Of a DNA stretch of 52,012 bases, positions 1 through 52,012 are shown in pieces. The translations under genes and the position numbers were made by a program. This DNA comes from an uncultured Bacteroidota bacterium (GTDB lineage: Bacteria; Bacteroidota; Bacteroidia; Chitinophagales; UBA8649). Location of the stretch: the NCBI GenBank assembly GCA_937139485.1, contig CAKZQD010000137.1, positions 1-52,012 on the forward strand. Reading direction: 5' to 3'. The notes beneath the pieces were generated by a model. The model worked only from the letters and a program-made list of their open reading frames with translations. It was not told the origin of the DNA and ran no database searches. Numbering within the stretch: position 1 is the stretch's first letter; each line of letters begins with the position of its first letter.

Positions 1-146
1 AATCCCATCAATCCTCCATTTCCTCCTCCATATACCAAATCGTAATCCTGTTCGGCCAAAAGCTTGACTAATTTCTTGGTTTCCTCAACAATTTGAGAAG
101 AATTTCCTGTTCGAGCACCACAAAAGATGCATACTTTTTTACTCAT
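1..146 (-). CDS. LOG family protein (TIGR00730-type), N-terminal fragment; the gene runs off the window
   Basis: My own minus-strand translation from the ATG at 146..144 gives MSKKVCIFCGARTGNSSQIVEETKKLVKLLAEQDYDLVYGGGNGGLMG. It carries the GGGxxGLMG motif typical of LOG proteins. It is absent from the ORF track because it is truncated. Confidence 0.7.
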   Translation of the reverse strand, partial: MSKKVCIFCGARTGNSSQIVEETKKLVKLLAEQDYDLVYGGGNGGLMG

Positions 147-166
147 TTTTTTTTACTTCTAATTAT

Positions 167-922
167 TTAATCAATCTCAACCATCAACGGACAGTGATCG
201 CTGTGCACCGCTTCCGATAAAATAACTGCTCTTTTCAGTCTATCTTCTAAAGTTTTGCTTACCATGTGATAATCTATCCTCCAGCCTAAGTTTTTGCCTC
301 GAGCTCCAAATCTATAAGTCCACCAAGTATATTGATCTGGACCATCGTTGAAATAGCGGAAAGAATCTATAAATCCTGAATCTATAAACTGAGTCACCCA
401 CTCTCTTTCTTCTGGTAAAAATCCTGATGCATTTTTAAGTCCTTTCGGATTGTGAATATCTATGGCTTCATGACAAATATTATAATCTCCAACAACAATA
501 ATATTTTTATCTTGTTTAGATTTTATAAAATCGAAATAATTATCTAAAAACTCATACTTAAAAGCCTGTCGTATTTCACCAGAACTTCCAGAAGGAAAGT
601 AGGTATTTATTAATGTAAAATCTTTAAATTCTAACTGCAATGTTCTTCCTTCAAAATCTGACTTTTCATTATTCTGACCTTGAATAATATTTATAGGATC
701 TATTTTTGTAAATACAGCAACACCGCTGTATCCTTTTTTCTGAGCACTAAACCAATATGCTTTATAACCAAGTGCTTCAATTTCTGAAATATCTACTTGT
801 TCTGGTTGTGCTTTTGTTTCTTGTATACAAACAATATCAAAATCATTTTCAGATAACCAATCTGCAAAACCCTTTTTTAATGCAGCTCGAATACCATTTA
901 CATTATAACTGATTATTTTCAT
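167..922 (-). CDS. xth: Exodeoxyribonuclease III (AP endonuclease, EEP fold)
   Basis: 251 aa. N-terminus is MKIISYNVNGIRA...DIVCIQETK and C-terminus is SDHCP, the typical Xth/ExoIII pattern. Confidence 0.9.
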   Translation of the reverse strand: MKIISYNVNGIRAALKKGFADWLSENDFDIVCIQETKAQPEQVDISEIEALGYKAYWFSAQKKGYSGVAVFTKIDPINIIQGQNNEKSDFEGRTLQLEFKDFTLINTYFPSGSSGEIRQAFKYEFLDNYFDFIKSKQDKNIIVVGDYNICHEAIDIHNPKGLKNASGFLPEEREWVTQFIDSGFIDSFRYFNDGPDQYTWWTYRFGARGKNLGWRIDYHMVSKTLEDRLKRAVILSEAVHSDHCPLMVEID

Positions 923-927
923 TAAAA

Positions 928-2055
928 TTAAAAATTATATTTTAAACCAATCATAAAAGCAAAAGCATTATAATTATCTCTAAAAGTTAATTGTTCATAA
1001 GCTTTATCTCTATTGTAATTTGGATTTGCAGTTCCATCAGGATTTTTAGTTTCAAATGAACTATTACTAGATTCAGTTATTTCATTTAAGTAATCTGTAG
1101 TTAATAATATTTCAGGAATATCTGCTTCGGTAAATTCAGATTGAATAAAATCAATTCCAGCACCATCTAACAATTCTTGGTTGTTAACTATACCTTTCAG
1201 TGCATCACTGTTTACTGTAGAATAAAATTTATTTATCTTGGTTTGCTTTGCTTTTACGGTTAACATTTGCATTTCCATTTCAGCAAATATTTTAAGCTTA
1301 CCATCTAATACATTTTTAAATTTATATTCAGCACCAAGTCTTGCCATAAAACCTATAGAAAAAGAACCAGAAGTTACAGCTTCAATATCTGTTTTAGTTG
1401 GTACTCTATTTTGAATATTTAAACCACCTTCTGTATTTATATATTCTATAAGTCTTGCGGTTTTAATAACAGTTTCTGGATCTATAACTGGCATCAAATC
1501 TCTAAAAGAATCGCCAGTTTCATCTTCTATGCTCAATTTAACGCTTGTTCCACCAGCTAATGGCATCAATATACCAAATTTAGCATAAGGACGTATTAAA
1601 AGGCTCTCATTTGCATATACACCAAACATTGGAGTAATTCTAAACATAGATGTCTGAGATTTTTGCGTTGCATGATATATAACCTTATCACTTTTTGTTC
1701 TTCTATTTACATAAGCGTCATCAAAACCAAGTGTATATAAATAATTAAAATCTACTTCAAAAGAAAAATTCTGTGTAATCATAAAACCATATCCCAAAGA
1801 AAAATTTAATCCAGCTCCTCTAGATCCAAAAGAATTTTTTTCTGAATAACTTATAACATCTCCAGTTGAAGTTTCTTCGGTATTTATATAGGTTTTTCCA
1901 ACCTCACTTCTAGGAGATCCTATTTGACTAGAAACCACAGGAATACTATATCCTGTTCTAAAAGAAATAAAGTGTTTAGAAAATGTTGCTTTTTCTTGTG
2001 CAGACAATGCAAAAGAAATAATTGTAAAAAGTGTAATAAAGTAAAATTTAGTCAT
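928..2055 (-). CDS. Outer-membrane beta-barrel protein of unknown function
   Basis: Signal peptide MTKFYFITLFTIISFALSAQE. Alternating aromatic/hydrophobic strands and a C-terminal ...GLKYNF ending in Phe, as in OMP barrels. Confidence 0.5.
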   Translation of the reverse strand: MTKFYFITLFTIISFALSAQEKATFSKHFISFRTGYSIPVVSSQIGSPRSEVGKTYINTEETSTGDVISYSEKNSFGSRGAGLNFSLGYGFMITQNFSFEVDFNYLYTLGFDDAYVNRRTKSDKVIYHATQKSQTSMFRITPMFGVYANESLLIRPYAKFGILMPLAGGTSVKLSIEDETGDSFRDLMPVIDPETVIKTARLIEYINTEGGLNIQNRVPTKTDIEAVTSGSFSIGFMARLGAEYKFKNVLDGKLKIFAEMEMQMLTVKAKQTKINKFYSTVNSDALKGIVNNQELLDGAGIDFIQSEFTEADIPEILLTTDYLNEITESSNSSFETKNPDGTANPNYNRDKAYEQLTFRDNYNAFAFMIGLKYNF

Positions 2056-2066
2056 AATGTTTTTTT

Positions 2067-2879
2067 TTAATAAAATTTATAATTTCCAAACGAATCTATA
2101 TTTATGTTTCTAATTCGTTTATTGTTTGTAAAGTAATAGTATTCGCTTTTTAGGTTTTCCCAAAAAGTAATATGTTCTGGATATTCTTTATAAAAAATAT
2201 ATTCTGTAAGTTTATTAAATTTAAAAGGATAAAGATGAATAGGTATGTTTTGCTGACCTTGATTTTTTGCATGAGCACTTATTAAATAAATTTCTTCCAT
2301 AATATCATCTGTCATTGGCAAACAACCTACAGTTACACATGAGCCATGAATATAAATATCTCCACCCAAATCTGAGGCAGTAGAATTTAATCTATCAGAA
2401 TTATTTGGATAACTTATTCCTAAAGATAAATGAAAATCACTACTTGGATTAAAAACATTAATATTATAAAATCCTTCTGGAACTTGTTTGTCTCCTTGAA
2501 TTCTTTTAGGGCCAAAATCTCCAGATTTTTTACAAACATCATAAACCTTAAATATTCTGTAGCTACCATTATATTCTTTTATCCAAACTTGTAGTTCGCC
2601 TTCTGCTTTGTAAGAAACCAATAAAATATTGCTTGGTGGATAACTAAAACCTTTTTTTTGAAATTCTTGCTTCAAATTATAATCTTTCTCCTCAAAAGCA
2701 TTTTTCACACGTTCAAAAGAAAGCTGATAAGAAAGAAAAGAATCTTGTGCATACATATTTAAATAAAATAAAATAATTAGAAGAGAAATAAACAATTTTC
2801 TATGGTTATTTATTGTATTTATTATTTTAAAGAAAAAGTTATCATTATTAGCGCTGTTAATTAGGGTATAAGTATTCAA
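2067..2879 (-). CDS. L,D-transpeptidase (YkuD/YafK-like) family protein
   Basis: Catalytic-site-like motif IYIHGSCVTVGCLPM (His ... Gly-Cys). Hydrophobic N-terminal anchor. Confidence 0.55.
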   Translation of the reverse strand: MNTYTLINSANNDNFFFKIINTINNHRKLFISLLIILFYLNMYAQDSFLSYQLSFERVKNAFEEKDYNLKQEFQKKGFSYPPSNILLVSYKAEGELQVWIKEYNGSYRIFKVYDVCKKSGDFGPKRIQGDKQVPEGFYNINVFNPSSDFHLSLGISYPNNSDRLNSTASDLGGDIYIHGSCVTVGCLPMTDDIMEEIYLISAHAKNQGQQNIPIHLYPFKFNKLTEYIFYKEYPEHITFWENLKSEYYYFTNNKRIRNINIDSFGNYKFY

Positions 2880-2914
2880 TTTTTGTTTCTTTTTAAGTAA
2901 TTTAATAGTTTATC

Positions 2915-3144
2915 AACGCTTATTAACAATTCAATAACAGTCTTGAAGCTTAATTATACTCAATTTATTGACTTTTAAACATTTCGTTCATTATTTTACT
3001 TGCTAATAACTTTTTCTGTTTTGAAATAGAATAAAATGTTATTAAAATCGACTTAATGAACAATGCATTTAAATGTGTTTTACTCTGTAAAATTTTTATA
3101 AAAGTAATTTTTATTTGTTACTAATTTATAAACGCTTATTAACA
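2915..3144. repeat. Exact 14-nt direct repeat AACGCTTATTAACA (2915..2928 and 3131..3144) in the 370-nt region upstream of the L,D-transpeptidase gene
   Basis: Both copies are preceded by TTTAT/TTTATA. The second copy runs into the hairpin TAACATGT-TTCC-ACATGTTA (3140..3159). Confidence 0.5.
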
Positions 3145-3202
3145 TGTTTCCACATGTTATTTGTGAATTACTTAAAACTGTTCTTTTTATTAAGTTTTGT
3201 CA

Positions 3203-3235
3203 TAAAAAAAAGCAGTTTTATTATAAAACTGCTTT
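3203..3235 (-). terminator. Rho-independent terminator of the protease gene
   Basis: On the minus strand: AAAGCAGTTTT-ATAAT-AAAACTGCTTT followed by a T-run (the A-run 3204..3210 on plus). It sits 15 nt past the stop codon. Confidence 0.7.
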
Positions 3236-3250
3236 AACATTTAAAAATAT

Positions 3251-5695
3251 TTACTTTACTATTAGCTTTCTTACTGTTTTATTATTTTCATTTTGCAAGC
3301 TTAAATAATAAATACCTTTATCAAATTTAGAAACATCTATTTGTGTTTTACTTTGTTTTAATGTGTCACTAAAAACCAACTTGCCAATATTATTATAAAA
3401 TTTAATTTTTGTTTGTTTATAAATATCAGTATTTAAAATAAAAGAATTAAGACTTGGATTTGGATAAATAGAAAGATTAAAAATATCATTATCTAAAGTA
3501 TTTATTGCAACAGTGTTTTTAGTAATAGTTATATTTTTAGTAATAAAATCACAAGCTGTATCATTTGAAATAGTTAAAGTTATTGGAAAATTTCCTACAG
3601 AATTAAATGAAGTATTAAAAATAATATTTGTTTCAGAAGTATTTGTTGCATTAGGAGCAAACCATTCAAAATTTTGAGGATTTCCAGAACTATTACTTAA
3701 TAAGTTAAAATTTATATCAGCCATTTTATCTGGAACTAAAAAATCTGCTTTTAAACCATTTGCTTGAGAATGAAAATTTGTAATTTCTTCGCTGCCAAAT
3801 GCATCATTATTAACTATTTCATTTCCATCAATAGAAACTGAATAAAAACCATCGTCTACAAAAAATGTTGATGTTAATCCATCTCCACCAGAATCTTTCA
3901 TTTTAAAATAATAATCGCCAAATGCTAAGCAATAATTAAAGGTGTGCGATGTATTGTCTCCAAAATTACTTTCTGAATAAAGAAGATCATTACCGCTTGT
4001 ATATATTTCAAAACTAGTTTCTTGCTCTTCAAAGTTTGTATTAACTATTACTTCTATATCACTACCATTTATTACTTCAAAAGAAAAATTATCAGTATTG
4101 TTACATGTATTGTCATCTATACTAGCATTATAAGAACTTATAGATAAATTATAATTATAAAAACCTTTACATAAAATAAGTTTATCTAAACTTATTGTTT
4201 CAGATTGTCCAGTTGTTAAATTACCTGTCCAATTATATGTTTGTATATTATTATCTAAACCATATTCAAAACTGATAGAAGTTGCAGTATTAGTACCAAG
4301 ATTAGACAATAAAATTTCTTGTTTAATATTAGCTCCACAATTTACTGCATCAGGTTTATTCAAAAAAGAAATTACTACATCATCAGAAGTAATGGTAGAA
4401 CCTTCAATACCATCTAAACTTGTTGGGTTTAAATTTAAAGGATCTAACCAGTCGCTTAAACCTAAATTCCAAGAAACATCTATTTTACCATAGTAATCAT
4501 TTATATTGTTATTACAATTTGCAGATCCACCATATAACTGACCAATAATTCTTTTATTTTCATCAAACAAAGGAGAACCAGAAGAACCAGGTTCTGTAGT
4601 ACCATCTTCCCAATTTGATATACGCCAAGTAGCTGCACCACTATATGTTGCAGAAGATGCAGGGTTATTATCAAAACTAATTTTTTTTAAATCACCTCTT
4701 GGGTGGTGTATTCCTACTTGCGAACTTGGGTTATTTCCAGAAATATCCCAGCCTGCAAAAAAAACATTAAAACTAGCTGGTGGTATTTGAGTTAATTCAA
4801 GCAAAGCAAAATCTGAAGAACCACTACTAGCTCTTAGTGCCAATACATTTATACTTTGAAAATTTATATTTTGATAACCACTATTTGTTAAACAATCTGT
4901 ACTTTCCCAATTAAAACCAATATTCCAAGTTGTAACATCACTACCAGTACAATGGTCTGCAGTTAAAAAATATGGTTTTTTGTCTTCACAAGTATTATTT
5001 ACTAGTGCACCTGTACAATTTCCGTTTCCATTTACAATTATAATTCCTACAGATCTTATTTGATCTCTCCAGTTATCTCCAACTGCACAAATTACATTAT
5101 TATTACAATCACCAGATTCATCAACAGCTTTTGTAGATATTTTTAAAGATCTATAAGCGTGTGTAACTCGTGTAATATCAAATGTAGAAATATTTTTTAC
5201 TGCCACAGGTTCATAAAACTCTAAAGTAATTTTTTCGCCTCTTAGTGGCATAGTAGAAAGATTATGATGTTGTCTATTATTTTTTTCGGTAAAACTACCT
5301 ATTACTACACTTTTATCTTCGTTGTAAAAAAATAGAGAAGCACCAGAAGCAAGATTAAAATTTTCTAATAAAAAGTTAAGCGATTGAGCATTTTCAGAAT
5401 AAAAACTTGCTCTCCATATTCTATCTCCATTTTGTAGTTGAAACCATTCGCCAGTATTATGTACATTATAGTTTACATAAAAGTTAAAACCAAAGCGAAA
5501 AGGAATATCTTTCTGTAAATCAAAAATGGCATCTTCTGCTGCCAGTTTGTTCAAATCAATTTCTGGAAAAGAAACAGCTGCAGATAATGAAGGTAATTTA
5601 TGCATAGAACTATAAGGTATACCACCTTGCTGTACTTGTGCTACTAAAAATTGATAGTTTAATAAAGTAAAAAGTATAAAGTAAATTTTTTTCAT
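3251..5695 (-). CDS. Secreted trypsin-fold (S1) serine endopeptidase, lysyl-endopeptidase-like, with a T9SS C-terminal sorting domain
   Basis: His motif LTADHC and Ser motif GSSGSPLF. C-terminus is IYPNPSLNSFILN...GIYYLSLQNENNKTVRKLIVK, typical of T9SS type A CTDs. The likely start is MKKIYFILF at 5695; the ORF track extends to 5728. Confidence 0.75.
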   Translation of the reverse strand: MKKIYFILFTLLNYQFLVAQVQQGGIPYSSMHKLPSLSAAVSFPEIDLNKLAAEDAIFDLQKDIPFRFGFNFYVNYNVHNTGEWFQLQNGDRIWRASFYSENAQSLNFLLENFNLASGASLFFYNEDKSVVIGSFTEKNNRQHHNLSTMPLRGEKITLEFYEPVAVKNISTFDITRVTHAYRSLKISTKAVDESGDCNNNVICAVGDNWRDQIRSVGIIIVNGNGNCTGALVNNTCEDKKPYFLTADHCTGSDVTTWNIGFNWESTDCLTNSGYQNINFQSINVLALRASSGSSDFALLELTQIPPASFNVFFAGWDISGNNPSSQVGIHHPRGDLKKISFDNNPASSATYSGAATWRISNWEDGTTEPGSSGSPLFDENKRIIGQLYGGSANCNNNINDYYGKIDVSWNLGLSDWLDPLNLNPTSLDGIEGSTITSDDVVISFLNKPDAVNCGANIKQEILLSNLGTNTATSISFEYGLDNNIQTYNWTGNLTTGQSETISLDKLILCKGFYNYNLSISSYNASIDDNTCNNTDNFSFEVINGSDIEVIVNTNFEEQETSFEIYTSGNDLLYSESNFGDNTSHTFNYCLAFGDYYFKMKDSGGDGLTSTFFVDDGFYSVSIDGNEIVNNDAFGSEEITNFHSQANGLKADFLVPDKMADINFNLLSNSSGNPQNFEWFAPNATNTSETNIIFNTSFNSVGNFPITLTISNDTACDFITKNITITKNTVAINTLDNDIFNLSIYPNPSLNSFILNTDIYKQTKIKFYNNIGKLVFSDTLKQSKTQIDVSKFDKGIYYLSLQNENNKTVRKLIVK

Positions 5696-5799
5696 TGAAT
5701 TTGTTTTAATACTTGCGAAATTAATCATTTTAATAGTTATGCTTAAATTTACAGAAAAAGCTAGCTAAACATTAGGCAAACAAAAACTATAAATCTTAC

Positions 5800-5807
5800 T
5801 ATGTTTG
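5800..5807 (+). promoter_or_regulatory. Candidate Bacteroidota -7 promoter box (TAnnTTTG) for glpD
   Basis: TATGTTTG lies 20 nt upstream of the ATG at 5827. Confidence 0.3.
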
Positions 5808-5826
5808 CATCGAAAAATAAAATAAG

Positions 5827-7482
5827 ATGTTTTCTGTACTAAATAGAAAAGAAGAAATACAAAAATTAAAAAATACACCACTCGATTTAATAATAATTGG
5901 TGGCGGAATTACAGGTGCTGGTATTGCCTTAGATGCTGCAAGTAGAGGAATGAAAGTTGCTTTATTAGAAAAAAACGATTTCGCATCTGGAACAAGTGGA
6001 AAATCAACCAAATTAATTCATGGAGGTTTAAGATATTTAAAACAATTAGAATTTGGACTAGTAAAAGAAGTTGGGCTAGAAAGAGCCATTGTACATAAAA
6101 ATGCAAAACACTTAGTAATAGCAGAACAAATGATGTTGCCTATTATAAAAAATGGTTCTTTAAATAAATTTTTTACCAATATAGCGCTTATGGTTTATGA
6201 TTTTTTGGCTGGCGTAGCAAAATCTGAAACAAGAAGAATGCTTACTAAACCAGAAACCATAAAAGAAGAACCACTTTTACATGCAAGAGGAAAAAACTTA
6301 ATAGCTGGTGCATTATATTACGAATATAGAACAGACGATGCTAGACTAACTATAGAAATAATAAAAAAAGCCCAACAGTTTGGTGCAATGTGTTTCAACT
6401 ATGCTGAAGTAGAATCTTTTATTTATGAAAACGAAAAAGTAAAAGGTGTAAAAGTAAAAGACAATATTATAGATTCAAGCTTTGAAATAAATGCTTCTAC
6501 AATAGTAAATGCTACAGGCCCTTGGACAGATGTACTTAGAAATGCCGACAAATCATTAGAAGGAAAACGCTTACTTTTAACAAAAGGCGTACATATAGTT
6601 TTTGATAATAATAAGTTTCCAATAAAACATTCTATTTATTTCGACATGCCAGATAAACGCATGATTTTTGCCATAAGTAGAAACAATAAAACTTATGTAG
6701 GAACCACAGATACTGTTTATAATAAAGAAATTTCAAATCCTCAAGTAAATTTAGAAGATGTTGAATATTTATTAAATGGTGTAAATAAAATGTTTCCAAG
6801 CATAAAATTAAATAAAAAACATATAGAAAGTAGCTGGGCAGGTTTAAGACCGCTTATTTATGAAGATGGAAAAGCAGCAAGCGAAGTTTCTAGAAAAGAT
6901 GAAATTTTTATTTCACCAAGTAATTTAATATCTATAGCCGGAGGCAAGTTAACAGGCTATAGAAAAATGGCAGAAAAAACAGTAGATTTAGTAAGGCTAA
7001 AACTTAAAGAAGAAAATAAAATATTTTCGGAATGTAAAACAGAAAACATAAAAATAGCAGGAGCAGACTTTAATAATAATGAAGAAATAACAGATTTAAT
7101 TATTCAACTTACCGGCGAAGCAAAACAAGTAAATATTGGATTAGAAAACATAAAAGAATGGGTTTATAGATATGGAACCAATGCAAAAATTCTTTTAGAA
7201 ATAGCCTACAATAACTTTAGATATGTAGAAAAAGACGTAGAAAAATTAATTATTTTAACAGAACTTATTTATGTAATTGAAAATGAATCTGTAGCTACAA
7301 TTGCAGATTTTTATATTCGCAGAACATCAAAACTATATTTTGATAGAAAAAACATAGAAAAACATTTAGATTTTATATGTTTAGAATTATCTGCAAGATT
7401 AAAACTTAATAAAGAAAAAACAGAAAATCAGAAAGAAACATTTTTAGCTTATTATAATGAGTCGTTAAATTTCATAAATTAA
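5827..7482 (+). CDS. glpD: FAD-dependent glycerol-3-phosphate dehydrogenase
   Basis: 551 aa. Dinucleotide-binding motif DLIIIGGGITGAGIALDAASRG followed by SGTSGKSTKLIHGGLRYL, characteristic of GlpD. Confidence 0.85.
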   Translation: MFSVLNRKEEIQKLKNTPLDLIIIGGGITGAGIALDAASRGMKVALLEKNDFASGTSGKSTKLIHGGLRYLKQLEFGLVKEVGLERAIVHKNAKHLVIAEQMMLPIIKNGSLNKFFTNIALMVYDFLAGVAKSETRRMLTKPETIKEEPLLHARGKNLIAGALYYEYRTDDARLTIEIIKKAQQFGAMCFNYAEVESFIYENEKVKGVKVKDNIIDSSFEINASTIVNATGPWTDVLRNADKSLEGKRLLLTKGVHIVFDNNKFPIKHSIYFDMPDKRMIFAISRNNKTYVGTTDTVYNKEISNPQVNLEDVEYLLNGVNKMFPSIKLNKKHIESSWAGLRPLIYEDGKAASEVSRKDEIFISPSNLISIAGGKLTGYRKMAEKTVDLVRLKLKEENKIFSECKTENIKIAGADFNNNEEITDLIIQLTGEAKQVNIGLENIKEWVYRYGTNAKILLEIAYNNFRYVEKDVEKLIILTELIYVIENESVATIADFYIRRTSKLYFDRKNIEKHLDFICLELSARLKLNKEKTENQKETFLAYYNESLNFIN

Positions 7483-7490
7483 AAATAAAT

Positions 7491-9689
7491 ATGATAAAAA
7501 AACCACAAGAAGGATTAAAAGGAATTATAGAAAATTGGCAGAGTGATTTATTAGCTGCAATATCAGTTTCATTAGTTGCACTTCCTCTTGGTTTAGGAAT
7601 TGCACTTGCATGTGGAATATCTCCAATTGCAGGAGTTTATACAGCTATTATTGGTGGTATAGTTACTACTATTTTTAGAAATAGTCATGTATCTATAAAT
7701 GGTCCATCGGCGGGTATTATTGCTGTTGTACTTGCGGGCGTTGCTATAATGGAAGACGGTTCTGGCAATGCTATAAATTATGTATTTGCTGCCATTGTTG
7801 TTTCTGGTGCTATTCAAATAATTTTAGGATTACTAAAATTAGGAATACTTGCAGATATATTTCATACAAGTGTAGTAAATGGTTTATTGGCTGCTATTGG
7901 TGTAATTATTTTTGCAAAACAAATTCATTATGTTTTAGGCACTACAACAGAAACAACTACCATAATTGGTAATATTTTAGATGCAATAAAACAAATTCCA
8001 AACCTTAATCCTTTTGTATTTATTATAGCTTTGGTAGGTTTTGTTTTATTAATTTTTCATTCAAAAATAAGTTATAAGTTTTTTCATTTTTTACCAGCTC
8101 CACTTTGGGTTTTAATTTTATCTATTCCATTTGTATATTTATTCAACTATTTCGAAGCACACAATTATCAACTTTTTGGTAAAACATTTTCTGTAGGACC
8201 AGAATTATTAATCAATATACCAAATAATGTTTTAGATGCCATTATTTTTCCAAAATTTGATGCAATAAAAACTTCAGGTTTTTGGACAACCGTATTTTCA
8301 ATTACATTAATTTCTAGTATAGAATCTTTAGCAAGTGCAAAAGCTGTAGACAATTTAGATCCTTACAAAAGAAAAACAAATTTAAACAAAGAACTTTCTG
8401 CAATAGGAATAGCAACAATGGTTTCTGGAGCCATTGGTGGTTTGCCTGTAATAAGTGTAATAGTAAGATCTACGGTAAACGTACACAACCATGCAAAAAC
8501 AAAATGGTCAAACTTTTATCACGGCGTTTTATTACTTGTGTTTATATTTTTATTGGCACCAGTTATTCAAAAAATTCCTTTAGTTGCTTTGGCAACATTA
8601 CTAGTTTTTACTGGGTATAAATTGGCTTCACCAAAAGTTTTTCAGCATGTAAGAGAACAAGGAATAGAACAATTTATAATTTTTACTGCAACGCTATTAA
8701 TTACACTATTTACAGATTTATTAATAGGAATATTTGGTGGTTTACTGGTAGCTTTATTTATACATTATTTTATGTTAAATATTTCTATAGGAGAATTTTT
8801 TGGGCTAATATTTAAATCTGGAACTAGCTTAGAACAAAAAAATGAAAACGATTATGAACTAAAAGTAAAAGGAATAGCAAATTTTTTGGCAACATTAAAA
8901 ATAATGAAATTACTAGGAAGTGTTCCTGATGAAAAAAACATAGTAATAGATTTTAGAGAATGTAGACTTTTAGATTTTTCTTTACAAGAAGATATTCAAA
9001 TTTTTAAAGACAGCTATAAAAGAAGAGGCGGAACCGTAAAATATAAAGGACTCGAAACACATTTTTCTTCAAACGAACACCGTTTTGGATTAAAATATTT
9101 AAATAATGTAAAAGTTACCAGAACCAGTAGAACAAAAACAATTTTAAAACTAGCAGAAGAAAAAGCCTGGGGATTTAAAAATTTGTGTTATGAAAAATTA
9201 GACTTCTTAGAAACTTTTTATTTTTTCCAAACCAAACATATTTCAAATAGAAGAAATGTAGTTTCTTGCCACAATAATGCCTGGGAAATATTTGACGTTA
9301 AATTTGAAGAAGGCGCATATTTGGCAATGGAAGAATACAGAACCACTTTAGGATTAATAAATTGCAATCATAAAATTCCAAAATTTACTTTTGAACTAAA
9401 AACTTTTACCGATAAATATTTAAATTGGTCTTCTCATAAAGACATTGATTATGTACTATATGAAAATTTTTCGAACGACTATTTAGTAAAAGTAGAAGAA
9501 AAAGAGGAAATGGATAAGTTTTTGAATGAAGACCTTCGTAATTTAATTTCAAATAGCGATTTTATTCATCACCTAGAAAGTAATGGTGAAGCAGTTTTGG
9601 TGTTTATGGATAAAATAAAACTTGCCGACAAAGAAGATTATAAAAAAATAATAGCTTTTGAAGAAGCATTAAAAGATTTAATAAAATAA
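7491..9689 (+). CDS. SulP-family inorganic anion transporter with a STAS domain and an extra uncharacterised C-terminal region of about 200 aa
   Basis: 732 aa. Multi-TM N-terminal region of about 430 aa with SulP-like segments, then a STAS-like stretch (YELKVKGIANFL...VIDFRECRLLD). Residues from about 535 to 732 carry no motif I recognise. Confidence 0.8.
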   Translation: MIKKPQEGLKGIIENWQSDLLAAISVSLVALPLGLGIALACGISPIAGVYTAIIGGIVTTIFRNSHVSINGPSAGIIAVVLAGVAIMEDGSGNAINYVFAAIVVSGAIQIILGLLKLGILADIFHTSVVNGLLAAIGVIIFAKQIHYVLGTTTETTTIIGNILDAIKQIPNLNPFVFIIALVGFVLLIFHSKISYKFFHFLPAPLWVLILSIPFVYLFNYFEAHNYQLFGKTFSVGPELLINIPNNVLDAIIFPKFDAIKTSGFWTTVFSITLISSIESLASAKAVDNLDPYKRKTNLNKELSAIGIATMVSGAIGGLPVISVIVRSTVNVHNHAKTKWSNFYHGVLLLVFIFLLAPVIQKIPLVALATLLVFTGYKLASPKVFQHVREQGIEQFIIFTATLLITLFTDLLIGIFGGLLVALFIHYFMLNISIGEFFGLIFKSGTSLEQKNENDYELKVKGIANFLATLKIMKLLGSVPDEKNIVIDFRECRLLDFSLQEDIQIFKDSYKRRGGTVKYKGLETHFSSNEHRFGLKYLNNVKVTRTSRTKTILKLAEEKAWGFKNLCYEKLDFLETFYFFQTKHISNRRNVVSCHNNAWEIFDVKFEEGAYLAMEEYRTTLGLINCNHKIPKFTFELKTFTDKYLNWSSHKDIDYVLYENFSNDYLVKVEEKEEMDKFLNEDLRNLISNSDFIHHLESNGEAVLVFMDKIKLADKEDYKKIIAFEEALKDLIK

Positions 9690-9698
9690 TCTACAAAG

Positions 9699-9873
9699 AA
9701 TGACTATCCGTTTAAATACAGTAAGTCTAATTTTGCGAAGAATGTTTCTCCCTTGAGGGAGATAAGAGGGTGATTCTTCGACAAAAATCACCCATCTACT
9801 TCCCTCAAGGGAAGAACAAGACTCGCAAAACATAAACCGATTAATTATTTATGCCTTTAAACGGATAGTCATT
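9699..9873. mobile_element. MITE-like palindromic element, copy 1
   Basis: Perfect 18-bp terminal inverted repeats AATGACTATCCGTTTAAA / TTTAAACGGATAGTCATT. Flanked by the 8-bp direct repeat CTACAAAG (9691..9698 and 9874..9881). Long internal imperfect palindrome (TTCTCCCTTGAGGGAG...CTTCCCTCAAGGGAAGAA). A second copy lies at 46439..46612. Confidence 0.7.
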
Positions 9874-10392
9874 CTACAAAGTATATTTATGAATTAAAAA
9901 GTATTTATACTGAAGCATACTTATTTTACCGTTTAGTATAATGTTTTCAAGTAAGCCGTCTAAAATAATAATGAGCAATCCCGTTTCTTTATCTATATCA
10001 TCAAATTGTAAACTGTCTAAAGAAAAACTTATTTGATCTTTAACTTCATTCCAAATAGATTTTGTTTTAAATTGTTGATTCCACTTCAATTTTATATAAA
10101 ATTTAAAATAAGGATAATTTTCTTCAGAAATATCAAATGGAAATTCAATAATTTTTTTTAAGAAAGATTTTCCGTCTACACAATTTTTAATGTCATCAAT
10201 TTGATTTTTAATAATTTTTTCAGACTGTTCAATAAGTACTGTGTATAAGTTATTTTTATTTTTAAAATGTTTAAAAATTAAAGCATCAGAAACCTTAGCT
10301 TTTTGTGCAATTTTTATTGTAGAAACAGCGGCATATTCATTATTAGAAAAAAGAAATAATGCAGCACTTAATATTTGATTCTTTTTTGACAT
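9874..10392 (-). CDS. TetR/AcrR family transcriptional regulator
   Basis: 172 aa. N-terminal HTH region ILSAALFLFSNNEYAAVSTIKIAQKAKVSDALIFKHFKNK is typical of TetR. Confidence 0.8.
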   Translation of the reverse strand: MSKKNQILSAALFLFSNNEYAAVSTIKIAQKAKVSDALIFKHFKNKNNLYTVLIEQSEKIIKNQIDDIKNCVDGKSFLKKIIEFPFDISEENYPYFKFYIKLKWNQQFKTKSIWNEVKDQISFSLDSLQFDDIDKETGLLIIILDGLLENIILNGKISMLQYKYFLIHKYTL

Positions 10393-10395
10393 TTA

Positions 10396-10437
10396 TTTAG
10401 TAAGTAAGTACTTACAAATATAATTGAACTTACTAAA
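10396..10437 (-). promoter_or_regulatory. Candidate TetR operator overlapping a -7 box
   Basis: 10-bp inverted repeat TTTAGTAAGT (10396..10405) / ACTTACTAAA (10428..10437). Inner 12-nt palindrome GTAAGTACTTAC (10404..10415). The minus-strand -7 box TATATTTG (10415..10422) lies 22 nt from the start codon. Confidence 0.4.
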
Positions 10438-10497
10438 TATAAAGCATTTTGTTTAAAATTAAATTTAATTTTGAAGAAGTAATTTTTATATAAAAAA

Positions 10498-10800
10498 CTA
10501 CTTTTTTGTGCCTTTAATTAATGTTTCTAAAGCCTGTAAATGATTTTTGAAAGCAAGTTTACCTTCTTTGGTTGCCTGGTAAGAAGTTTTGGTTTTTTTA
10601 CCTACAAATTCTTTCTTAACTGTAATAAATTCTATTTTTTCTAGCTTTGCCAAATGACTTGCCAAATTTCCATCTGTAAGTCCAAGAAGTTCTTTAAAGC
10701 CATTAAAGTCGTACCAGTCGTTTACCATGAGAATACTCATAACACCAAGTCTCACTTTATTTTCAAAAGCTTTATTTATATGTGAAAAAAAATCTTTCAC
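10498..10800 (-). CDS. Winged-helix transcriptional regulator (HTH_34-like)
   Basis: 100 aa. VRLGVMSIL...LGLTDGNLASHLAKLEKIEFITVKKEFVGKKTKTSYQATKEG matches the winged-helix pattern of this small regulator family. Confidence 0.65.
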   Translation of the reverse strand: MKDFFSHINKAFENKVRLGVMSILMVNDWYDFNGFKELLGLTDGNLASHLAKLEKIEFITVKKEFVGKKTKTSYQATKEGKLAFKNHLQALETLIKGTKK

Positions 10801-10804
10801 TACT

Positions 10805-11461
10805 TTAGTCTTTTTCGTATTTCCACCACATTAAAAAACCATATACTATATGTAGAACACCAAAACCAAGACACCAAAAAAGCAAGCCATAACCAATAAA
10901 AATACAACCAAACAAACCAAGTACAATTTCAGAAATACCTAAATATCTAATTTCATCTAAAGTATATTTTCCAGCATTTAAAAGTGCCAAACCATAAAAA
11001 ACTAAAGTTGTAGGAGCTACCAAACCAAACATTTTATAAGAAACAGAATAGTTATCTATAGAATGATACATTAATATTAAACAAAAAACACCACCAACAA
11101 AAAGAGGAATTAGTAAATTAATGATGGTTTTAAAAGCCGTTTCGTCCCAAAGTGCCAAACCTTGTTTTCTCGCTTTTTTGGTAGTAAAAAAAATACTACA
11201 GCTTATAGATAAAATTAAAACAATAAGCGCAACAATAATTCCAAAGAAAACAAAATCTACTGTTATATTCATAGGAAATCTATTTTTATAAACAGCTATA
11301 GAAAATGAACCAAAATATTTATAATAAACAGCAGCAGCACCAAGCAAAGCAAACGTACCAGCAAAAATTCCCGATAAACCACTTAAAGATATAAAACGAG
11401 AACTGCGCTCCATTAAGGCTTTTATATCTTTTAGGTTTTCTAAATGTTCATTTTTATCCAT
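10805..11461 (-). CDS. Integral membrane protein of unknown function, in an operon with the wHTH regulator
   Basis: 218 aa with about 6 hydrophobic segments. A 4-nt gap separates it from the downstream regulator gene. Confidence 0.55.
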   Translation of the reverse strand: MDKNEHLENLKDIKALMERSSRFISLSGLSGIFAGTFALLGAAAVYYKYFGSFSIAVYKNRFPMNITVDFVFFGIIVALIVLILSISCSIFFTTKKARKQGLALWDETAFKTIINLLIPLFVGGVFCLILMYHSIDNYSVSYKMFGLVAPTTLVFYGLALLNAGKYTLDEIRYLGISEIVLGLFGCIFIGYGLLFWCLGFGVLHIVYGFLMWWKYEKD

Positions 11462-11467
11462 AATAAA

Positions 11468-11486
11468 TACTTTGTACTACAAAGTA
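11468..11486. promoter_or_regulatory. Perfect 9-1-9 palindrome TACTTTGTA-C-TACAAAGTA, a candidate operator
   Basis: Lies 7-25 nt upstream of the start codon of the membrane-protein/wHTH operon. Confidence 0.35.
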
Positions 11487-11617
11487 AATAAAAACTACGC
11501 TAAACACATATTTTATTAATAAAAAAAAGGAACTAAAAATGAATTAGTTCCTTTCGTTTTGTTTGTGTTGTAAAATATTAAGTATACTGTTTTGTCTGCT
11601 TATAAATCAAAAAAAAA

Positions 11618-12415
11618 TTATAACGAAGCAATATAATTACTAAGATTTTGAATAGAACTATTCCAATGCAAACTTTCATATACTATAAAGTAGTTTGCTT
11701 GGTCAAGTGTTTTGCTGTAAGCTCTTTTAGCTACTTCAAGTCTATCTTTACTAAAAGAGAATAAGTTTATGAGTTCGTTTACTTGTTGAGCCGTAAAATA
11801 ATTTGATGCCAAGGCCTGATTAAAAACAGTCATTTTTCCATCGCTAAACCATTGTTTATCTATAGCATTTTTTAATTGATTAAATGCATTTTTGTGCATA
11901 GGAAATGTTTCAACTACAGGAGCATGAATAATTTGCTGTGGTGCTATAGTACCACAGTGAACTGGTTTTGGAGCACCTTGTGTAGACCAAAAAACAGGCT
12001 TAGTACCATACTGGTTGTCATAATGTTGGTTATGAGAATTGTGAGCATAATTTCCATGACCATAATGTTGTGGCACTTGTATAGCCAGTTGCTCTTCTAT
12101 TACATACTGTTGCTGTTCGTTTATAAAAGCATTTGTAATAGTATTTGCAGGTAAAAGCACTTTTCCAAAAAATAAAACTTCTTCTCTAATTCCAAAATAA
12201 TCTTGTACAGAATAAAAAACCTGTAAGTCGTGATAGCCTGCTGGAATATTGTTTATTGAAGCCAAACTATTATTTTCTGAAATTAATTGACCATCTAATA
12301 TTACCTTAATAGGAATATTAGAAGAAGTTCTTAAATTTAAAGTAGATAATTGTGCTGCGATCGCTTGGCTAGTTAAAGCCAATACAAAAACGACCAATGT
12401 TGCTATTTTTTTCAT
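11618..12415 (-). CDS. DUF4476-like secreted protein
   Basis: Signal peptide MKKIATLVVFVLALTSQAIAA. The C-terminal region (FNQLKNAIDKQWFSDGKMTVFNQAL...FSFSKDRLEVAKRAY) resembles DUF4476. The start at 12415 is preferred over the ORF-track start at 12442. Confidence 0.6.
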   Translation of the reverse strand: MKKIATLVVFVLALTSQAIAAQLSTLNLRTSSNIPIKVILDGQLISENNSLASINNIPAGYHDLQVFYSVQDYFGIREEVLFFGKVLLPANTITNAFINEQQQYVIEEQLAIQVPQHYGHGNYAHNSHNQHYDNQYGTKPVFWSTQGAPKPVHCGTIAPQQIIHAPVVETFPMHKNAFNQLKNAIDKQWFSDGKMTVFNQALASNYFTAQQVNELINLFSFSKDRLEVAKRAYSKTLDQANYFIVYESLHWNSSIQNLSNYIASL

Positions 12416-12512
12416 AATAATAAGTTTTATTATTATTACCAAAGCAAGCCTTGTGCCAAAGTACTCTAAATGTAATTTATTAACCTAGCGTTAACAAAAA
12501 GAAAGTTAAAAC

Positions 12513-12641
12513 TCTGCCTTGGTGCGTGTCTCTGCCATGGTTCGTGTCTTCACGCACCAAAAACTCTCCCTTGTTGCGTGTCCACACGCAACAACAAAAT
12601 AAAACTTATACAGTTTTAACATCTTCCATTACAAAATATCT
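12513..12641. repeat. Direct repeat A (core 12529..12641), which includes a duplicated 3' end of the SulP gene
   Basis: The 113-nt core is nearly identical to 15873..15985 by eye: 2 substitutions and one 1-nt indel. It contains the reverse complement of ...RYFVMEDVKTV-stop plus the hairpin TTGTTGCGTG-TCCA-CACGCAACAA. Confidence 0.8.
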
Positions 12642-12963
12642 CTGCCTTGGTTCGTGTATCTGTCTTGGTTCGTGTCTTCAAGCACCAAAATTCTCCCTTG
12701 TTGCGTGTCTACACGCAACAAAACTTTCTATGTTAGATGTTCTTACATAACGGTTTATGTATGAGTAGTAAGGGTTTTTGAAATACTACATTTTCAGTTT
12801 AGCACTTTGCCATATATAATAATTTCAATTGTATTTTTCTCTACAACTTAAATTTTATATTTAGCGGACTTCATTCAATGCTATGAACTTTCAATTTACT
12901 ACTAAACTCTTTATTACTTATACATTTTTGTTAAGCAAAGTATTTCCTTATGTAAATTAGATT

Positions 12964-13911
12964 TTACTTTAATTGTCTTTTAAATAAATCACTCATTCCA
13001 TTTACAATTTTGTTTACCGCTTTTGATTTGTAATACAAATCAAAATGATGACTATCAGGAATTATCATAACTTCTTTATCTTTTGAATCTAATTTATCAT
13101 AAAACTCTTGAAGTTTTTCTGGTCGGCTTCCGCCTGTTGCAAATGCCATAAAATAAGGTTTTTTTTGTTGGTTATATTCTTCAATATATTCAAATGGGTC
13201 AAATTCTATTGCTCCTGTTCCTCCTTTATAAAAATTCACTTTGTTTTTCCAAGTAGATACATCTCCAATTTTTCCAGGTCCATAATATTCACAAGCCAAA
13301 TGTTGCATTTTAGTAGTTGGAAATATTTTATCAGACCATTTAATGGGAGCCAATGGGACGAACATTTGAATACCAAATAAATTTAAAAATGCAACTATTG
13401 GTTTCATAGAAGAAAGCATTGCCTTTAGAACAAACTTAGCTCCATAAGCTTTCGCCATATCCTCTGGATTGGTAAATATGGGGCTAACTACTCCAGTTGC
13501 TTTTATTCTCTTATCTTCTATACTTGCAACTGTTGCATAGGCACTTCCCATACAAATTCCAACATTGAAAATATTTTCAACATCTACATTATTATGAGTT
13601 TCCAAAAAGGTTATTCCATTTTTTGTGTCCGAAATAATGCTATAAACATCTTCCACTCTTTTTCTTCCTTCACTTTCTCCGTAACCTTTTGGGTCAAATG
13701 CCAAAGTAATAAATCCTTTTTTAGATAATTCTTGAGCGTACAATCCTGCGGTTTGCTCTTTTACACCACTTGCAGGTCTTGTAACTATTACAGCAGGATA
13801 TTTTTTATTTTCGTCATAATTTTCAGGTTTAAAAAGCAAGGCTGCTAATTTTTTACCATCACTATCAAAATATACTTTGTCGTTTGTTTTATTTATTGTT
13901 AATGAACTCAT
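12964..13911 (-). CDS. Alpha/beta hydrolase, dienelactone-hydrolase-like, with a Cys at the nucleophile elbow
   Basis: 315 aa. The elbow is G-I-C-M-G-S (GxCxG) where GxSxG is usual. Candidate His lies in PDSHHFD. Confidence 0.7.
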   Translation of the reverse strand: MSSLTINKTNDKVYFDSDGKKLAALLFKPENYDENKKYPAVIVTRPASGVKEQTAGLYAQELSKKGFITLAFDPKGYGESEGRKRVEDVYSIISDTKNGITFLETHNNVDVENIFNVGICMGSAYATVASIEDKRIKATGVVSPIFTNPEDMAKAYGAKFVLKAMLSSMKPIVAFLNLFGIQMFVPLAPIKWSDKIFPTTKMQHLACEYYGPGKIGDVSTWKNKVNFYKGGTGAIEFDPFEYIEEYNQQKKPYFMAFATGGSRPEKLQEFYDKLDSKDKEVMIIPDSHHFDLYYKSKAVNKIVNGMSDLFKRQLK

Positions 13912-13921
13912 AATGTTTTTT

Positions 13922-14827
13922 TTAGTTTAAGTTTCTATACTCTTTTGGACTTATACCTTCACTATTTTTAAATATCTTACTAAAATGTTGAGGATATTCG
14001 AATCCTAAGCTAAATGCAATTTGACTAATTGGGTCTTCCGAGTTTAGTAATTTATTTTTTGCCTTTTCTACTATGTGTAAATGAATGTGTTCTGTAATGC
14101 TTTTTCCAGTTTCTTTTTTTAGTAAATCACTTAAATATTTACCAGACATTTGCAAAGCTTCACCACATTGAGTGACTGTTGGGATTCCTTTTTCTATAAG
14201 TGAATTACTCTCAAAATAGGATTGAATAAAAATTTCAAAATCACTAATAAAATCTTTTTGATGCGTTTTTCGAGTTAAAAATTGACGGTCAAAATATCTT
14301 TGGCTATATTTTAGTAAAGATTCAATATTGTGAATAATAAGTTCTTCTGTATGCTGATCTATATTTTGATGAATTTCTTTTTCAATTTTATATATAATTT
14401 CAGCAAGTGCTAATTTTTCATTGTACGAAATATGTAAGGCTTCATTATTGTTGTAATCAAAAAATGAATAGTGCTGAATAGTATTTGCTAAAGAATATGG
14501 GCGAATTAAATCTGGATGAAAAAAGATGCTCCAACCACCTAAATCTGGTTCGGAGATAGTTTGAGTTGATACAATTTGATTTGGTCGCATAAATACCAAA
14601 CTACCTTCTTGAAAGTCATAAGACTTTCTACCATATTGAAAAGCACCTTGAATGTTTTCTTTCAGTGAAATAAAGTATAAATGATTATTTACACGTAAAT
14701 CCTTTGCAAAACTCAAATCCATATCTTTTGTATGTCGAATTATAGAAACTAATGGATGAACAGGTTTTGCAAATCCTAATAATTCGTGAATTTGATTAAT
14801 GCTTTTTATGTGTAGAAAATCGTTCAT
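13922..14827 (-). CDS. AraC family transcriptional regulator
   Basis: 301 aa. C-terminal double HTH (VTQCGEALQMSGKYLSDLLKKETGKS...ISQIAFSLGFEYPQHFSKIFKNSEGISPKEYR). Confidence 0.85.
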   Translation of the reverse strand: MNDFLHIKSINQIHELLGFAKPVHPLVSIIRHTKDMDLSFAKDLRVNNHLYFISLKENIQGAFQYGRKSYDFQEGSLVFMRPNQIVSTQTISEPDLGGWSIFFHPDLIRPYSLANTIQHYSFFDYNNNEALHISYNEKLALAEIIYKIEKEIHQNIDQHTEELIIHNIESLLKYSQRYFDRQFLTRKTHQKDFISDFEIFIQSYFESNSLIEKGIPTVTQCGEALQMSGKYLSDLLKKETGKSITEHIHLHIVEKAKNKLLNSEDPISQIAFSLGFEYPQHFSKIFKNSEGISPKEYRNLN

Positions 14828-15321
14828 TACAGATAATTTTGAATGTGTTCATAATATATTTGACCCCTTTCTTTAGAAAAGTAGTCTATAACAATTAATG
14901 CAAAACCAAACAAGGAAAGTGCAATTGCAATTGCGTGAAATGTTGGATTTTTCGATAGACTAAAAGCAAGCATAGTTATTAAAAAACAAACGGCACTAAT
15001 TGCTAAAGAAGTTGGGTACATAAATTGAAAATCTTCCACACGTTTTTTTTCTACTTGAATAAATTCTGAAGAATTAGCCTGATATGCCTTTTCAAATTCA
15101 GCAATTCTCTGATTGTTGGAATAGACCATAGAACCACCCATAACAATAAAAAGTAGTCCAATTACCAAACTTGGAATTACCAAAGCTTTGGCATTTATTG
15201 TTGTTCCGTATTTCCAAATTAATAATGTGCATAGCAAAGTTAAAACGCCTAAAACAGCAATACATATTCCTTCAAATATTTCGCCTTTTGCCCATTCAGT
15301 TGTATATTTTATTAATTCCAT
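14827..15321 (-). CDS. Small integral membrane protein (4 TM) of unknown function
   Basis: 164 aa with four hydrophobic segments. Its stop overlaps the AraC start by 1 nt. Confidence 0.55.
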   Translation of the reverse strand: MELIKYTTEWAKGEIFEGICIAVLGVLTLLCTLLIWKYGTTINAKALVIPSLVIGLLFIVMGGSMVYSNNQRIAEFEKAYQANSSEFIQVEKKRVEDFQFMYPTSLAISAVCFLITMLAFSLSKNPTFHAIAIALSLFGFALIVIDYFSKERGQIYYEHIQNYL

Positions 15322-15332
15322 TTTCTATTTTG

Positions 15333-15358
15333 TTTAGATACTGCAAATTTAGATACTG
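15333..15358 (-). promoter_or_regulatory. Two exact 11-nt direct repeats flanking a -7 box, a candidate AraC-controlled promoter
   Basis: TTTAGATACTG (15333..15343), spacer CAAA, TTTAGATACTG (15348..15358). The minus strand reads TAAATTTG (15344..15351), 22 nt upstream of the ATG at 15321. Confidence 0.4.
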
Positions 15359-15856
15359 TACTAAAACTTAAATGCAACAAAAAGCGGAATTGCTAATATA
15401 ATTGGCGGAAAATTTAGGTATGGTTATTTATTCTGACTAACTTTTAGCTAATATTAGTAAAGGTTTAAAAGTTTTTTTACTAATTTTTTAACATTGTCAA
15501 CTCAAAATCATCAACACGTTTTCATAGTCAATCGCTAAAAAAATGTTGTTTCGCTTTCTTTTGTTTTGATACAAAAGAAACAAAAAAAAGCCTGGATTTA
15601 TTTCTTAACGTAAAAATCACATTAATCGTAAATTCTTAAGTTTTGTCGTACGAAAAACTTTATTATTAAACTCTAAAAATTCGTCTCCGAAATCCATTTT
15701 AAGATCTTAACGGATTTTGAAGCAATTTTTACTAAAATAAATAATGGCGTTTGAAAATTCTGCTAAAAAATCAAATTTCTTTTCATATTAATTGTCAAAA
15801 CTTTTCTCTGCCTTGTTGCGTGTCCACACGAAACAAAACTTGCATGTTACGTATTT

Positions 15857-15985
15857 TCTGCCATGGTTCGTGTCTATGCCATGGTTCGTGTCTTCACGCA
15901 CCAAAATTCTCCCTTGTTGCGTGTCCACACGCAACAACAAAAATAAAACTTATACAGTTTTAACATCTTCCATTACAAAATATCT
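15857..15985. repeat. Direct repeat B (core 15873..15985), overlapping the genuine 3' end of the SulP gene
   Basis: Partner of repeat A in the same orientation. Homology stops exactly at 15985/15986, inside the SulP coding sequence. Confidence 0.8.
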
Positions 15986-17545
15986 AGGATCATCAACAGC
16001 TTCTTGAATTACAGCTTCAAGTTTAGGCGAAGCTTTTTTCATTAATATTTTACAGTCTTCGCTTAAATGTTTTAGTTTAACGGTTTTTCCTGCTTCTTGA
16101 TATTTTTGAACCAACATATATAATGCCTCTAAAGCAGAATGATCACTAATTCTTGCTTCCATAAAATCTATTTCAACATTTTGAGGATCGCCAGCAACAT
16201 CAAATTTTTCGTTGAAAGGTTTAATACTACCAAAAAACAATGGACCCCAAATTTCATAAACTTTAGTTCCATCTTCTTTTACAAACTTTTTTGCTCTAAT
16301 ACGTTTAGCGTTTTCCCAAGCAAAAACCAATGCACTAAATATTACACCAGCAATTACTGCAATAGCCAAATCAAACATAACTGTAAGAGCAGATACCAAT
16401 ATAATTACAAAAGCATCTGTCATAGGTACTTTTTTCAAAACCCTAAAACTAGACCAAGCAAATGTTCCAATTACAACCATAAACATTACACCTACCAATG
16501 CCGCTATAGGAACTTGTTCTATTAAACTACTTCCAAAAAGAATAAAACTCAATAAAGCCAAAGCTGCTACAATACCAGACAAACGACCTCTTCCGCCACC
16601 TTTTATATTTATAATAGATTGCCCAATCATGGCACAACCGCCCATTCCACCAAATAATCCAGTTATAATATTTGCACCACCTTGTGCCAGACATTCTCTG
16701 TTTGAATTTCCTCTAGTTTCTGTTAGTTCGTCTACAAGGTTTAGTGTCATTAAAGATTCTATTAAACCAATAGCAGCCAATATTAATGCATAAGGCAAAA
16801 TAAAATAAAGCGTTTCAAGTGTAAAAGGAACTTTAGAGAAAATTTCTGCTTGAAAAACAGGTAAACCACCTTCTAAACCTTTACCACCACCATCAGCTAT
16901 AAATGAACCTACAGTAGCAACATCTAGTTTGGCAAAAATAGCAATACCAGAAACCACCAAAATAGCTATCAAAGCTTCAGGTATTTTTTTAAAGTATTTA
17001 GAAATGCCAAACATCATAAACATAGTTAAAGCAACTAAAGAAATCATTGTAAACAACTTAGTTCCTGTCATCCAAACCATCTCACCGCCTACACTTTCTT
17101 TAAACATACCAAGTTGAGAAAGAAAAATAACAATAGCCAAACCGTTTACAAAACCCATCATTACAGAATGAGGAATTAAACGAACAAATTTTCCTAGTTT
17201 TAAAACACCAGCCAGCATTTGAATAATTCCCATTAAAATTACCGTAGCAAATAAATAATACAAACCAGTTTGTTCACCAGCTGGCCCCATTGCATTTCCT
17301 TCGGCAACTAAGCTCACCATTACTACTGCCAAAGCACCAGTAGCACCAGAAATCATTCCTGGTCTGCCACCAAAAATAGAAGTTATTAAACCTATCATAA
17401 AAGCAGCATAAAGACCAACTAATGGATCTACGCCAGCCACAAAAGCAAAGGCTACGGCTTCAGGAACTAGTGCCAAGGCAACAGTTAAGCCCGATAAAAT
17501 ATCACTTTTTGCGTTTGCAGATTGTTTTGTTATCCAGTCTTTCAT
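15950..17545 (-). CDS. SulP-family anion transporter with a C-terminal STAS domain
   Basis: 531 aa. Begins DILSGLTVALALVPEAVAFAFVAGV. Multi-TM core followed by a STAS-like C-terminus (EIDFMEARISDHSALEAL). Confidence 0.85.
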   Translation of the reverse strand: MKDWITKQSANAKSDILSGLTVALALVPEAVAFAFVAGVDPLVGLYAAFMIGLITSIFGGRPGMISGATGALAVVMVSLVAEGNAMGPAGEQTGLYYLFATVILMGIIQMLAGVLKLGKFVRLIPHSVMMGFVNGLAIVIFLSQLGMFKESVGGEMVWMTGTKLFTMISLVALTMFMMFGISKYFKKIPEALIAILVVSGIAIFAKLDVATVGSFIADGGGKGLEGGLPVFQAEIFSKVPFTLETLYFILPYALILAAIGLIESLMTLNLVDELTETRGNSNRECLAQGGANIITGLFGGMGGCAMIGQSIINIKGGGRGRLSGIVAALALLSFILFGSSLIEQVPIAALVGVMFMVVIGTFAWSSFRVLKKVPMTDAFVIILVSALTVMFDLAIAVIAGVIFSALVFAWENAKRIRAKKFVKEDGTKVYEIWGPLFFGSIKPFNEKFDVAGDPQNVEIDFMEARISDHSALEALYMLVQKYQEAGKTVKLKHLSEDCKILMKKASPKLEAVIQEAVDDPRYFVMEDVKTV

Positions 17546-17567
17546 AATAGCTTGTTTTAAACGGGCG

Positions 17568-17575
17568 CAAAGGTA
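17568..17575 (-). promoter_or_regulatory. Candidate -7 box for the SulP gene
   Basis: The minus strand reads TACCTTTG, 22 nt upstream of the start at 17545. Confidence 0.3.
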
Positions 17576-17640
17576 TGGCTTTTCATAGATAAAGCATCAA
17601 ATTTACTTACAATAAAAAATACATTACATTAGCCTTTCCA

Positions 17641-18168
17641 ATGAGCAAAAATAATTTCAAATCAATTTATGATGAATATTCTCAATTGGTATATAATGTA
17701 TGCTTAAATTATTTACAAAATACAGAAGATGCTGAAGATGTAACGCAGGAAGTTTTTGTAAAAATCCACAGAAAATTAGATACTTTCAATCAGCAATCAA
17801 GCCTTAAAACTTGGGTTTATAGAATAGCAATTAATGCTTGTTTAGATTATTTAAAAGCACAAAAAAATAAAAAATCAGTTTTCTTTTCAATTTCTATAAT
17901 GAACAACATTAATGTTTTGCCTGTTATTTCAGATTTTAATCACCCAGGAGTATTATTAGAAAACAAAGAAGCCTTAAAAACACTGTTTGAAAAGATAAAT
18001 ACTTTGCCCGTAAACCAAAAAACAGCTATTATTTTAAAGTCAATAGAAAAACTTTCGCAAAAAGAAATAGCAGAAACTATGAATTTATCTACCAAAGCAG
18101 TAGAGTCATTACTTAGTAGAGCAAGAAAAAATTTAAAAGAAAAATTAAATTCAACGAAGGAAAAGTAA
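17641..18168 (+). CDS. ECF-type RNA polymerase sigma-70 factor
   Basis: 175 aa. Region 2 (DAEDVTQEVFVKIHRKL...SLKTWVYRIAINACLDYLK) and region 4 (LSQKEIAETMNLSTKAVESLLSRARKNLK). Confidence 0.85.
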   Translation: MSKNNFKSIYDEYSQLVYNVCLNYLQNTEDAEDVTQEVFVKIHRKLDTFNQQSSLKTWVYRIAINACLDYLKAQKNKKSVFFSISIMNNINVLPVISDFNHPGVLLENKEALKTLFEKINTLPVNQKTAIILKSIEKLSQKEIAETMNLSTKAVESLLSRARKNLKEKLNSTKEK

Positions 18169-18192
18169 ATTTTAAGCGTCTAAATATATATA

Positions 18193-18468
18193 ATGAAAAA
18201 CACATTAGAAACATTAGAAAAAATTCAAAGAGTAAAAACACCACCGTTTTTATTTACAAGAATAGAAGCTAGAATAAAGGCTATAAACGAAGAAGTTTTT
18301 TCTTTTAAAACAATAGCAGGTTTTGCTTTTACTGTTTTGTTGTTACTTTTTTTAAACATTACAACACTTAAAGTAACTAATAATACAACACAAGCTAAAA
18401 CTTCTGAAATTGAATTAGTTATACAATCTTTTGAATTAAATAAAAACAATCAGCTATATTATGACTAA
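18193..18468 (+). CDS. Single-pass membrane protein, a candidate anti-sigma factor
   Basis: 91 aa with one TM (IAGFAFTVLLLLFLNI). It sits immediately after the ECF sigma gene. The call rests on position only. Confidence 0.4.
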   Translation: MKNTLETLEKIQRVKTPPFLFTRIEARIKAINEEVFSFKTIAGFAFTVLLLLFLNITTLKVTNNTTQAKTSEIELVIQSFELNKNNQLYYD

Positions 18469-18925
18469 AACAAAAGTACTTTATATTGCATTAGCTATAT
18501 TGGTTTTATTAAACCTAGGCTTAATGGGTTTTATGGTTTCCAAAACAAAAAGAAAACATGTTAAAAAGCACCCATTTGAACATTTGAATCCAAAACAAAT
18601 TATCATTAATAAATTGAATTTTAATGAAGCACAAGTAGTTTTGTTTACTGAAGAAATTAAAAAACATAGAAAACAAATTCAAGAAATAGAAACAAAAATT
18701 AAGCAAGAAAAACAAAAGCTGTATAATACATTAATTTCAGAATCACCAGACAAAGATTCATTCATACATACAATTTCATTACTTCAAGCAGATATAGAAT
18801 CTGTACATTACAATCATTTTTTAAATATAAAAGCTATTTGTAAAGACAATCAATTAGAAGAATTTGAAAAACTTACAAAGGAATTAAGTAAAGTTTTTGG
18901 TAATCATAAAAAACCAAAACATTAA
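18461..18925 (+). CDS. Membrane-anchored periplasmic helical protein (Spy/CpxP-like)
   Basis: 154 aa. N-terminal TM followed by a Lys/Glu/Gln-rich helical region. Overlaps the preceding ORF by 8 nt (ATGACTAA). Confidence 0.4.
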   Translation: MTKTKVLYIALAILVLLNLGLMGFMVSKTKRKHVKKHPFEHLNPKQIIINKLNFNEAQVVLFTEEIKKHRKQIQEIETKIKQEKQKLYNTLISESPDKDSFIHTISLLQADIESVHYNHFLNIKAICKDNQLEEFEKLTKELSKVFGNHKKPKH

Positions 18926-18945
18926 TTAGCAGATAACAATAAACC

Positions 18946-20178
18946 TTATTCCTCCTCATTAAAACCCTCATAATCATAGTTTTCTAAATATGTAGCCTTA
19001 TAAGGATAGCGTTCAAGATACAAAGTTTTTATTTGCTCGTAAATCATTTTTCTAAATGCTCCAATATTTTCTTTATTTTGGGCAGATATAAAAATGGCAT
19101 TGTCGTTTGCTTTTGCCATCCAAGTATTTTGAAAGTCGTTGATGAGTTCATCTTTTATTTCAGATTTTAAATTATCGTCAATATTTTTTTTGCGATACAA
19201 ATCCATTTTATTAAAAATTAAAAAAGTAGGTTTATCGTCTGCACCAAGGTCGTGAAGCGTTTGGTTTACAACATTTATTTGGTCTTCAAATTGTGGATGC
19301 GAAATATCTACTACGTGCAGCAAAATATCACTTTCTACAGCTTCATCAAGTGTAGATTTAAAACTTTCTACCAAGTGGTGAGGCAGTTTTCTAATAAACC
19401 CAACAGTATCTGAAAGCAAAAAAGGCACGTGATTTATTACCACTTTTCTCACCGTTGTATCTACAGTAGCAAAAAGTTTATTTTCTGCAAAAACATCAGA
19501 TTTACTCAATAAACGCATAATGGTAGATTTCCCAACATTGGTATAACCCACCAAAGAAACGCGAATCATTCCGTCTCTTGTTTTTCTACGAATTTTATTT
19601 TGTTTATCTATTTGTTTTAGCTTGTTTTTTAGTTTAGTAATATTTGATCTAGCTATACGTCTATCTGTTTCAGATTCTGTTTCTCCAGCACCTTTCATAC
19701 CTACACCACCTTTTACTCTATCAAGGTGACTCCACATACCTCTAAGTCTTGGTAGCATATATTGTTGGTGTGCAAGTTCTACTTGTGTTTTAGCTTGTAC
19801 TGTTTGTGCTCGCAAAGCAAAAATGTACAAAATAAGCATAGCTCTATCCAAAACAGTTACCTCAAGTTCTTTTTCTATATTTCTTAACTGCGATGGACTT
19901 ATTTCATCGTCAAAAACTACAATATCTATACCCTGTGATTTTACAAAAATTTTTATTTCTTCCAGTTTTCCTTTACCTACATAAGAGCGTTTGTCTGGGC
20001 TATGTAGCTTTTGGTAAAAAGTTTCTTCGGTATATATTCCAGCGGTTTCTGCCAAAAATTTTAATTCATCTAAGTGTTCAAACAAAATTTCCTCAGATTC
20101 ACCTGGAGTAATCAGACCAACCAAAACTGCTTTTTGTTCTTGTTTCTTTTGTAGTGCATTATTGTTTTCTAAAAGCAT
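18946..20178 (-). CDS. hflX: GTPase HflX
   Basis: 410 aa. HflX N-domain, then G1 motif GYTNVGKST, then DTVGF and NKMD. Confidence 0.9.
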   Translation of the reverse strand: MLLENNNALQKKQEQKAVLVGLITPGESEEILFEHLDELKFLAETAGIYTEETFYQKLHSPDKRSYVGKGKLEEIKIFVKSQGIDIVVFDDEISPSQLRNIEKELEVTVLDRAMLILYIFALRAQTVQAKTQVELAHQQYMLPRLRGMWSHLDRVKGGVGMKGAGETESETDRRIARSNITKLKNKLKQIDKQNKIRRKTRDGMIRVSLVGYTNVGKSTIMRLLSKSDVFAENKLFATVDTTVRKVVINHVPFLLSDTVGFIRKLPHHLVESFKSTLDEAVESDILLHVVDISHPQFEDQINVVNQTLHDLGADDKPTFLIFNKMDLYRKKNIDDNLKSEIKDELINDFQNTWMAKANDNAIFISAQNKENIGAFRKMIYEQIKTLYLERYPYKATYLENYDYEGFNEEE

Positions 20179-20283
20179 AGTTTGTTTTTATATAAGTTAT
20201 GGCGAAATTATTAATTATTATAGCCTAAAGTCTAATTTTAGCAATAAAATATACAAATTTTAGCATTTTTAAGCTAAATACAA

Positions 20284-20291
20284 TACTTTTG
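20284..20291 (+). promoter_or_regulatory. Candidate -7 box for the CBS-domain gene
   Basis: TACTTTTG lies 22 nt upstream of the ATG at 20314. Confidence 0.3.
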
Positions 20292-20313
20292 CGCTAACTA
20301 AAATTAATTTAAA

Positions 20314-20727
20314 ATGGATAAGAATACACCGATTTCTACAGTTATGACAAAAAAAGTAATAGTTGCAGACTTACACACTAAGTTTACAGACATCATGACT
20401 TTATTTTTAGACTACGGAATTTATCATCTACCTGTAGTTTTTGATAATAAATTGTTAGGAATTTTAAGTTTAACAGATGCTTTAAAGTTTTTCCAAAAAG
20501 AAGCAAATAATATTACAAAAGACGAGCATTTAAATGAACTTTTTGATATGGAAAAAATAATGACTCACAATCCTAAAACACTTTCTGACGAAGCAACAGT
20601 AAAAGATGCTGTTGAGCTTTTGAGTTCTAGCAAATTTAGAGCTGCGCCTGTTGTCAACGTAAAAGGAGAAATTCAAGGAATAATTTCTAATAAAGATTTA
20701 GTAAAAATATTGAACAAAGTTTTATAA
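20314..20727 (+). CDS. CBS-domain pair protein
   Basis: 137 aa with two CBS-like repeats (HHLPVV...LLGILSLTD and RAAPVVNVKGEIQGIISNKDL). Confidence 0.8.
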   Translation: MDKNTPISTVMTKKVIVADLHTKFTDIMTLFLDYGIYHLPVVFDNKLLGILSLTDALKFFQKEANNITKDEHLNELFDMEKIMTHNPKTLSDEATVKDAVELLSSSKFRAAPVVNVKGEIQGIISNKDLVKILNKVL

Positions 20728-20757
20728 TAAACGCTGTTTTTTAAAAAGTAAATAAAA

Positions 20758-20787
20758 AGGCTTGCTATTTATAGTGAGCTTTTTTTA
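20758..20787 (+). terminator. Rho-independent terminator after the CBS gene
   Basis: GGCTTGCTA-TTTA-TAGTGAGC (two G-U wobbles) followed by TTTTTTT. Confidence 0.55.
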
Positions 20788-20861
20788 TGTATTATTGTTG
20801 GTGTAAAAAATCAATAAACTTGTAATAATATTAAAAAAACACTTAAATCAAAAACCAAACA

Positions 20862-21899
20862 TTATGCTGGTTTATATTTACTTTTATTCATTATAGTTTC
20901 TGCAGGTGTTTTTAAAAGTTGTTCTAAAGTAACAGAACCACCAGCGTTTTTCATATAAGCATTAACTATTTGCCAACCAACCCAAGAGCCTACATTTCCA
21001 GGAGCTTCTTTAGGCATTCCAGCTGTTCTTGGTCCATCATCTATGTGTTTTTTGTGTTCTATGTAGCTTTTGCTATAAAACAAATCTTTTTCGTTATAAA
21101 AAGCCCAAATATCACTTTCAGAAGCATTGCACCAAGCAAGTTGTTCTGGAGAATAACCTATAAGAAAATGTTTTTCCTTTTCGGGCAGCATAGATTCTAA
21201 AAAATAAAGTTTTTTTCCTTTCTCTATCATTTCATACACCAAAGCACTTGTTTCTTCTAGTTCATTTCTACCAAAATGTTGTAGATATAAAACCTCCATA
21301 GCGTTTGGAGCAATATATTGTGGCGCAAAACGAGCTATTTTATAAGAAGGAAAATCTATACTTCTATAAATACTAAAGTCTTTGCCCATAAACATATCTA
21401 AAGCTAAAACCAATGTTGCTGAATCAAAAGTAACAGCATTATAACCAAATTCAGAAACAACAGAATATACTTTTGGAATTGCTAAGTTTGGAAAATAATG
21501 TTCAAAATATTTCATTGCCTCCGTTAGCTCTTGTTCAATAGACTTTATGTTTTCAAACTTTATACTTACGCTATCGTGTAGGTTTCTTACATCTTTATTG
21601 GTCAAAAATTCACGAATATACTTTGTAGTAACAGAAGGCGTGTCTGTAATTCTTCCAAAACGCATCATTTGAATAGTGTAAGAATCAAAAAATAAAGAAT
21701 CTTCACTTCTCAAAGATTTAAGCGAAGAAATTATATTATTTGTATCTATTGTTTCAAACTTTTTTTCAAACCTATTAAGTTTAATCTCTAAATTAGAACT
21801 ACTTAGGTCTAATATTTTATTATTTTTGTAAAAGTCGCATTGAGCTAGCAAAAACAATAAAAACAACAATGCAATAAAATGATGATATTTTTGATTCAT
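20862..21899 (-). CDS. gldB: Gliding-motility lipoprotein GldB-like
   Basis: 345 aa. Lipobox LLAQC. Carries the N-terminal RFEKKF motif and the C-terminal PGNVGSWVGWQIVNAYMKN as I recall them from GldB. nadE lies nearby, as in other flavobacteria. Confidence 0.6.
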   Translation of the reverse strand: MNQKYHHFIALLFLLFLLAQCDFYKNNKILDLSSSNLEIKLNRFEKKFETIDTNNIISSLKSLRSEDSLFFDSYTIQMMRFGRITDTPSVTTKYIREFLTNKDVRNLHDSVSIKFENIKSIEQELTEAMKYFEHYFPNLAIPKVYSVVSEFGYNAVTFDSATLVLALDMFMGKDFSIYRSIDFPSYKIARFAPQYIAPNAMEVLYLQHFGRNELEETSALVYEMIEKGKKLYFLESMLPEKEKHFLIGYSPEQLAWCNASESDIWAFYNEKDLFYSKSYIEHKKHIDDGPRTAGMPKEAPGNVGSWVGWQIVNAYMKNAGGSVTLEQLLKTPAETIMNKSKYKPA

Positions 21900-21953
21900 A
21901 ATTTAAAAATTTATAAAGCGAATTAGCTTACACAACTACAAAACTAATAACAA

Positions 21954-22676
21954 ATGAAAAAAATTGCATCAATACTTACAATTTTACTTTTTTTAACCAA
22001 TGCAAATGCACAAGAGTTAAGAAATTTTAGGTTTGGTTTAGTGTTTTCAAACGCTATTATGTTTCCAGCTTCAGACAATGTAGATCTTAAAAGTAAGCCT
22101 TCTTATGGATTTGATTATGGTTTAAGTATAGACTATTTTTTTACCGATAATTATGCAATTAGTTCTGGAATATATATGGATCACCCCATTTATGCAAGAA
22201 GCGGAACATTAGAAAACAATTTTTCTTTTAGCGCAGCATCAGATTCTGCTTTTGCATTGGCAAAAGGTATAAATAGTTCTACTATAGGCAATAACGAAAA
22301 AATTACCTCTATGAATTTAAATGTTCCAGTTTCGTTTAAGCTTAAAACAAACGAAATTGGTTATTTTAAATATTTTGGAGATGTAGGAATATTAAATTCA
22401 TTTAGAATACAAAGCAGATATTCTCTAAAAGGAACAGATATTCAAAAAATTAGGTTTGGAAAAGAAAATGCAGAATTTAATGCAATAAATTATCATACAA
22501 AAACCTACAATTTTAGTTTAAAAATAGGTGGCGGCATAGAATGGACAATAAGCGATAACACAGCACTTTTAGTAGGACTTTATTTTTACAACGGCTTTAT
22601 AGATTATATAGAAGACAATGATGCAAAAGCTACTTATATAAGAAAACTAAGTTTAAGAACAGGAATATTGTTTTAA
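21954..22676 (+). CDS. Outer-membrane beta-barrel (porin-family) protein
   Basis: 240 aa. Signal peptide ...LTNANAQE, alternating strands and a terminal ...RTGILF. Confidence 0.6.
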   Translation: MKKIASILTILLFLTNANAQELRNFRFGLVFSNAIMFPASDNVDLKSKPSYGFDYGLSIDYFFTDNYAISSGIYMDHPIYARSGTLENNFSFSAASDSAFALAKGINSSTIGNNEKITSMNLNVPVSFKLKTNEIGYFKYFGDVGILNSFRIQSRYSLKGTDIQKIRFGKENAEFNAINYHTKTYNFSLKIGGGIEWTISDNTALLVGLYFYNGFIDYIEDNDAKATYIRKLSLRTGILF

Positions 22677-22794
22677 AATCTGCTTAGTCATTTCTGCGTT
22701 TGTTATAATTTCTCAAGCATAAAAAAAACCTAAACTTTTTTATAAAATAGCGCAGCATCTGTTTTACAATTAATTATATAAAGCTTTTAGAAAT

Positions 22795-24429
22795 ATGAAA
22801 ATAGCATTAGCACAACTAAACCTACACATAGGTAATTTCGATTATAATTTCAATAAGATAAAAGAAGCCGTTTTAGATGCAAAAAAAGCTGGTGCAGAAC
22901 TTATTTTGTTTCCAGAATTAACAACTTGCGCATATCCACCAAGAGATTTTTTGGAATTTTCTGACTTTATAAATAGATCTAACCAAGTTATAGAAAAAAC
23001 CAAGCAACTTGCCGATGGAATAGCAATAGTTATAGGTGCGCCATCAGAAAACCCTGTTGTAGAAGGAAAAGATTTATTCAATTCTGCATATTTTTTGGCA
23101 GAAAAAAAAGTGCTTCAAGTTATACACAAAACGCTGCTACCAACTTACGATGTTTTTGATGAATACAGATATTTTGAACCAAATAATGAATTTAACCTAG
23201 TAAACTGGAATGGTTACAAAATAGCTGTAACGGTTTGTGAAGATATTTGGAATTTGAATAACGAAAATCCTTTGTACAAAATAAATCCAATGGACGAGTT
23301 GGCAAAGCAAAAACCAGATTTTATTCTGAATCTTTCTGCATCGCCGTTTCATTCTAAGCAAGCAGATGCACGTAAAAACATAGTAAGAGAAAATGCCAAA
23401 ACTTTTGGAATACCATTGTTTTATGCAAACCACTGTGGCGCACAAACAGAACTAATTTTTGATGGCGGTTCGCTAGTTGCAAACAGCAAAGGAGAAATAG
23501 TTTCTGAATTGCCATACTTTTTAGAATGTATAGAAATTATAGATTTTAAAGAAGTAGAAAGTTTAGTACCAATAGAGCAAAAAACTATAGAAATAGAAAG
23601 AATACACGATGCCTTAGTAGTTGGAATTAAAGATTATTTCAATAAACTAGGTTTTAAAAAAGCAATTCTTGGCTTATCTGGTGGAATAGATTCTGCGCTA
23701 GTTTTAGCTTTGGCTGTAAAAGCATTAGGGAAAGACAATGTACTTTCTGTAATGTTGCCATCGCAATATTCTTCAGATCACTCTATAAATGATTCGCTGG
23801 AATTGGTAGATAATTTGGGTTCGCCATATAAAAAAATAAGTATAGAAGACGCATATTTTGCAGTAGAAAATACTTTGCAAGCACACTTTGAAAACAAAAA
23901 ACCAAACGTAGCAGAAGAAAATATACAAGCAAGGCTGCGTGCAGTAATTTTGATGGGTTTATCTAATAAAGACGGCTATATATTATTAAATACTTCAAAC
24001 AAAAGTGAAGCCGCAGTTGGTTATGGAACACTTTACGGCGATATGGCAGGCGGAATTTCTGTAATAGGAGATTTATACAAAATACAAGTAGTAGAACTGT
24101 GTAAATATATAAATAGAAACGAAGAAATTATTCCTACAAACATTATTACAAAACCACCAAGCGCAGAGCTTCGACCAGACCAAAAAGATTCAGATTCGCT
24201 GCCGCCTTATGAAATACTAGACGAAGTATTATTTCAATACATAGAACAGCGCAAAGGACCAAAAGAAATAATAGCAATGGGTTTTGACGAAGCCTTAGTA
24301 AAGCGAATTTTACTAATGGTAAACCGAAACGAATGGAAACGCCACCAAACAGCACCAGTTTTGAGAGTTTCTGCCAAAGCATTTGGAATGGGAAGAAGAA
24401 TGCCTATAGTTGGGAAGTATTTGGAATAG
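22795..24429 (+). CDS. nadE: Glutamine-dependent NAD+ synthetase
   Basis: 544 aa. N-terminal nitrilase/CN-hydrolase domain (FPELTTCAYPPRD, VCEDIW) and a C-terminal synthetase domain with the SGGIDS PP-loop. Confidence 0.9.
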   Translation: MKIALAQLNLHIGNFDYNFNKIKEAVLDAKKAGAELILFPELTTCAYPPRDFLEFSDFINRSNQVIEKTKQLADGIAIVIGAPSENPVVEGKDLFNSAYFLAEKKVLQVIHKTLLPTYDVFDEYRYFEPNNEFNLVNWNGYKIAVTVCEDIWNLNNENPLYKINPMDELAKQKPDFILNLSASPFHSKQADARKNIVRENAKTFGIPLFYANHCGAQTELIFDGGSLVANSKGEIVSELPYFLECIEIIDFKEVESLVPIEQKTIEIERIHDALVVGIKDYFNKLGFKKAILGLSGGIDSALVLALAVKALGKDNVLSVMLPSQYSSDHSINDSLELVDNLGSPYKKISIEDAYFAVENTLQAHFENKKPNVAEENIQARLRAVILMGLSNKDGYILLNTSNKSEAAVGYGTLYGDMAGGISVIGDLYKIQVVELCKYINRNEEIIPTNIITKPPSAELRPDQKDSDSLPPYEILDEVLFQYIEQRKGPKEIIAMGFDEALVKRILLMVNRNEWKRHQTAPVLRVSAKAFGMGRRMPIVGKYLE

Positions 24430-24502
24430 GTTTTTGATAGTTTGCTTATATTATTTGTGTTTATTAGATAGGTAATTTTTCCATAGGCTGTATTTTTTGT
24501 TG

Positions 24503-24510
24503 TACATTTG
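24503..24510 (+). promoter_or_regulatory. Candidate -7 box for the ATPase/RloB operon
   Basis: TACATTTG lies 21 nt upstream of the ATG at 24532. Confidence 0.35.
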
Positions 24511-24531
24511 CAATAAACTAAATAATTAGAT

Positions 24532-25839
24532 ATGATTATTGACTTTTCGGTTAAAAATTTTAGATCTTTAAAAGAAGAAAATCTATTTACTATGCGTGCT
24601 GATTCAAGTACTAGTAAATCTGACAATACTTTTATAGTAAAATTAAAAGATGATAAAGAGATAAAACTTCTTAAAACTTCTGTTGTATATGGTGCTAATG
24701 CAAGTGGTAAGAGTAATTTCATAAAAAGTTTGTATGCTTTAAAGTGGCTTATAACAAATTCTATGGATTTTAAAGTTGGAGAAGATATTGATTGCTATGA
24801 GCCATTTGAATTAGATGTAAACACTAAAAATGATTCTGTTTTATATTCTATAACTTTTATATTAAACAAGGTTAAGTATAACTACGAAGTAGCTGTTAAA
24901 GAAAATTGTATAGAAAGCGAAATATTAGATTATTATCCTAAAGGTTCATCAGCTAATTTATTTAAAAGGTTTGGTAATAATAATAACAAAGAAGATTTTG
25001 TAGAAGTTAGTTTAGGAAAAAACTTAATTGATAAGAGGATTTCAAAAAAAGTATTTGATAATCAATTGTACCTGTCAAAATTTGGATCGGATACACCACA
25101 TGAACAACTTACAGAAATCTATAAATACTTTAAAGATTTTGAGGTTTGGAATGCTTTAAATTCAAGAGATGTAAATAAATTAAGTAAGGATATATCTAAA
25201 AAAATAGCAAATCCTATTAATAATAAATTTAACAATAGGTTGAGCAAGTTAATTAGGATTGCTGATACAAAAATAGAAAAATTAAATGCTAAAGAATTAA
25301 AAAAAAATGACTTTAATCTTCCTGAGGAAATTCCTGATGATATAAAAAATAGATTTTTTGAAGATAACAAATTAAGAACTTTTGCTATTCATAAGTTGTA
25401 TAATAATAAAAAAGAAGTTGATTTTGTTGAGTTTGATTTAAATAAAAAAGAATCAAAAGGTACAAAAGTTCTATTTGCTCTAGGTGGAATAATTTTAGAA
25501 GCACTAGAAAATGGAGGCATTGTAGTTTTTGATGAGTTAGATAATAGTTTACACCCAAAGCTCTGTAAATTTTTGATAAGGTTATTTAATAATTCAATTA
25601 GTAACCCTAATAATGCACAATTAATCTTTGCTACACACGAAGTTACGCTATTAGATAAAGATGTTTTTAGAAAAGATCAGATTTGGTTTACTGAGAAAGA
25701 TAAATATGGAGAAACAGAACTTTTTTCTGCTAGAGATGTTGAAGGACTGAGAGATAGTACAAATTTTGAATTATGGTATAGAACAGGAAAATTTGGTGGA
25801 AACCCAAAGATTAAGGAAGTTGAATTTATTTTTGAATAA
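24532..25839 (+). CDS. AAA_21/ABC-type ATPase (AbiLi-like, OLD-ATPase-like)
   Basis: 435 aa. Starts MIIDFSVKNFRSLKE. Walker A GANASGKSN, Walker B IVVFDELDNSLHP, then FATHE, with tail DQIWFTEKD...WYRTGKFGGNP. Confidence 0.8.
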   Translation: MIIDFSVKNFRSLKEENLFTMRADSSTSKSDNTFIVKLKDDKEIKLLKTSVVYGANASGKSNFIKSLYALKWLITNSMDFKVGEDIDCYEPFELDVNTKNDSVLYSITFILNKVKYNYEVAVKENCIESEILDYYPKGSSANLFKRFGNNNNKEDFVEVSLGKNLIDKRISKKVFDNQLYLSKFGSDTPHEQLTEIYKYFKDFEVWNALNSRDVNKLSKDISKKIANPINNKFNNRLSKLIRIADTKIEKLNAKELKKNDFNLPEEIPDDIKNRFFEDNKLRTFAIHKLYNNKKEVDFVEFDLNKKESKGTKVLFALGGIILEALENGGIVVFDELDNSLHPKLCKFLIRLFNNSISNPNNAQLIFATHEVTLLDKDVFRKDQIWFTEKDKYGETELFSARDVEGLRDSTNFELWYRTGKFGGNPKIKEVEFIFE

Positions 25840-26750
25840 TGAAAAAAAGAAGAAAAAGAGTTCCTCCTAAAACAATTTTCATAGCTTGTGAAGGTAAGAA
25901 TACTGAGCCTATTTATTTTGAAAGAATTAAAGAGCAGATAGAAGATGATAATATTTTCGCTTTAACAATTTATCCTGATAGAGATAATGATAGTCATAAA
26001 TCAGACCCAATTGGTTTAATTAAAGAAGCACAAAAAAGAATAAATTATTTTGATGAAGTTTGGGTAGTGTATGATAAGGACGGTTATACTAAGCACAAAG
26101 AAGCTTTAGCTCTTGCTCAAAATGAAATTTGTGATAAAGTCGTAAATATAGCTTTTTCAAGTATTTCTTTTGAGCATTGGGTTTTATTGCATTTTGAAAA
26201 AAATGCAGAGTCGTTTAATAAATCACAAGAAATAATAGATCAAAAATTTATTACGAATGAAAACTATTTTCCTTCATATTCCAAAAGAGGTGATATAGAT
26301 ATATATCCAAAAATTAAAGATTTAACAAATACAGCTTTAGAGAATACAGCTTGGTTGCGTTATATCAAAAAAGCAGATATTAATTCAAATCCAATTTTTG
26401 ATGTTAATCCATTTACTGATGTTGATGTTTTGGTGAAAAAATTATTTAATATTGATGAAAACATAAGTTATTACTTAATAGGGGATATTATGTCTTTTGA
26501 TGATGTAAATATCAAAGCAACTTATGTTAATGGAGAGCTTAATTTTGAAATTAATAATGCCTCATTGAATGCAATCGTATTGAATGAAATTCAATTTTCA
26601 GTTGTTGAAAATGATTTAGAAAAGTCACTTATCTTTGATAATCAAGTGTTAATGCCAAATATATCAATTCATGTTGAAGTGGTTGAATCAGATTTTTCAA
26701 AAGTCGTTATAAGGTTTAGAAATAATAGATTTGTCGTAGTTCTGGAGTAA
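25839..26750 (+). CDS. RloB-like (Toprim-related, AbiLii-like) protein with a C-terminal extension
   Basis: 303 aa. Motifs IFIACEGKNTEPIYF, VWVVYDKDG and FSSISFEHWVLLHF as in the RloB family. Its start overlaps the ATPase stop (TAATG). Residues from about 195 to 303 are unassigned. Confidence 0.75.
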   Translation: MKKRRKRVPPKTIFIACEGKNTEPIYFERIKEQIEDDNIFALTIYPDRDNDSHKSDPIGLIKEAQKRINYFDEVWVVYDKDGYTKHKEALALAQNEICDKVVNIAFSSISFEHWVLLHFEKNAESFNKSQEIIDQKFITNENYFPSYSKRGDIDIYPKIKDLTNTALENTAWLRYIKKADINSNPIFDVNPFTDVDVLVKKLFNIDENISYYLIGDIMSFDDVNIKATYVNGELNFEINNASLNAIVLNEIQFSVVENDLEKSLIFDNQVLMPNISIHVEVVESDFSKVVIRFRNNRFVVVLE

Positions 26751-26986
26751 TTAATATCATCTATAATGTAAACAGCGACTCAGTATGTTTTATATTGTGT
26801 AATAAAAAACATTTAAATGTCAACTCAATCTGCTTAGCTAAAAAAATTCTACACTTCCTTTGCTTTAGCCTATTTTAGGTTACTGTCTAGATTTAAGCAT
26901 AAACAAAACCCGATAAACGTGATTTTTGTAATTGTAACGTATTTAAAAAAGAATTTATTTTCTTATATAATTTATTCAATAACACT

Positions 26987-27027
26987 GCTTTTCATTTCTA
27001 TTATTTAAAAAATGAAAAGTTTTATTT
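26987..27027. terminator. Hairpin between the convergent RloB and EEP genes, a possible terminator
   Basis: CTTTTCATTT-(12 nt)-AAATGAAAAG followed by TTTTATTT on the plus strand. The stem is AT-rich. Confidence 0.3.
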
Positions 27028-28099
27028 ACTTCAACCCAACTTCCAAATAAACAGGCTGATGATCAGAAAACTCAAAGTCTAAATCTGCGGTAATAACCTT
27101 TTTAACTTCAACATTTGGAGAAACTAGGTAAAAATCTATCAGCGTAGTAAACGTGCTGTCTTTATTGTAAGGTTTTGATAATTTTCTGTTTGTTGGTGTT
27201 TTGCTATCAAAAGCCCATTGCCAGCCAGCAGGCAAAAAGTCTTCTGCTATGTTTGTTTGCGCATAATCTTCTGCGTTTCCTTTTGCAAAAGCATCGTATT
27301 CAAAGTTTGGCGGGCATTGGTTCCAATCTGCTCCTACAATTACATAGTTTCCTTTTTCATATTCTGCCAATAAAAATTTCTTTAAAAAATCCATTTCCAG
27401 AGGTTTTAATAATCCGCCGTCATAAGCAGAATTATGTGAGTTTACCACCACAAGTTCTTTGCCATTTTCTGTAGCTATTCTGCTTACAAGCATACATCTA
27501 TCTAAATGAAAAATTCGTTTTGGCCATTCGTATTCTCCAGGAAATTGCAATCTTGTGTTTTCTTTGTTTTCGTATTTTGAAAACGTAGCCAAACCACTCA
27601 AAACTTTCCCTAATGGACTGGTAGAACTCAATGGCACAGGAATGTAATTTACCTTAAAGTTTGGTGCAAAAACTTTACTATGTTCTGGCAATACTTTAGA
27701 AATTTGCTCATATTCATCTGTAAAATAACTTCGCTTAGAATCTCTATCTACTTCTTGTAACAATATAAAATCAATATCATTTGCTTTTTCAATAAAATTG
27801 CCAATACCAGTAAAATAGCGTTGAACATCATTTTTATTTGATCGTACTGTTTTTCCGCCATCTAAAAAAAAATCTGCTTTATAGCCTAAGCCACTATAAC
27901 CAATATTCCAGCTCAAAAAAGATATACTAGTAGAATCTTTTATAATGTTTGAATTGAGATTTTTAGCAGTTAATTCTATTTTTTCTGAAGGTTTAAAATC
28001 TGTAATAGAGCCGTAAGTTAGCACACTTATTACATATAAACCATATACAATCATTGGAGATAATAATAAAAAAATATAAAGCATAGTTTTTTTCTTCAT
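27026..28099 (-). CDS. Membrane-anchored endonuclease/exonuclease/phosphatase (EEP) family protein
   Basis: 357 aa. N-terminal TM, then LSWNIGY, LLQEVD and C-terminal FSDHQPV. Confidence 0.75.
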   Translation of the reverse strand: MKKKTMLYIFLLLSPMIVYGLYVISVLTYGSITDFKPSEKIELTAKNLNSNIIKDSTSISFLSWNIGYSGLGYKADFFLDGGKTVRSNKNDVQRYFTGIGNFIEKANDIDFILLQEVDRDSKRSYFTDEYEQISKVLPEHSKVFAPNFKVNYIPVPLSSTSPLGKVLSGLATFSKYENKENTRLQFPGEYEWPKRIFHLDRCMLVSRIATENGKELVVVNSHNSAYDGGLLKPLEMDFLKKFLLAEYEKGNYVIVGADWNQCPPNFEYDAFAKGNAEDYAQTNIAEDFLPAGWQWAFDSKTPTNRKLSKPYNKDSTFTTLIDFYLVSPNVEVKKVITADLDFEFSDHQPVYLEVGLK

Positions 28100-28113
28100 A
28101 TCTCAAAAATAGG

Positions 28114-28150
28114 CAAAAAAAAAGAGATATTGAACCTTCAATATCTCTTT
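28114..28150 (-). terminator. Rho-independent terminator after the 74-aa membrane-protein gene
   Basis: The 14-nt arms AAAGAGATATTGAA / TTCAATATCTCTTT are followed on the minus strand by a T-run of about 9. Confidence 0.6.
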
Positions 28151-28171
28151 AATATATTTTAGTAAAAAAAA

Positions 28172-28396
28172 TTAAATTTTTTCTGGTTCTGTTGATGTCT
28201 TTAGCATAGTAACACCTGCTATAAAGAAAAACAAAGCCATTACTATTGGTAATGCTAAGCCAACTTCACCAAATCCTGCTTCTGGTGTTGCAGGGTTATA
28301 CTGTAGGTATGCATTTGAGTTTTGATATAAAAATATAAGACCAATTAAAGCTAGTGAGCTTAATATTGTCATCATTGTTCCTAATACTTTTGCCAT
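28172..28396 (-). CDS. Small two-TM membrane protein
   Basis: 74 aa with two hydrophobic helices. It has its own terminator. Confidence 0.45.
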   Translation of the reverse strand: MAKVLGTMMTILSSLALIGLIFLYQNSNAYLQYNPATPEAGFGEVGLALPIVMALFFFIAGVTMLKTSTEPEKI

Positions 28397-28535
28397 GATT
28401 TTTTAATTTTATATCACAAATTTAAGACAACTTAGCTAATAAATCAAAAAATTAATTTAAAATTGCGCTTTTAGTCTATTTTTGTAGGCATATAGTTTTT
28501 ATTGTAGCCTTGTAATAACTTATAATGACAAATTT

Positions 28536-29168
28536 TTGTCACAAAATACGTTTATGAATATTGCTTTTTCTTGGACATTATTGCTTTTACCTTTTATAGC
28601 TGCCACTATTGGTTGGTTTACCAACTTTATAGCAGTAAAAATGCTTTTTCACCCAAAAGAACCAATAAATTTTTTAGGATTTAAAATTCACGGTATTTTT
28701 CCTAAAAGACAAAAAGACATAGCCGTAAGCGTAGGAAAAATGGTAGCAAATGATTTATTAAACGTAGAAGATCTTCAAGATAAACTGGCTAATAAAGAAA
28801 GTGTATTGGCTATAATAGATAAAATAGAAAATACTTTAGATCATTATTTTGAAGTTAGTTTTCCATTAAAATTTCCTTTACTTTCTAAGGTAATATCTAC
28901 TAAAATGCGCATAAAAATAAAAAACGAAATGCTTGGCGAAGTAGAACATATTGCTCCAGAACTCATTGCAAACCAAGTAAATAACCTAGATCAAGTTTTT
29001 GATGTAGAAAAAATAGTGACAGAAAAAGTAAGCAATCTTTCGTCAGACAAATTAGAAGAACTCATGCTTAATATTATAGAAAACGAACTAACTTTTATAG
29101 AATGGGTTGGTGCCGTGCTTGGTTTCCTTATTGGACTGGTTCAAGTAGGATTAGTTTTAGTTCTTTAA
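28536..29168 (+). CDS. DUF445-like membrane protein
   Basis: 210 aa. IGWFTNFIAVKMLFHPKEP is typical of DUF445. It uses a TTG start at 28536, with an alternative ATG at 28554. Confidence 0.55.
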   Translation: MSQNTFMNIAFSWTLLLLPFIAATIGWFTNFIAVKMLFHPKEPINFLGFKIHGIFPKRQKDIAVSVGKMVANDLLNVEDLQDKLANKESVLAIIDKIENTLDHYFEVSFPLKFPLLSKVISTKMRIKIKNEMLGEVEHIAPELIANQVNNLDQVFDVEKIVTEKVSNLSSDKLEELMLNIIENELTFIEWVGAVLGFLIGLVQVGLVLVL

Positions 29169-29831
29169 AACAACTCTCAAGGCTTCTCTTTTACTCAAAT
29201 TACTCAATGCTGTTTTTTCACAATAGCCAATGACCCAACTAGGATTTATATAAGCGTATTCTCTCAACACCCAACCAATAGCTTTATTAATAAAAAATTC
29301 TTTAGAGCCAATAAAATGATTAATTACATAAGAAAGGTATTCTGTATCAAGATCTTTTTTGTATTTTAATTGAAATAGAATACAAGAACGGTTTAGCCAC
29401 AAATTATCAGTGTTTAACCATTTTTCTATGACTGTATTTCTTTTTTTAGGAAAAAGCCTGAAATAATGACCTACTAAATTTGGTGCAATAGAATCAATGC
29501 TGGCCCACCAAGATTTTTGTTTAATTAAGAATTCAAAAAGTTCAATATCTTTTTCTTCTATTTGTTTTTTATATTTTAAAGCAAGTTCCAAAGCAAAATA
29601 TTGAAATTCTCTTTGTGGTTTTTGCCATAAATATTTAATAATTTTTTCTAAATCTTCTTTTGCAGGTAAAGCGTCTTTAACTAAAAATGGTCTTGTTATC
29701 AATTTTCTGGTAGGAGAATTAATACCATAAAATGCAAAGTTATTTTTCATATACTTTGCTTGTTTTGCGGCATTTTCAGTATTAGCGTTTTCTAAAAAAA
29801 CGGCTTCAAGTGTATTTATATAATCATTCAT
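29157..29831 (-). CDS. DNA alkylation repair protein (AlkD-like HEAT-repeat glycosylase family)
   Basis: 224 aa. AKQAKYMKNNFAFYGINSPTRK ... INKAIGWVLREY is the family pattern. Confidence 0.7.
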   Translation of the reverse strand: MNDYINTLEAVFLENANTENAAKQAKYMKNNFAFYGINSPTRKLITRPFLVKDALPAKEDLEKIIKYLWQKPQREFQYFALELALKYKKQIEEKDIELFEFLIKQKSWWASIDSIAPNLVGHYFRLFPKKRNTVIEKWLNTDNLWLNRSCILFQLKYKKDLDTEYLSYVINHFIGSKEFFINKAIGWVLREYAYINPSWVIGYCEKTALSNLSKREALRVVLKN

Positions 29832-30583
29832 ATTTCAAAAATCAACTCTTTATAACAATACTCGTCCGAAACTTTTTTTACGTTTCCTAAATAATTTTTT
29901 CCAGAAAGCTTTTGTACTGTGTGAGCTGTTAGGTGTGCTTCATTATTTATTTGTTTTAAAACAGAAATATTTTCAGCGTTTAAACTTTTTTCTTTAAGCC
30001 AAAATTCACTTTCATACTCATTTAATATTAAAGGTGTTCTCGCCTCTTTCAGTTTTGGATTGTTGTGCAATTTTGCCATCAAATCTTTAGCTTTATTAGT
30101 TACAATACAAAAAGTATTTATATTTTGATTGGTTTTTTCATCAAACCATTCACTTCTTAAAGCTGCTAAAATCATTGGTTTTTTATCTTTTCGATAAACA
30201 AAAAAAGGATAAGACTTTCCTTTAAAATGGTGAAATTCATAAAAGCCATCAACATAAACAACACATCTTTTTTCAAGGGCAGACTCTTTAAAAGATGGCT
30301 TTTTTAAAATTGTTTCCAAACGCGCATTGAGTGTTTTTTGCCAAATAGAAGCAATGTTTTTTCGGCTTTTTACAAAACTTGGAATCAAACCCCAGTAACA
30401 AGCTATAACTTTTGAGGAAGTATACACCAAAACCATTGGATGTGTAAATGCAGATAAATGAAAACTAGGTTGTGTGATTAAGGTTTTTAGCTTTTTGGTT
30501 AATTCTAAAACTGATTTATTATCGCCGTCTTGCTTTGCGTGAAATAATTGTGTTTCTAAACTTGATTTTACGCTGTAGCACAC
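29828..30583 (-). CDS. SOS-response-associated peptidase (SRAP/YedK-like abasic-site processing protein)
   Basis: 251 aa, beginning Met-Cys (MCYSV). SRAP-like core. 4-nt overlap with the AlkD-like gene. Confidence 0.7.
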   Translation of the reverse strand: MCYSVKSSLETQLFHAKQDGDNKSVLELTKKLKTLITQPSFHLSAFTHPMVLVYTSSKVIACYWGLIPSFVKSRKNIASIWQKTLNARLETILKKPSFKESALEKRCVVYVDGFYEFHHFKGKSYPFFVYRKDKKPMILAALRSEWFDEKTNQNINTFCIVTNKAKDLMAKLHNNPKLKEARTPLILNEYESEFWLKEKSLNAENISVLKQINNEAHLTAHTVQKLSGKNYLGNVKKVSDEYCYKELIFEI

Positions 30584-30592
30584 TTTTATTTA

Positions 30593-31939
30593 TTAATATT
30601 TTTTCAAGAAACTTCTCATTTCATTTAATACCTTATCTGTTTCCCAATCGCTTTCATTTGGGTATTTTTCAAGTAATTTTTCAAGCATTACAATTTGATC
30701 ATCGCCTTTTTTTAATGCTACAGAATATCTAATATTTGAAAAGGAAACCATTGAATATTGTGGTAAAAATTCTGGAATATGCTTCATTAATACTTTTTCA
30801 AACTGCTTTCTTTTTAAGAAATTGTCGTCTTGTGTATCGTCTCGCATGTTCACAAAGTGCCTTATGGCTAAGTCTGCAATGGCTTGCCCGTCTGGCACAC
30901 GCATTTCATTATATTCTGCTAATATAGCTTGCCAGTCTTCAGCTTGGTGTTTGTCTATAATATCGTCTAGTATTCTACAATCTTCAAAGCCAGCATTCAT
31001 TCCTTGTCCATAAAAAGGAACTACGGCATGTGCCGCATCGCCCATTAAACAAATATTTTTATGTACCCAAGGATTACATTTTACAGTTACTAAACTTCCT
31101 GTTGGGTTTTCTTTATATGCTTGCAACAAATTTGGCATGTGTTCTAAAGCACTAGGAAAATGCTCTTTAAAGAAATCCATTATTTCTTCGTCTGTTTTTA
31201 GGTTTTCAAAGCTATATTTTCCTTCATAAGCCATAAAAAGTGTAACAGTAAAACTTCCATCTAAATTTGGTAATGCTATAAGCATAAAAGATTTTCTTGG
31301 CCAAATATGTAGATAATTTGTAGGAATTCTGTGTGTTCCATCACTATTTGCTGGAATTTCTAATTCTTTGTATCCGTGCTTTAAAAAATCTTGAGAGTAT
31401 GAAAATCGCTCTGTTTTTTGCATTCCATAGCGAACAGAAGAAAATGCGCCATCGGTAGCAAAAATTAAGTCAGATTTGCTTTCTATGCTTTCATTTGTTT
31501 CTGAGTCTTCAAATTTTAAACTCGTTTCTTCAAAGTTTACATCTACACATTTTTTATTGAAGTGAAAGTTTACATTAGGCTCTTTTTCTGCCACTTCCAT
31601 CATTATTTTATTCAAATCTCCTCTAGAAATAGAATAAATTGCTTCGCCTTCTTTTCCATAAGCTTGTACATCTATACTTCCATCTTCTTGGTGAATCATT
31701 CTAGAATGCATAGCTATAGCCATTGGCTCCATAAGTTCTCTAAGACCTGCTTTTTCTAAAGCCGTCCAACCTCTGGTACTCATAGCCAAGTTTATAGATT
31801 TTCCAGCACTTATATTTGCTTTACGCATATCTTGCCTGCGTTCAAAAACATCTACTGTGTAACCTCTTCTAGCCAAAAAACAAGAGAATAACGAACCAAC
31901 TAAGCCTGCGCCTACTATAGAAACTTTAGGATTTTTCAT
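30593..31939 (-). CDS. kmo: Kynurenine 3-monooxygenase
   Basis: 448 aa. VSIVGAGLVGSL FAD fold, SINLAMSTRGW, GDAAHAVVPFYGQGMN. Confidence 0.85.
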   Translation of the reverse strand: MKNPKVSIVGAGLVGSLFSCFLARRGYTVDVFERRQDMRKANISAGKSINLAMSTRGWTALEKAGLRELMEPMAIAMHSRMIHQEDGSIDVQAYGKEGEAIYSISRGDLNKIMMEVAEKEPNVNFHFNKKCVDVNFEETSLKFEDSETNESIESKSDLIFATDGAFSSVRYGMQKTERFSYSQDFLKHGYKELEIPANSDGTHRIPTNYLHIWPRKSFMLIALPNLDGSFTVTLFMAYEGKYSFENLKTDEEIMDFFKEHFPSALEHMPNLLQAYKENPTGSLVTVKCNPWVHKNICLMGDAAHAVVPFYGQGMNAGFEDCRILDDIIDKHQAEDWQAILAEYNEMRVPDGQAIADLAIRHFVNMRDDTQDDNFLKRKQFEKVLMKHIPEFLPQYSMVSFSNIRYSVALKKGDDQIVMLEKLLEKYPNESDWETDKVLNEMRSFLKKY

Positions 31940-31957
31940 GGGTGTAGTATTTTTTAA

Positions 31958-33403
31958 TTATTTGTTAGAAGACTGTCTTTCTTCTATAGAACAAGGATAG
32001 TCAAACAAACATTTCCTTTTTATCATTTCAGCTACATATTCGGGTACATTTTCTTCCCAGCCATCTTCTCTTCCTCTTATTTTTTCTATTATTTCATAAG
32101 AAAAAATTTGTAGATGGTCTTCATTGAAGTTTTCAATGTCTTCTATATAGTTGTTTGCTAAAAAATGCTTGTGCAAGTTTTCTAACTCTGGTGTTGTTTT
32201 TAAAGTTTTGGCGGTTATAATTTCACCATCTTTTTCTCTTTGGTATGGGTAAGCATAAAGTTTTACATCGTAAGAAAACAACTCACCAAACGATTTTAAT
32301 ACTTGTTGCGAAAGGTCTTTTTCGCCATCTAAACCATATATAAATATAAGGTTCATAATACCTATTGGCATTCTTATTTTTTTAACTCTACACCTATCTA
32401 AGTATACTGCCAAGTCTGCATGGTCATGAAGGTTAGAAACCATTACGTAAGAACCCAAACCGCACAATATTTCTGCTCTGTCTAAGAAATCTCTTCTACT
32501 CAGGTTTTCATCTTCATAAAGCGAACTTAAATTCATTTCGCTCATTACCACTAGTTTTTCAGGGTCTGCACCTTCTTCTAGTGTAAATTTTTCTAAGCCA
32601 TTTTTTAAAATATCTTGGTTTACTATAGTAAAAGGTCTAAACCTGCCTCTTACCAAAAGCACATCTTTTTTGTACAAAAAATCTTTTGGTTGGTAAACTT
32701 CATTATCTGGGCCAAAAATAGTTGCATCGGTAAAGCCTAACTTTACTAAAAGTAAACTTAGTAGTCTATTGTCTACTTCTTTATGGTCTGGACCTTCAAA
32801 TTTAACCATATCTACTTCTAAATGGTTAGTACTTATATAGTCTTTTAATGAACGAACAATAGTTTCTGGGTCGTTTGGATATGTGTATGCACCAAAAATT
32901 AAGTTTACACCCAATTCTCCAATTACTCTTTGTTGAAGCAAAGCATTGTTGTCATAAATTCTTACGTGAAGAATTATTTCGTTTGGTTCTGCATCTTCTT
33001 CTAGCTGGTACCTTACGCCTATCCAACCGTGTGGCTCGTTGGTTCTTGAATAATTTAAAGTAGTTATTGTATTTGCAAAGGCAAAAAGTCTTCTTCCTTC
33101 GTATTTGTTTCCTTTAAGTCTTTCTTTTAGTAAAGTAAATTCATGGTCTAACATTTTTTTTACTCTACTTTGGCTTACATACCTATTGTTTGCTTCTGCT
33201 CCATAAATGGCATCACTAAATGCCATGTCATAAGCAGACATTGCTTTTGCAATAGTTCCTGAAGCACCACCTACTCTAAAAAAATTTCTTGCTACTTCTT
33301 GTCCTGCGCCTATTTCTGCAATAGTTCCATATATACTTGGATCTAAATTTAATTTAAGTGCTTTTGCCTTAGTAGACAGTACATTTCTTTTATTGGTAGC
33401 CAT
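31958..33403 (-). CDS. Conserved cytoplasmic protein of unknown function
   Basis: 481 aa with no signal peptide. The conserved-looking N-terminus is YGTIAEIGAGQEVARNFFRVGGASGTIAKAMSAYDMAFSDAIYG. It is tightly packed between the E2 gene and kmo. Confidence 0.6.
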   Translation of the reverse strand: MATNKRNVLSTKAKALKLNLDPSIYGTIAEIGAGQEVARNFFRVGGASGTIAKAMSAYDMAFSDAIYGAEANNRYVSQSRVKKMLDHEFTLLKERLKGNKYEGRRLFAFANTITTLNYSRTNEPHGWIGVRYQLEEDAEPNEIILHVRIYDNNALLQQRVIGELGVNLIFGAYTYPNDPETIVRSLKDYISTNHLEVDMVKFEGPDHKEVDNRLLSLLLVKLGFTDATIFGPDNEVYQPKDFLYKKDVLLVRGRFRPFTIVNQDILKNGLEKFTLEEGADPEKLVVMSEMNLSSLYEDENLSRRDFLDRAEILCGLGSYVMVSNLHDHADLAVYLDRCRVKKIRMPIGIMNLIFIYGLDGEKDLSQQVLKSFGELFSYDVKLYAYPYQREKDGEIITAKTLKTTPELENLHKHFLANNYIEDIENFNEDHLQIFSYEIIEKIRGREDGWEENVPEYVAEMIKRKCLFDYPCSIEERQSSNK

Positions 33404-33412
33404 ATTTATTTT

Positions 33413-34825
33413 TTATAATTCTCTATTTGCATCAAATTGTTCTAAATAATCTGCAACTCTTCTTACAAATTTACCGCCCAGTGCACCATCTACAACTCTG
33501 TGGTCGTATGAATGTGATAAGAACATCATGCTTCTAATTCCAATTACATCACCGGCTTCGGTTTCTATTACTACAGGTTTCTTTTTAATAATACCTACGG
33601 CCAAAATACCAACTTGTGGTTGATTAATAATTGGCGTTCCCATAACGTTTCCAAAAGAACCTACATTTGTCAATGTGTATGTGCCGCCTTCTATTTCGTC
33701 TGGTTTTAGTTTTCCTTGTCTTGCTCTATTTGCAAGGTCGTTTACTTTTTTAGTTAAACCTACCAAGTTTAGTTGGTCAGCATTTTTAATTACAGGAACT
33801 ATTAAATTACCATTTGGTAATGCGGCAGCCATTCCAATATTAATATCTTTTTTCATTAAAATATTATCGCCTTCTATAGAACAGTTTATCTGAGGAAAAT
33901 CTTTTATAGCTTTTGCAACGGCTTCCATAAAAATTGGTGTAAAAGTTATTTTTTCACCTTCTCTTTTAGCAAAACCATCTTTGATTTTATTTCTCCAGTT
34001 TACAATTTTAGTAACATCTGCTTCTACAAAAGATGTAACGTGTGCAGAAGTCTGCACAGAGTTTACCATGTGTTTTGCAATTAGTTTACGCATTCTGTCC
34101 ATTTCAATTATTTCTACATTTCCAGAAGCAGATGTAGACGCTTGTCCAGATGTTGCTAATGCTGTAGATTGAGGAACTGGTGCTTTAGAAACAGGTTTAG
34201 GTTCATTTTGTGTAGCTACAACATTTGTTTCAACTGGTGCTTGTTTTGTAGGCGCAGCTTGTTGCTGTACTTGTTGTTTTTGTACTGTTTGAAAACCACC
34301 TTGAGGTCTGTTTTCTATATAATTTAATATATCAGCTTTTGTAACTCTACTATCTTTACCAGAACCAGGTATAGAATCTAATTCTTGCATAGAAATTTGC
34401 TCTTCTTTGGCAATATTTAATACCAAAGGAGAATAAAAGCGACCAGAAAAACTAGCCACAGCTACAGCTGCTGGAGCGGCAACTTGTTCTACTTGTTGTT
34501 CAATTTGAGCGGCTACTTGTTGTGCTGGCTCTGGTGTTGGTGCTTGTTGTTGAGCTGGTACAGCTTGTGCGCTTGCTGAGCCCGCTTCAGTTTCTATAAT
34601 AGCCAAAGGAGCACCTACGGCTACTACATCTCCTTCTTTGTAAAGAATTTTTGTAATAGTTCCAGAAACTTCACTAGGAACTTCAGAGTCTACTTTGTCT
34701 GTTGCAATTTCACAGATTGGTTCGTCCATTTCTATGGTGTCGCCTTCTTGTTTTAACCATCCAAGAATAGTTGCTTCTATAATACTTTCGCCCATTTTAG
34801 GCATTAATAACTCTACTGCAGCCAT
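33413..34825 (-). CDS. 2-oxoacid dehydrogenase E2 component (dihydrolipoyllysine-residue acyltransferase)
   Basis: 470 aa. Lipoyl motif EIATDKV, Ala/Pro/Gln linker, E3-binding segment, and catalytic SHSYDHRVVDG. Confidence 0.85.
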   Translation of the reverse strand: MAAVELLMPKMGESIIEATILGWLKQEGDTIEMDEPICEIATDKVDSEVPSEVSGTITKILYKEGDVVAVGAPLAIIETEAGSASAQAVPAQQQAPTPEPAQQVAAQIEQQVEQVAAPAAVAVASFSGRFYSPLVLNIAKEEQISMQELDSIPGSGKDSRVTKADILNYIENRPQGGFQTVQKQQVQQQAAPTKQAPVETNVVATQNEPKPVSKAPVPQSTALATSGQASTSASGNVEIIEMDRMRKLIAKHMVNSVQTSAHVTSFVEADVTKIVNWRNKIKDGFAKREGEKITFTPIFMEAVAKAIKDFPQINCSIEGDNILMKKDINIGMAAALPNGNLIVPVIKNADQLNLVGLTKKVNDLANRARQGKLKPDEIEGGTYTLTNVGSFGNVMGTPIINQPQVGILAVGIIKKKPVVIETEAGDVIGIRSMMFLSHSYDHRVVDGALGGKFVRRVADYLEQFDANREL

Positions 34826-34853
34826 AATATTTATGTGTTTTTTAAATAGACTA

Positions 34854-34861
34854 CAAAGTTA
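34854..34861 (-). promoter_or_regulatory. Candidate -7 box ahead of the E2 gene string
   Basis: The minus strand reads TAACTTTG, 28 nt upstream of the start at 34825. Confidence 0.3.
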
Positions 34862-34920
34862 AATGAAATTAGCAATTTTCAAATAAAAACATTACAATAC
34901 ATTTATTAAAAGTGTAGTGT

Positions 34921-35907
34921 TTATGGAACACTAATTTCTAGTAAAACACCGTTTTCGCCTCCGACATATAGTTTATTTTCGTTTAAAAACTTTAGGGAAT
35001 GAAAATTGTCTTTGGTTTCGGTTTTAATTATTTGCCAAGTTTTGCCGCCATTTTCTGTAAAAAGTACTTCGCCTCTATAGCCACATACTGCGCCTTTACT
35101 TTCTGTAATAAAATCTATATTTTCGTAATGTTGCCTTGCTGAAAAAGCTTTGTTTTTAGCGTCTAGTGTTTGCCAAGATTTTCCTTGGTTGCTGGTTTTA
35201 TATATGCCGCCATCCCAGCCACAAGCATAACCAATGTTTTCTGTTGGAAAATCAATGTCGTAATAATAATCTCCTTTTATTGGTGTTTGTTGCCAAGATT
35301 TTCCGCCATCTGTAGTTTTTTGTATAGTTCCATAAGCAGCAGCAAAACCAATATTTTTATCTAAAAAAAACAAATCTCTAATAGGAAAATTAAAGGTGTC
35401 TTTTGCAAAATTGTACCAAATTGTTTCTGAAGAAAAAATAGAACCATCTGTAAAAGCAGAATACGTGCTTATTAATGTTTTTTGTTCTGCAAGCATTGCT
35501 ATGCTATGAAAAGCTTCGTAAGTTCCATTAATAATTATTAGCCAAGTGTTTCCGCCGTCTTCTGTACGTAATACTCTTCCACCAAAGCCAACAATTTGTC
35601 CTATGTTTTCATCTAAAAAATCTATTGCAAATAGTGTTTGCAGTTCTTTATCGTTTATTCCCAATATATTATTGTCAGAAATTTTTTGCCAAGAAACGCC
35701 TCCGTCTTCGGTTTTTAGTATACAGCCTCCTTTGTATAAAGTTCCGCCTACGGCAAATCCTTTTGTTTGGTTTATGAAAAAAATGTCATTTATTCTATGC
35801 TTTACATTTGTACTTATATAGCGCAAAGGATAAGATGTTTTTTTCTTAGTACAGTCACTAAGCAATAAAACAATTATTAAATAAAAAAGGGCAACTATGT
35901 TTTTCAA
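34921..35907 (-). CDS. BNR/Ycf48-like beta-propeller lipoprotein
   Basis: 328 aa. Five S/TxDGGxxW-type motifs: TEDGGVSW, TEDGGNTW, TTDGGKSW, TSNQGKSW, TENGGKTW. Lipobox-like LLSDC. Confidence 0.7.
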   Translation of the reverse strand: MKNIVALFYLIIVLLLSDCTKKKTSYPLRYISTNVKHRINDIFFINQTKGFAVGGTLYKGGCILKTEDGGVSWQKISDNNILGINDKELQTLFAIDFLDENIGQIVGFGGRVLRTEDGGNTWLIIINGTYEAFHSIAMLAEQKTLISTYSAFTDGSIFSSETIWYNFAKDTFNFPIRDLFFLDKNIGFAAAYGTIQKTTDGGKSWQQTPIKGDYYYDIDFPTENIGYACGWDGGIYKTSNQGKSWQTLDAKNKAFSARQHYENIDFITESKGAVCGYRGEVLFTENGGKTWQIIKTETKDNFHSLKFLNENKLYVGGENGVLLEISVP

Positions 35908-36013
35908 GAAAATGGTTTTTAAACAAAATGTAATTTCAAAACTACTTATTTGCTTCTGGAAAGCTAAAATAAGGCTAAAAAGTAATTAGTTTTTAAATAT
36001 TGTGAATAAAAAT

Positions 36014-36021
36014 TAATTTTG
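36014..36021 (+). promoter_or_regulatory. Candidate -7 box for the MBL-fold hydrolase gene
   Basis: TAATTTTG lies 26 nt upstream of the ATG at 36048. Confidence 0.3.
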
Positions 36022-36047
36022 CTCGCTGTTTATAAAGCGTAAAAAGT

Positions 36048-37151
36048 ATGTATCTCATTTTTTCATTGTTGTTAGTAATTTTTGGAATTTATTTGTTCAT
36101 GTTTTTTTTAAATCTACAATTTGGTGCTGGTGTAAGTAAAAAGCATTCATTAACTTATGCAAAATCTAAGCATTGGAAAGCTAATAAATTTGTGAATTTA
36201 GAAAAAACGGGAATGAGTTTTACACTAAAAAGTTTTCCTGGTTTTATAAAGGAACAAATGAATAAAAGTGTTCAAAGAAAGCCTGAAAAAAATATAGAAA
36301 TCATTCCTTTTGATAATTTAGAATGGAATAAACCAAGCGATAAAGCAAAATTTGTTTGGTACGGACATTCGGTTTTGCTGCTACAAATAGCGGGTAAAAA
36401 TTTTTTAATAGACCCAATGTTTGGCGAAGATGCTTCGCCAATAGGACCAATAAGAACAAAAAGATTTAGTAAAAACAGCTTAGCTGTTATAGAAAAGCTT
36501 CCCAAAATTGATGCTATTTTGTTTACGCATGACCATTATGATCATTTAGATTTAGAAAGTATACAATTACTGAAAGGAAAAGTAGATAGCTATTTTGTAG
36601 CACTTGGCGTAGAAAGACATTTAGAACATTGGGGAATAGCGGCAGATAATATTAAAACTTTTGATTGGTGGCAAAAAATAAAATTTGAAAATATTGAAAT
36701 TACTTTTACGCCTTCTCGTCATTTTTCTGGAAGAGGACTTACCGATAGAGCTAAAACACTATGGGGAGGTTGGGTATTTAAAACAGGAACAGAAAATATA
36801 TATTGGAGCGGAGATGGCGGCTATGGAAAACACTTTAAACAAATAGGAAAAGAACTTGGCCCTTTTGACATTGCATTTATGGAATGTGGGCAATATAACA
36901 AAAACTGGAGGCAAATACACTTGCACCCAAAAGAAAGTGTACAGGCAGCACTAGATGTGATGACAAAAAAAGCTGTACCTGTTCATTGGGCAGGTTTTGT
37001 ATTGGCGCAGCACAGCTGGAAAGAACCCGTAGAAAGATTCACTAAAGAAGCAGAAAGAAAAAAACTCAAGGTTTTAACACCCAAAATTGGACAAATAATT
37101 TCTCTTGAGTTTTTAAAAGAAAATAGCCTTTGGTTTAAAGCTTTAAAATAA
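36048..37151 (+). CDS. Membrane-anchored MBL-fold metallo-hydrolase (NAPE-PLD-like)
   Basis: 367 aa. N-terminal TM and the HxHxDH motif as THDHYDHLD. Confidence 0.75.
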   Translation: MYLIFSLLLVIFGIYLFMFFLNLQFGAGVSKKHSLTYAKSKHWKANKFVNLEKTGMSFTLKSFPGFIKEQMNKSVQRKPEKNIEIIPFDNLEWNKPSDKAKFVWYGHSVLLLQIAGKNFLIDPMFGEDASPIGPIRTKRFSKNSLAVIEKLPKIDAILFTHDHYDHLDLESIQLLKGKVDSYFVALGVERHLEHWGIAADNIKTFDWWQKIKFENIEITFTPSRHFSGRGLTDRAKTLWGGWVFKTGTENIYWSGDGGYGKHFKQIGKELGPFDIAFMECGQYNKNWRQIHLHPKESVQAALDVMTKKAVPVHWAGFVLAQHSWKEPVERFTKEAERKKLKVLTPKIGQIISLEFLKENSLWFKALK

Positions 37152-37154
37152 CAA

Positions 37155-37553
37155 TTATGCAGCTAAAGCGTCAAAATGTAATTGTTTAGCAACACCATCT
37201 TTTTTTTCTATTAAAGCTAAAAGCGCATCTAAATATATTTTATCTGTATTATAGCTAAAATGATTAGTGTTTAGTTTATTAGTGGCATTGTAAATGTGAA
37301 TTCTAGCAGAACCAAAATCTTTTCTTTCCATACACAATGCAGCCATAAAACTGTGTATATATATAGCTAAATAAAGATTGTTTTGTTTTGCCGTAATTAA
37401 TGCTTCTCTTGCTATTTCCATAGCTTTTGTTTCGTTACCAATATTTGCCTGTTCTATGGCATATTCAAACATTTGTTCGGTGTTGTTTTTAGAGTTAAAA
37501 ACGTTTGAATTTGATACTGGGAAGCTTGGTGTGTTTGTTCTTAAATTTTCCAT
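37155..37553 (-). CDS. Hypothetical helical (TPR-like) protein
   Basis: 132-aa ORF that fills the gap between neighbouring genes. No motif recognised. Confidence 0.4.
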   Translation of the reverse strand: MENLRTNTPSFPVSNSNVFNSKNNTEQMFEYAIEQANIGNETKAMEIAREALITAKQNNLYLAIYIHSFMAALCMERKDFGSARIHIYNATNKLNTNHFSYNTDKIYLDALLALIEKKDGVAKQLHFDALAA

Positions 37554-37805
37554 GTCTTTAAAATTTTTTAAGTTACTTTTTAGTTAATTATTGATGTATA
37601 ATCAATTTCAAAAGCAAATCTCGGTTAGTAAACCGCAGTCTATTTGCGGTTTATAAATAGTTTAGTAGCTAGGATCATTTATATTATATACGTAAAAAAC
37701 CGTTCCAAAGATTCAAAATGCCTTAAAAGCATTACTTTTAATGGGTTTTATAATAAAAAAAGTAGAATAAATTCTACACTTTATTAAAGAAATAAAAAGC
37801 GGTGT

Positions 37806-37813
37806 TATATTTG
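37806..37813 (+). promoter_or_regulatory. Candidate -7 box for the GGGP-synthase gene
   Basis: TATATTTG ends 4 nt before the first ATG (37818). The true start may therefore be the second ATG at 37827. Confidence 0.3.
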
Positions 37814-37817
37814 AAGT

Positions 37818-38576
37818 ATGCAAAAAATGCAAATTTTTTCGGAATGGCAAACAAAAAAAGCTCAAGGCAAAAAGTCTTTGGCGGTTTTAATAGATCCAGA
37901 TAAAGCAAGTGAAGCGCATTTAAAAGCACTTTGTAAAAAGGCAAACGATGGCGAAATTGATTATTTCTTTGTAGGAGGAAGCTTATTAACAACTAATAGA
38001 CTAGATTTAATAGTAAGCTATTTAAAAATAAATTCGGAAATTCCTGTAATTCTTTTCCCTGGAAATACAATGCAAGTAAATTTAAAAGCAGACGGAATTT
38101 TACTTTTGTCTTTAATATCTGGAAGAAATGCAGATTTATTAATAGGAAAACACGTAGAAGTAGCACCATTGCTGGCAAAATCTGCTTTAGAAATAATAAG
38201 TACAGGATATATGCTTATAGAAAGTGGAAAATCGACATCGGTAAGTTATATAAGTGGCACTTTGCCAATACCGAGAGACAAACCAGAAATTGCACTTAGT
38301 ACTGCTTTGGCTGGAAATATGCTTGGTTTAAAATGCAATTATTTAGAAGCAGGAAGCGGCGCACATTATTCCGTTCCAGAAAAAATGATAAATGCTTTAA
38401 AAGAAAAAATTGATGCTCCGCTTATAGTTGGTGGAGGCATTAGAGATACCAAAACAGCTAAAAGTATTTTAGATGCTGGCGCAGACATTATAGTTGTAGG
38501 CACTAAAATAGAAAAAGACAATTCGTTTATTACAGCATTGGCAAAAATAGTACACACAGAAAAAACTTCAGCTTGA
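37818..38576 (+). CDS. Geranylgeranylglyceryl / heptaprenylglyceryl phosphate synthase family protein (PcrB/GGGPS-like)
   Basis: 252 aa. LAVLIDPDK, FFVGGS, YLEAGSGA and IVGGGIR match the TIM-barrel GGGPS pattern. Confidence 0.75.
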   Translation: MQKMQIFSEWQTKKAQGKKSLAVLIDPDKASEAHLKALCKKANDGEIDYFFVGGSLLTTNRLDLIVSYLKINSEIPVILFPGNTMQVNLKADGILLLSLISGRNADLLIGKHVEVAPLLAKSALEIISTGYMLIESGKSTSVSYISGTLPIPRDKPEIALSTALAGNMLGLKCNYLEAGSGAHYSVPEKMINALKEKIDAPLIVGGGIRDTKTAKSILDAGADIIVVGTKIEKDNSFITALAKIVHTEKTSA

Positions 38577-39493
38577 AAGGAATTGTTTTAAAATCTACAG
38601 GTAAGTTTTACAAAGTAAAGCTAGAAAACAAAAGCGTAATTGAAGCCCAACTAAAGGGAAAAATAAGATTACTAGATTTGGATGTTACCAATCCTGTTGC
38701 TGTAGGTGATGTTGTTTTATTAGAAAAAAGTGATAAAACTTGGATGATTTCAAAAATAGAAGATCGTAAAAACTATATTATAAGAATTTCTCCTAAGAAA
38801 AAATTTTTAAATCAAATTATAGCTTCAAATATAGATCAGGCTGTTTTGGTGGTAACATTAAGTAAGCCAAGAACTTCAACAGGTTTTATAGATCGGTTTT
38901 TGCTTACGGCAGAGTCTTACCACATTAATACAATAATAGTTTTTAATAAACAAGATGATTTAAGTAATAAAGACCAAACTAAGCAAAATGAACTAGCAGA
39001 CCTTTACCAAGGCATAGGTTACGAAGTGCTTTTTACTTCTGCAATAAAAAAACAAGGCGTTGAAGAGTTAAAACAAAAAATGAAAGAAAAAACGACTTTG
39101 CTTTCTGGACATTCTGGTGTTGGAAAATCTACTTTAACAAATGCTGTAGATTCTACTTTGAATTTAAAAACGAAAGAAGTTTCTAAAAAGTTTAGCAAAG
39201 GCGTACATACAACCACACACGCAGAAATGTTTAGTTTGCCTTTTGGTGGAAATGTAATAGATGTACCTGGAATTAAAGAATTTGGAATAGCTCATTTAGA
39301 TAAATATGAAGTAGCAGATTATTTTATAGAATTTCAAGCAAAGGCAGCAAACTGTAAATTTTCTGATTGTTTACACATCAACGAACCAAAATGCAAAGTA
39401 AAAGAAGCGGTTGACGAAGGAGAAATTCACGTAGAGCGCTATTTGAATTATTTGAATATTTTAGATAGTTTGGAGGAGCAGAAGGAATATTGA
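38573..39493 (+). CDS. rsgA: Ribosome small-subunit-dependent GTPase A
   Basis: 306 aa. Circularly permuted GTPase (NKQD ... GHSGVGKSTL). Zn finger CKFSDCLHINEPKC. The TTG start overlaps the upstream TGA stop. Confidence 0.85.
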   Translation: MKGIVLKSTGKFYKVKLENKSVIEAQLKGKIRLLDLDVTNPVAVGDVVLLEKSDKTWMISKIEDRKNYIIRISPKKKFLNQIIASNIDQAVLVVTLSKPRTSTGFIDRFLLTAESYHINTIIVFNKQDDLSNKDQTKQNELADLYQGIGYEVLFTSAIKKQGVEELKQKMKEKTTLLSGHSGVGKSTLTNAVDSTLNLKTKEVSKKFSKGVHTTTHAEMFSLPFGGNVIDVPGIKEFGIAHLDKYEVADYFIEFQAKAANCKFSDCLHINEPKCKVKEAVDEGEIHVERYLNYLNILDSLEEQKEY

Positions 39494-39538
39494 TTTTTTG
39501 AAACATATAAGGCATATAAGAAGGGTAAATTTGAAAAA

Positions 39539-40036
39539 ATGATTAACAAATCAATAATTTTTATAAGTCTATTTATTGTTTTTGGCTGTGATGACATCAC
39601 TAAAAGAAATGACATTCCTAACAAAAAATTAGCAAATGAATTTGGAATTAACTCAACAGAATTAATCTATCAATATTATCAAAAATTTGGTTTCACAGAT
39701 TTATGTGAAGACATAAGAATGGTTTCAATACCTAAAGAAGTTCCAAAACTTTATAAAAATTTACCAATAAGTATAGACGATAGGAATATAATAAACAATT
39801 TTTCAAACAAAACAGATAGCATTAGGAAATCATCAATTACATTTAAAACAAACACAAGAAATCAGTTTTATGATATAGAACTAGATTTTATTGAATTCAC
39901 TACAGATAGTGCTTTGATCATTAATTTAAATAAAGGCAAATACCAAATTAGCCAAACGAAATCGACCTCAATATTAAAAATTTATGACAATGAATCTGGT
40001 TCGTATTATATGGAAATACATAGATGTGATTACTAA
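39539..40036 (+). CDS. Hypothetical lipoprotein
   Basis: 165 aa with signal/lipobox IFISLFIVFGC. No other motif recognised. Confidence 0.45.
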   Translation: MINKSIIFISLFIVFGCDDITKRNDIPNKKLANEFGINSTELIYQYYQKFGFTDLCEDIRMVSIPKEVPKLYKNLPISIDDRNIINNFSNKTDSIRKSSITFKTNTRNQFYDIELDFIEFTTDSALIINLNKGKYQISQTKSTSILKIYDNESGSYYMEIHRCDY

Positions 40037-40144
40037 TAAACCTAAGATTTTAATCAACTACTATCTAAATCATTATGCAAAGTAGAATATTTAGGTTATT
40101 AAAAAGTTTCCTTTTAATATACTTTTGAAAAAACACTCATAACA

Positions 40145-40441
40145 TCACTTTATTCTTTTCTTTAAATCCATATTTGCATGTAAAATTCTTGTTATTTCAA
40201 TATAATCAGATTCATTTGTTCGATAAAAGATAATATGTTTATTGACTCTAAATCCTTTTAATTCTTTAGAAACATTTTCATAATTCTTCCCTATTTTAGG
40301 GTTTTTGGTAATTTCAGAAAAAGAAGAAATAAGAAGTCCATAATATTTATTTGCTTGCTCAATTGACCATTCCTTAAAAGTATATTCCCAAATAGTAGTT
40401 AAATCATTAACAGCCTTTTTTGTTAATTTATATTGAGACAT
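40145..40441 (-). CDS. parE: Type II toxin, ParE/RelE superfamily
   Basis: 98 aa. A.DL..IW.Y pattern (AVNDLTTIWEYT) and GFRVNKHIIFYR ... ITRILHANMD. Confidence 0.8.
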   Translation of the reverse strand: MSQYKLTKKAVNDLTTIWEYTFKEWSIEQANKYYGLLISSFSEITKNPKIGKNYENVSKELKGFRVNKHIIFYRTNESDYIEITRILHANMDLKKRIK

Positions 40442-40442
40442 A

Positions 40443-40685
40443 TTAGTGAATCTTTGCTTTTAATTCCAATAAATGCTTTTCAGGATCAAAGTTTTCAGCA
40501 ATTCCACTATCTATTCCTTCTTGAATAGCGGTTTTCAAAACTTTGACTTTATTTTCTTCTTGCTCTAAAAGCCTTAAACCAGCACGAATAACCTCACTTA
40601 CATTTTTAAAACGACCTTCGTTAATACTTCCTTGAACAAATTCTTCAAAATAATTACCTAATGTTATAGATGTGTTTTTACTCAT
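40443..40685 (-). CDS. parD: Type II antitoxin, ParD (RHH) family
   Basis: 80 aa. SITLGNYFEEFVQGSINEGRFKNVSEVIRAGLRLLEQEE. A 1-nt gap separates it from the toxin gene. Confidence 0.8.
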   Translation of the reverse strand: MSKNTSITLGNYFEEFVQGSINEGRFKNVSEVIRAGLRLLEQEENKVKVLKTAIQEGIDSGIAENFDPEKHLLELKAKIH

Positions 40686-40809
40686 TTTAAAACTATTTAT
40701 TCAAAAATACCTAAAATTGGTATAATAATCAAGTTTATTTGAAAAATTTAAATAAACTGATAACAGAAAATTTGGTTAAATGGAAATAATTTAAAATGTC
40801 TTACATGAT

Positions 40810-41553
40810 TCAATTATTCCATATAGCCCAGCTCGCTTCTGCTTGTAGTTCCAACATTTCTCGTCCATTTTTTATTTTAGAACCTTGTTTTTTTGCTTTT
40901 TGTAGAAATAATGTTTCCTCAGGGTTGTAAACCAAGTCGTAAACCAAATGGTGTGCATTAAGTCCTTGGTAGGTAATATCTAAACATTCATCAACTTTTG
41001 GAAAAGTACCAAGCGGTGTGGTGTTTATAAGTATTTCGTGTTCAAGTAGTGTTCTTTTATTAATCTCTTTTAGTGTTAAGGTGTGTTTTGTTTTGGTTCT
41101 TGAAACTATTTTAAAAGGAATTTTTAGTTTTTTCAAAACAAATTCAACAGCTTTTGATGCTCCTCCTGTTCCAAAAAGTAAAGCAGTTTTATGTTTTTTA
41201 TTTAAAAGCGGTGTTAAACTTTGCTCAAAACCTATCACATCGGTATTGTGTCCAATCATTAAGCCGTCTTTAAACTCTATAGTATTTACTGCACCAACTT
41301 TTTTAGCCTCTGGACTCAACTTGTTTAAAAAAGGTAATATTTGTCGTTTGTAAGGAATGGTAATATTTAAGCCCGCCAAGTTTTTTTCTTTTTTTAAAAG
41401 GCTTCTAATATCTTCTATTTTTTCAAGAGGAAAGTTGAGGTATTCTGCATTGCTAATGTTTTCTTTGGCAAATTTTTCTGCAAAATATTTTGTAGAAAAG
41501 GAATGGTCTAGTTTTTTACCAATGAGTCCGTAAGTTTTTTTTGAGTTTGCCAT
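40810..41553 (-). CDS. aroE: Shikimate dehydrogenase
   Basis: 247 aa. YGLIGKKLDHSFS, GLNITIPYK, GHNTD, and LFGTGGASKA. Confidence 0.85.
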   Translation of the reverse strand: MANSKKTYGLIGKKLDHSFSTKYFAEKFAKENISNAEYLNFPLEKIEDIRSLLKKEKNLAGLNITIPYKRQILPFLNKLSPEAKKVGAVNTIEFKDGLMIGHNTDVIGFEQSLTPLLNKKHKTALLFGTGGASKAVEFVLKKLKIPFKIVSRTKTKHTLTLKEINKRTLLEHEILINTTPLGTFPKVDECLDITYQGLNAHHLVYDLVYNPEETLFLQKAKKQGSKIKNGREMLELQAEASWAIWNN

Positions 41554-41598
41554 ATTGTTTTATTAAAAAATAGAATTAATAGTTAAGTTTTTTTAAAA

Positions 41599-42612
41599 CT
41601 AGATTTTTTTCTTTGCTAATTTTTCTAGGACTAAAATTAATACAAAACCTAATATAGCCAAAGCAATAGCAAGCACCAAGTTGTTGTTTTCACCAAGATT
41701 TGCTTCGGTGTATTTTAAAGGTAAAACACTTTTTTCTAAAGCAATTTTATAGGTTTCAAAGGTATTAATTTGTTTTTGATAAACCGTTAAACTTCCTAAA
41801 TTGCTTATAGTGTCAAAGGCTACAATAGTTCCAGAAGATTTATCAAAAACGGTTTCGGTTATTTTCCAAGGCCATATTTTATTTAAAGAACCTACTATAA
41901 AGCCTGTTAAAGTGGCTAGTGTATAGTTTTTGTAGTTGGCAAAAAGCCATTTTAAAATTTTAGAAAAAGAAAGTAAACCAATAATAGCACCTAAACCTAC
42001 GGCTGCTATTGTTTTTAAATCTCTATCATTTACGGCAGTTAAAATTGGTTTATAAGCACCTAAAAGCACTAAAATAAAAGAACCAGAAATTCCTGGCAAA
42101 ATCATTGCACAAATAGCAATAGAACCAGCTAAAAACATAAAAAACAACGAAGATTCATCATTCATTAAAGGATTTAGTGTGGTAATATAATATGCACAAA
42201 ATGTACCTATAACTAATAAAAAAACACTTAGAACTGTCCATTTAGAAACTTGCTTTGCTATATAAAAAATACTTGCCAAAACTAAACCAAAGAAAAAAGA
42301 CCACAATAAAATAGCCTGGTTTTCTAAAAGCCATGTTATGCTTTTTGCCAATGACAAAACACTAATAATAATACCAATAAACAAAGCCAATAAAAAAGAG
42401 CCATTTATGTGAGCCCAAGCTGCCTTTAGTCCATCTTTTTTTAGTTTTTTTAAAAGTTCTAAATTAAAACTACTTATTGCACTTAGCAACTCTTCATAAA
42501 TACCAGTAATAAAAGCAATAGTTCCTCCAGAAACACCTGGTACAACATCTGCTGCGCCCATTGCCATGCCTTTTAAGCCAATAGTAATATACTCTTTTAG
42601 TCTTCTCGCCAT
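41599..42612 (-). CDS. DUF368 family membrane protein
   Basis: 337 aa. Duplicated PGVSGGT / PGISGS motifs in a multi-TM protein. Confidence 0.7.
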   Translation of the reverse strand: MARRLKEYITIGLKGMAMGAADVVPGVSGGTIAFITGIYEELLSAISSFNLELLKKLKKDGLKAAWAHINGSFLLALFIGIIISVLSLAKSITWLLENQAILLWSFFFGLVLASIFYIAKQVSKWTVLSVFLLVIGTFCAYYITTLNPLMNDESSLFFMFLAGSIAICAMILPGISGSFILVLLGAYKPILTAVNDRDLKTIAAVGLGAIIGLLSFSKILKWLFANYKNYTLATLTGFIVGSLNKIWPWKITETVFDKSSGTIVAFDTISNLGSLTVYQKQINTFETYKIALEKSVLPLKYTEANLGENNNLVLAIALAILGFVLILVLEKLAKKKI

Positions 42613-42701
42613 TAATTTTCTGTTTATTAAGAAACAAAACTGAAGATTTATAGTTTTAAATCTTATCTAAAATCAATTTTCAGTTATAATGCAAAGATGC
42701 T

Positions 42702-44105
42702 TTATTTTTCAGAATAAGATTTTATAATATCTAGAAAAGTTTGGTCGGTTTCTATAATTGGCATTAAGTCAAATAAAAATTCGTGCTGATCGAAGTTGTA
42801 GAGCAAGGCTTCCAATAAGGCTTTTTTCGATTTTTCTCTTTCTTCTAATTCGTATAAAAAAGCTACTTTTATGTACAATAAATCACTAATATCTTCAAAA
42901 GTATTTAATATAGATTCTATATGTTGTAGTGCTTCTGTTGTGCTTCCCATTTCATACAAAATGGTTATCAAGTTTAAGTGAACTTGTTTGTTTTTTTCGT
43001 TAGAGTTTAAAAGTTTATCGTATATTTTTAATGCTTTTTCTGGCTTATTGGTTTTAATGTAGGCATCTGCCAAACTTACTTGAAAAGTTAAATTGTTTTT
43101 TTCTAATTTATTTGCTTTTTCTAACTGTGGAATTGCTTTTTCTGACGAATCTGAATTTAAAAATGCTTTTCCTATTTTATAAAACGCTCTTGCATAATAA
43201 GGGTCAATAATTACCGCTTCTTTATAATATTCTCTAGATTTTTGATAGTCTTTTAGTTTATCATAACACTTACCAATATTATAGTAAATTTCTTTTTTTA
43301 GTGAAGTAAAATCAAGAACTTCAATGTATAGATTTATAGCTTTTTGGTATTGCTCATCTTTGTATAATACATCGCCACAATCTATATATGCAGATTCGTA
43401 AGTTTCATTTATTGCCATTACAAACTCAAATGCTTCTATTGCTTTTTTATAGTCTTTTATACCTCTATAAGCGTGTCCTAAATTATTCCAGGCCAAATAG
43501 TTGTATGGTTTTAGTTCTATCAATTCTTTATGAAACTTTATACTTTGTTCGTAAGTTTCGGTTAGCTCTACCGAGAACCACATTCTACCAAGTGCTTCTT
43601 CATTTTCTGGGCTGATGTCTAAACATTGTTTTAAACACCAAATTACTTCAAAATATTTTTCCCAATCTTCATAAATATCTGCCAATTCTAAGTATAACTC
43701 TCCTTTTGTGCTTCCGTGTTCTGTTTGAATAGCTTTTTTTAATATTTCTACGGCTTCTTCAAAGCGTTCTAAAATTGAAAAAATATCAACTTTGTTAAGC
43801 ATTGTAGAAGTTTCGTTTGGCGAAAATATTTCTGCTTGATCTAAAACTTCTAAAGCTTCTTCATACTGAGATATTTCTTTTAATATTTCTGCTTTATGAT
43901 TATAAAAAGTTGAAGAATATTTAAAGCGAATAAGTCCTTCTTCTGCCAAAACCATTGCTTTTTCGTATTCTAGTTCGTTTAAATAATAAACAGTAATGTC
44001 TCCTAAATCTTGCTCGTCAAATAGTATTTCTTCATTATTTTGAAGTGCTTCTTCGTACTTATTTACTAATTCTCTTATCCTATTTTCGTGATGTTTGTCA
44101 AACAT
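42702..44105 (-). CDS. Tetratricopeptide-repeat protein
   Basis: 467 aa. Repeated 34-aa A..Y..AL/P patterns, for example AWNNLGHAYRGIKDYKKAIEAFEFVMAIN. Confidence 0.75.
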   Translation of the reverse strand: MFDKHHENRIRELVNKYEEALQNNEEILFDEQDLGDITVYYLNELEYEKAMVLAEEGLIRFKYSSTFYNHKAEILKEISQYEEALEVLDQAEIFSPNETSTMLNKVDIFSILERFEEAVEILKKAIQTEHGSTKGELYLELADIYEDWEKYFEVIWCLKQCLDISPENEEALGRMWFSVELTETYEQSIKFHKELIELKPYNYLAWNNLGHAYRGIKDYKKAIEAFEFVMAINETYESAYIDCGDVLYKDEQYQKAINLYIEVLDFTSLKKEIYYNIGKCYDKLKDYQKSREYYKEAVIIDPYYARAFYKIGKAFLNSDSSEKAIPQLEKANKLEKNNLTFQVSLADAYIKTNKPEKALKIYDKLLNSNEKNKQVHLNLITILYEMGSTTEALQHIESILNTFEDISDLLYIKVAFLYELEEREKSKKALLEALLYNFDQHEFLFDLMPIIETDQTFLDIIKSYSEK

Positions 44106-44213
44106 GCGTCTAATTTTTATCTAAATTTAATACTTTAATTTGGCTTTTTGTTCAAAAGAGAAAGTCTCTTTGTAGTATAAAACGAGAAAAACACTTTTGT
44201 ATTGACTCGGTTT

Positions 44214-44252
44214 CAATAAAAAAGCCATTACAAATTTACTTTGCAATGGCTT
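44214..44252 (-). terminator. Rho-independent terminator after the ArsR-family gene
   Basis: Minus-strand RNA reads AAGCCAUUGCA-(9 nt)-UGUAAUGGCUU (one G-U) followed by UUUUAUU. It sits about 25 nt past the stop. Confidence 0.6.
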
Positions 44253-44275
44253 AATAGTTTTAAAATGGTCTTTTT

Positions 44276-44611
44276 TTAAATAGACTCCAATAAATCTCTT
44301 ATTTCAGCAAATCTTTTTTCGTTTACGCTGTAATATATAAATTTTCCATTACGTGTACCTATTAAAAATTCTGTTTTTCTTAAAATAGCTAAGTGCTGCG
44401 ATGCTACAGATTGTTCTATTTTAAGGCTTTTATAAATTTTATTGACAGGCGTATCCTTATTGGCGTTTACGTATTCAATAATTTTTTTTCTTAAAGGGTT
44501 GTTTATAGCCCTTAAAGTCATTGCGGCTTTAAAAAGATCTTCGCTGTTTAAAACAGTTTTTTCACTTTCTCCTACTTCTAGGTTTTTCAATTTTTTTACA
44601 CTAAATCCCAT
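44276..44611 (-). CDS. ArsR/SmtB-family winged-helix regulator
   Basis: 111 aa. LRAINNPLRKKIIEYV...KIEQSVASQHLAILRKTEFL. Confidence 0.75.
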   Translation of the reverse strand: MGFSVKKLKNLEVGESEKTVLNSEDLFKAAMTLRAINNPLRKKIIEYVNANKDTPVNKIYKSLKIEQSVASQHLAILRKTEFLIGTRNGKFIYYSVNEKRFAEIRDLLESI

Positions 44612-44641
44612 AATTTTTTGTTTTGTTTGTTATTGTTTATA

Positions 44642-45313
44642 TTAATTTGTTGTTGTCATAAATGGTTTTAAATACTCTGGCTCTACATAAGCTAAATCTG
44701 CAAATGTATCAGATAAAAAATGTTTTTCAGATAGTTGCACCATATTTTTGGCAGAAAATATAAGATTTTCATTAAAAACTATGTTTGCGTCTAAATTTAA
44801 TAATTTTATTTTTTCTAAACCCGTTCCTGTCATAAAAATTTCATCATTCTTATAATTGTTCAAGAAATCTTGATCCAATACAATAGGTTTTGGTTTAATA
44901 AATGTATTTGTACTTGCATTAAAAAAAGCTGCATAAATTTCATTTTTACGAGAATTCATAGCAGCTACATATAGTTTATTTTCGCTTGCGTATAATCTTT
45001 TCGCTTCAAAAAGCATTGCTTCCAAACCAGAAAAGGCAATCAAAGGTATTTCTAAAGTATAGCACAAACCTTTAGCTACAGACAATCCTATTCTTAAGCC
45101 TGTATAAGAACCTGGGCCTATATTTATAGCTACGGCATCTAAGTCAGATATGTTTTTTGTTGTTTTATCAAAAATAGCTTTAATAAAAGGTGTAAGCTTT
45201 GATGCATGCGAAACAACTTCATGCTCTTCTATTAATTCTATTAAATAGCCGTGCTCACTAAGTGCTACAGATGTAGATTTTGTAGATGTATCTATGTTTA
45301 AAATTAAAGCCAT
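44642..45313 (-). CDS. tsaB: tRNA t6A37 biosynthesis protein TsaB
   Basis: 223 aa. ILNIDTSTKSTSVAL ... GPGSYTGLRIGLSVAKGL. Confidence 0.85.
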   Translation of the reverse strand: MALILNIDTSTKSTSVALSEHGYLIELIEEHEVVSHASKLTPFIKAIFDKTTKNISDLDAVAINIGPGSYTGLRIGLSVAKGLCYTLEIPLIAFSGLEAMLFEAKRLYASENKLYVAAMNSRKNEIYAAFFNASTNTFIKPKPIVLDQDFLNNYKNDEIFMTGTGLEKIKLLNLDANIVFNENLIFSAKNMVQLSEKHFLSDTFADLAYVEPEYLKPFMTTTN

Positions 45314-45524
45314 AAAATTTACAATATTATATTAAATTTTTTACTTTTTGAAGGCTTATAGTTTCTTGTATAGAAAGCTTAAAACCAATAAATAATAAAA
45401 TGAGTATAATTGTTTTATGCATAACTTTTTTAAAGTTTAAAAACAAATGTACGAAATAAATATAAATTTTGCACAAAACATATTTAAGCTTTAACTTTAC
45501 AACTTACACAGTAAAACAATATTC

Positions 45525-46109
45525 ATGAATTTAAAAGAAACAATTTTAAACAGAAGAACCATAAAACCAATGCATTTTAATGGTGAAAATGTATCTAAAG
45601 AAATTATAGAAGAAATGTTGACGGCGGCAAACTGGGCACCAACACATAGAAATACAGAACCTTGGCGATTTGTTATATATAGTGGCGAAAGCAAAACAAA
45701 ATTTGCTAAAGAAACTGCCGAAATGTTTAGACAAGTAAAAACCGATGAAGGCAAAATGGAAAAAACTGCGATAGATAAAAAGTTTGAAAAAATTCAGTTA
45801 AATGCAAACTTATCAAGTCATATTATAGCTTTAATAATGAAAAGAGATGAAGAAAAGCGTGTACCAGAAATTGAAGAAATATGTGCAGTTTCTTGCGCAG
45901 TTCAAAATATGATGCTTACAGCAACAGCAAACAATGTAGCTCATATTTGGAGTTCTGGAGGCTTAACTTTTCACCCAGAAATGAAAAAGTATTTAAACAT
46001 AACAGAAGAAGATAAAATTCTTGGGTTTTTATATGTAGGAAAGTCTGATTTAAAACCAAAATCAAAGCGTTTTATTCCTTTGGAAGACAAAGTTATTTGG
46101 AAGGAGTAA
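45525..46109 (+). CDS. Nitroreductase family protein
   Basis: 194 aa. ILNRRTIKPM ... AANWAPTHRNTEPWRFVI. Confidence 0.8.
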   Translation: MNLKETILNRRTIKPMHFNGENVSKEIIEEMLTAANWAPTHRNTEPWRFVIYSGESKTKFAKETAEMFRQVKTDEGKMEKTAIDKKFEKIQLNANLSSHIIALIMKRDEEKRVPEIEEICAVSCAVQNMMLTATANNVAHIWSSGGLTFHPEMKKYLNITEEDKILGFLYVGKSDLKPKSKRFIPLEDKVIWKE

Positions 46110-46151
46110 TTTTTTTAAGCACTAAGCGAACGAAGAGGCACTAAGAAAAAT

Positions 46152-46171
46152 AAATTCAAGATCTTGAATTT
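46152..46171. repeat. Perfect 20-nt palindrome AAATTCAAGATCTTGAATTT
   Basis: Self-complementary on inspection. It lies 43 nt after the nitroreductase stop and is followed by TCTT, so it may be a weak terminator. Confidence 0.5.
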
Positions 46172-46252
46172 TCTTAATGGTATAAATAATAAGACTATCC
46201 ATTAAAGCCACAAACTATTGATTTGAATAGAATTTTCACATTAACAGGCTAC

Positions 46253-46377
46253 CGTCATTCCAAAAAATTGAGGAGGCACGAAGCAATTTATTTGGAATCT
46301 TTCACATTTTTTTAAGCTTTTAGCATTTCTATTAGATTCTGAATATTTTTTCGTACCTCAAAAATTTCAGAATGACG
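46253..46377. repeat. Imperfect palindromic element of about 125 bp with CGTCATTC / GAATGACG termini
   Basis: The 8-bp termini are perfectly inverted. Internal arms share TTGAGG, ACGAA and GAATC blocks in mirror order. No flanking duplication was seen. Confidence 0.4.
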
Positions 46378-46438
46378 TCCCAAATATAACAATGTTAACA
46401 CTCTGTGGTTAATATGGGTAATCCTATTAATAAATTAC

Positions 46439-46612
46439 AATGACTGTTCGTTAAAATACAGTAAGTCAAAATTTGCTAAGAATGTTTCTCCCTTGAGGGA
46501 GATAAGAGGGTGATTCTCTGATATTTTCACCCATCTACTTCCCTCAAGGGAAGAACAGGACTCGCAAAATATAATCCGAATATTTTTTCTATAAATAAGC
46601 AGACTGTCATTT
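46439..46612. mobile_element. MITE-like palindromic element, copy 2
   Basis: Same orientation as copy 1. The central stretch of about 110 nt is roughly 90% identical to copy 1 (TACAGTAAGTC...TTCTCCCTTGAGGGAGATAAGAGGGTGATTCT...CACCCATCTACTTCCCTCAAGGGAAGAACA.GACTCGCAAAA). Flanked by TAAATTAC (46431..46438) and TAAATCAC (46613..46620). Confidence 0.7.
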
Positions 46613-46615
46613 AAA

Positions 46616-47017
46616 TCACTTAATCTCTTGGCACAATTCCACCAACATTCCACCTGTTGTTTTTGGGTGAAAAAACATCACTAATTTATTATCTGCACCT
46701 TTTTTTGGTTTTTCCATAAGCGGTTTAAAACCTTCAGAAATAAGCCTTTTTGTTTCAAACTCAATATCACTTACCGAAAAAGCAATATGGTGAAAACCTT
46801 CGCCTTTTTTTTCGATAAATTTATGAATAGCACTGTCTTTGCTAGTAGCTTGTAAAAGTTCTATTTTACTTTGTCCTATTTTAAAAAAAGAAGTCATTAC
46901 GTTTTCAGACACAACTTCTTCTTTTTTATAGCTAGAAACACCTAATAATTTTTCATAAATAGCATTTGAAGCCTCCAAATCTTTTACGGCTATTCCTATG
47001 TGTTCTATTTTTTTCAT
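46616..47017 (-). CDS. mce: Methylmalonyl-CoA epimerase (VOC family)
   Basis: 133 aa. IEHIGIAVKDLE ... GEGFHHIAFSV ... MFFHPKTTGGMLVEL. Confidence 0.8.
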   Translation of the reverse strand: MKKIEHIGIAVKDLEASNAIYEKLLGVSSYKKEEVVSENVMTSFFKIGQSKIELLQATSKDSAIHKFIEKKGEGFHHIAFSVSDIEFETKRLISEGFKPLMEKPKKGADNKLVMFFHPKTTGGMLVELCQEIK

Positions 47018-47149
47018 AAAGTAAATATAAACAATCTTTCAAACATTTTTCTTTAAAAATTGACAGTTAAAAAAATACTGTTTTTAAAAAAAACAAGCCT
47101 TATTATAGCTTGAAAATAAATTAAACTATTTTTACAAAAAATTAAACAA

Positions 47150-48271
47150 ATGAGAGAATATATAGCCAAGACACAGTTTGGTTTAGAAAATATTTTAGAA
47201 AAGGAATTGAAACAGCTTGGAGCTAAAAATACTGAGGTGCTAAGTAGAGCCGTTAGTTTTGAAGCAGACAAAGAAACACTTTATAGAATTCATCTTTGGT
47301 CTAGCTTGGTAATTCGTGTTATAGAACCAGTTTATAAATTTAAGGCGCAAGACACAGACACGCTTTATGAATCTATAAAAGAAGTAGACTGGACAATGAT
47401 AATGGACATCAATGATACTTTTAAAATTGATTCTGTTGTGTATTCATCTTTTTTTAAGCATTCGCAGTTTGCTGGTTTAAGAATGAAAGACGCTATTTGC
47501 GATTTTTTTAGAGAAGAAACTGGCGGTCAAAGACCAAGCGTAGATGTAAGAAAACCAAACTTTACTTTTGTGCTAAATATTTGGGAAGACGAAGTTCAGC
47601 TATCTATAGATTTAACTGGCGACCCGCTTTTTAAAAGAAGATACAGAAGCCAAGGTAGCGAAGCACCTTTGAATGAAATATTGGCAGCAGGAATTTTAGA
47701 ATTGACAAATTGGGATAAAAAAATGCCTTTCTTAGACGGAATGTGTGGTTCGAGTACTTTAGTAATAGAAGCACTTTTTAAAGCTACAAACACGGCTCCT
47801 TCTATAGAAAGAAAAAACTATGCTTTTATGTTTCAGCCAGATTTTGATTCTAAACTTTGGTACAGCCTTTTAGACGAAGCAAAAGAAACCCGTACAGAAG
47901 ATTACCCAAACATAAAAGGAATAGAAATAGATGCAGAAACTTATGCAACAGCAAAAGAAAATATAGTAAGAGCAGGTTTTAAACCTTTGTTTCATTTAGA
48001 AAATGGAGATTTTTTTAAATATAAACCAAAAGAAAAAGAAGGCATTTTGGTAATGAATCCGCCTTATGATGTTCGTTTAAAAAGCACTAACATTAAGAAA
48101 TTATATAAAGAAATTGGAGATCATTTAAAAAAGAACTTTAAAGGCTGGACGGCTTATATTTTTTCTGGAAACGAAGAGGCAAGAAAAAGTATTGGATTAA
48201 AACCAGCAGAAAAAATAAAACTATATAACGGTAAAATAGAGTGTAGATTACTGAAATTTGAATTGTACTAG
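47150..48271 (+). CDS. THUMP-domain class I SAM-dependent RNA methyltransferase (RlmL/COG0116-like)
   Basis: 373 aa. THUMP-like N-terminal half, DGMCGSSTL and the NPPY motif (VMNPPYD). Confidence 0.8.
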   Translation: MREYIAKTQFGLENILEKELKQLGAKNTEVLSRAVSFEADKETLYRIHLWSSLVIRVIEPVYKFKAQDTDTLYESIKEVDWTMIMDINDTFKIDSVVYSSFFKHSQFAGLRMKDAICDFFREETGGQRPSVDVRKPNFTFVLNIWEDEVQLSIDLTGDPLFKRRYRSQGSEAPLNEILAAGILELTNWDKKMPFLDGMCGSSTLVIEALFKATNTAPSIERKNYAFMFQPDFDSKLWYSLLDEAKETRTEDYPNIKGIEIDAETYATAKENIVRAGFKPLFHLENGDFFKYKPKEKEGILVMNPPYDVRLKSTNIKKLYKEIGDHLKKNFKGWTAYIFSGNEEARKSIGLKPAEKIKLYNGKIECRLLKFELY

Positions 48272-48391
48272 ATGATTTAAATCATATTTTTGTAATATGG
48301 ATTAAGTAATTTTGTAGAGATTTAAGAAACCACTTTTTTAAACAAACAAAAGTAAAATTTCTGCGCAGGCAGCAAAAAAAACAATATAAAT

Positions 48392-49450
48392 ATGAAAGAC
48401 GAAGACTACAAAGGAGTATACTACAGCGAATATTTACAATTAGATAAAATTTTAGATGCACAAGCACCAGAAAGTGCAAAAAAAGGTGAAGAAGCACACG
48501 ATGAAATGCTGTTTATAATCATACACCAATCTTACGAACTTTGGTTTAAACAAATATTGCACGAAGTAGGTTCTGTAATGACTTTTTTTGAAAAAACGAA
48601 AATAGATGATAGCTCTCCAGATTTGGCACAGGCAGTTCATAGACTAGAGCGTGTAGTTACCATTCTTACAGCTTTGGTAAAGCAAATAGATATTATAGAA
48701 ACACTTACACCACTAGATTTTTTAGACTATAGAGATAATTTGCGCCCAGCATCGGGTTTTCAGAGTATGCAGTTTAAAATATTGGAAGCTTCGCTTGGTT
48801 TACGAATGCCAGAAAGATATGGTAAAAAATATTACACTTCTGCACTCAAAGATTCTGACAGAATCATTATTGAAGAATTAGAGAAAAAGCCAAAATTTAT
48901 AGATTTAATTAATGATTGGCTAGAAAGAATGCCTTTTTGGGAAGACAATAAATATTGGCAAGACTATCAAAGAAAATTTGATTATAATGTAGAAGAAGGC
49001 GTACACGATTTTTGGCAAGATTATCTTTGTACATACAAAGAGAGTTTGGGAGAAAATGAAAAAGACAACATAAAAGGACTTGTTTCGGTTTGTTTTAAAG
49101 ACGATGCCGAAAAAGAAAACAGATTAAGTGCAAAAGCAAGCAGAAATGCTTTGTTTATTTTATTATACAGAGATTATCCTTTATTGCAGGCTCCTTACCA
49201 AGTATTACAAAATTTATTGGATATAGATGAGCAAATGTCGCTATGGCGTTTTAGACACATAAATATGGTGCGCCGTATGATAGGTGGAAGAGTTGGAACT
49301 GGAGGAAGTACAGGAAAAGATTATTTAATGGAAGCATTAAACAAGCATTATATTTTTAAAGAAATAGCAAACCTTACTTCGTTTTTAATAGAAAGAAGAA
49401 GACTGCCAGAACTTTGCCCTAAATTAATAAAGGCAATGAGCTTTGGCTAG
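48392..49450 (+). CDS. kynA: Tryptophan 2,3-dioxygenase
   Basis: 352 aa. HDEMLFIIIHQSYELWFKQILHE ... SGFQS ... WRFRH ... TGGS. Confidence 0.85.
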   Translation: MKDEDYKGVYYSEYLQLDKILDAQAPESAKKGEEAHDEMLFIIIHQSYELWFKQILHEVGSVMTFFEKTKIDDSSPDLAQAVHRLERVVTILTALVKQIDIIETLTPLDFLDYRDNLRPASGFQSMQFKILEASLGLRMPERYGKKYYTSALKDSDRIIIEELEKKPKFIDLINDWLERMPFWEDNKYWQDYQRKFDYNVEEGVHDFWQDYLCTYKESLGENEKDNIKGLVSVCFKDDAEKENRLSAKASRNALFILLYRDYPLLQAPYQVLQNLLDIDEQMSLWRFRHINMVRRMIGGRVGTGGSTGKDYLMEALNKHYIFKEIANLTSFLIERRRLPELCPKLIKAMSFG

Positions 49451-49512
49451 GCTTGAATTGTTTTTTTGAAATTAATGATGGTGTTTTTAGTTAAACAGTC
49501 TTAATTATATTT

Positions 49513-49842
49513 GTGTTTATGAAAACAATAAGCACTAAAATAAAACTAAAACCAAACAGCATTGGCAAAGTTTGGCAATGGTCTAAAGAACTTAATGCAA
49601 GAAAGGAAGAAGTTTTGGAAACGCTAAGAAATGAAACCGTTGTTTTTGAAGCAGCGTTTTTAGACGAAATTTCAGAAACAGAAGCATATCTTATATATGT
49701 AATGCAAATTGAAGATCTAGCACAATGCCAAAAAGCGGTAAAAGAAAGTGTTTTACCAATTGACGTTTATCATCAAAAATTTAAGAAAGAAACTTGGGAT
49801 GGAGGAAAAAAATTGGAGACCTTAATTGCTTTCAATGTTTAA
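49513..49842 (+). CDS. Hypothetical small protein
   Basis: 109-aa ORF with no motif recognised. Its 3' end overlaps the convergent arsC gene by 21 nt. Confidence 0.4.
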   Translation: MFMKTISTKIKLKPNSIGKVWQWSKELNARKEEVLETLRNETVVFEAAFLDEISETEAYLIYVMQIEDLAQCQKAVKESVLPIDVYHQKFKKETWDGGKKLETLIAFNV

Positions 49843-50244
49843 ATTATAAAATCTAAAAAAGTCGACTAGAATTTCATTTCTAATTCGAATAAATTCGCTT
49901 AAAATTTCTTCTTCAGTGCCCGTAACTTCGTCTGGATCTTCAAAACCAATATGTAAGCGATTTTTAACCTTGCCAATAAATGTGGGGCAGCTTTCTTTTG
50001 CGCCGCCACAAACACTTATTACATAGTCGAAACTCATATTTAAGTATTTAGAAACGTTTTCTGGTTTGTTTTTTGAAATATCAATACCAATATCTGCCAT
50101 TGCTTTTATAGCATTTATGTGCACTTGTGAAGCAGGTTTTGTTCCTGCAGAGTAAACTTCCATTTTATTGTTGAAGCTTTTCAAAAAACCTTCTGCCATT
50201 TGACTTCTGCAAGAATTTCCTGTACAAAGTATTAGTATTTTCAT
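49822..50244 (-). CDS. arsC: Thioredoxin-coupled arsenate reductase (LMW-PTP fold)
   Basis: 140 aa. CX5R P-loop LCTGNSCRS plus the Cys pair in VCGGAKESCP. Confidence 0.85.
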   Translation of the reverse strand: MKILILCTGNSCRSQMAEGFLKSFNNKMEVYSAGTKPASQVHINAIKAMADIGIDISKNKPENVSKYLNMSFDYVISVCGGAKESCPTFIGKVKNRLHIGFEDPDEVTGTEEEILSEFIRIRNEILVDFFRFYNLNIESN

Positions 50245-50509
50245 AGTTTTAGCTTGTTTTCAATAGATTTTTTGTGATGTAAAACGTGATAATAAGAAAA
50301 ATAAAGCATTTCTCCTATACTTAATTTACCTATTAATGGGTGCGGAATACGAAAAGTATCTATTTCTTTTCAGAAAAAAGGACAATTTTTGGTTCAAATT
50401 TACTTGGCGACTTTCCTCTTGCTTTCAATTTTGTTTGATAGCTATTGACAATTTCTGCATAATTTCTAGCTTTGTTTTTATTTTTCCAAACAATAATTTC
50501 TTTGAAAAA
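50241..50509 (-). pseudogene. Truncated, frameshifted remnant of a DinB-superfamily-like gene upstream of arsC
   Basis: My own minus-strand translation gives FFKEIIVWKNKNKARNYAEIVNSYQTKLKARGKSPSKFEPKIVLFSEKK-stop. After a 1-nt shift near 50360 it continues KEIDTFRIPHPLIGKLSIGEMLYFSYYHVLHHKKSIENKLKL. There is no start codon in frame. The final TGA overlaps the arsC ATG (ATGA). Confidence 0.35.
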
Positions 50510-50585
50510 TTAGGTAATGACATGTAAGTATTTAGAGGAACAATGCTTTTAACGATGTTACGTACGCAAGTCGCTCAAAACTACT

Positions 50586-50636
50586 GTTCACAAAATAAGG
50601 TTGTTCACGTCACGTGAATTATGTATATTTGTGAAC
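50586..50636. promoter_or_regulatory. Nested palindromic operator-like site with four GTTCAC/GTGAAC half-sites
   Basis: Outer inverted repeat GTTCACAAA (50586..50594) / TTTGTGAAC (50628..50636). Inner 7-1-7 palindrome TTCACGT-C-ACGTGAA (50604..50618). Both are symmetric about 50611 and overlap the annotated start of the downstream gene. Confidence 0.45.
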
Positions 50637-51610
50637 GCATGGAAAAAGATATAATAAATACCACAATTGAAAACTTGCGCAGAGTAGTGGGTATACAAGC
50701 ACATTGGGTAAAAAAAGGGCCACTTGATGGGGAAATCAATTTACAAATAAATGGCATTAATTTAAACTTATTAACAGAAATAAAAAAAGAATTACGAGAA
50801 TATCAATTAGACCAAATTGAAGAAATACACAAAAAATATGATAATATAATCATTATTGCCGAACACATTTTTCCAAAATTAAAAGCACATCTAAGAAAAA
50901 TGGGAATAGCATACATTGAAACAAATGGAAATTTATTTATACAGAATAAAAAAATATTTTGCTTCATTGATACTCAGAAAAAACGTTTTAACAAAAAAAA
51001 CGAGACAAATCGAGCTTTTACAAAAACAGGCTTAAAAGTATTATTTCATTTTTTACAAAAAAAAGAATTAGTAAATAAAACACAAAGAGAAATTGCTCAA
51101 ACCACAGGTGTAGCTTTAGGAAATATTCCGCAAATAATTAACGGCCTTAAAAAAATGGGATATTTAATACCATTAAACCGTAAAAAAAATATTTGGGAAA
51201 ATAGAAAAGAATTATTAGAAATGTGGGTAAATCAATATGCTATTGAATTGAAGCCAAAATTATTAAAAAACAAATACCATCTTAGGGAAGATTGGCAAAA
51301 TATAAATTTAAACACTGAAATAACAGTCTGGGGCGGAGAACCTGCGGCAGATATACTCACCAATTATTTAAGACCTGAAAAACTTACATTATATACAAAA
51401 GAAAATAATGTTAGTCTTATGAAGAATTATAGGTTAATTCCTGATAAAAATGGAGAGCTAGAAGTTTTGGAGATGTTTTGGAATAATATAGAACTTAACA
51501 AAACTGCTCCTCCGTTATTAATTTATGCCGATTTAATTATAGAAGGTGGTAAAAGAAATATAGAAACTGCACAAAAAATATATAATGAATTTATCCAACC
51601 AAACATATAA
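50621..51610 (+). CDS. AbiEi_3-like winged-helix protein (type IV TA antitoxin/regulator family) with no cognate AbiEii
   Basis: 329 aa. HTH segment KTQREIAQTTGVALGNIPQIINGLKKMGYL. C-terminal pattern LKPKLLKNKY...VWGGEPAADILTNYLRPEKLTLYT...LEVLEMFWN, as I recall it for AbiEi_3. The more likely start is the ATG at 50639. Confidence 0.5.
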   Translation: MYICERMEKDIINTTIENLRRVVGIQAHWVKKGPLDGEINLQINGINLNLLTEIKKELREYQLDQIEEIHKKYDNIIIIAEHIFPKLKAHLRKMGIAYIETNGNLFIQNKKIFCFIDTQKKRFNKKNETNRAFTKTGLKVLFHFLQKKELVNKTQREIAQTTGVALGNIPQIINGLKKMGYLIPLNRKKNIWENRKELLEMWVNQYAIELKPKLLKNKYHLREDWQNINLNTEITVWGGEPAADILTNYLRPEKLTLYTKENNVSLMKNYRLIPDKNGELEVLEMFWNNIELNKTAPPLLIYADLIIEGGKRNIETAQKIYNEFIQPNI

Positions 51611-51636
51611 AGAATTATCAATTCCGTATTTTAAAG

Positions 51637-52012
51637 ATGAAAAAATTAAAGCTCAAAAATATATTGAGCTTATATGGGATGATATTATTGTCTTTCCTGT
51701 TAAGTTCAGAATTAGGAGCACAGCATGATACGCTATGTACACAGTTTGGTGATGTAGATTACATAACAGATTTTACTGTTAATTATGGTTCAGTGGCTAA
51801 TACTAAAAATTCTTTGTATCGCAGTGATATCATTATTGGTCAACCCGTATTAAATACTTCAGACCTTGGTTTAGATACTACTACAACTCTGGGTCATTTT
51901 GCTTTATTAAAACAAGCACCGAAATCTCCTTTTCTTTTTGTCAGTCAAGGAGATTATGCAGATCGTGTGCAGCTGAATTGGCAACTAGATTTATTTAGTC
52001 CAGCTGTTGAAG
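51637..52012 (+). CDS. Secreted protein, N-terminal fragment; runs off the window
   Basis: My own translation gives MKKLKLKNILSLYGMILLSFLLSSELGAQHDTLCTQFGDVDYITDF...GDYADRVQLNWQLDLFSPAVE. It has a signal peptide and the frame stays open to the window end. Confidence 0.5.
   Translation, partial: MKKLKLKNILSLYGMILLSFLLSSELGAQHDTLCTQFGDVDYITDFTVNYGSVANTKNSLYRSDIIIGQPVLNTSDLGLDTTTTLGHFALLKQAPKSPFLFVSQGDYADRVQLNWQLDLFSPAVE

Follow-up and report, generated by a model that had tools for sequence, protein, structure and literature searches.

[quoted passage not shown] The AbiL of L. lactis was originally defined by phage resistance (Deng, 1999, cited in PMC13064643). AbiLii of F. nucleatum is toxic in E. 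coli, and F. nucleatum AbiLi failed to neutralize AbiLii in trans (Dy et al., 2014; PMC3985639). Pairs of an AAA antitoxin and a TOPRIM_OLD toxin have been validated (PMC10440598). The PARIS effector AriB is a tRNase (PMC11464382; PMC12409363) and a 2026 preprint assigns the same activity to P2 Old (10.64898/2026.07.10.737580). AbiLii and AriB have no sequence similarity and their structures superpose poorly (review, PMC13064643).

The locus described here lies in a window of 52,012 nucleotides (contig CAKZQD010000137.1, positions 1 to 52,012, of assembly GCA_937139485.1), which is the whole stretch of DNA that was analyzed, from an uncultured Bacteroidota bacterium. It contains two adjacent genes:

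24532..25839, + strand: abiLi, an ABC-type (AAA_21/AAA_15) ATPase of 435 amino acids, the presumed sensor and nuclease keeper
25839..26750, + strand: abiLii, an RloB-family protein of 303 amino acids, the presumed Toprim-like nuclease effector
25837..25841, + strand: TAATG stop/start overlap, translational coupling of abiLi and abiLii

The locus is AbiL, a known kind of split ABC-ATPase/Toprim system, and the module is intact. The first-pass annotation had proposed an AbiL-like pair of an ATPase and an RloB/Toprim-like protein and suggested profile searches as a check. The Pfam scores were far above the cut-offs and far beyond chance for both AAA_21 in the ATPase (2.9e-33, 116.7 bits; cut-off 27) and RloB (PF13707) in the abiLii gene product (2.1e-31, 110.1 bits; gathering cut-off 31.5), and PADLOC matched the adjacent genes to AbiLi (1.2e-82, ATPase residues 1-432) and AbiLii (5e-21). 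RloB was the sole Pfam match and AbiLii the sole PADLOC match of the second protein; no NCBIfam family passed for either protein. An "AriA" match of AbiLi (PDLC02980) was identical in length and coordinates to the generic Pfam AAA_21 match. All of the motifs quoted by the first-pass annotation were located. Those of the 435-amino acid P-loop ATPase are Walker A GANASGKSN (aa 54-62, nt 24691-24717), Walker B IVVFDELD (aa 330-337, nt 25519-25542) and the H-loop FATHE (aa 366-370, nt 25627-25641), and the ATPase also has a signature-like ESKGTK motif (nt 25450-25467). The three RloB hallmarks of the partner are ACEGKNTEPIYF (aa 16-27), VVYDKDG (aa 76-82) and FEHWVLLHF (aa 111-119). The TAATG overlap was found as described, with the TAA stop of abiLi (25837-25839) and the ATG of abiLii (25839-25841) sharing 1 nt; an overlap of the two genes is seen in all homologous loci that carry both, including those labeled L161, L164, L165, L166, and L170. 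The dN/dS values against homologues were 0.06-0.08 for AbiLi and 0.08-0.16 for the RloB core, values that place both under purifying selection.

The AbiLii protein consists of two parts:

25875..26444, + strand: RloB/Toprim-like catalytic core, residues 13-202, covering the full RloB profile (1-195/195)
26445..26747, + strand: C-terminal Ig-like beta-sandwich domain, residues 203-303, specific to a Bacteroidota clade

The AlphaFold2 model of AbiLii had a pLDDT of 93.6 and a pTM of 0.89. The core is modeled as an alternating beta-alpha fold in which strands 11-17 and 73-79 end at E18 and D79, respectively. E18 (after strand 1) and D79 of the D-K-D motif (end of strand 3) were invariant in 81 homologues, as were E23, E73, H86, E112, and H118. 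The second aspartate of the DxD (D81) is Asp in the window protein and in 60 of the 81 homologues, with Asn in the other 21. As predicted by the model, the core has the Toprim arrangement of an invariant glutamate after strand 1 and a DxD aspartate after strand 3. Foldseek of the whole AbiLii model against the PDB placed no OLD, GajA, AriB, or Toprim entry among the top 50 matches. The top whole-model matches were glycoside hydrolases with an alpha/beta part and a sandwich, which were judged to be spurious composites (rmsd 12-19 Å). A PDB sequence-profile search with the 81-sequence RloB alignment gave nothing below E 0.16, and hhalign of this alignment against P2 Old detected no relation.

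The residues past about 195 had been described as beta-rich and outside the RloB core, and both points hold: the RloB profile stops at residue 202, leaving the C-terminal region outside it, and residues 203-303 are all-beta. Modeled alone, these residues formed nine strands (pLDDT 92.9) and are confidently predicted to be an Ig-like beta-sandwich. Foldseek retrieved only generic Ig/FnIII-like sandwiches (SoxY, YjhA, FlaG/FlaF, DUF1573-like and glycoside-hydrolase Ig-like domains) with probabilities of 0.99-1.0, but with E values of at least 5e-3 and TM scores of 0.4-0.6. The domain has no Pfam family; none of 47 domain sequences had a match at the gathering score, and the best sub-threshold hints were MOV-10_Ig-like (1.5e-4) and HYDIN_VesB Ig (8e-3). 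Homologous domains were found in 45 representative clusters. The domain profile also collected giant ASH/DUF1573/CARDB repeat proteins, and all seven of the matches of about 220-375 amino acids scanned with Pfam were RloB proteins. Nearly all Bacteroidota RloB proteins of about 300 amino acids carry the domain; the plasmid and phage RloB proteins (205-229 amino acids) are without it. A scan of IMG/VR for long-form AbiLii on viral contigs gave one distant match, to the core only. The Ig-like domain is standard in a large clade of Bacteroidota and not a peculiarity of the window locus. As the tail of the Bacteroidota AbiL branch it is typical there and was previously undescribed.

Mean identity to homologues was 22% for the Ig-like domain vs. 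59% for the core, and the dN/dS of the domain (0.13-0.38) was about twice that of the core and still less than 1. Between the window protein and the homologue P0004, identity was 80% in the core and 46% in the Ig-like domain. These values indicate that the domain evolves faster than the core, under purifying selection. The sensing or specificity role suggested in the first-pass annotation is a hypothesis; what the data establish is the Ig-like fold and this faster evolution. We infer that it is a protein- or ligand-binding module gained in the Bacteroidota branch, most likely with a role in docking to the ATPase, in oligomerization of the nuclease, or in recognition of the substrate or trigger. 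That the domain is a mere structural or oligomerization scaffold with no role in specificity, its divergence reflecting weak constraint on the sandwich surface, is quite plausible, though we lean away from it. A dN/dS above that of the core yet well below 1, a single nearly invariant position (N240), the generic nature of the structural matches, and the short-form RloB proteins of plasmids and phages, which function without the domain, are all consistent with a scaffold. On the other hand, all of the clade has kept the domain, with no change in length, the confident two-domain model hints at fixed packing on the core, and rapid evolution in one domain of an immune effector is what a host-phage interface would be expected to produce.

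The pair is part of a cassette whose edges were set by homology:

24494..26753, + strand: mobile cassette core of 2.26 kb, with promoter region and both genes
24503..24510, + strand: Bacteroidota-type -7 promoter box TAnnTTTG (TACATTTG), 21 nt before the abiLi ATG, putative function
24430..24493, no strand: left spacer, from the nadE stop to the cassette
26754..27025, no strand: right spacer, non-coding, from the cassette to the stop of the EEP gene
26987..27027, + strand: terminator-like hairpin (11 bp, 12-nt loop, then UUUAUUU), candidate operon terminator

AbiL loci found in unrelated contexts are homologous to the window at the nucleotide level from 24494 onward (L161 and L170), and this homology stops at 26753 for L170 and L171 and at 26766 for L172. 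In the left spacer, homology on the nadE side (L155) ends at 24434; on the right, no homology of the window to L175 was found beyond about 27024. The GC content of the cassette is 0.23-0.29 vs. 0.32-0.35 for the flanking genes. The TAnnTTTG box noted in the first-pass annotation is present at the position given, and homologous cassettes have it as TAAGTTTG in L170 and TATGTTTG in L161, with variation at the free "nn" positions only. By itself the box is statistically unremarkable, as the AT-rich window contains 118 matches vs. 108 ± 10 expected (no enrichment), and the case for a promoter comes from its conservation, with variable "nn", in homologous cassettes elsewhere. The 275 nt behind the pair (26751..27025) are non-coding as described, with no open reading frame of at least 31 amino acids, no Rfam match, and no tRNA. 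The overall fold of the right spacer was no better than that of shuffled sequences (z = -0.21). Both the MFE and the centroid structure contain the hairpin, whose AT-richness explains why it escaped the consensus terminator scan. Scans for sigma-70 promoters and GC-rich terminators gave counts at chance and are unsuited to Bacteroidota.

The neighbors of the AbiL pair differ in every other genome examined. The flanking genes in the window are nadE (CN_hydrolase and NAD_synthase domains) and an Exo_endo_phos (EEP) gene, and comparison of this junction among relatives had been proposed as a test of whether the pair is universally conserved. No AbiL pair was found beside nadE in 160 nadE loci from genome and metagenome scans; these were at most 64% identical, save one 125-aa fragment at 86%, and were therefore too distant for an empty-site comparison, which was possible through the EEP gene instead. 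The host's closest relative, whose flanking gene is 89% identical, has AbiEi/AbiEii in the slot behind the EEP gene; AbiL in the window and AbiE in the sister lineage sit at the same stop codon. Searches for identical nadE and EEP proteins returned only the same population with the same arrangement and no AbiL-less allele of the junction. No notable flanking direct or inverted repeats, tRNA, or Rfam match marked an insertion in the window, the larger open reading frames scanned included no integrase, and ten other large open reading frames had no PADLOC match. The pair is not syntenic in relatives, and the earlier description of a phage-defense islet agrees with the varying neighbors, the absence beside nadE elsewhere, and AbiE in the slot of the relative. 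The AbiL pair is an accessory, swappable-slot module on a marine Bacteroidota chromosome, and its homology borders indicate that the 2.26-kb cassette with its putative promoter is horizontally mobile.

Two flavobacterial genomes (L164 and L161) have the same AbiL cassette within integron-like attC arrays. In these arrays, attC-like sites bound the AbiL cassette and show cassette-specific R''/R' complementarity; an attC site with R''/R' boxes at the 3' end of the cassette was found in the L164, L161, and L171 homologues. Thirteen such elements were found. The nearby L164 recombinase scored below the curated integron-integrase cut-off. By IntegronFinder 2.0, integrons are almost absent from the phylum of the Flavobacteriaceae (10.1101/2022.02.28.482270). 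A two-arm regex scan found no attC-like site at the window copy, and the lowest E value from nhmmer with both attC arm profiles was 0.32, with nothing significant at the left or right spacer. The spacers had been considered by eye to be decayed attC arms; this was rejected since the arm-profile HMMs gave no support.

The window pair is probably an AbiL-family two-gene anti-phage module of the abortive-infection or toxin-antitoxin-like kind. By analogy with PARIS and P2 Old, the translationally coupled AbiLi and AbiLii would form a complex in which the ATPase keeps the nuclease inactive. A phage-derived cue would alter the AbiLi ATPase, and the AbiLii nuclease, once released or activated, would cut a host nucleic acid, most likely tRNA and possibly DNA. 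Growth would then halt and the infection would be aborted. The keeper (antitoxin) step may not hold generally because F. nucleatum AbiLi did not neutralize AbiLii in trans (PMC3985639). The Asn at the second DxD position in 21 of the 81 homologues, where the window protein has Asp, also speaks against the proposal.

The same module could act on phage or host DNA by nicking or degradation instead of on tRNA, which is possible although less probable than a tRNA target. In vitro, OLD and GajA use their Toprim domains to nick or cut DNA (as discussed in PMC12409363) and the sequence features of the pair do not discriminate RNA from DNA substrates; however, the tRNase activities of AriB (PMC11464382; PMC12409363) and P2 Old (10.64898/2026.07.10.737580) favor tRNA. 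The locus also has no Gabija-like helicase partner, its flanking genes being nadE and EEP.

Toxin-antitoxin cassettes with their own promoters are classical stabilizers of chromosomal integron arrays. The pair might be chiefly an addiction module that stabilizes its DNA, for example cassette arrays, and no dedicated anti-phage system. The self-promoted cassette inside the integron-like arrays of L164 and L161, the behavior of AAA/TOPRIM_OLD pairs as toxin-antitoxin systems (PMC10440598), and the toxicity of F. nucleatum AbiLii (PMC3985639) are in line with addiction. We consider addiction as the chief function improbable: L. lactis AbiL was defined through phage resistance (Deng, 1999, cited in PMC13064643), a different Abi system occupies the slot in the sister lineage, as expected of a defense hotspot, and the window has no array to stabilize. 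Toxin-antitoxin behavior and defense are, moreover, compatible. A housekeeping DNA-repair or recombination pair is extremely improbable, for although SMC-like ABC-type ATPases and Toprim proteins act in repair and AbiLi has a weak SMC_N match (0.014), the pair lacks synteny in relatives, has sharp cassette borders with unrelated neighbors elsewhere, and has its best profile matches to defense models.

PADLOC or DefenseFinder would already call the locus AbiL, so the locus itself is unsurprising. The long-form AbiL clade has hundreds of members and a compact, self-promoted cassette; with its confidently predicted structure and well-defined set of invariant residues, it is a tractable entry into the AbiL mechanism. 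The Ig-like domain provides a concrete, testable hypothesis on the seat of specificity in split OLD-like systems. The shared stop codon, next to AbiL in the window and to AbiE in the sister lineage, offers a natural and clean example of defense-slot turnover in a marine Bacteroidota genome, and the arrays in two cultured flavobacteria, Seonamhaeicola maritimus (GCA_008056315.1) and Pseudofulvibacter geojedonensis (GCA_042675745.1), if confirmed, would represent cassette shuffling of defense genes in a phylum thought to be nearly integron-free. A bolder proposal, which we regard as rather unlikely, is that long-form Bacteroidota AbiLii constitutes a distinct AbiL subtype in which the Ig-like tail, and not the ATPase alone, sets recognition of a phage trigger or inhibitor or of the RNA target, and which moves between Flavobacteriia on a self-promoted cassette belonging to an overlooked integron-type system.

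Among known systems, the AbiL of L. lactis as modeled in PADLOC shares with the window pair the overlapping genes and their order, with the AAA_21/AAA_15 ABC-type ATPase gene ahead of the gene for the RloB-family protein, but is carried on a lactococcal plasmid whereas the window pair is on a marine Bacteroidota chromosome. The AbiL profiles (195 positions for RloB, 170 for PADLOC AbiLii) stop short of the extra Ig-like domain of about 100 amino acids in the window protein, a comparison made at the level of these profiles. The OLD nucleases (P2 Old of class 1 and Gabija GajA of class 2) likewise join an ABC ATPase to a Toprim nuclease in abortive-infection defense. In these, both functions are fused in one polypeptide, with an additional UvrD-like helicase in Gabija, whereas the window has two open reading frames and no helicase; no sequence-profile link between P2 Old and the window RloB was detected. 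RloA/RloB of Campylobacter type I restriction-modification loci and the plasmid and phage pairs have the RloB core and an ATPase. Examples of the short form are a 205-aa RloB with an ATPase on a 3.7-kb E. coli plasmid (NZ_CP070130), a 229-aa RloB on an E. faecium plasmid, and a 213-aa phage RloB-like protein that was the best viral structural match of AbiLii (E 1.1e-7). These proteins end at the core, with matches spanning query residues of about 2-205 only. Unlike Campylobacter RloAB, the window pair lies outside an hsd locus, with nadE and EEP and no restriction-modification genes at its flanks.

Sedentary chromosomal integrons of Vibrio carry defense systems as gene cassettes (Darracq et al., 2024; 10.1101/2024.07.02.601686). 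The AbiL of L164 and L161 resembles these in being one cassette of an array, self-promoted like some of the Vibrio cassettes, but the arrays here are in Flavobacteriaceae and the window copy is without an attC-like site. PARIS (AriA and AriB) is likewise split between an ATPase that acts as sensor and a Toprim-type effector encoded separately, and it falls in the same AAA15/21 tree (PMC11464382). Its effector is a DUF4435 protein (AriB) whereas that of the window is RloB, and no AriB model matches AbiLii. PARIS is the best-understood mechanistic model, in which sequestration of the effector is followed by trigger binding, release, and tRNA cleavage.

The first-pass annotation described the ATPase and its RloB-like partner as a translationally coupled, AbiL-like module, and both open reading frames were recovered as follows:

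24532..25839, same strand as the protein 2 gene: protein 1, ABC-type ATPase (AbiLi), 435 aa
25839..26750, same strand as the protein 1 gene: protein 2, RloB-family presumed Toprim-like nuclease (AbiLii), 303 aa

The two reading frames overlap in TAATG (25837-25841) and their motifs lay where they had been placed, GANASGKSN (residues 54-62), IVVFDELD (330-337) and FATHE (366-370) in protein 1 and ACEGKNTEPIYF (16-27), VVYDKDG (76-82) and FEHWVLLHF (111-119) in protein 2. The promoter-like box TACATTTG was found at 24503-24510, with the ATG 21 nt further on. The pair is flanked by a glutamine-dependent NAD synthetase gene (nadE; CN_hydrolase and NAD_synthase) on one side and a convergent Exo_endo_phos (EEP) gene on the other. 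The 275 nt behind the protein 2 gene (26751..27025) contain no ORF of at least 31 aa, Rfam family or tRNA; an 11-bp hairpin and U-tract predicted by folding at 26987-27027 may be the terminator of the AbiL operon.

Family searches bore out the assignment. Protein 1 matched Pfam AAA_21 (2.9e-33, 116.7 bits against a cut-off of 27) and protein 2 matched RloB (2.1e-31, 110.1 bits against a cut-off of 31.5). PADLOC detected AbiLi (1.2e-82, residues 1-432) and AbiLii (5e-21), the latter being the sole PADLOC model matched by protein 2, and neither protein matched an NCBIfam model over cut-offs. The PADLOC 'AriA' match of protein 1 (PDLC02980) was identical in length and coordinates to the generic AAA_21 match and is therefore no evidence for PARIS.

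Fourteen residues of AbiLii (C17, E18, G19, E23, E73, D79, H86, S107, S108, E112, W114, H118, Y147, and K149) were invariant in an alignment of 81 homologues. The AlphaFold2 model (pLDDT 93.6, pTM 0.89) has alternating strands and helices, with E18 directly after strand 11-17 and D79 at the end of strand 73-79. A Glu after a strand and an Asp at a strand end in an alternating beta-alpha fold constitute the Toprim arrangement. D81 (window 26079-26081), which supplies the second Asp of D-x-D in the Toprim motif, was Asp in 60 and Asn in 21 of the 81 long-form homologues, although the first Asp and the Glu did not vary. Either the AbiLii family can do without this second Asp or a subset binds metal differently. 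Direct comparisons did not confirm the Toprim link: OLD, GajA and AriB chains were absent from the top 50 Foldseek matches of the model, a PDB profile search gave no match, and hhalign against P2 Old found no relation.

The C-terminal region had been read as beta-rich and as lying beyond the RloB core, and so it does: residues 13-202 cover the whole RloB profile (1-195/195), and residues 203-303 form nine predicted beta strands (pLDDT 92.9 modelled alone). Foldseek with residues 203-303 returned only generic Ig/FnIII-like sandwiches (E >= 5e-3, TM 0.4-0.6), including SoxY, YjhA, FlaG/FlaF, a DUF1425 protein, and glycoside-hydrolase accessory domains. None of 47 sequences of this Ig-like domain reached a Pfam gathering score, and all sub-threshold hints were Ig-like. 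A profile of the domain matched 45 proteins among 1.84 billion representatives; all seven Pfam-scanned matches of 219-374 aa were RloB proteins with the domain at the C-terminus, and the few giant matches were tandem ASH/DUF1573/CARDB/PKD Ig-repeat proteins. The domain is not peculiar to this locus but common across a Bacteroidota clade: the best 120 RloB homologues had a median length of 300 aa and came from Flavobacteriia, Chitinophagia, Cytophagia and Saprospiria, and 56 of them were detected with the window's Ig-like domain alone. Plasmid RloB matches (annotated lengths 205 aa in an E. coli plasmid and 229 aa in an E. faecium plasmid) covered only query residues ~2-205 and the Ig-like domain was missing, and among viral proteins the best structural match was a 213-aa phage RloB-like protein whose alignment was confined to the core.

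NCBI assigns one long-form RloB (P0062), 298 aa long and 49% identical, to a MAG of 'Candidatus Babeliaceae' (Dependentiae), where its contig measures 1.6 kb; this reflects either transfer beyond Bacteroidota or a binning error. A short-form pair, an ATPase and a 205-aa RloB protein, was found on E. coli plasmid NZ_CP070130 (3,681 bp), and ~40 Escherichia, Klebsiella and Salmonella plasmids resemble it; these are tiny (3.5-5 kb), mobilisable and ColE1-like, and the pair is nearly their sole cargo beyond rop, mobA and rep.

No part of the AbiL system evolves faster than the Ig-like domain, whose mean identity to the window protein is 22%, compared with 59% for the RloB core.

Divergence of the parts of the AbiL system from homologues (Pseudofulvibacter; P0002-P0004).
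Amino acid identity, Pseudofulvibacter: ATPase 86%; RloB core 80%; Ig-like domain 46%
dN/dS, P0002: ATPase 0.077; RloB core 0.077; Ig-like domain 0.131
dN/dS, P0003: RloB core 0.137; Ig-like domain 0.257
dN/dS, P0004: ATPase 0.058; RloB core 0.157; Ig-like domain 0.380

The dN/dS of the domain was about twice that of the core, yet clearly below 1, a pattern compatible with relaxed constraint or with an often-changing interface and by itself no proof of positive selection. Ig-like domains are typical binding modules. Here the domain may dock on the ATPase, dimerise the nuclease, or recognise a substrate, a trigger or an inhibitor.

Comparison of loci agreed with the view of the pair as an accessory islet. 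Scans of genomes and metagenomes gave 160 nadE loci, all from distant relatives, and in none was the pair or the EEP gene beside nadE; the neighbours of the pair were unrelated in Pseudofulvibacter, Seonamhaeicola, Elizabethkingia (L165) and three metagenome contigs. Contigs with both genes always had a 434-438-aa ATPase gene overlapping a 295-304-aa RloB gene. Homology to the window began at exactly 24494 in both L161 (from Pseudofulvibacter) and contig L170, whose contexts differ, and stopped at 26753 (L170 and L171) or 26766 (L172); on the nadE side, homology to L155 stopped at 24434. These shared sharp borders therefore define a cassette of 24494..26753 that includes the TAnnTTTG box. TAnnTTTG was not enriched across the window (118 seen, 108 +/- 10 expected). 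The box was kept in L170 (TAAGTTTG) and L161 (TATGTTTG), where the free positions alone differed, supporting its role as a putative promoter carried on the cassette. The GC content of the pair was 0.23-0.29 compared with 0.32-0.35 for the flanking genes. To the left, gldB (GldB_lipo 2e-88), a beta-barrel porin-like ORF and nadE follow one another at 20862-24429, an order widespread in Bacteroidota; the fetched flanks of the first 80 nadE loci contained a gldB-like gene in 56 and a porin-like gene in 32. Given this recurrent arrangement, the left flank is therefore old backbone.

The EEP side gave the deciding comparison. The closest relative found, contig SRR12549471_2561 (L175; EEP protein 89% identical), retains the block of DUF445, the 74-aa ORF and EEP, 81.6% identical in nucleotides over 2,081 nt, up to window ~27024 (the EEP stop codon). 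Past that codon, at the position of the window's AbiL pair, it has a complete AbiE system (L175:2319-3940; PADLOC AbiEi 1.8e-95, AbiEii 2.1e-100). Relatives at 68-72% have gltX, uracil-DNA glycosylase or glycosyltransferase genes next to EEP. The cargo beside the EEP gene differs and the site is thus a variable slot, in which sister lineages carry two different Abi systems, AbiL and AbiE. No empty allele of the nadE-EEP junction was found, and exact-protein look-ups gave the same arrangement only. Further along, DNA_alkylation-repair (3e-58) and SRAP (1.8e-39) genes occupy 29157-30583 (minus strand), where relatives L176 and L177 (~70% identity) have RecJ and DUF420, in a block otherwise conserved (DUF445 ... 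FAD_binding_3, 2-oxoacid dehydrogenase E2). A 481-aa ORF at 31958-33403 (minus strand) had no Pfam family at E <= 1e-5; its 484-aa counterpart in L176 and L177, likewise between FAD_binding_3 and 2-oxoacid dehydrogenase, had no Pfam match.

Homologous cassettes lie among repeated elements of 60-240 nt with conserved arms in Seonamhaeicola maritimus (L164; VRKQ01000020, 45-8893), in eight consecutive intergenic regions, and in Pseudofulvibacter geojedonensis (L161; JBHTJM010000007, 1-6051), in four of five. The 5' arm reads ...xxxxAAC-G..GTGTATGA..GTTGCG and the 3' arm GCAAT..TATACAC-GTTGTTxxxx. Such attC-like elements occurred, in a single orientation, in only three of 182 sequences (181 loci and the window): L164 has eight copies, L161 has four, and L171 (1385-1755) has a complete and a partial one. 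The element behind the AbiL genes is predicted to fold as a long imperfect single-stranded DNA hairpin in L161 (-22.8 kcal/mol, z = -4.9, 0/200 shuffles as stable) and in L171 (z = -2.65). The 11 nt after the GTT at an element's end matched the reverse complement of the next element's opening box at 9-10 of 11 positions, and their own element at only 3-8. This is cassette-specific R''/R' complementarity as in integron cassettes, a consequence of recombination at R', which leaves the two parts of every attC on adjacent cassettes. In the array genomes the AbiL pair, together with its putative promoter, is one such integron-like cassette. In L170 (1-57) one attC-like site comes immediately after the AbiL cassette of P0002, and in L171 (1385-1755) a cassette with a 75-aa ORF lies between the two, with identical GCCAAC/GTTGGC boxes; the difference looks like a recent cassette insertion. 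A tyrosine recombinase gene in L164 (9556-10686, minus strand), 1.7 kb from the AbiL cassette, scored below threshold against TIGR02249 integron-integrase (203 bits, cut-off 265) and XerA/integron-integrase (204, cut-off 220), which is suggestive of an integron integrase. The gene sits downstream of the array in the orientation of most cassette genes, a layout not canonical for integrons. The window copy had no attC-like site in a two-arm scan, and arm-profile HMMs gave a best E of 0.32 in the window, with spacers lacking a match. Defence systems are known as integron cassettes in Vibrio (10.1101/2024.07.02.601686), and the IntegronFinder 2.0 study reported Bacteroidetes to be almost devoid of integrons (10.1101/2022.02.28.482270).

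By analogy with PARIS and P2 Old, an ATPase oligomer would keep the nuclease inactive, a phage cue would alter the ATPase, and the freed nuclease would cleave tRNA (or DNA) and arrest growth. AbiL has been classed with PARIS, OLD, Gabija and MADS as a split ABC-ATPase/TOPRIM system (PMC11464382; PMC13064643; PMC12409363; 10.64898/2026.07.10.737580). AbiLii of F. nucleatum was toxic in E. coli and was not neutralised by its cognate AbiLi in trans (PMC3985639), and AAA/TOPRIM_OLD pairs show toxin-antitoxin behaviour (PMC10440598). Both genes of the window pair are intact, coupled and subject to purifying selection, and abortive infection or toxicity is known for members of their families. It belongs to the known kind AbiL, as standard defence finders would label it, and the first-pass interpretation was essentially right. 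New with respect to the known systems are an Ig-like nuclease domain, unannotated and present clade-wide, the exact borders of the cassette, the turnover of AbiL and AbiE at one slot, and the apparently integron-like setting of the homologous cassette in flavobacteria.
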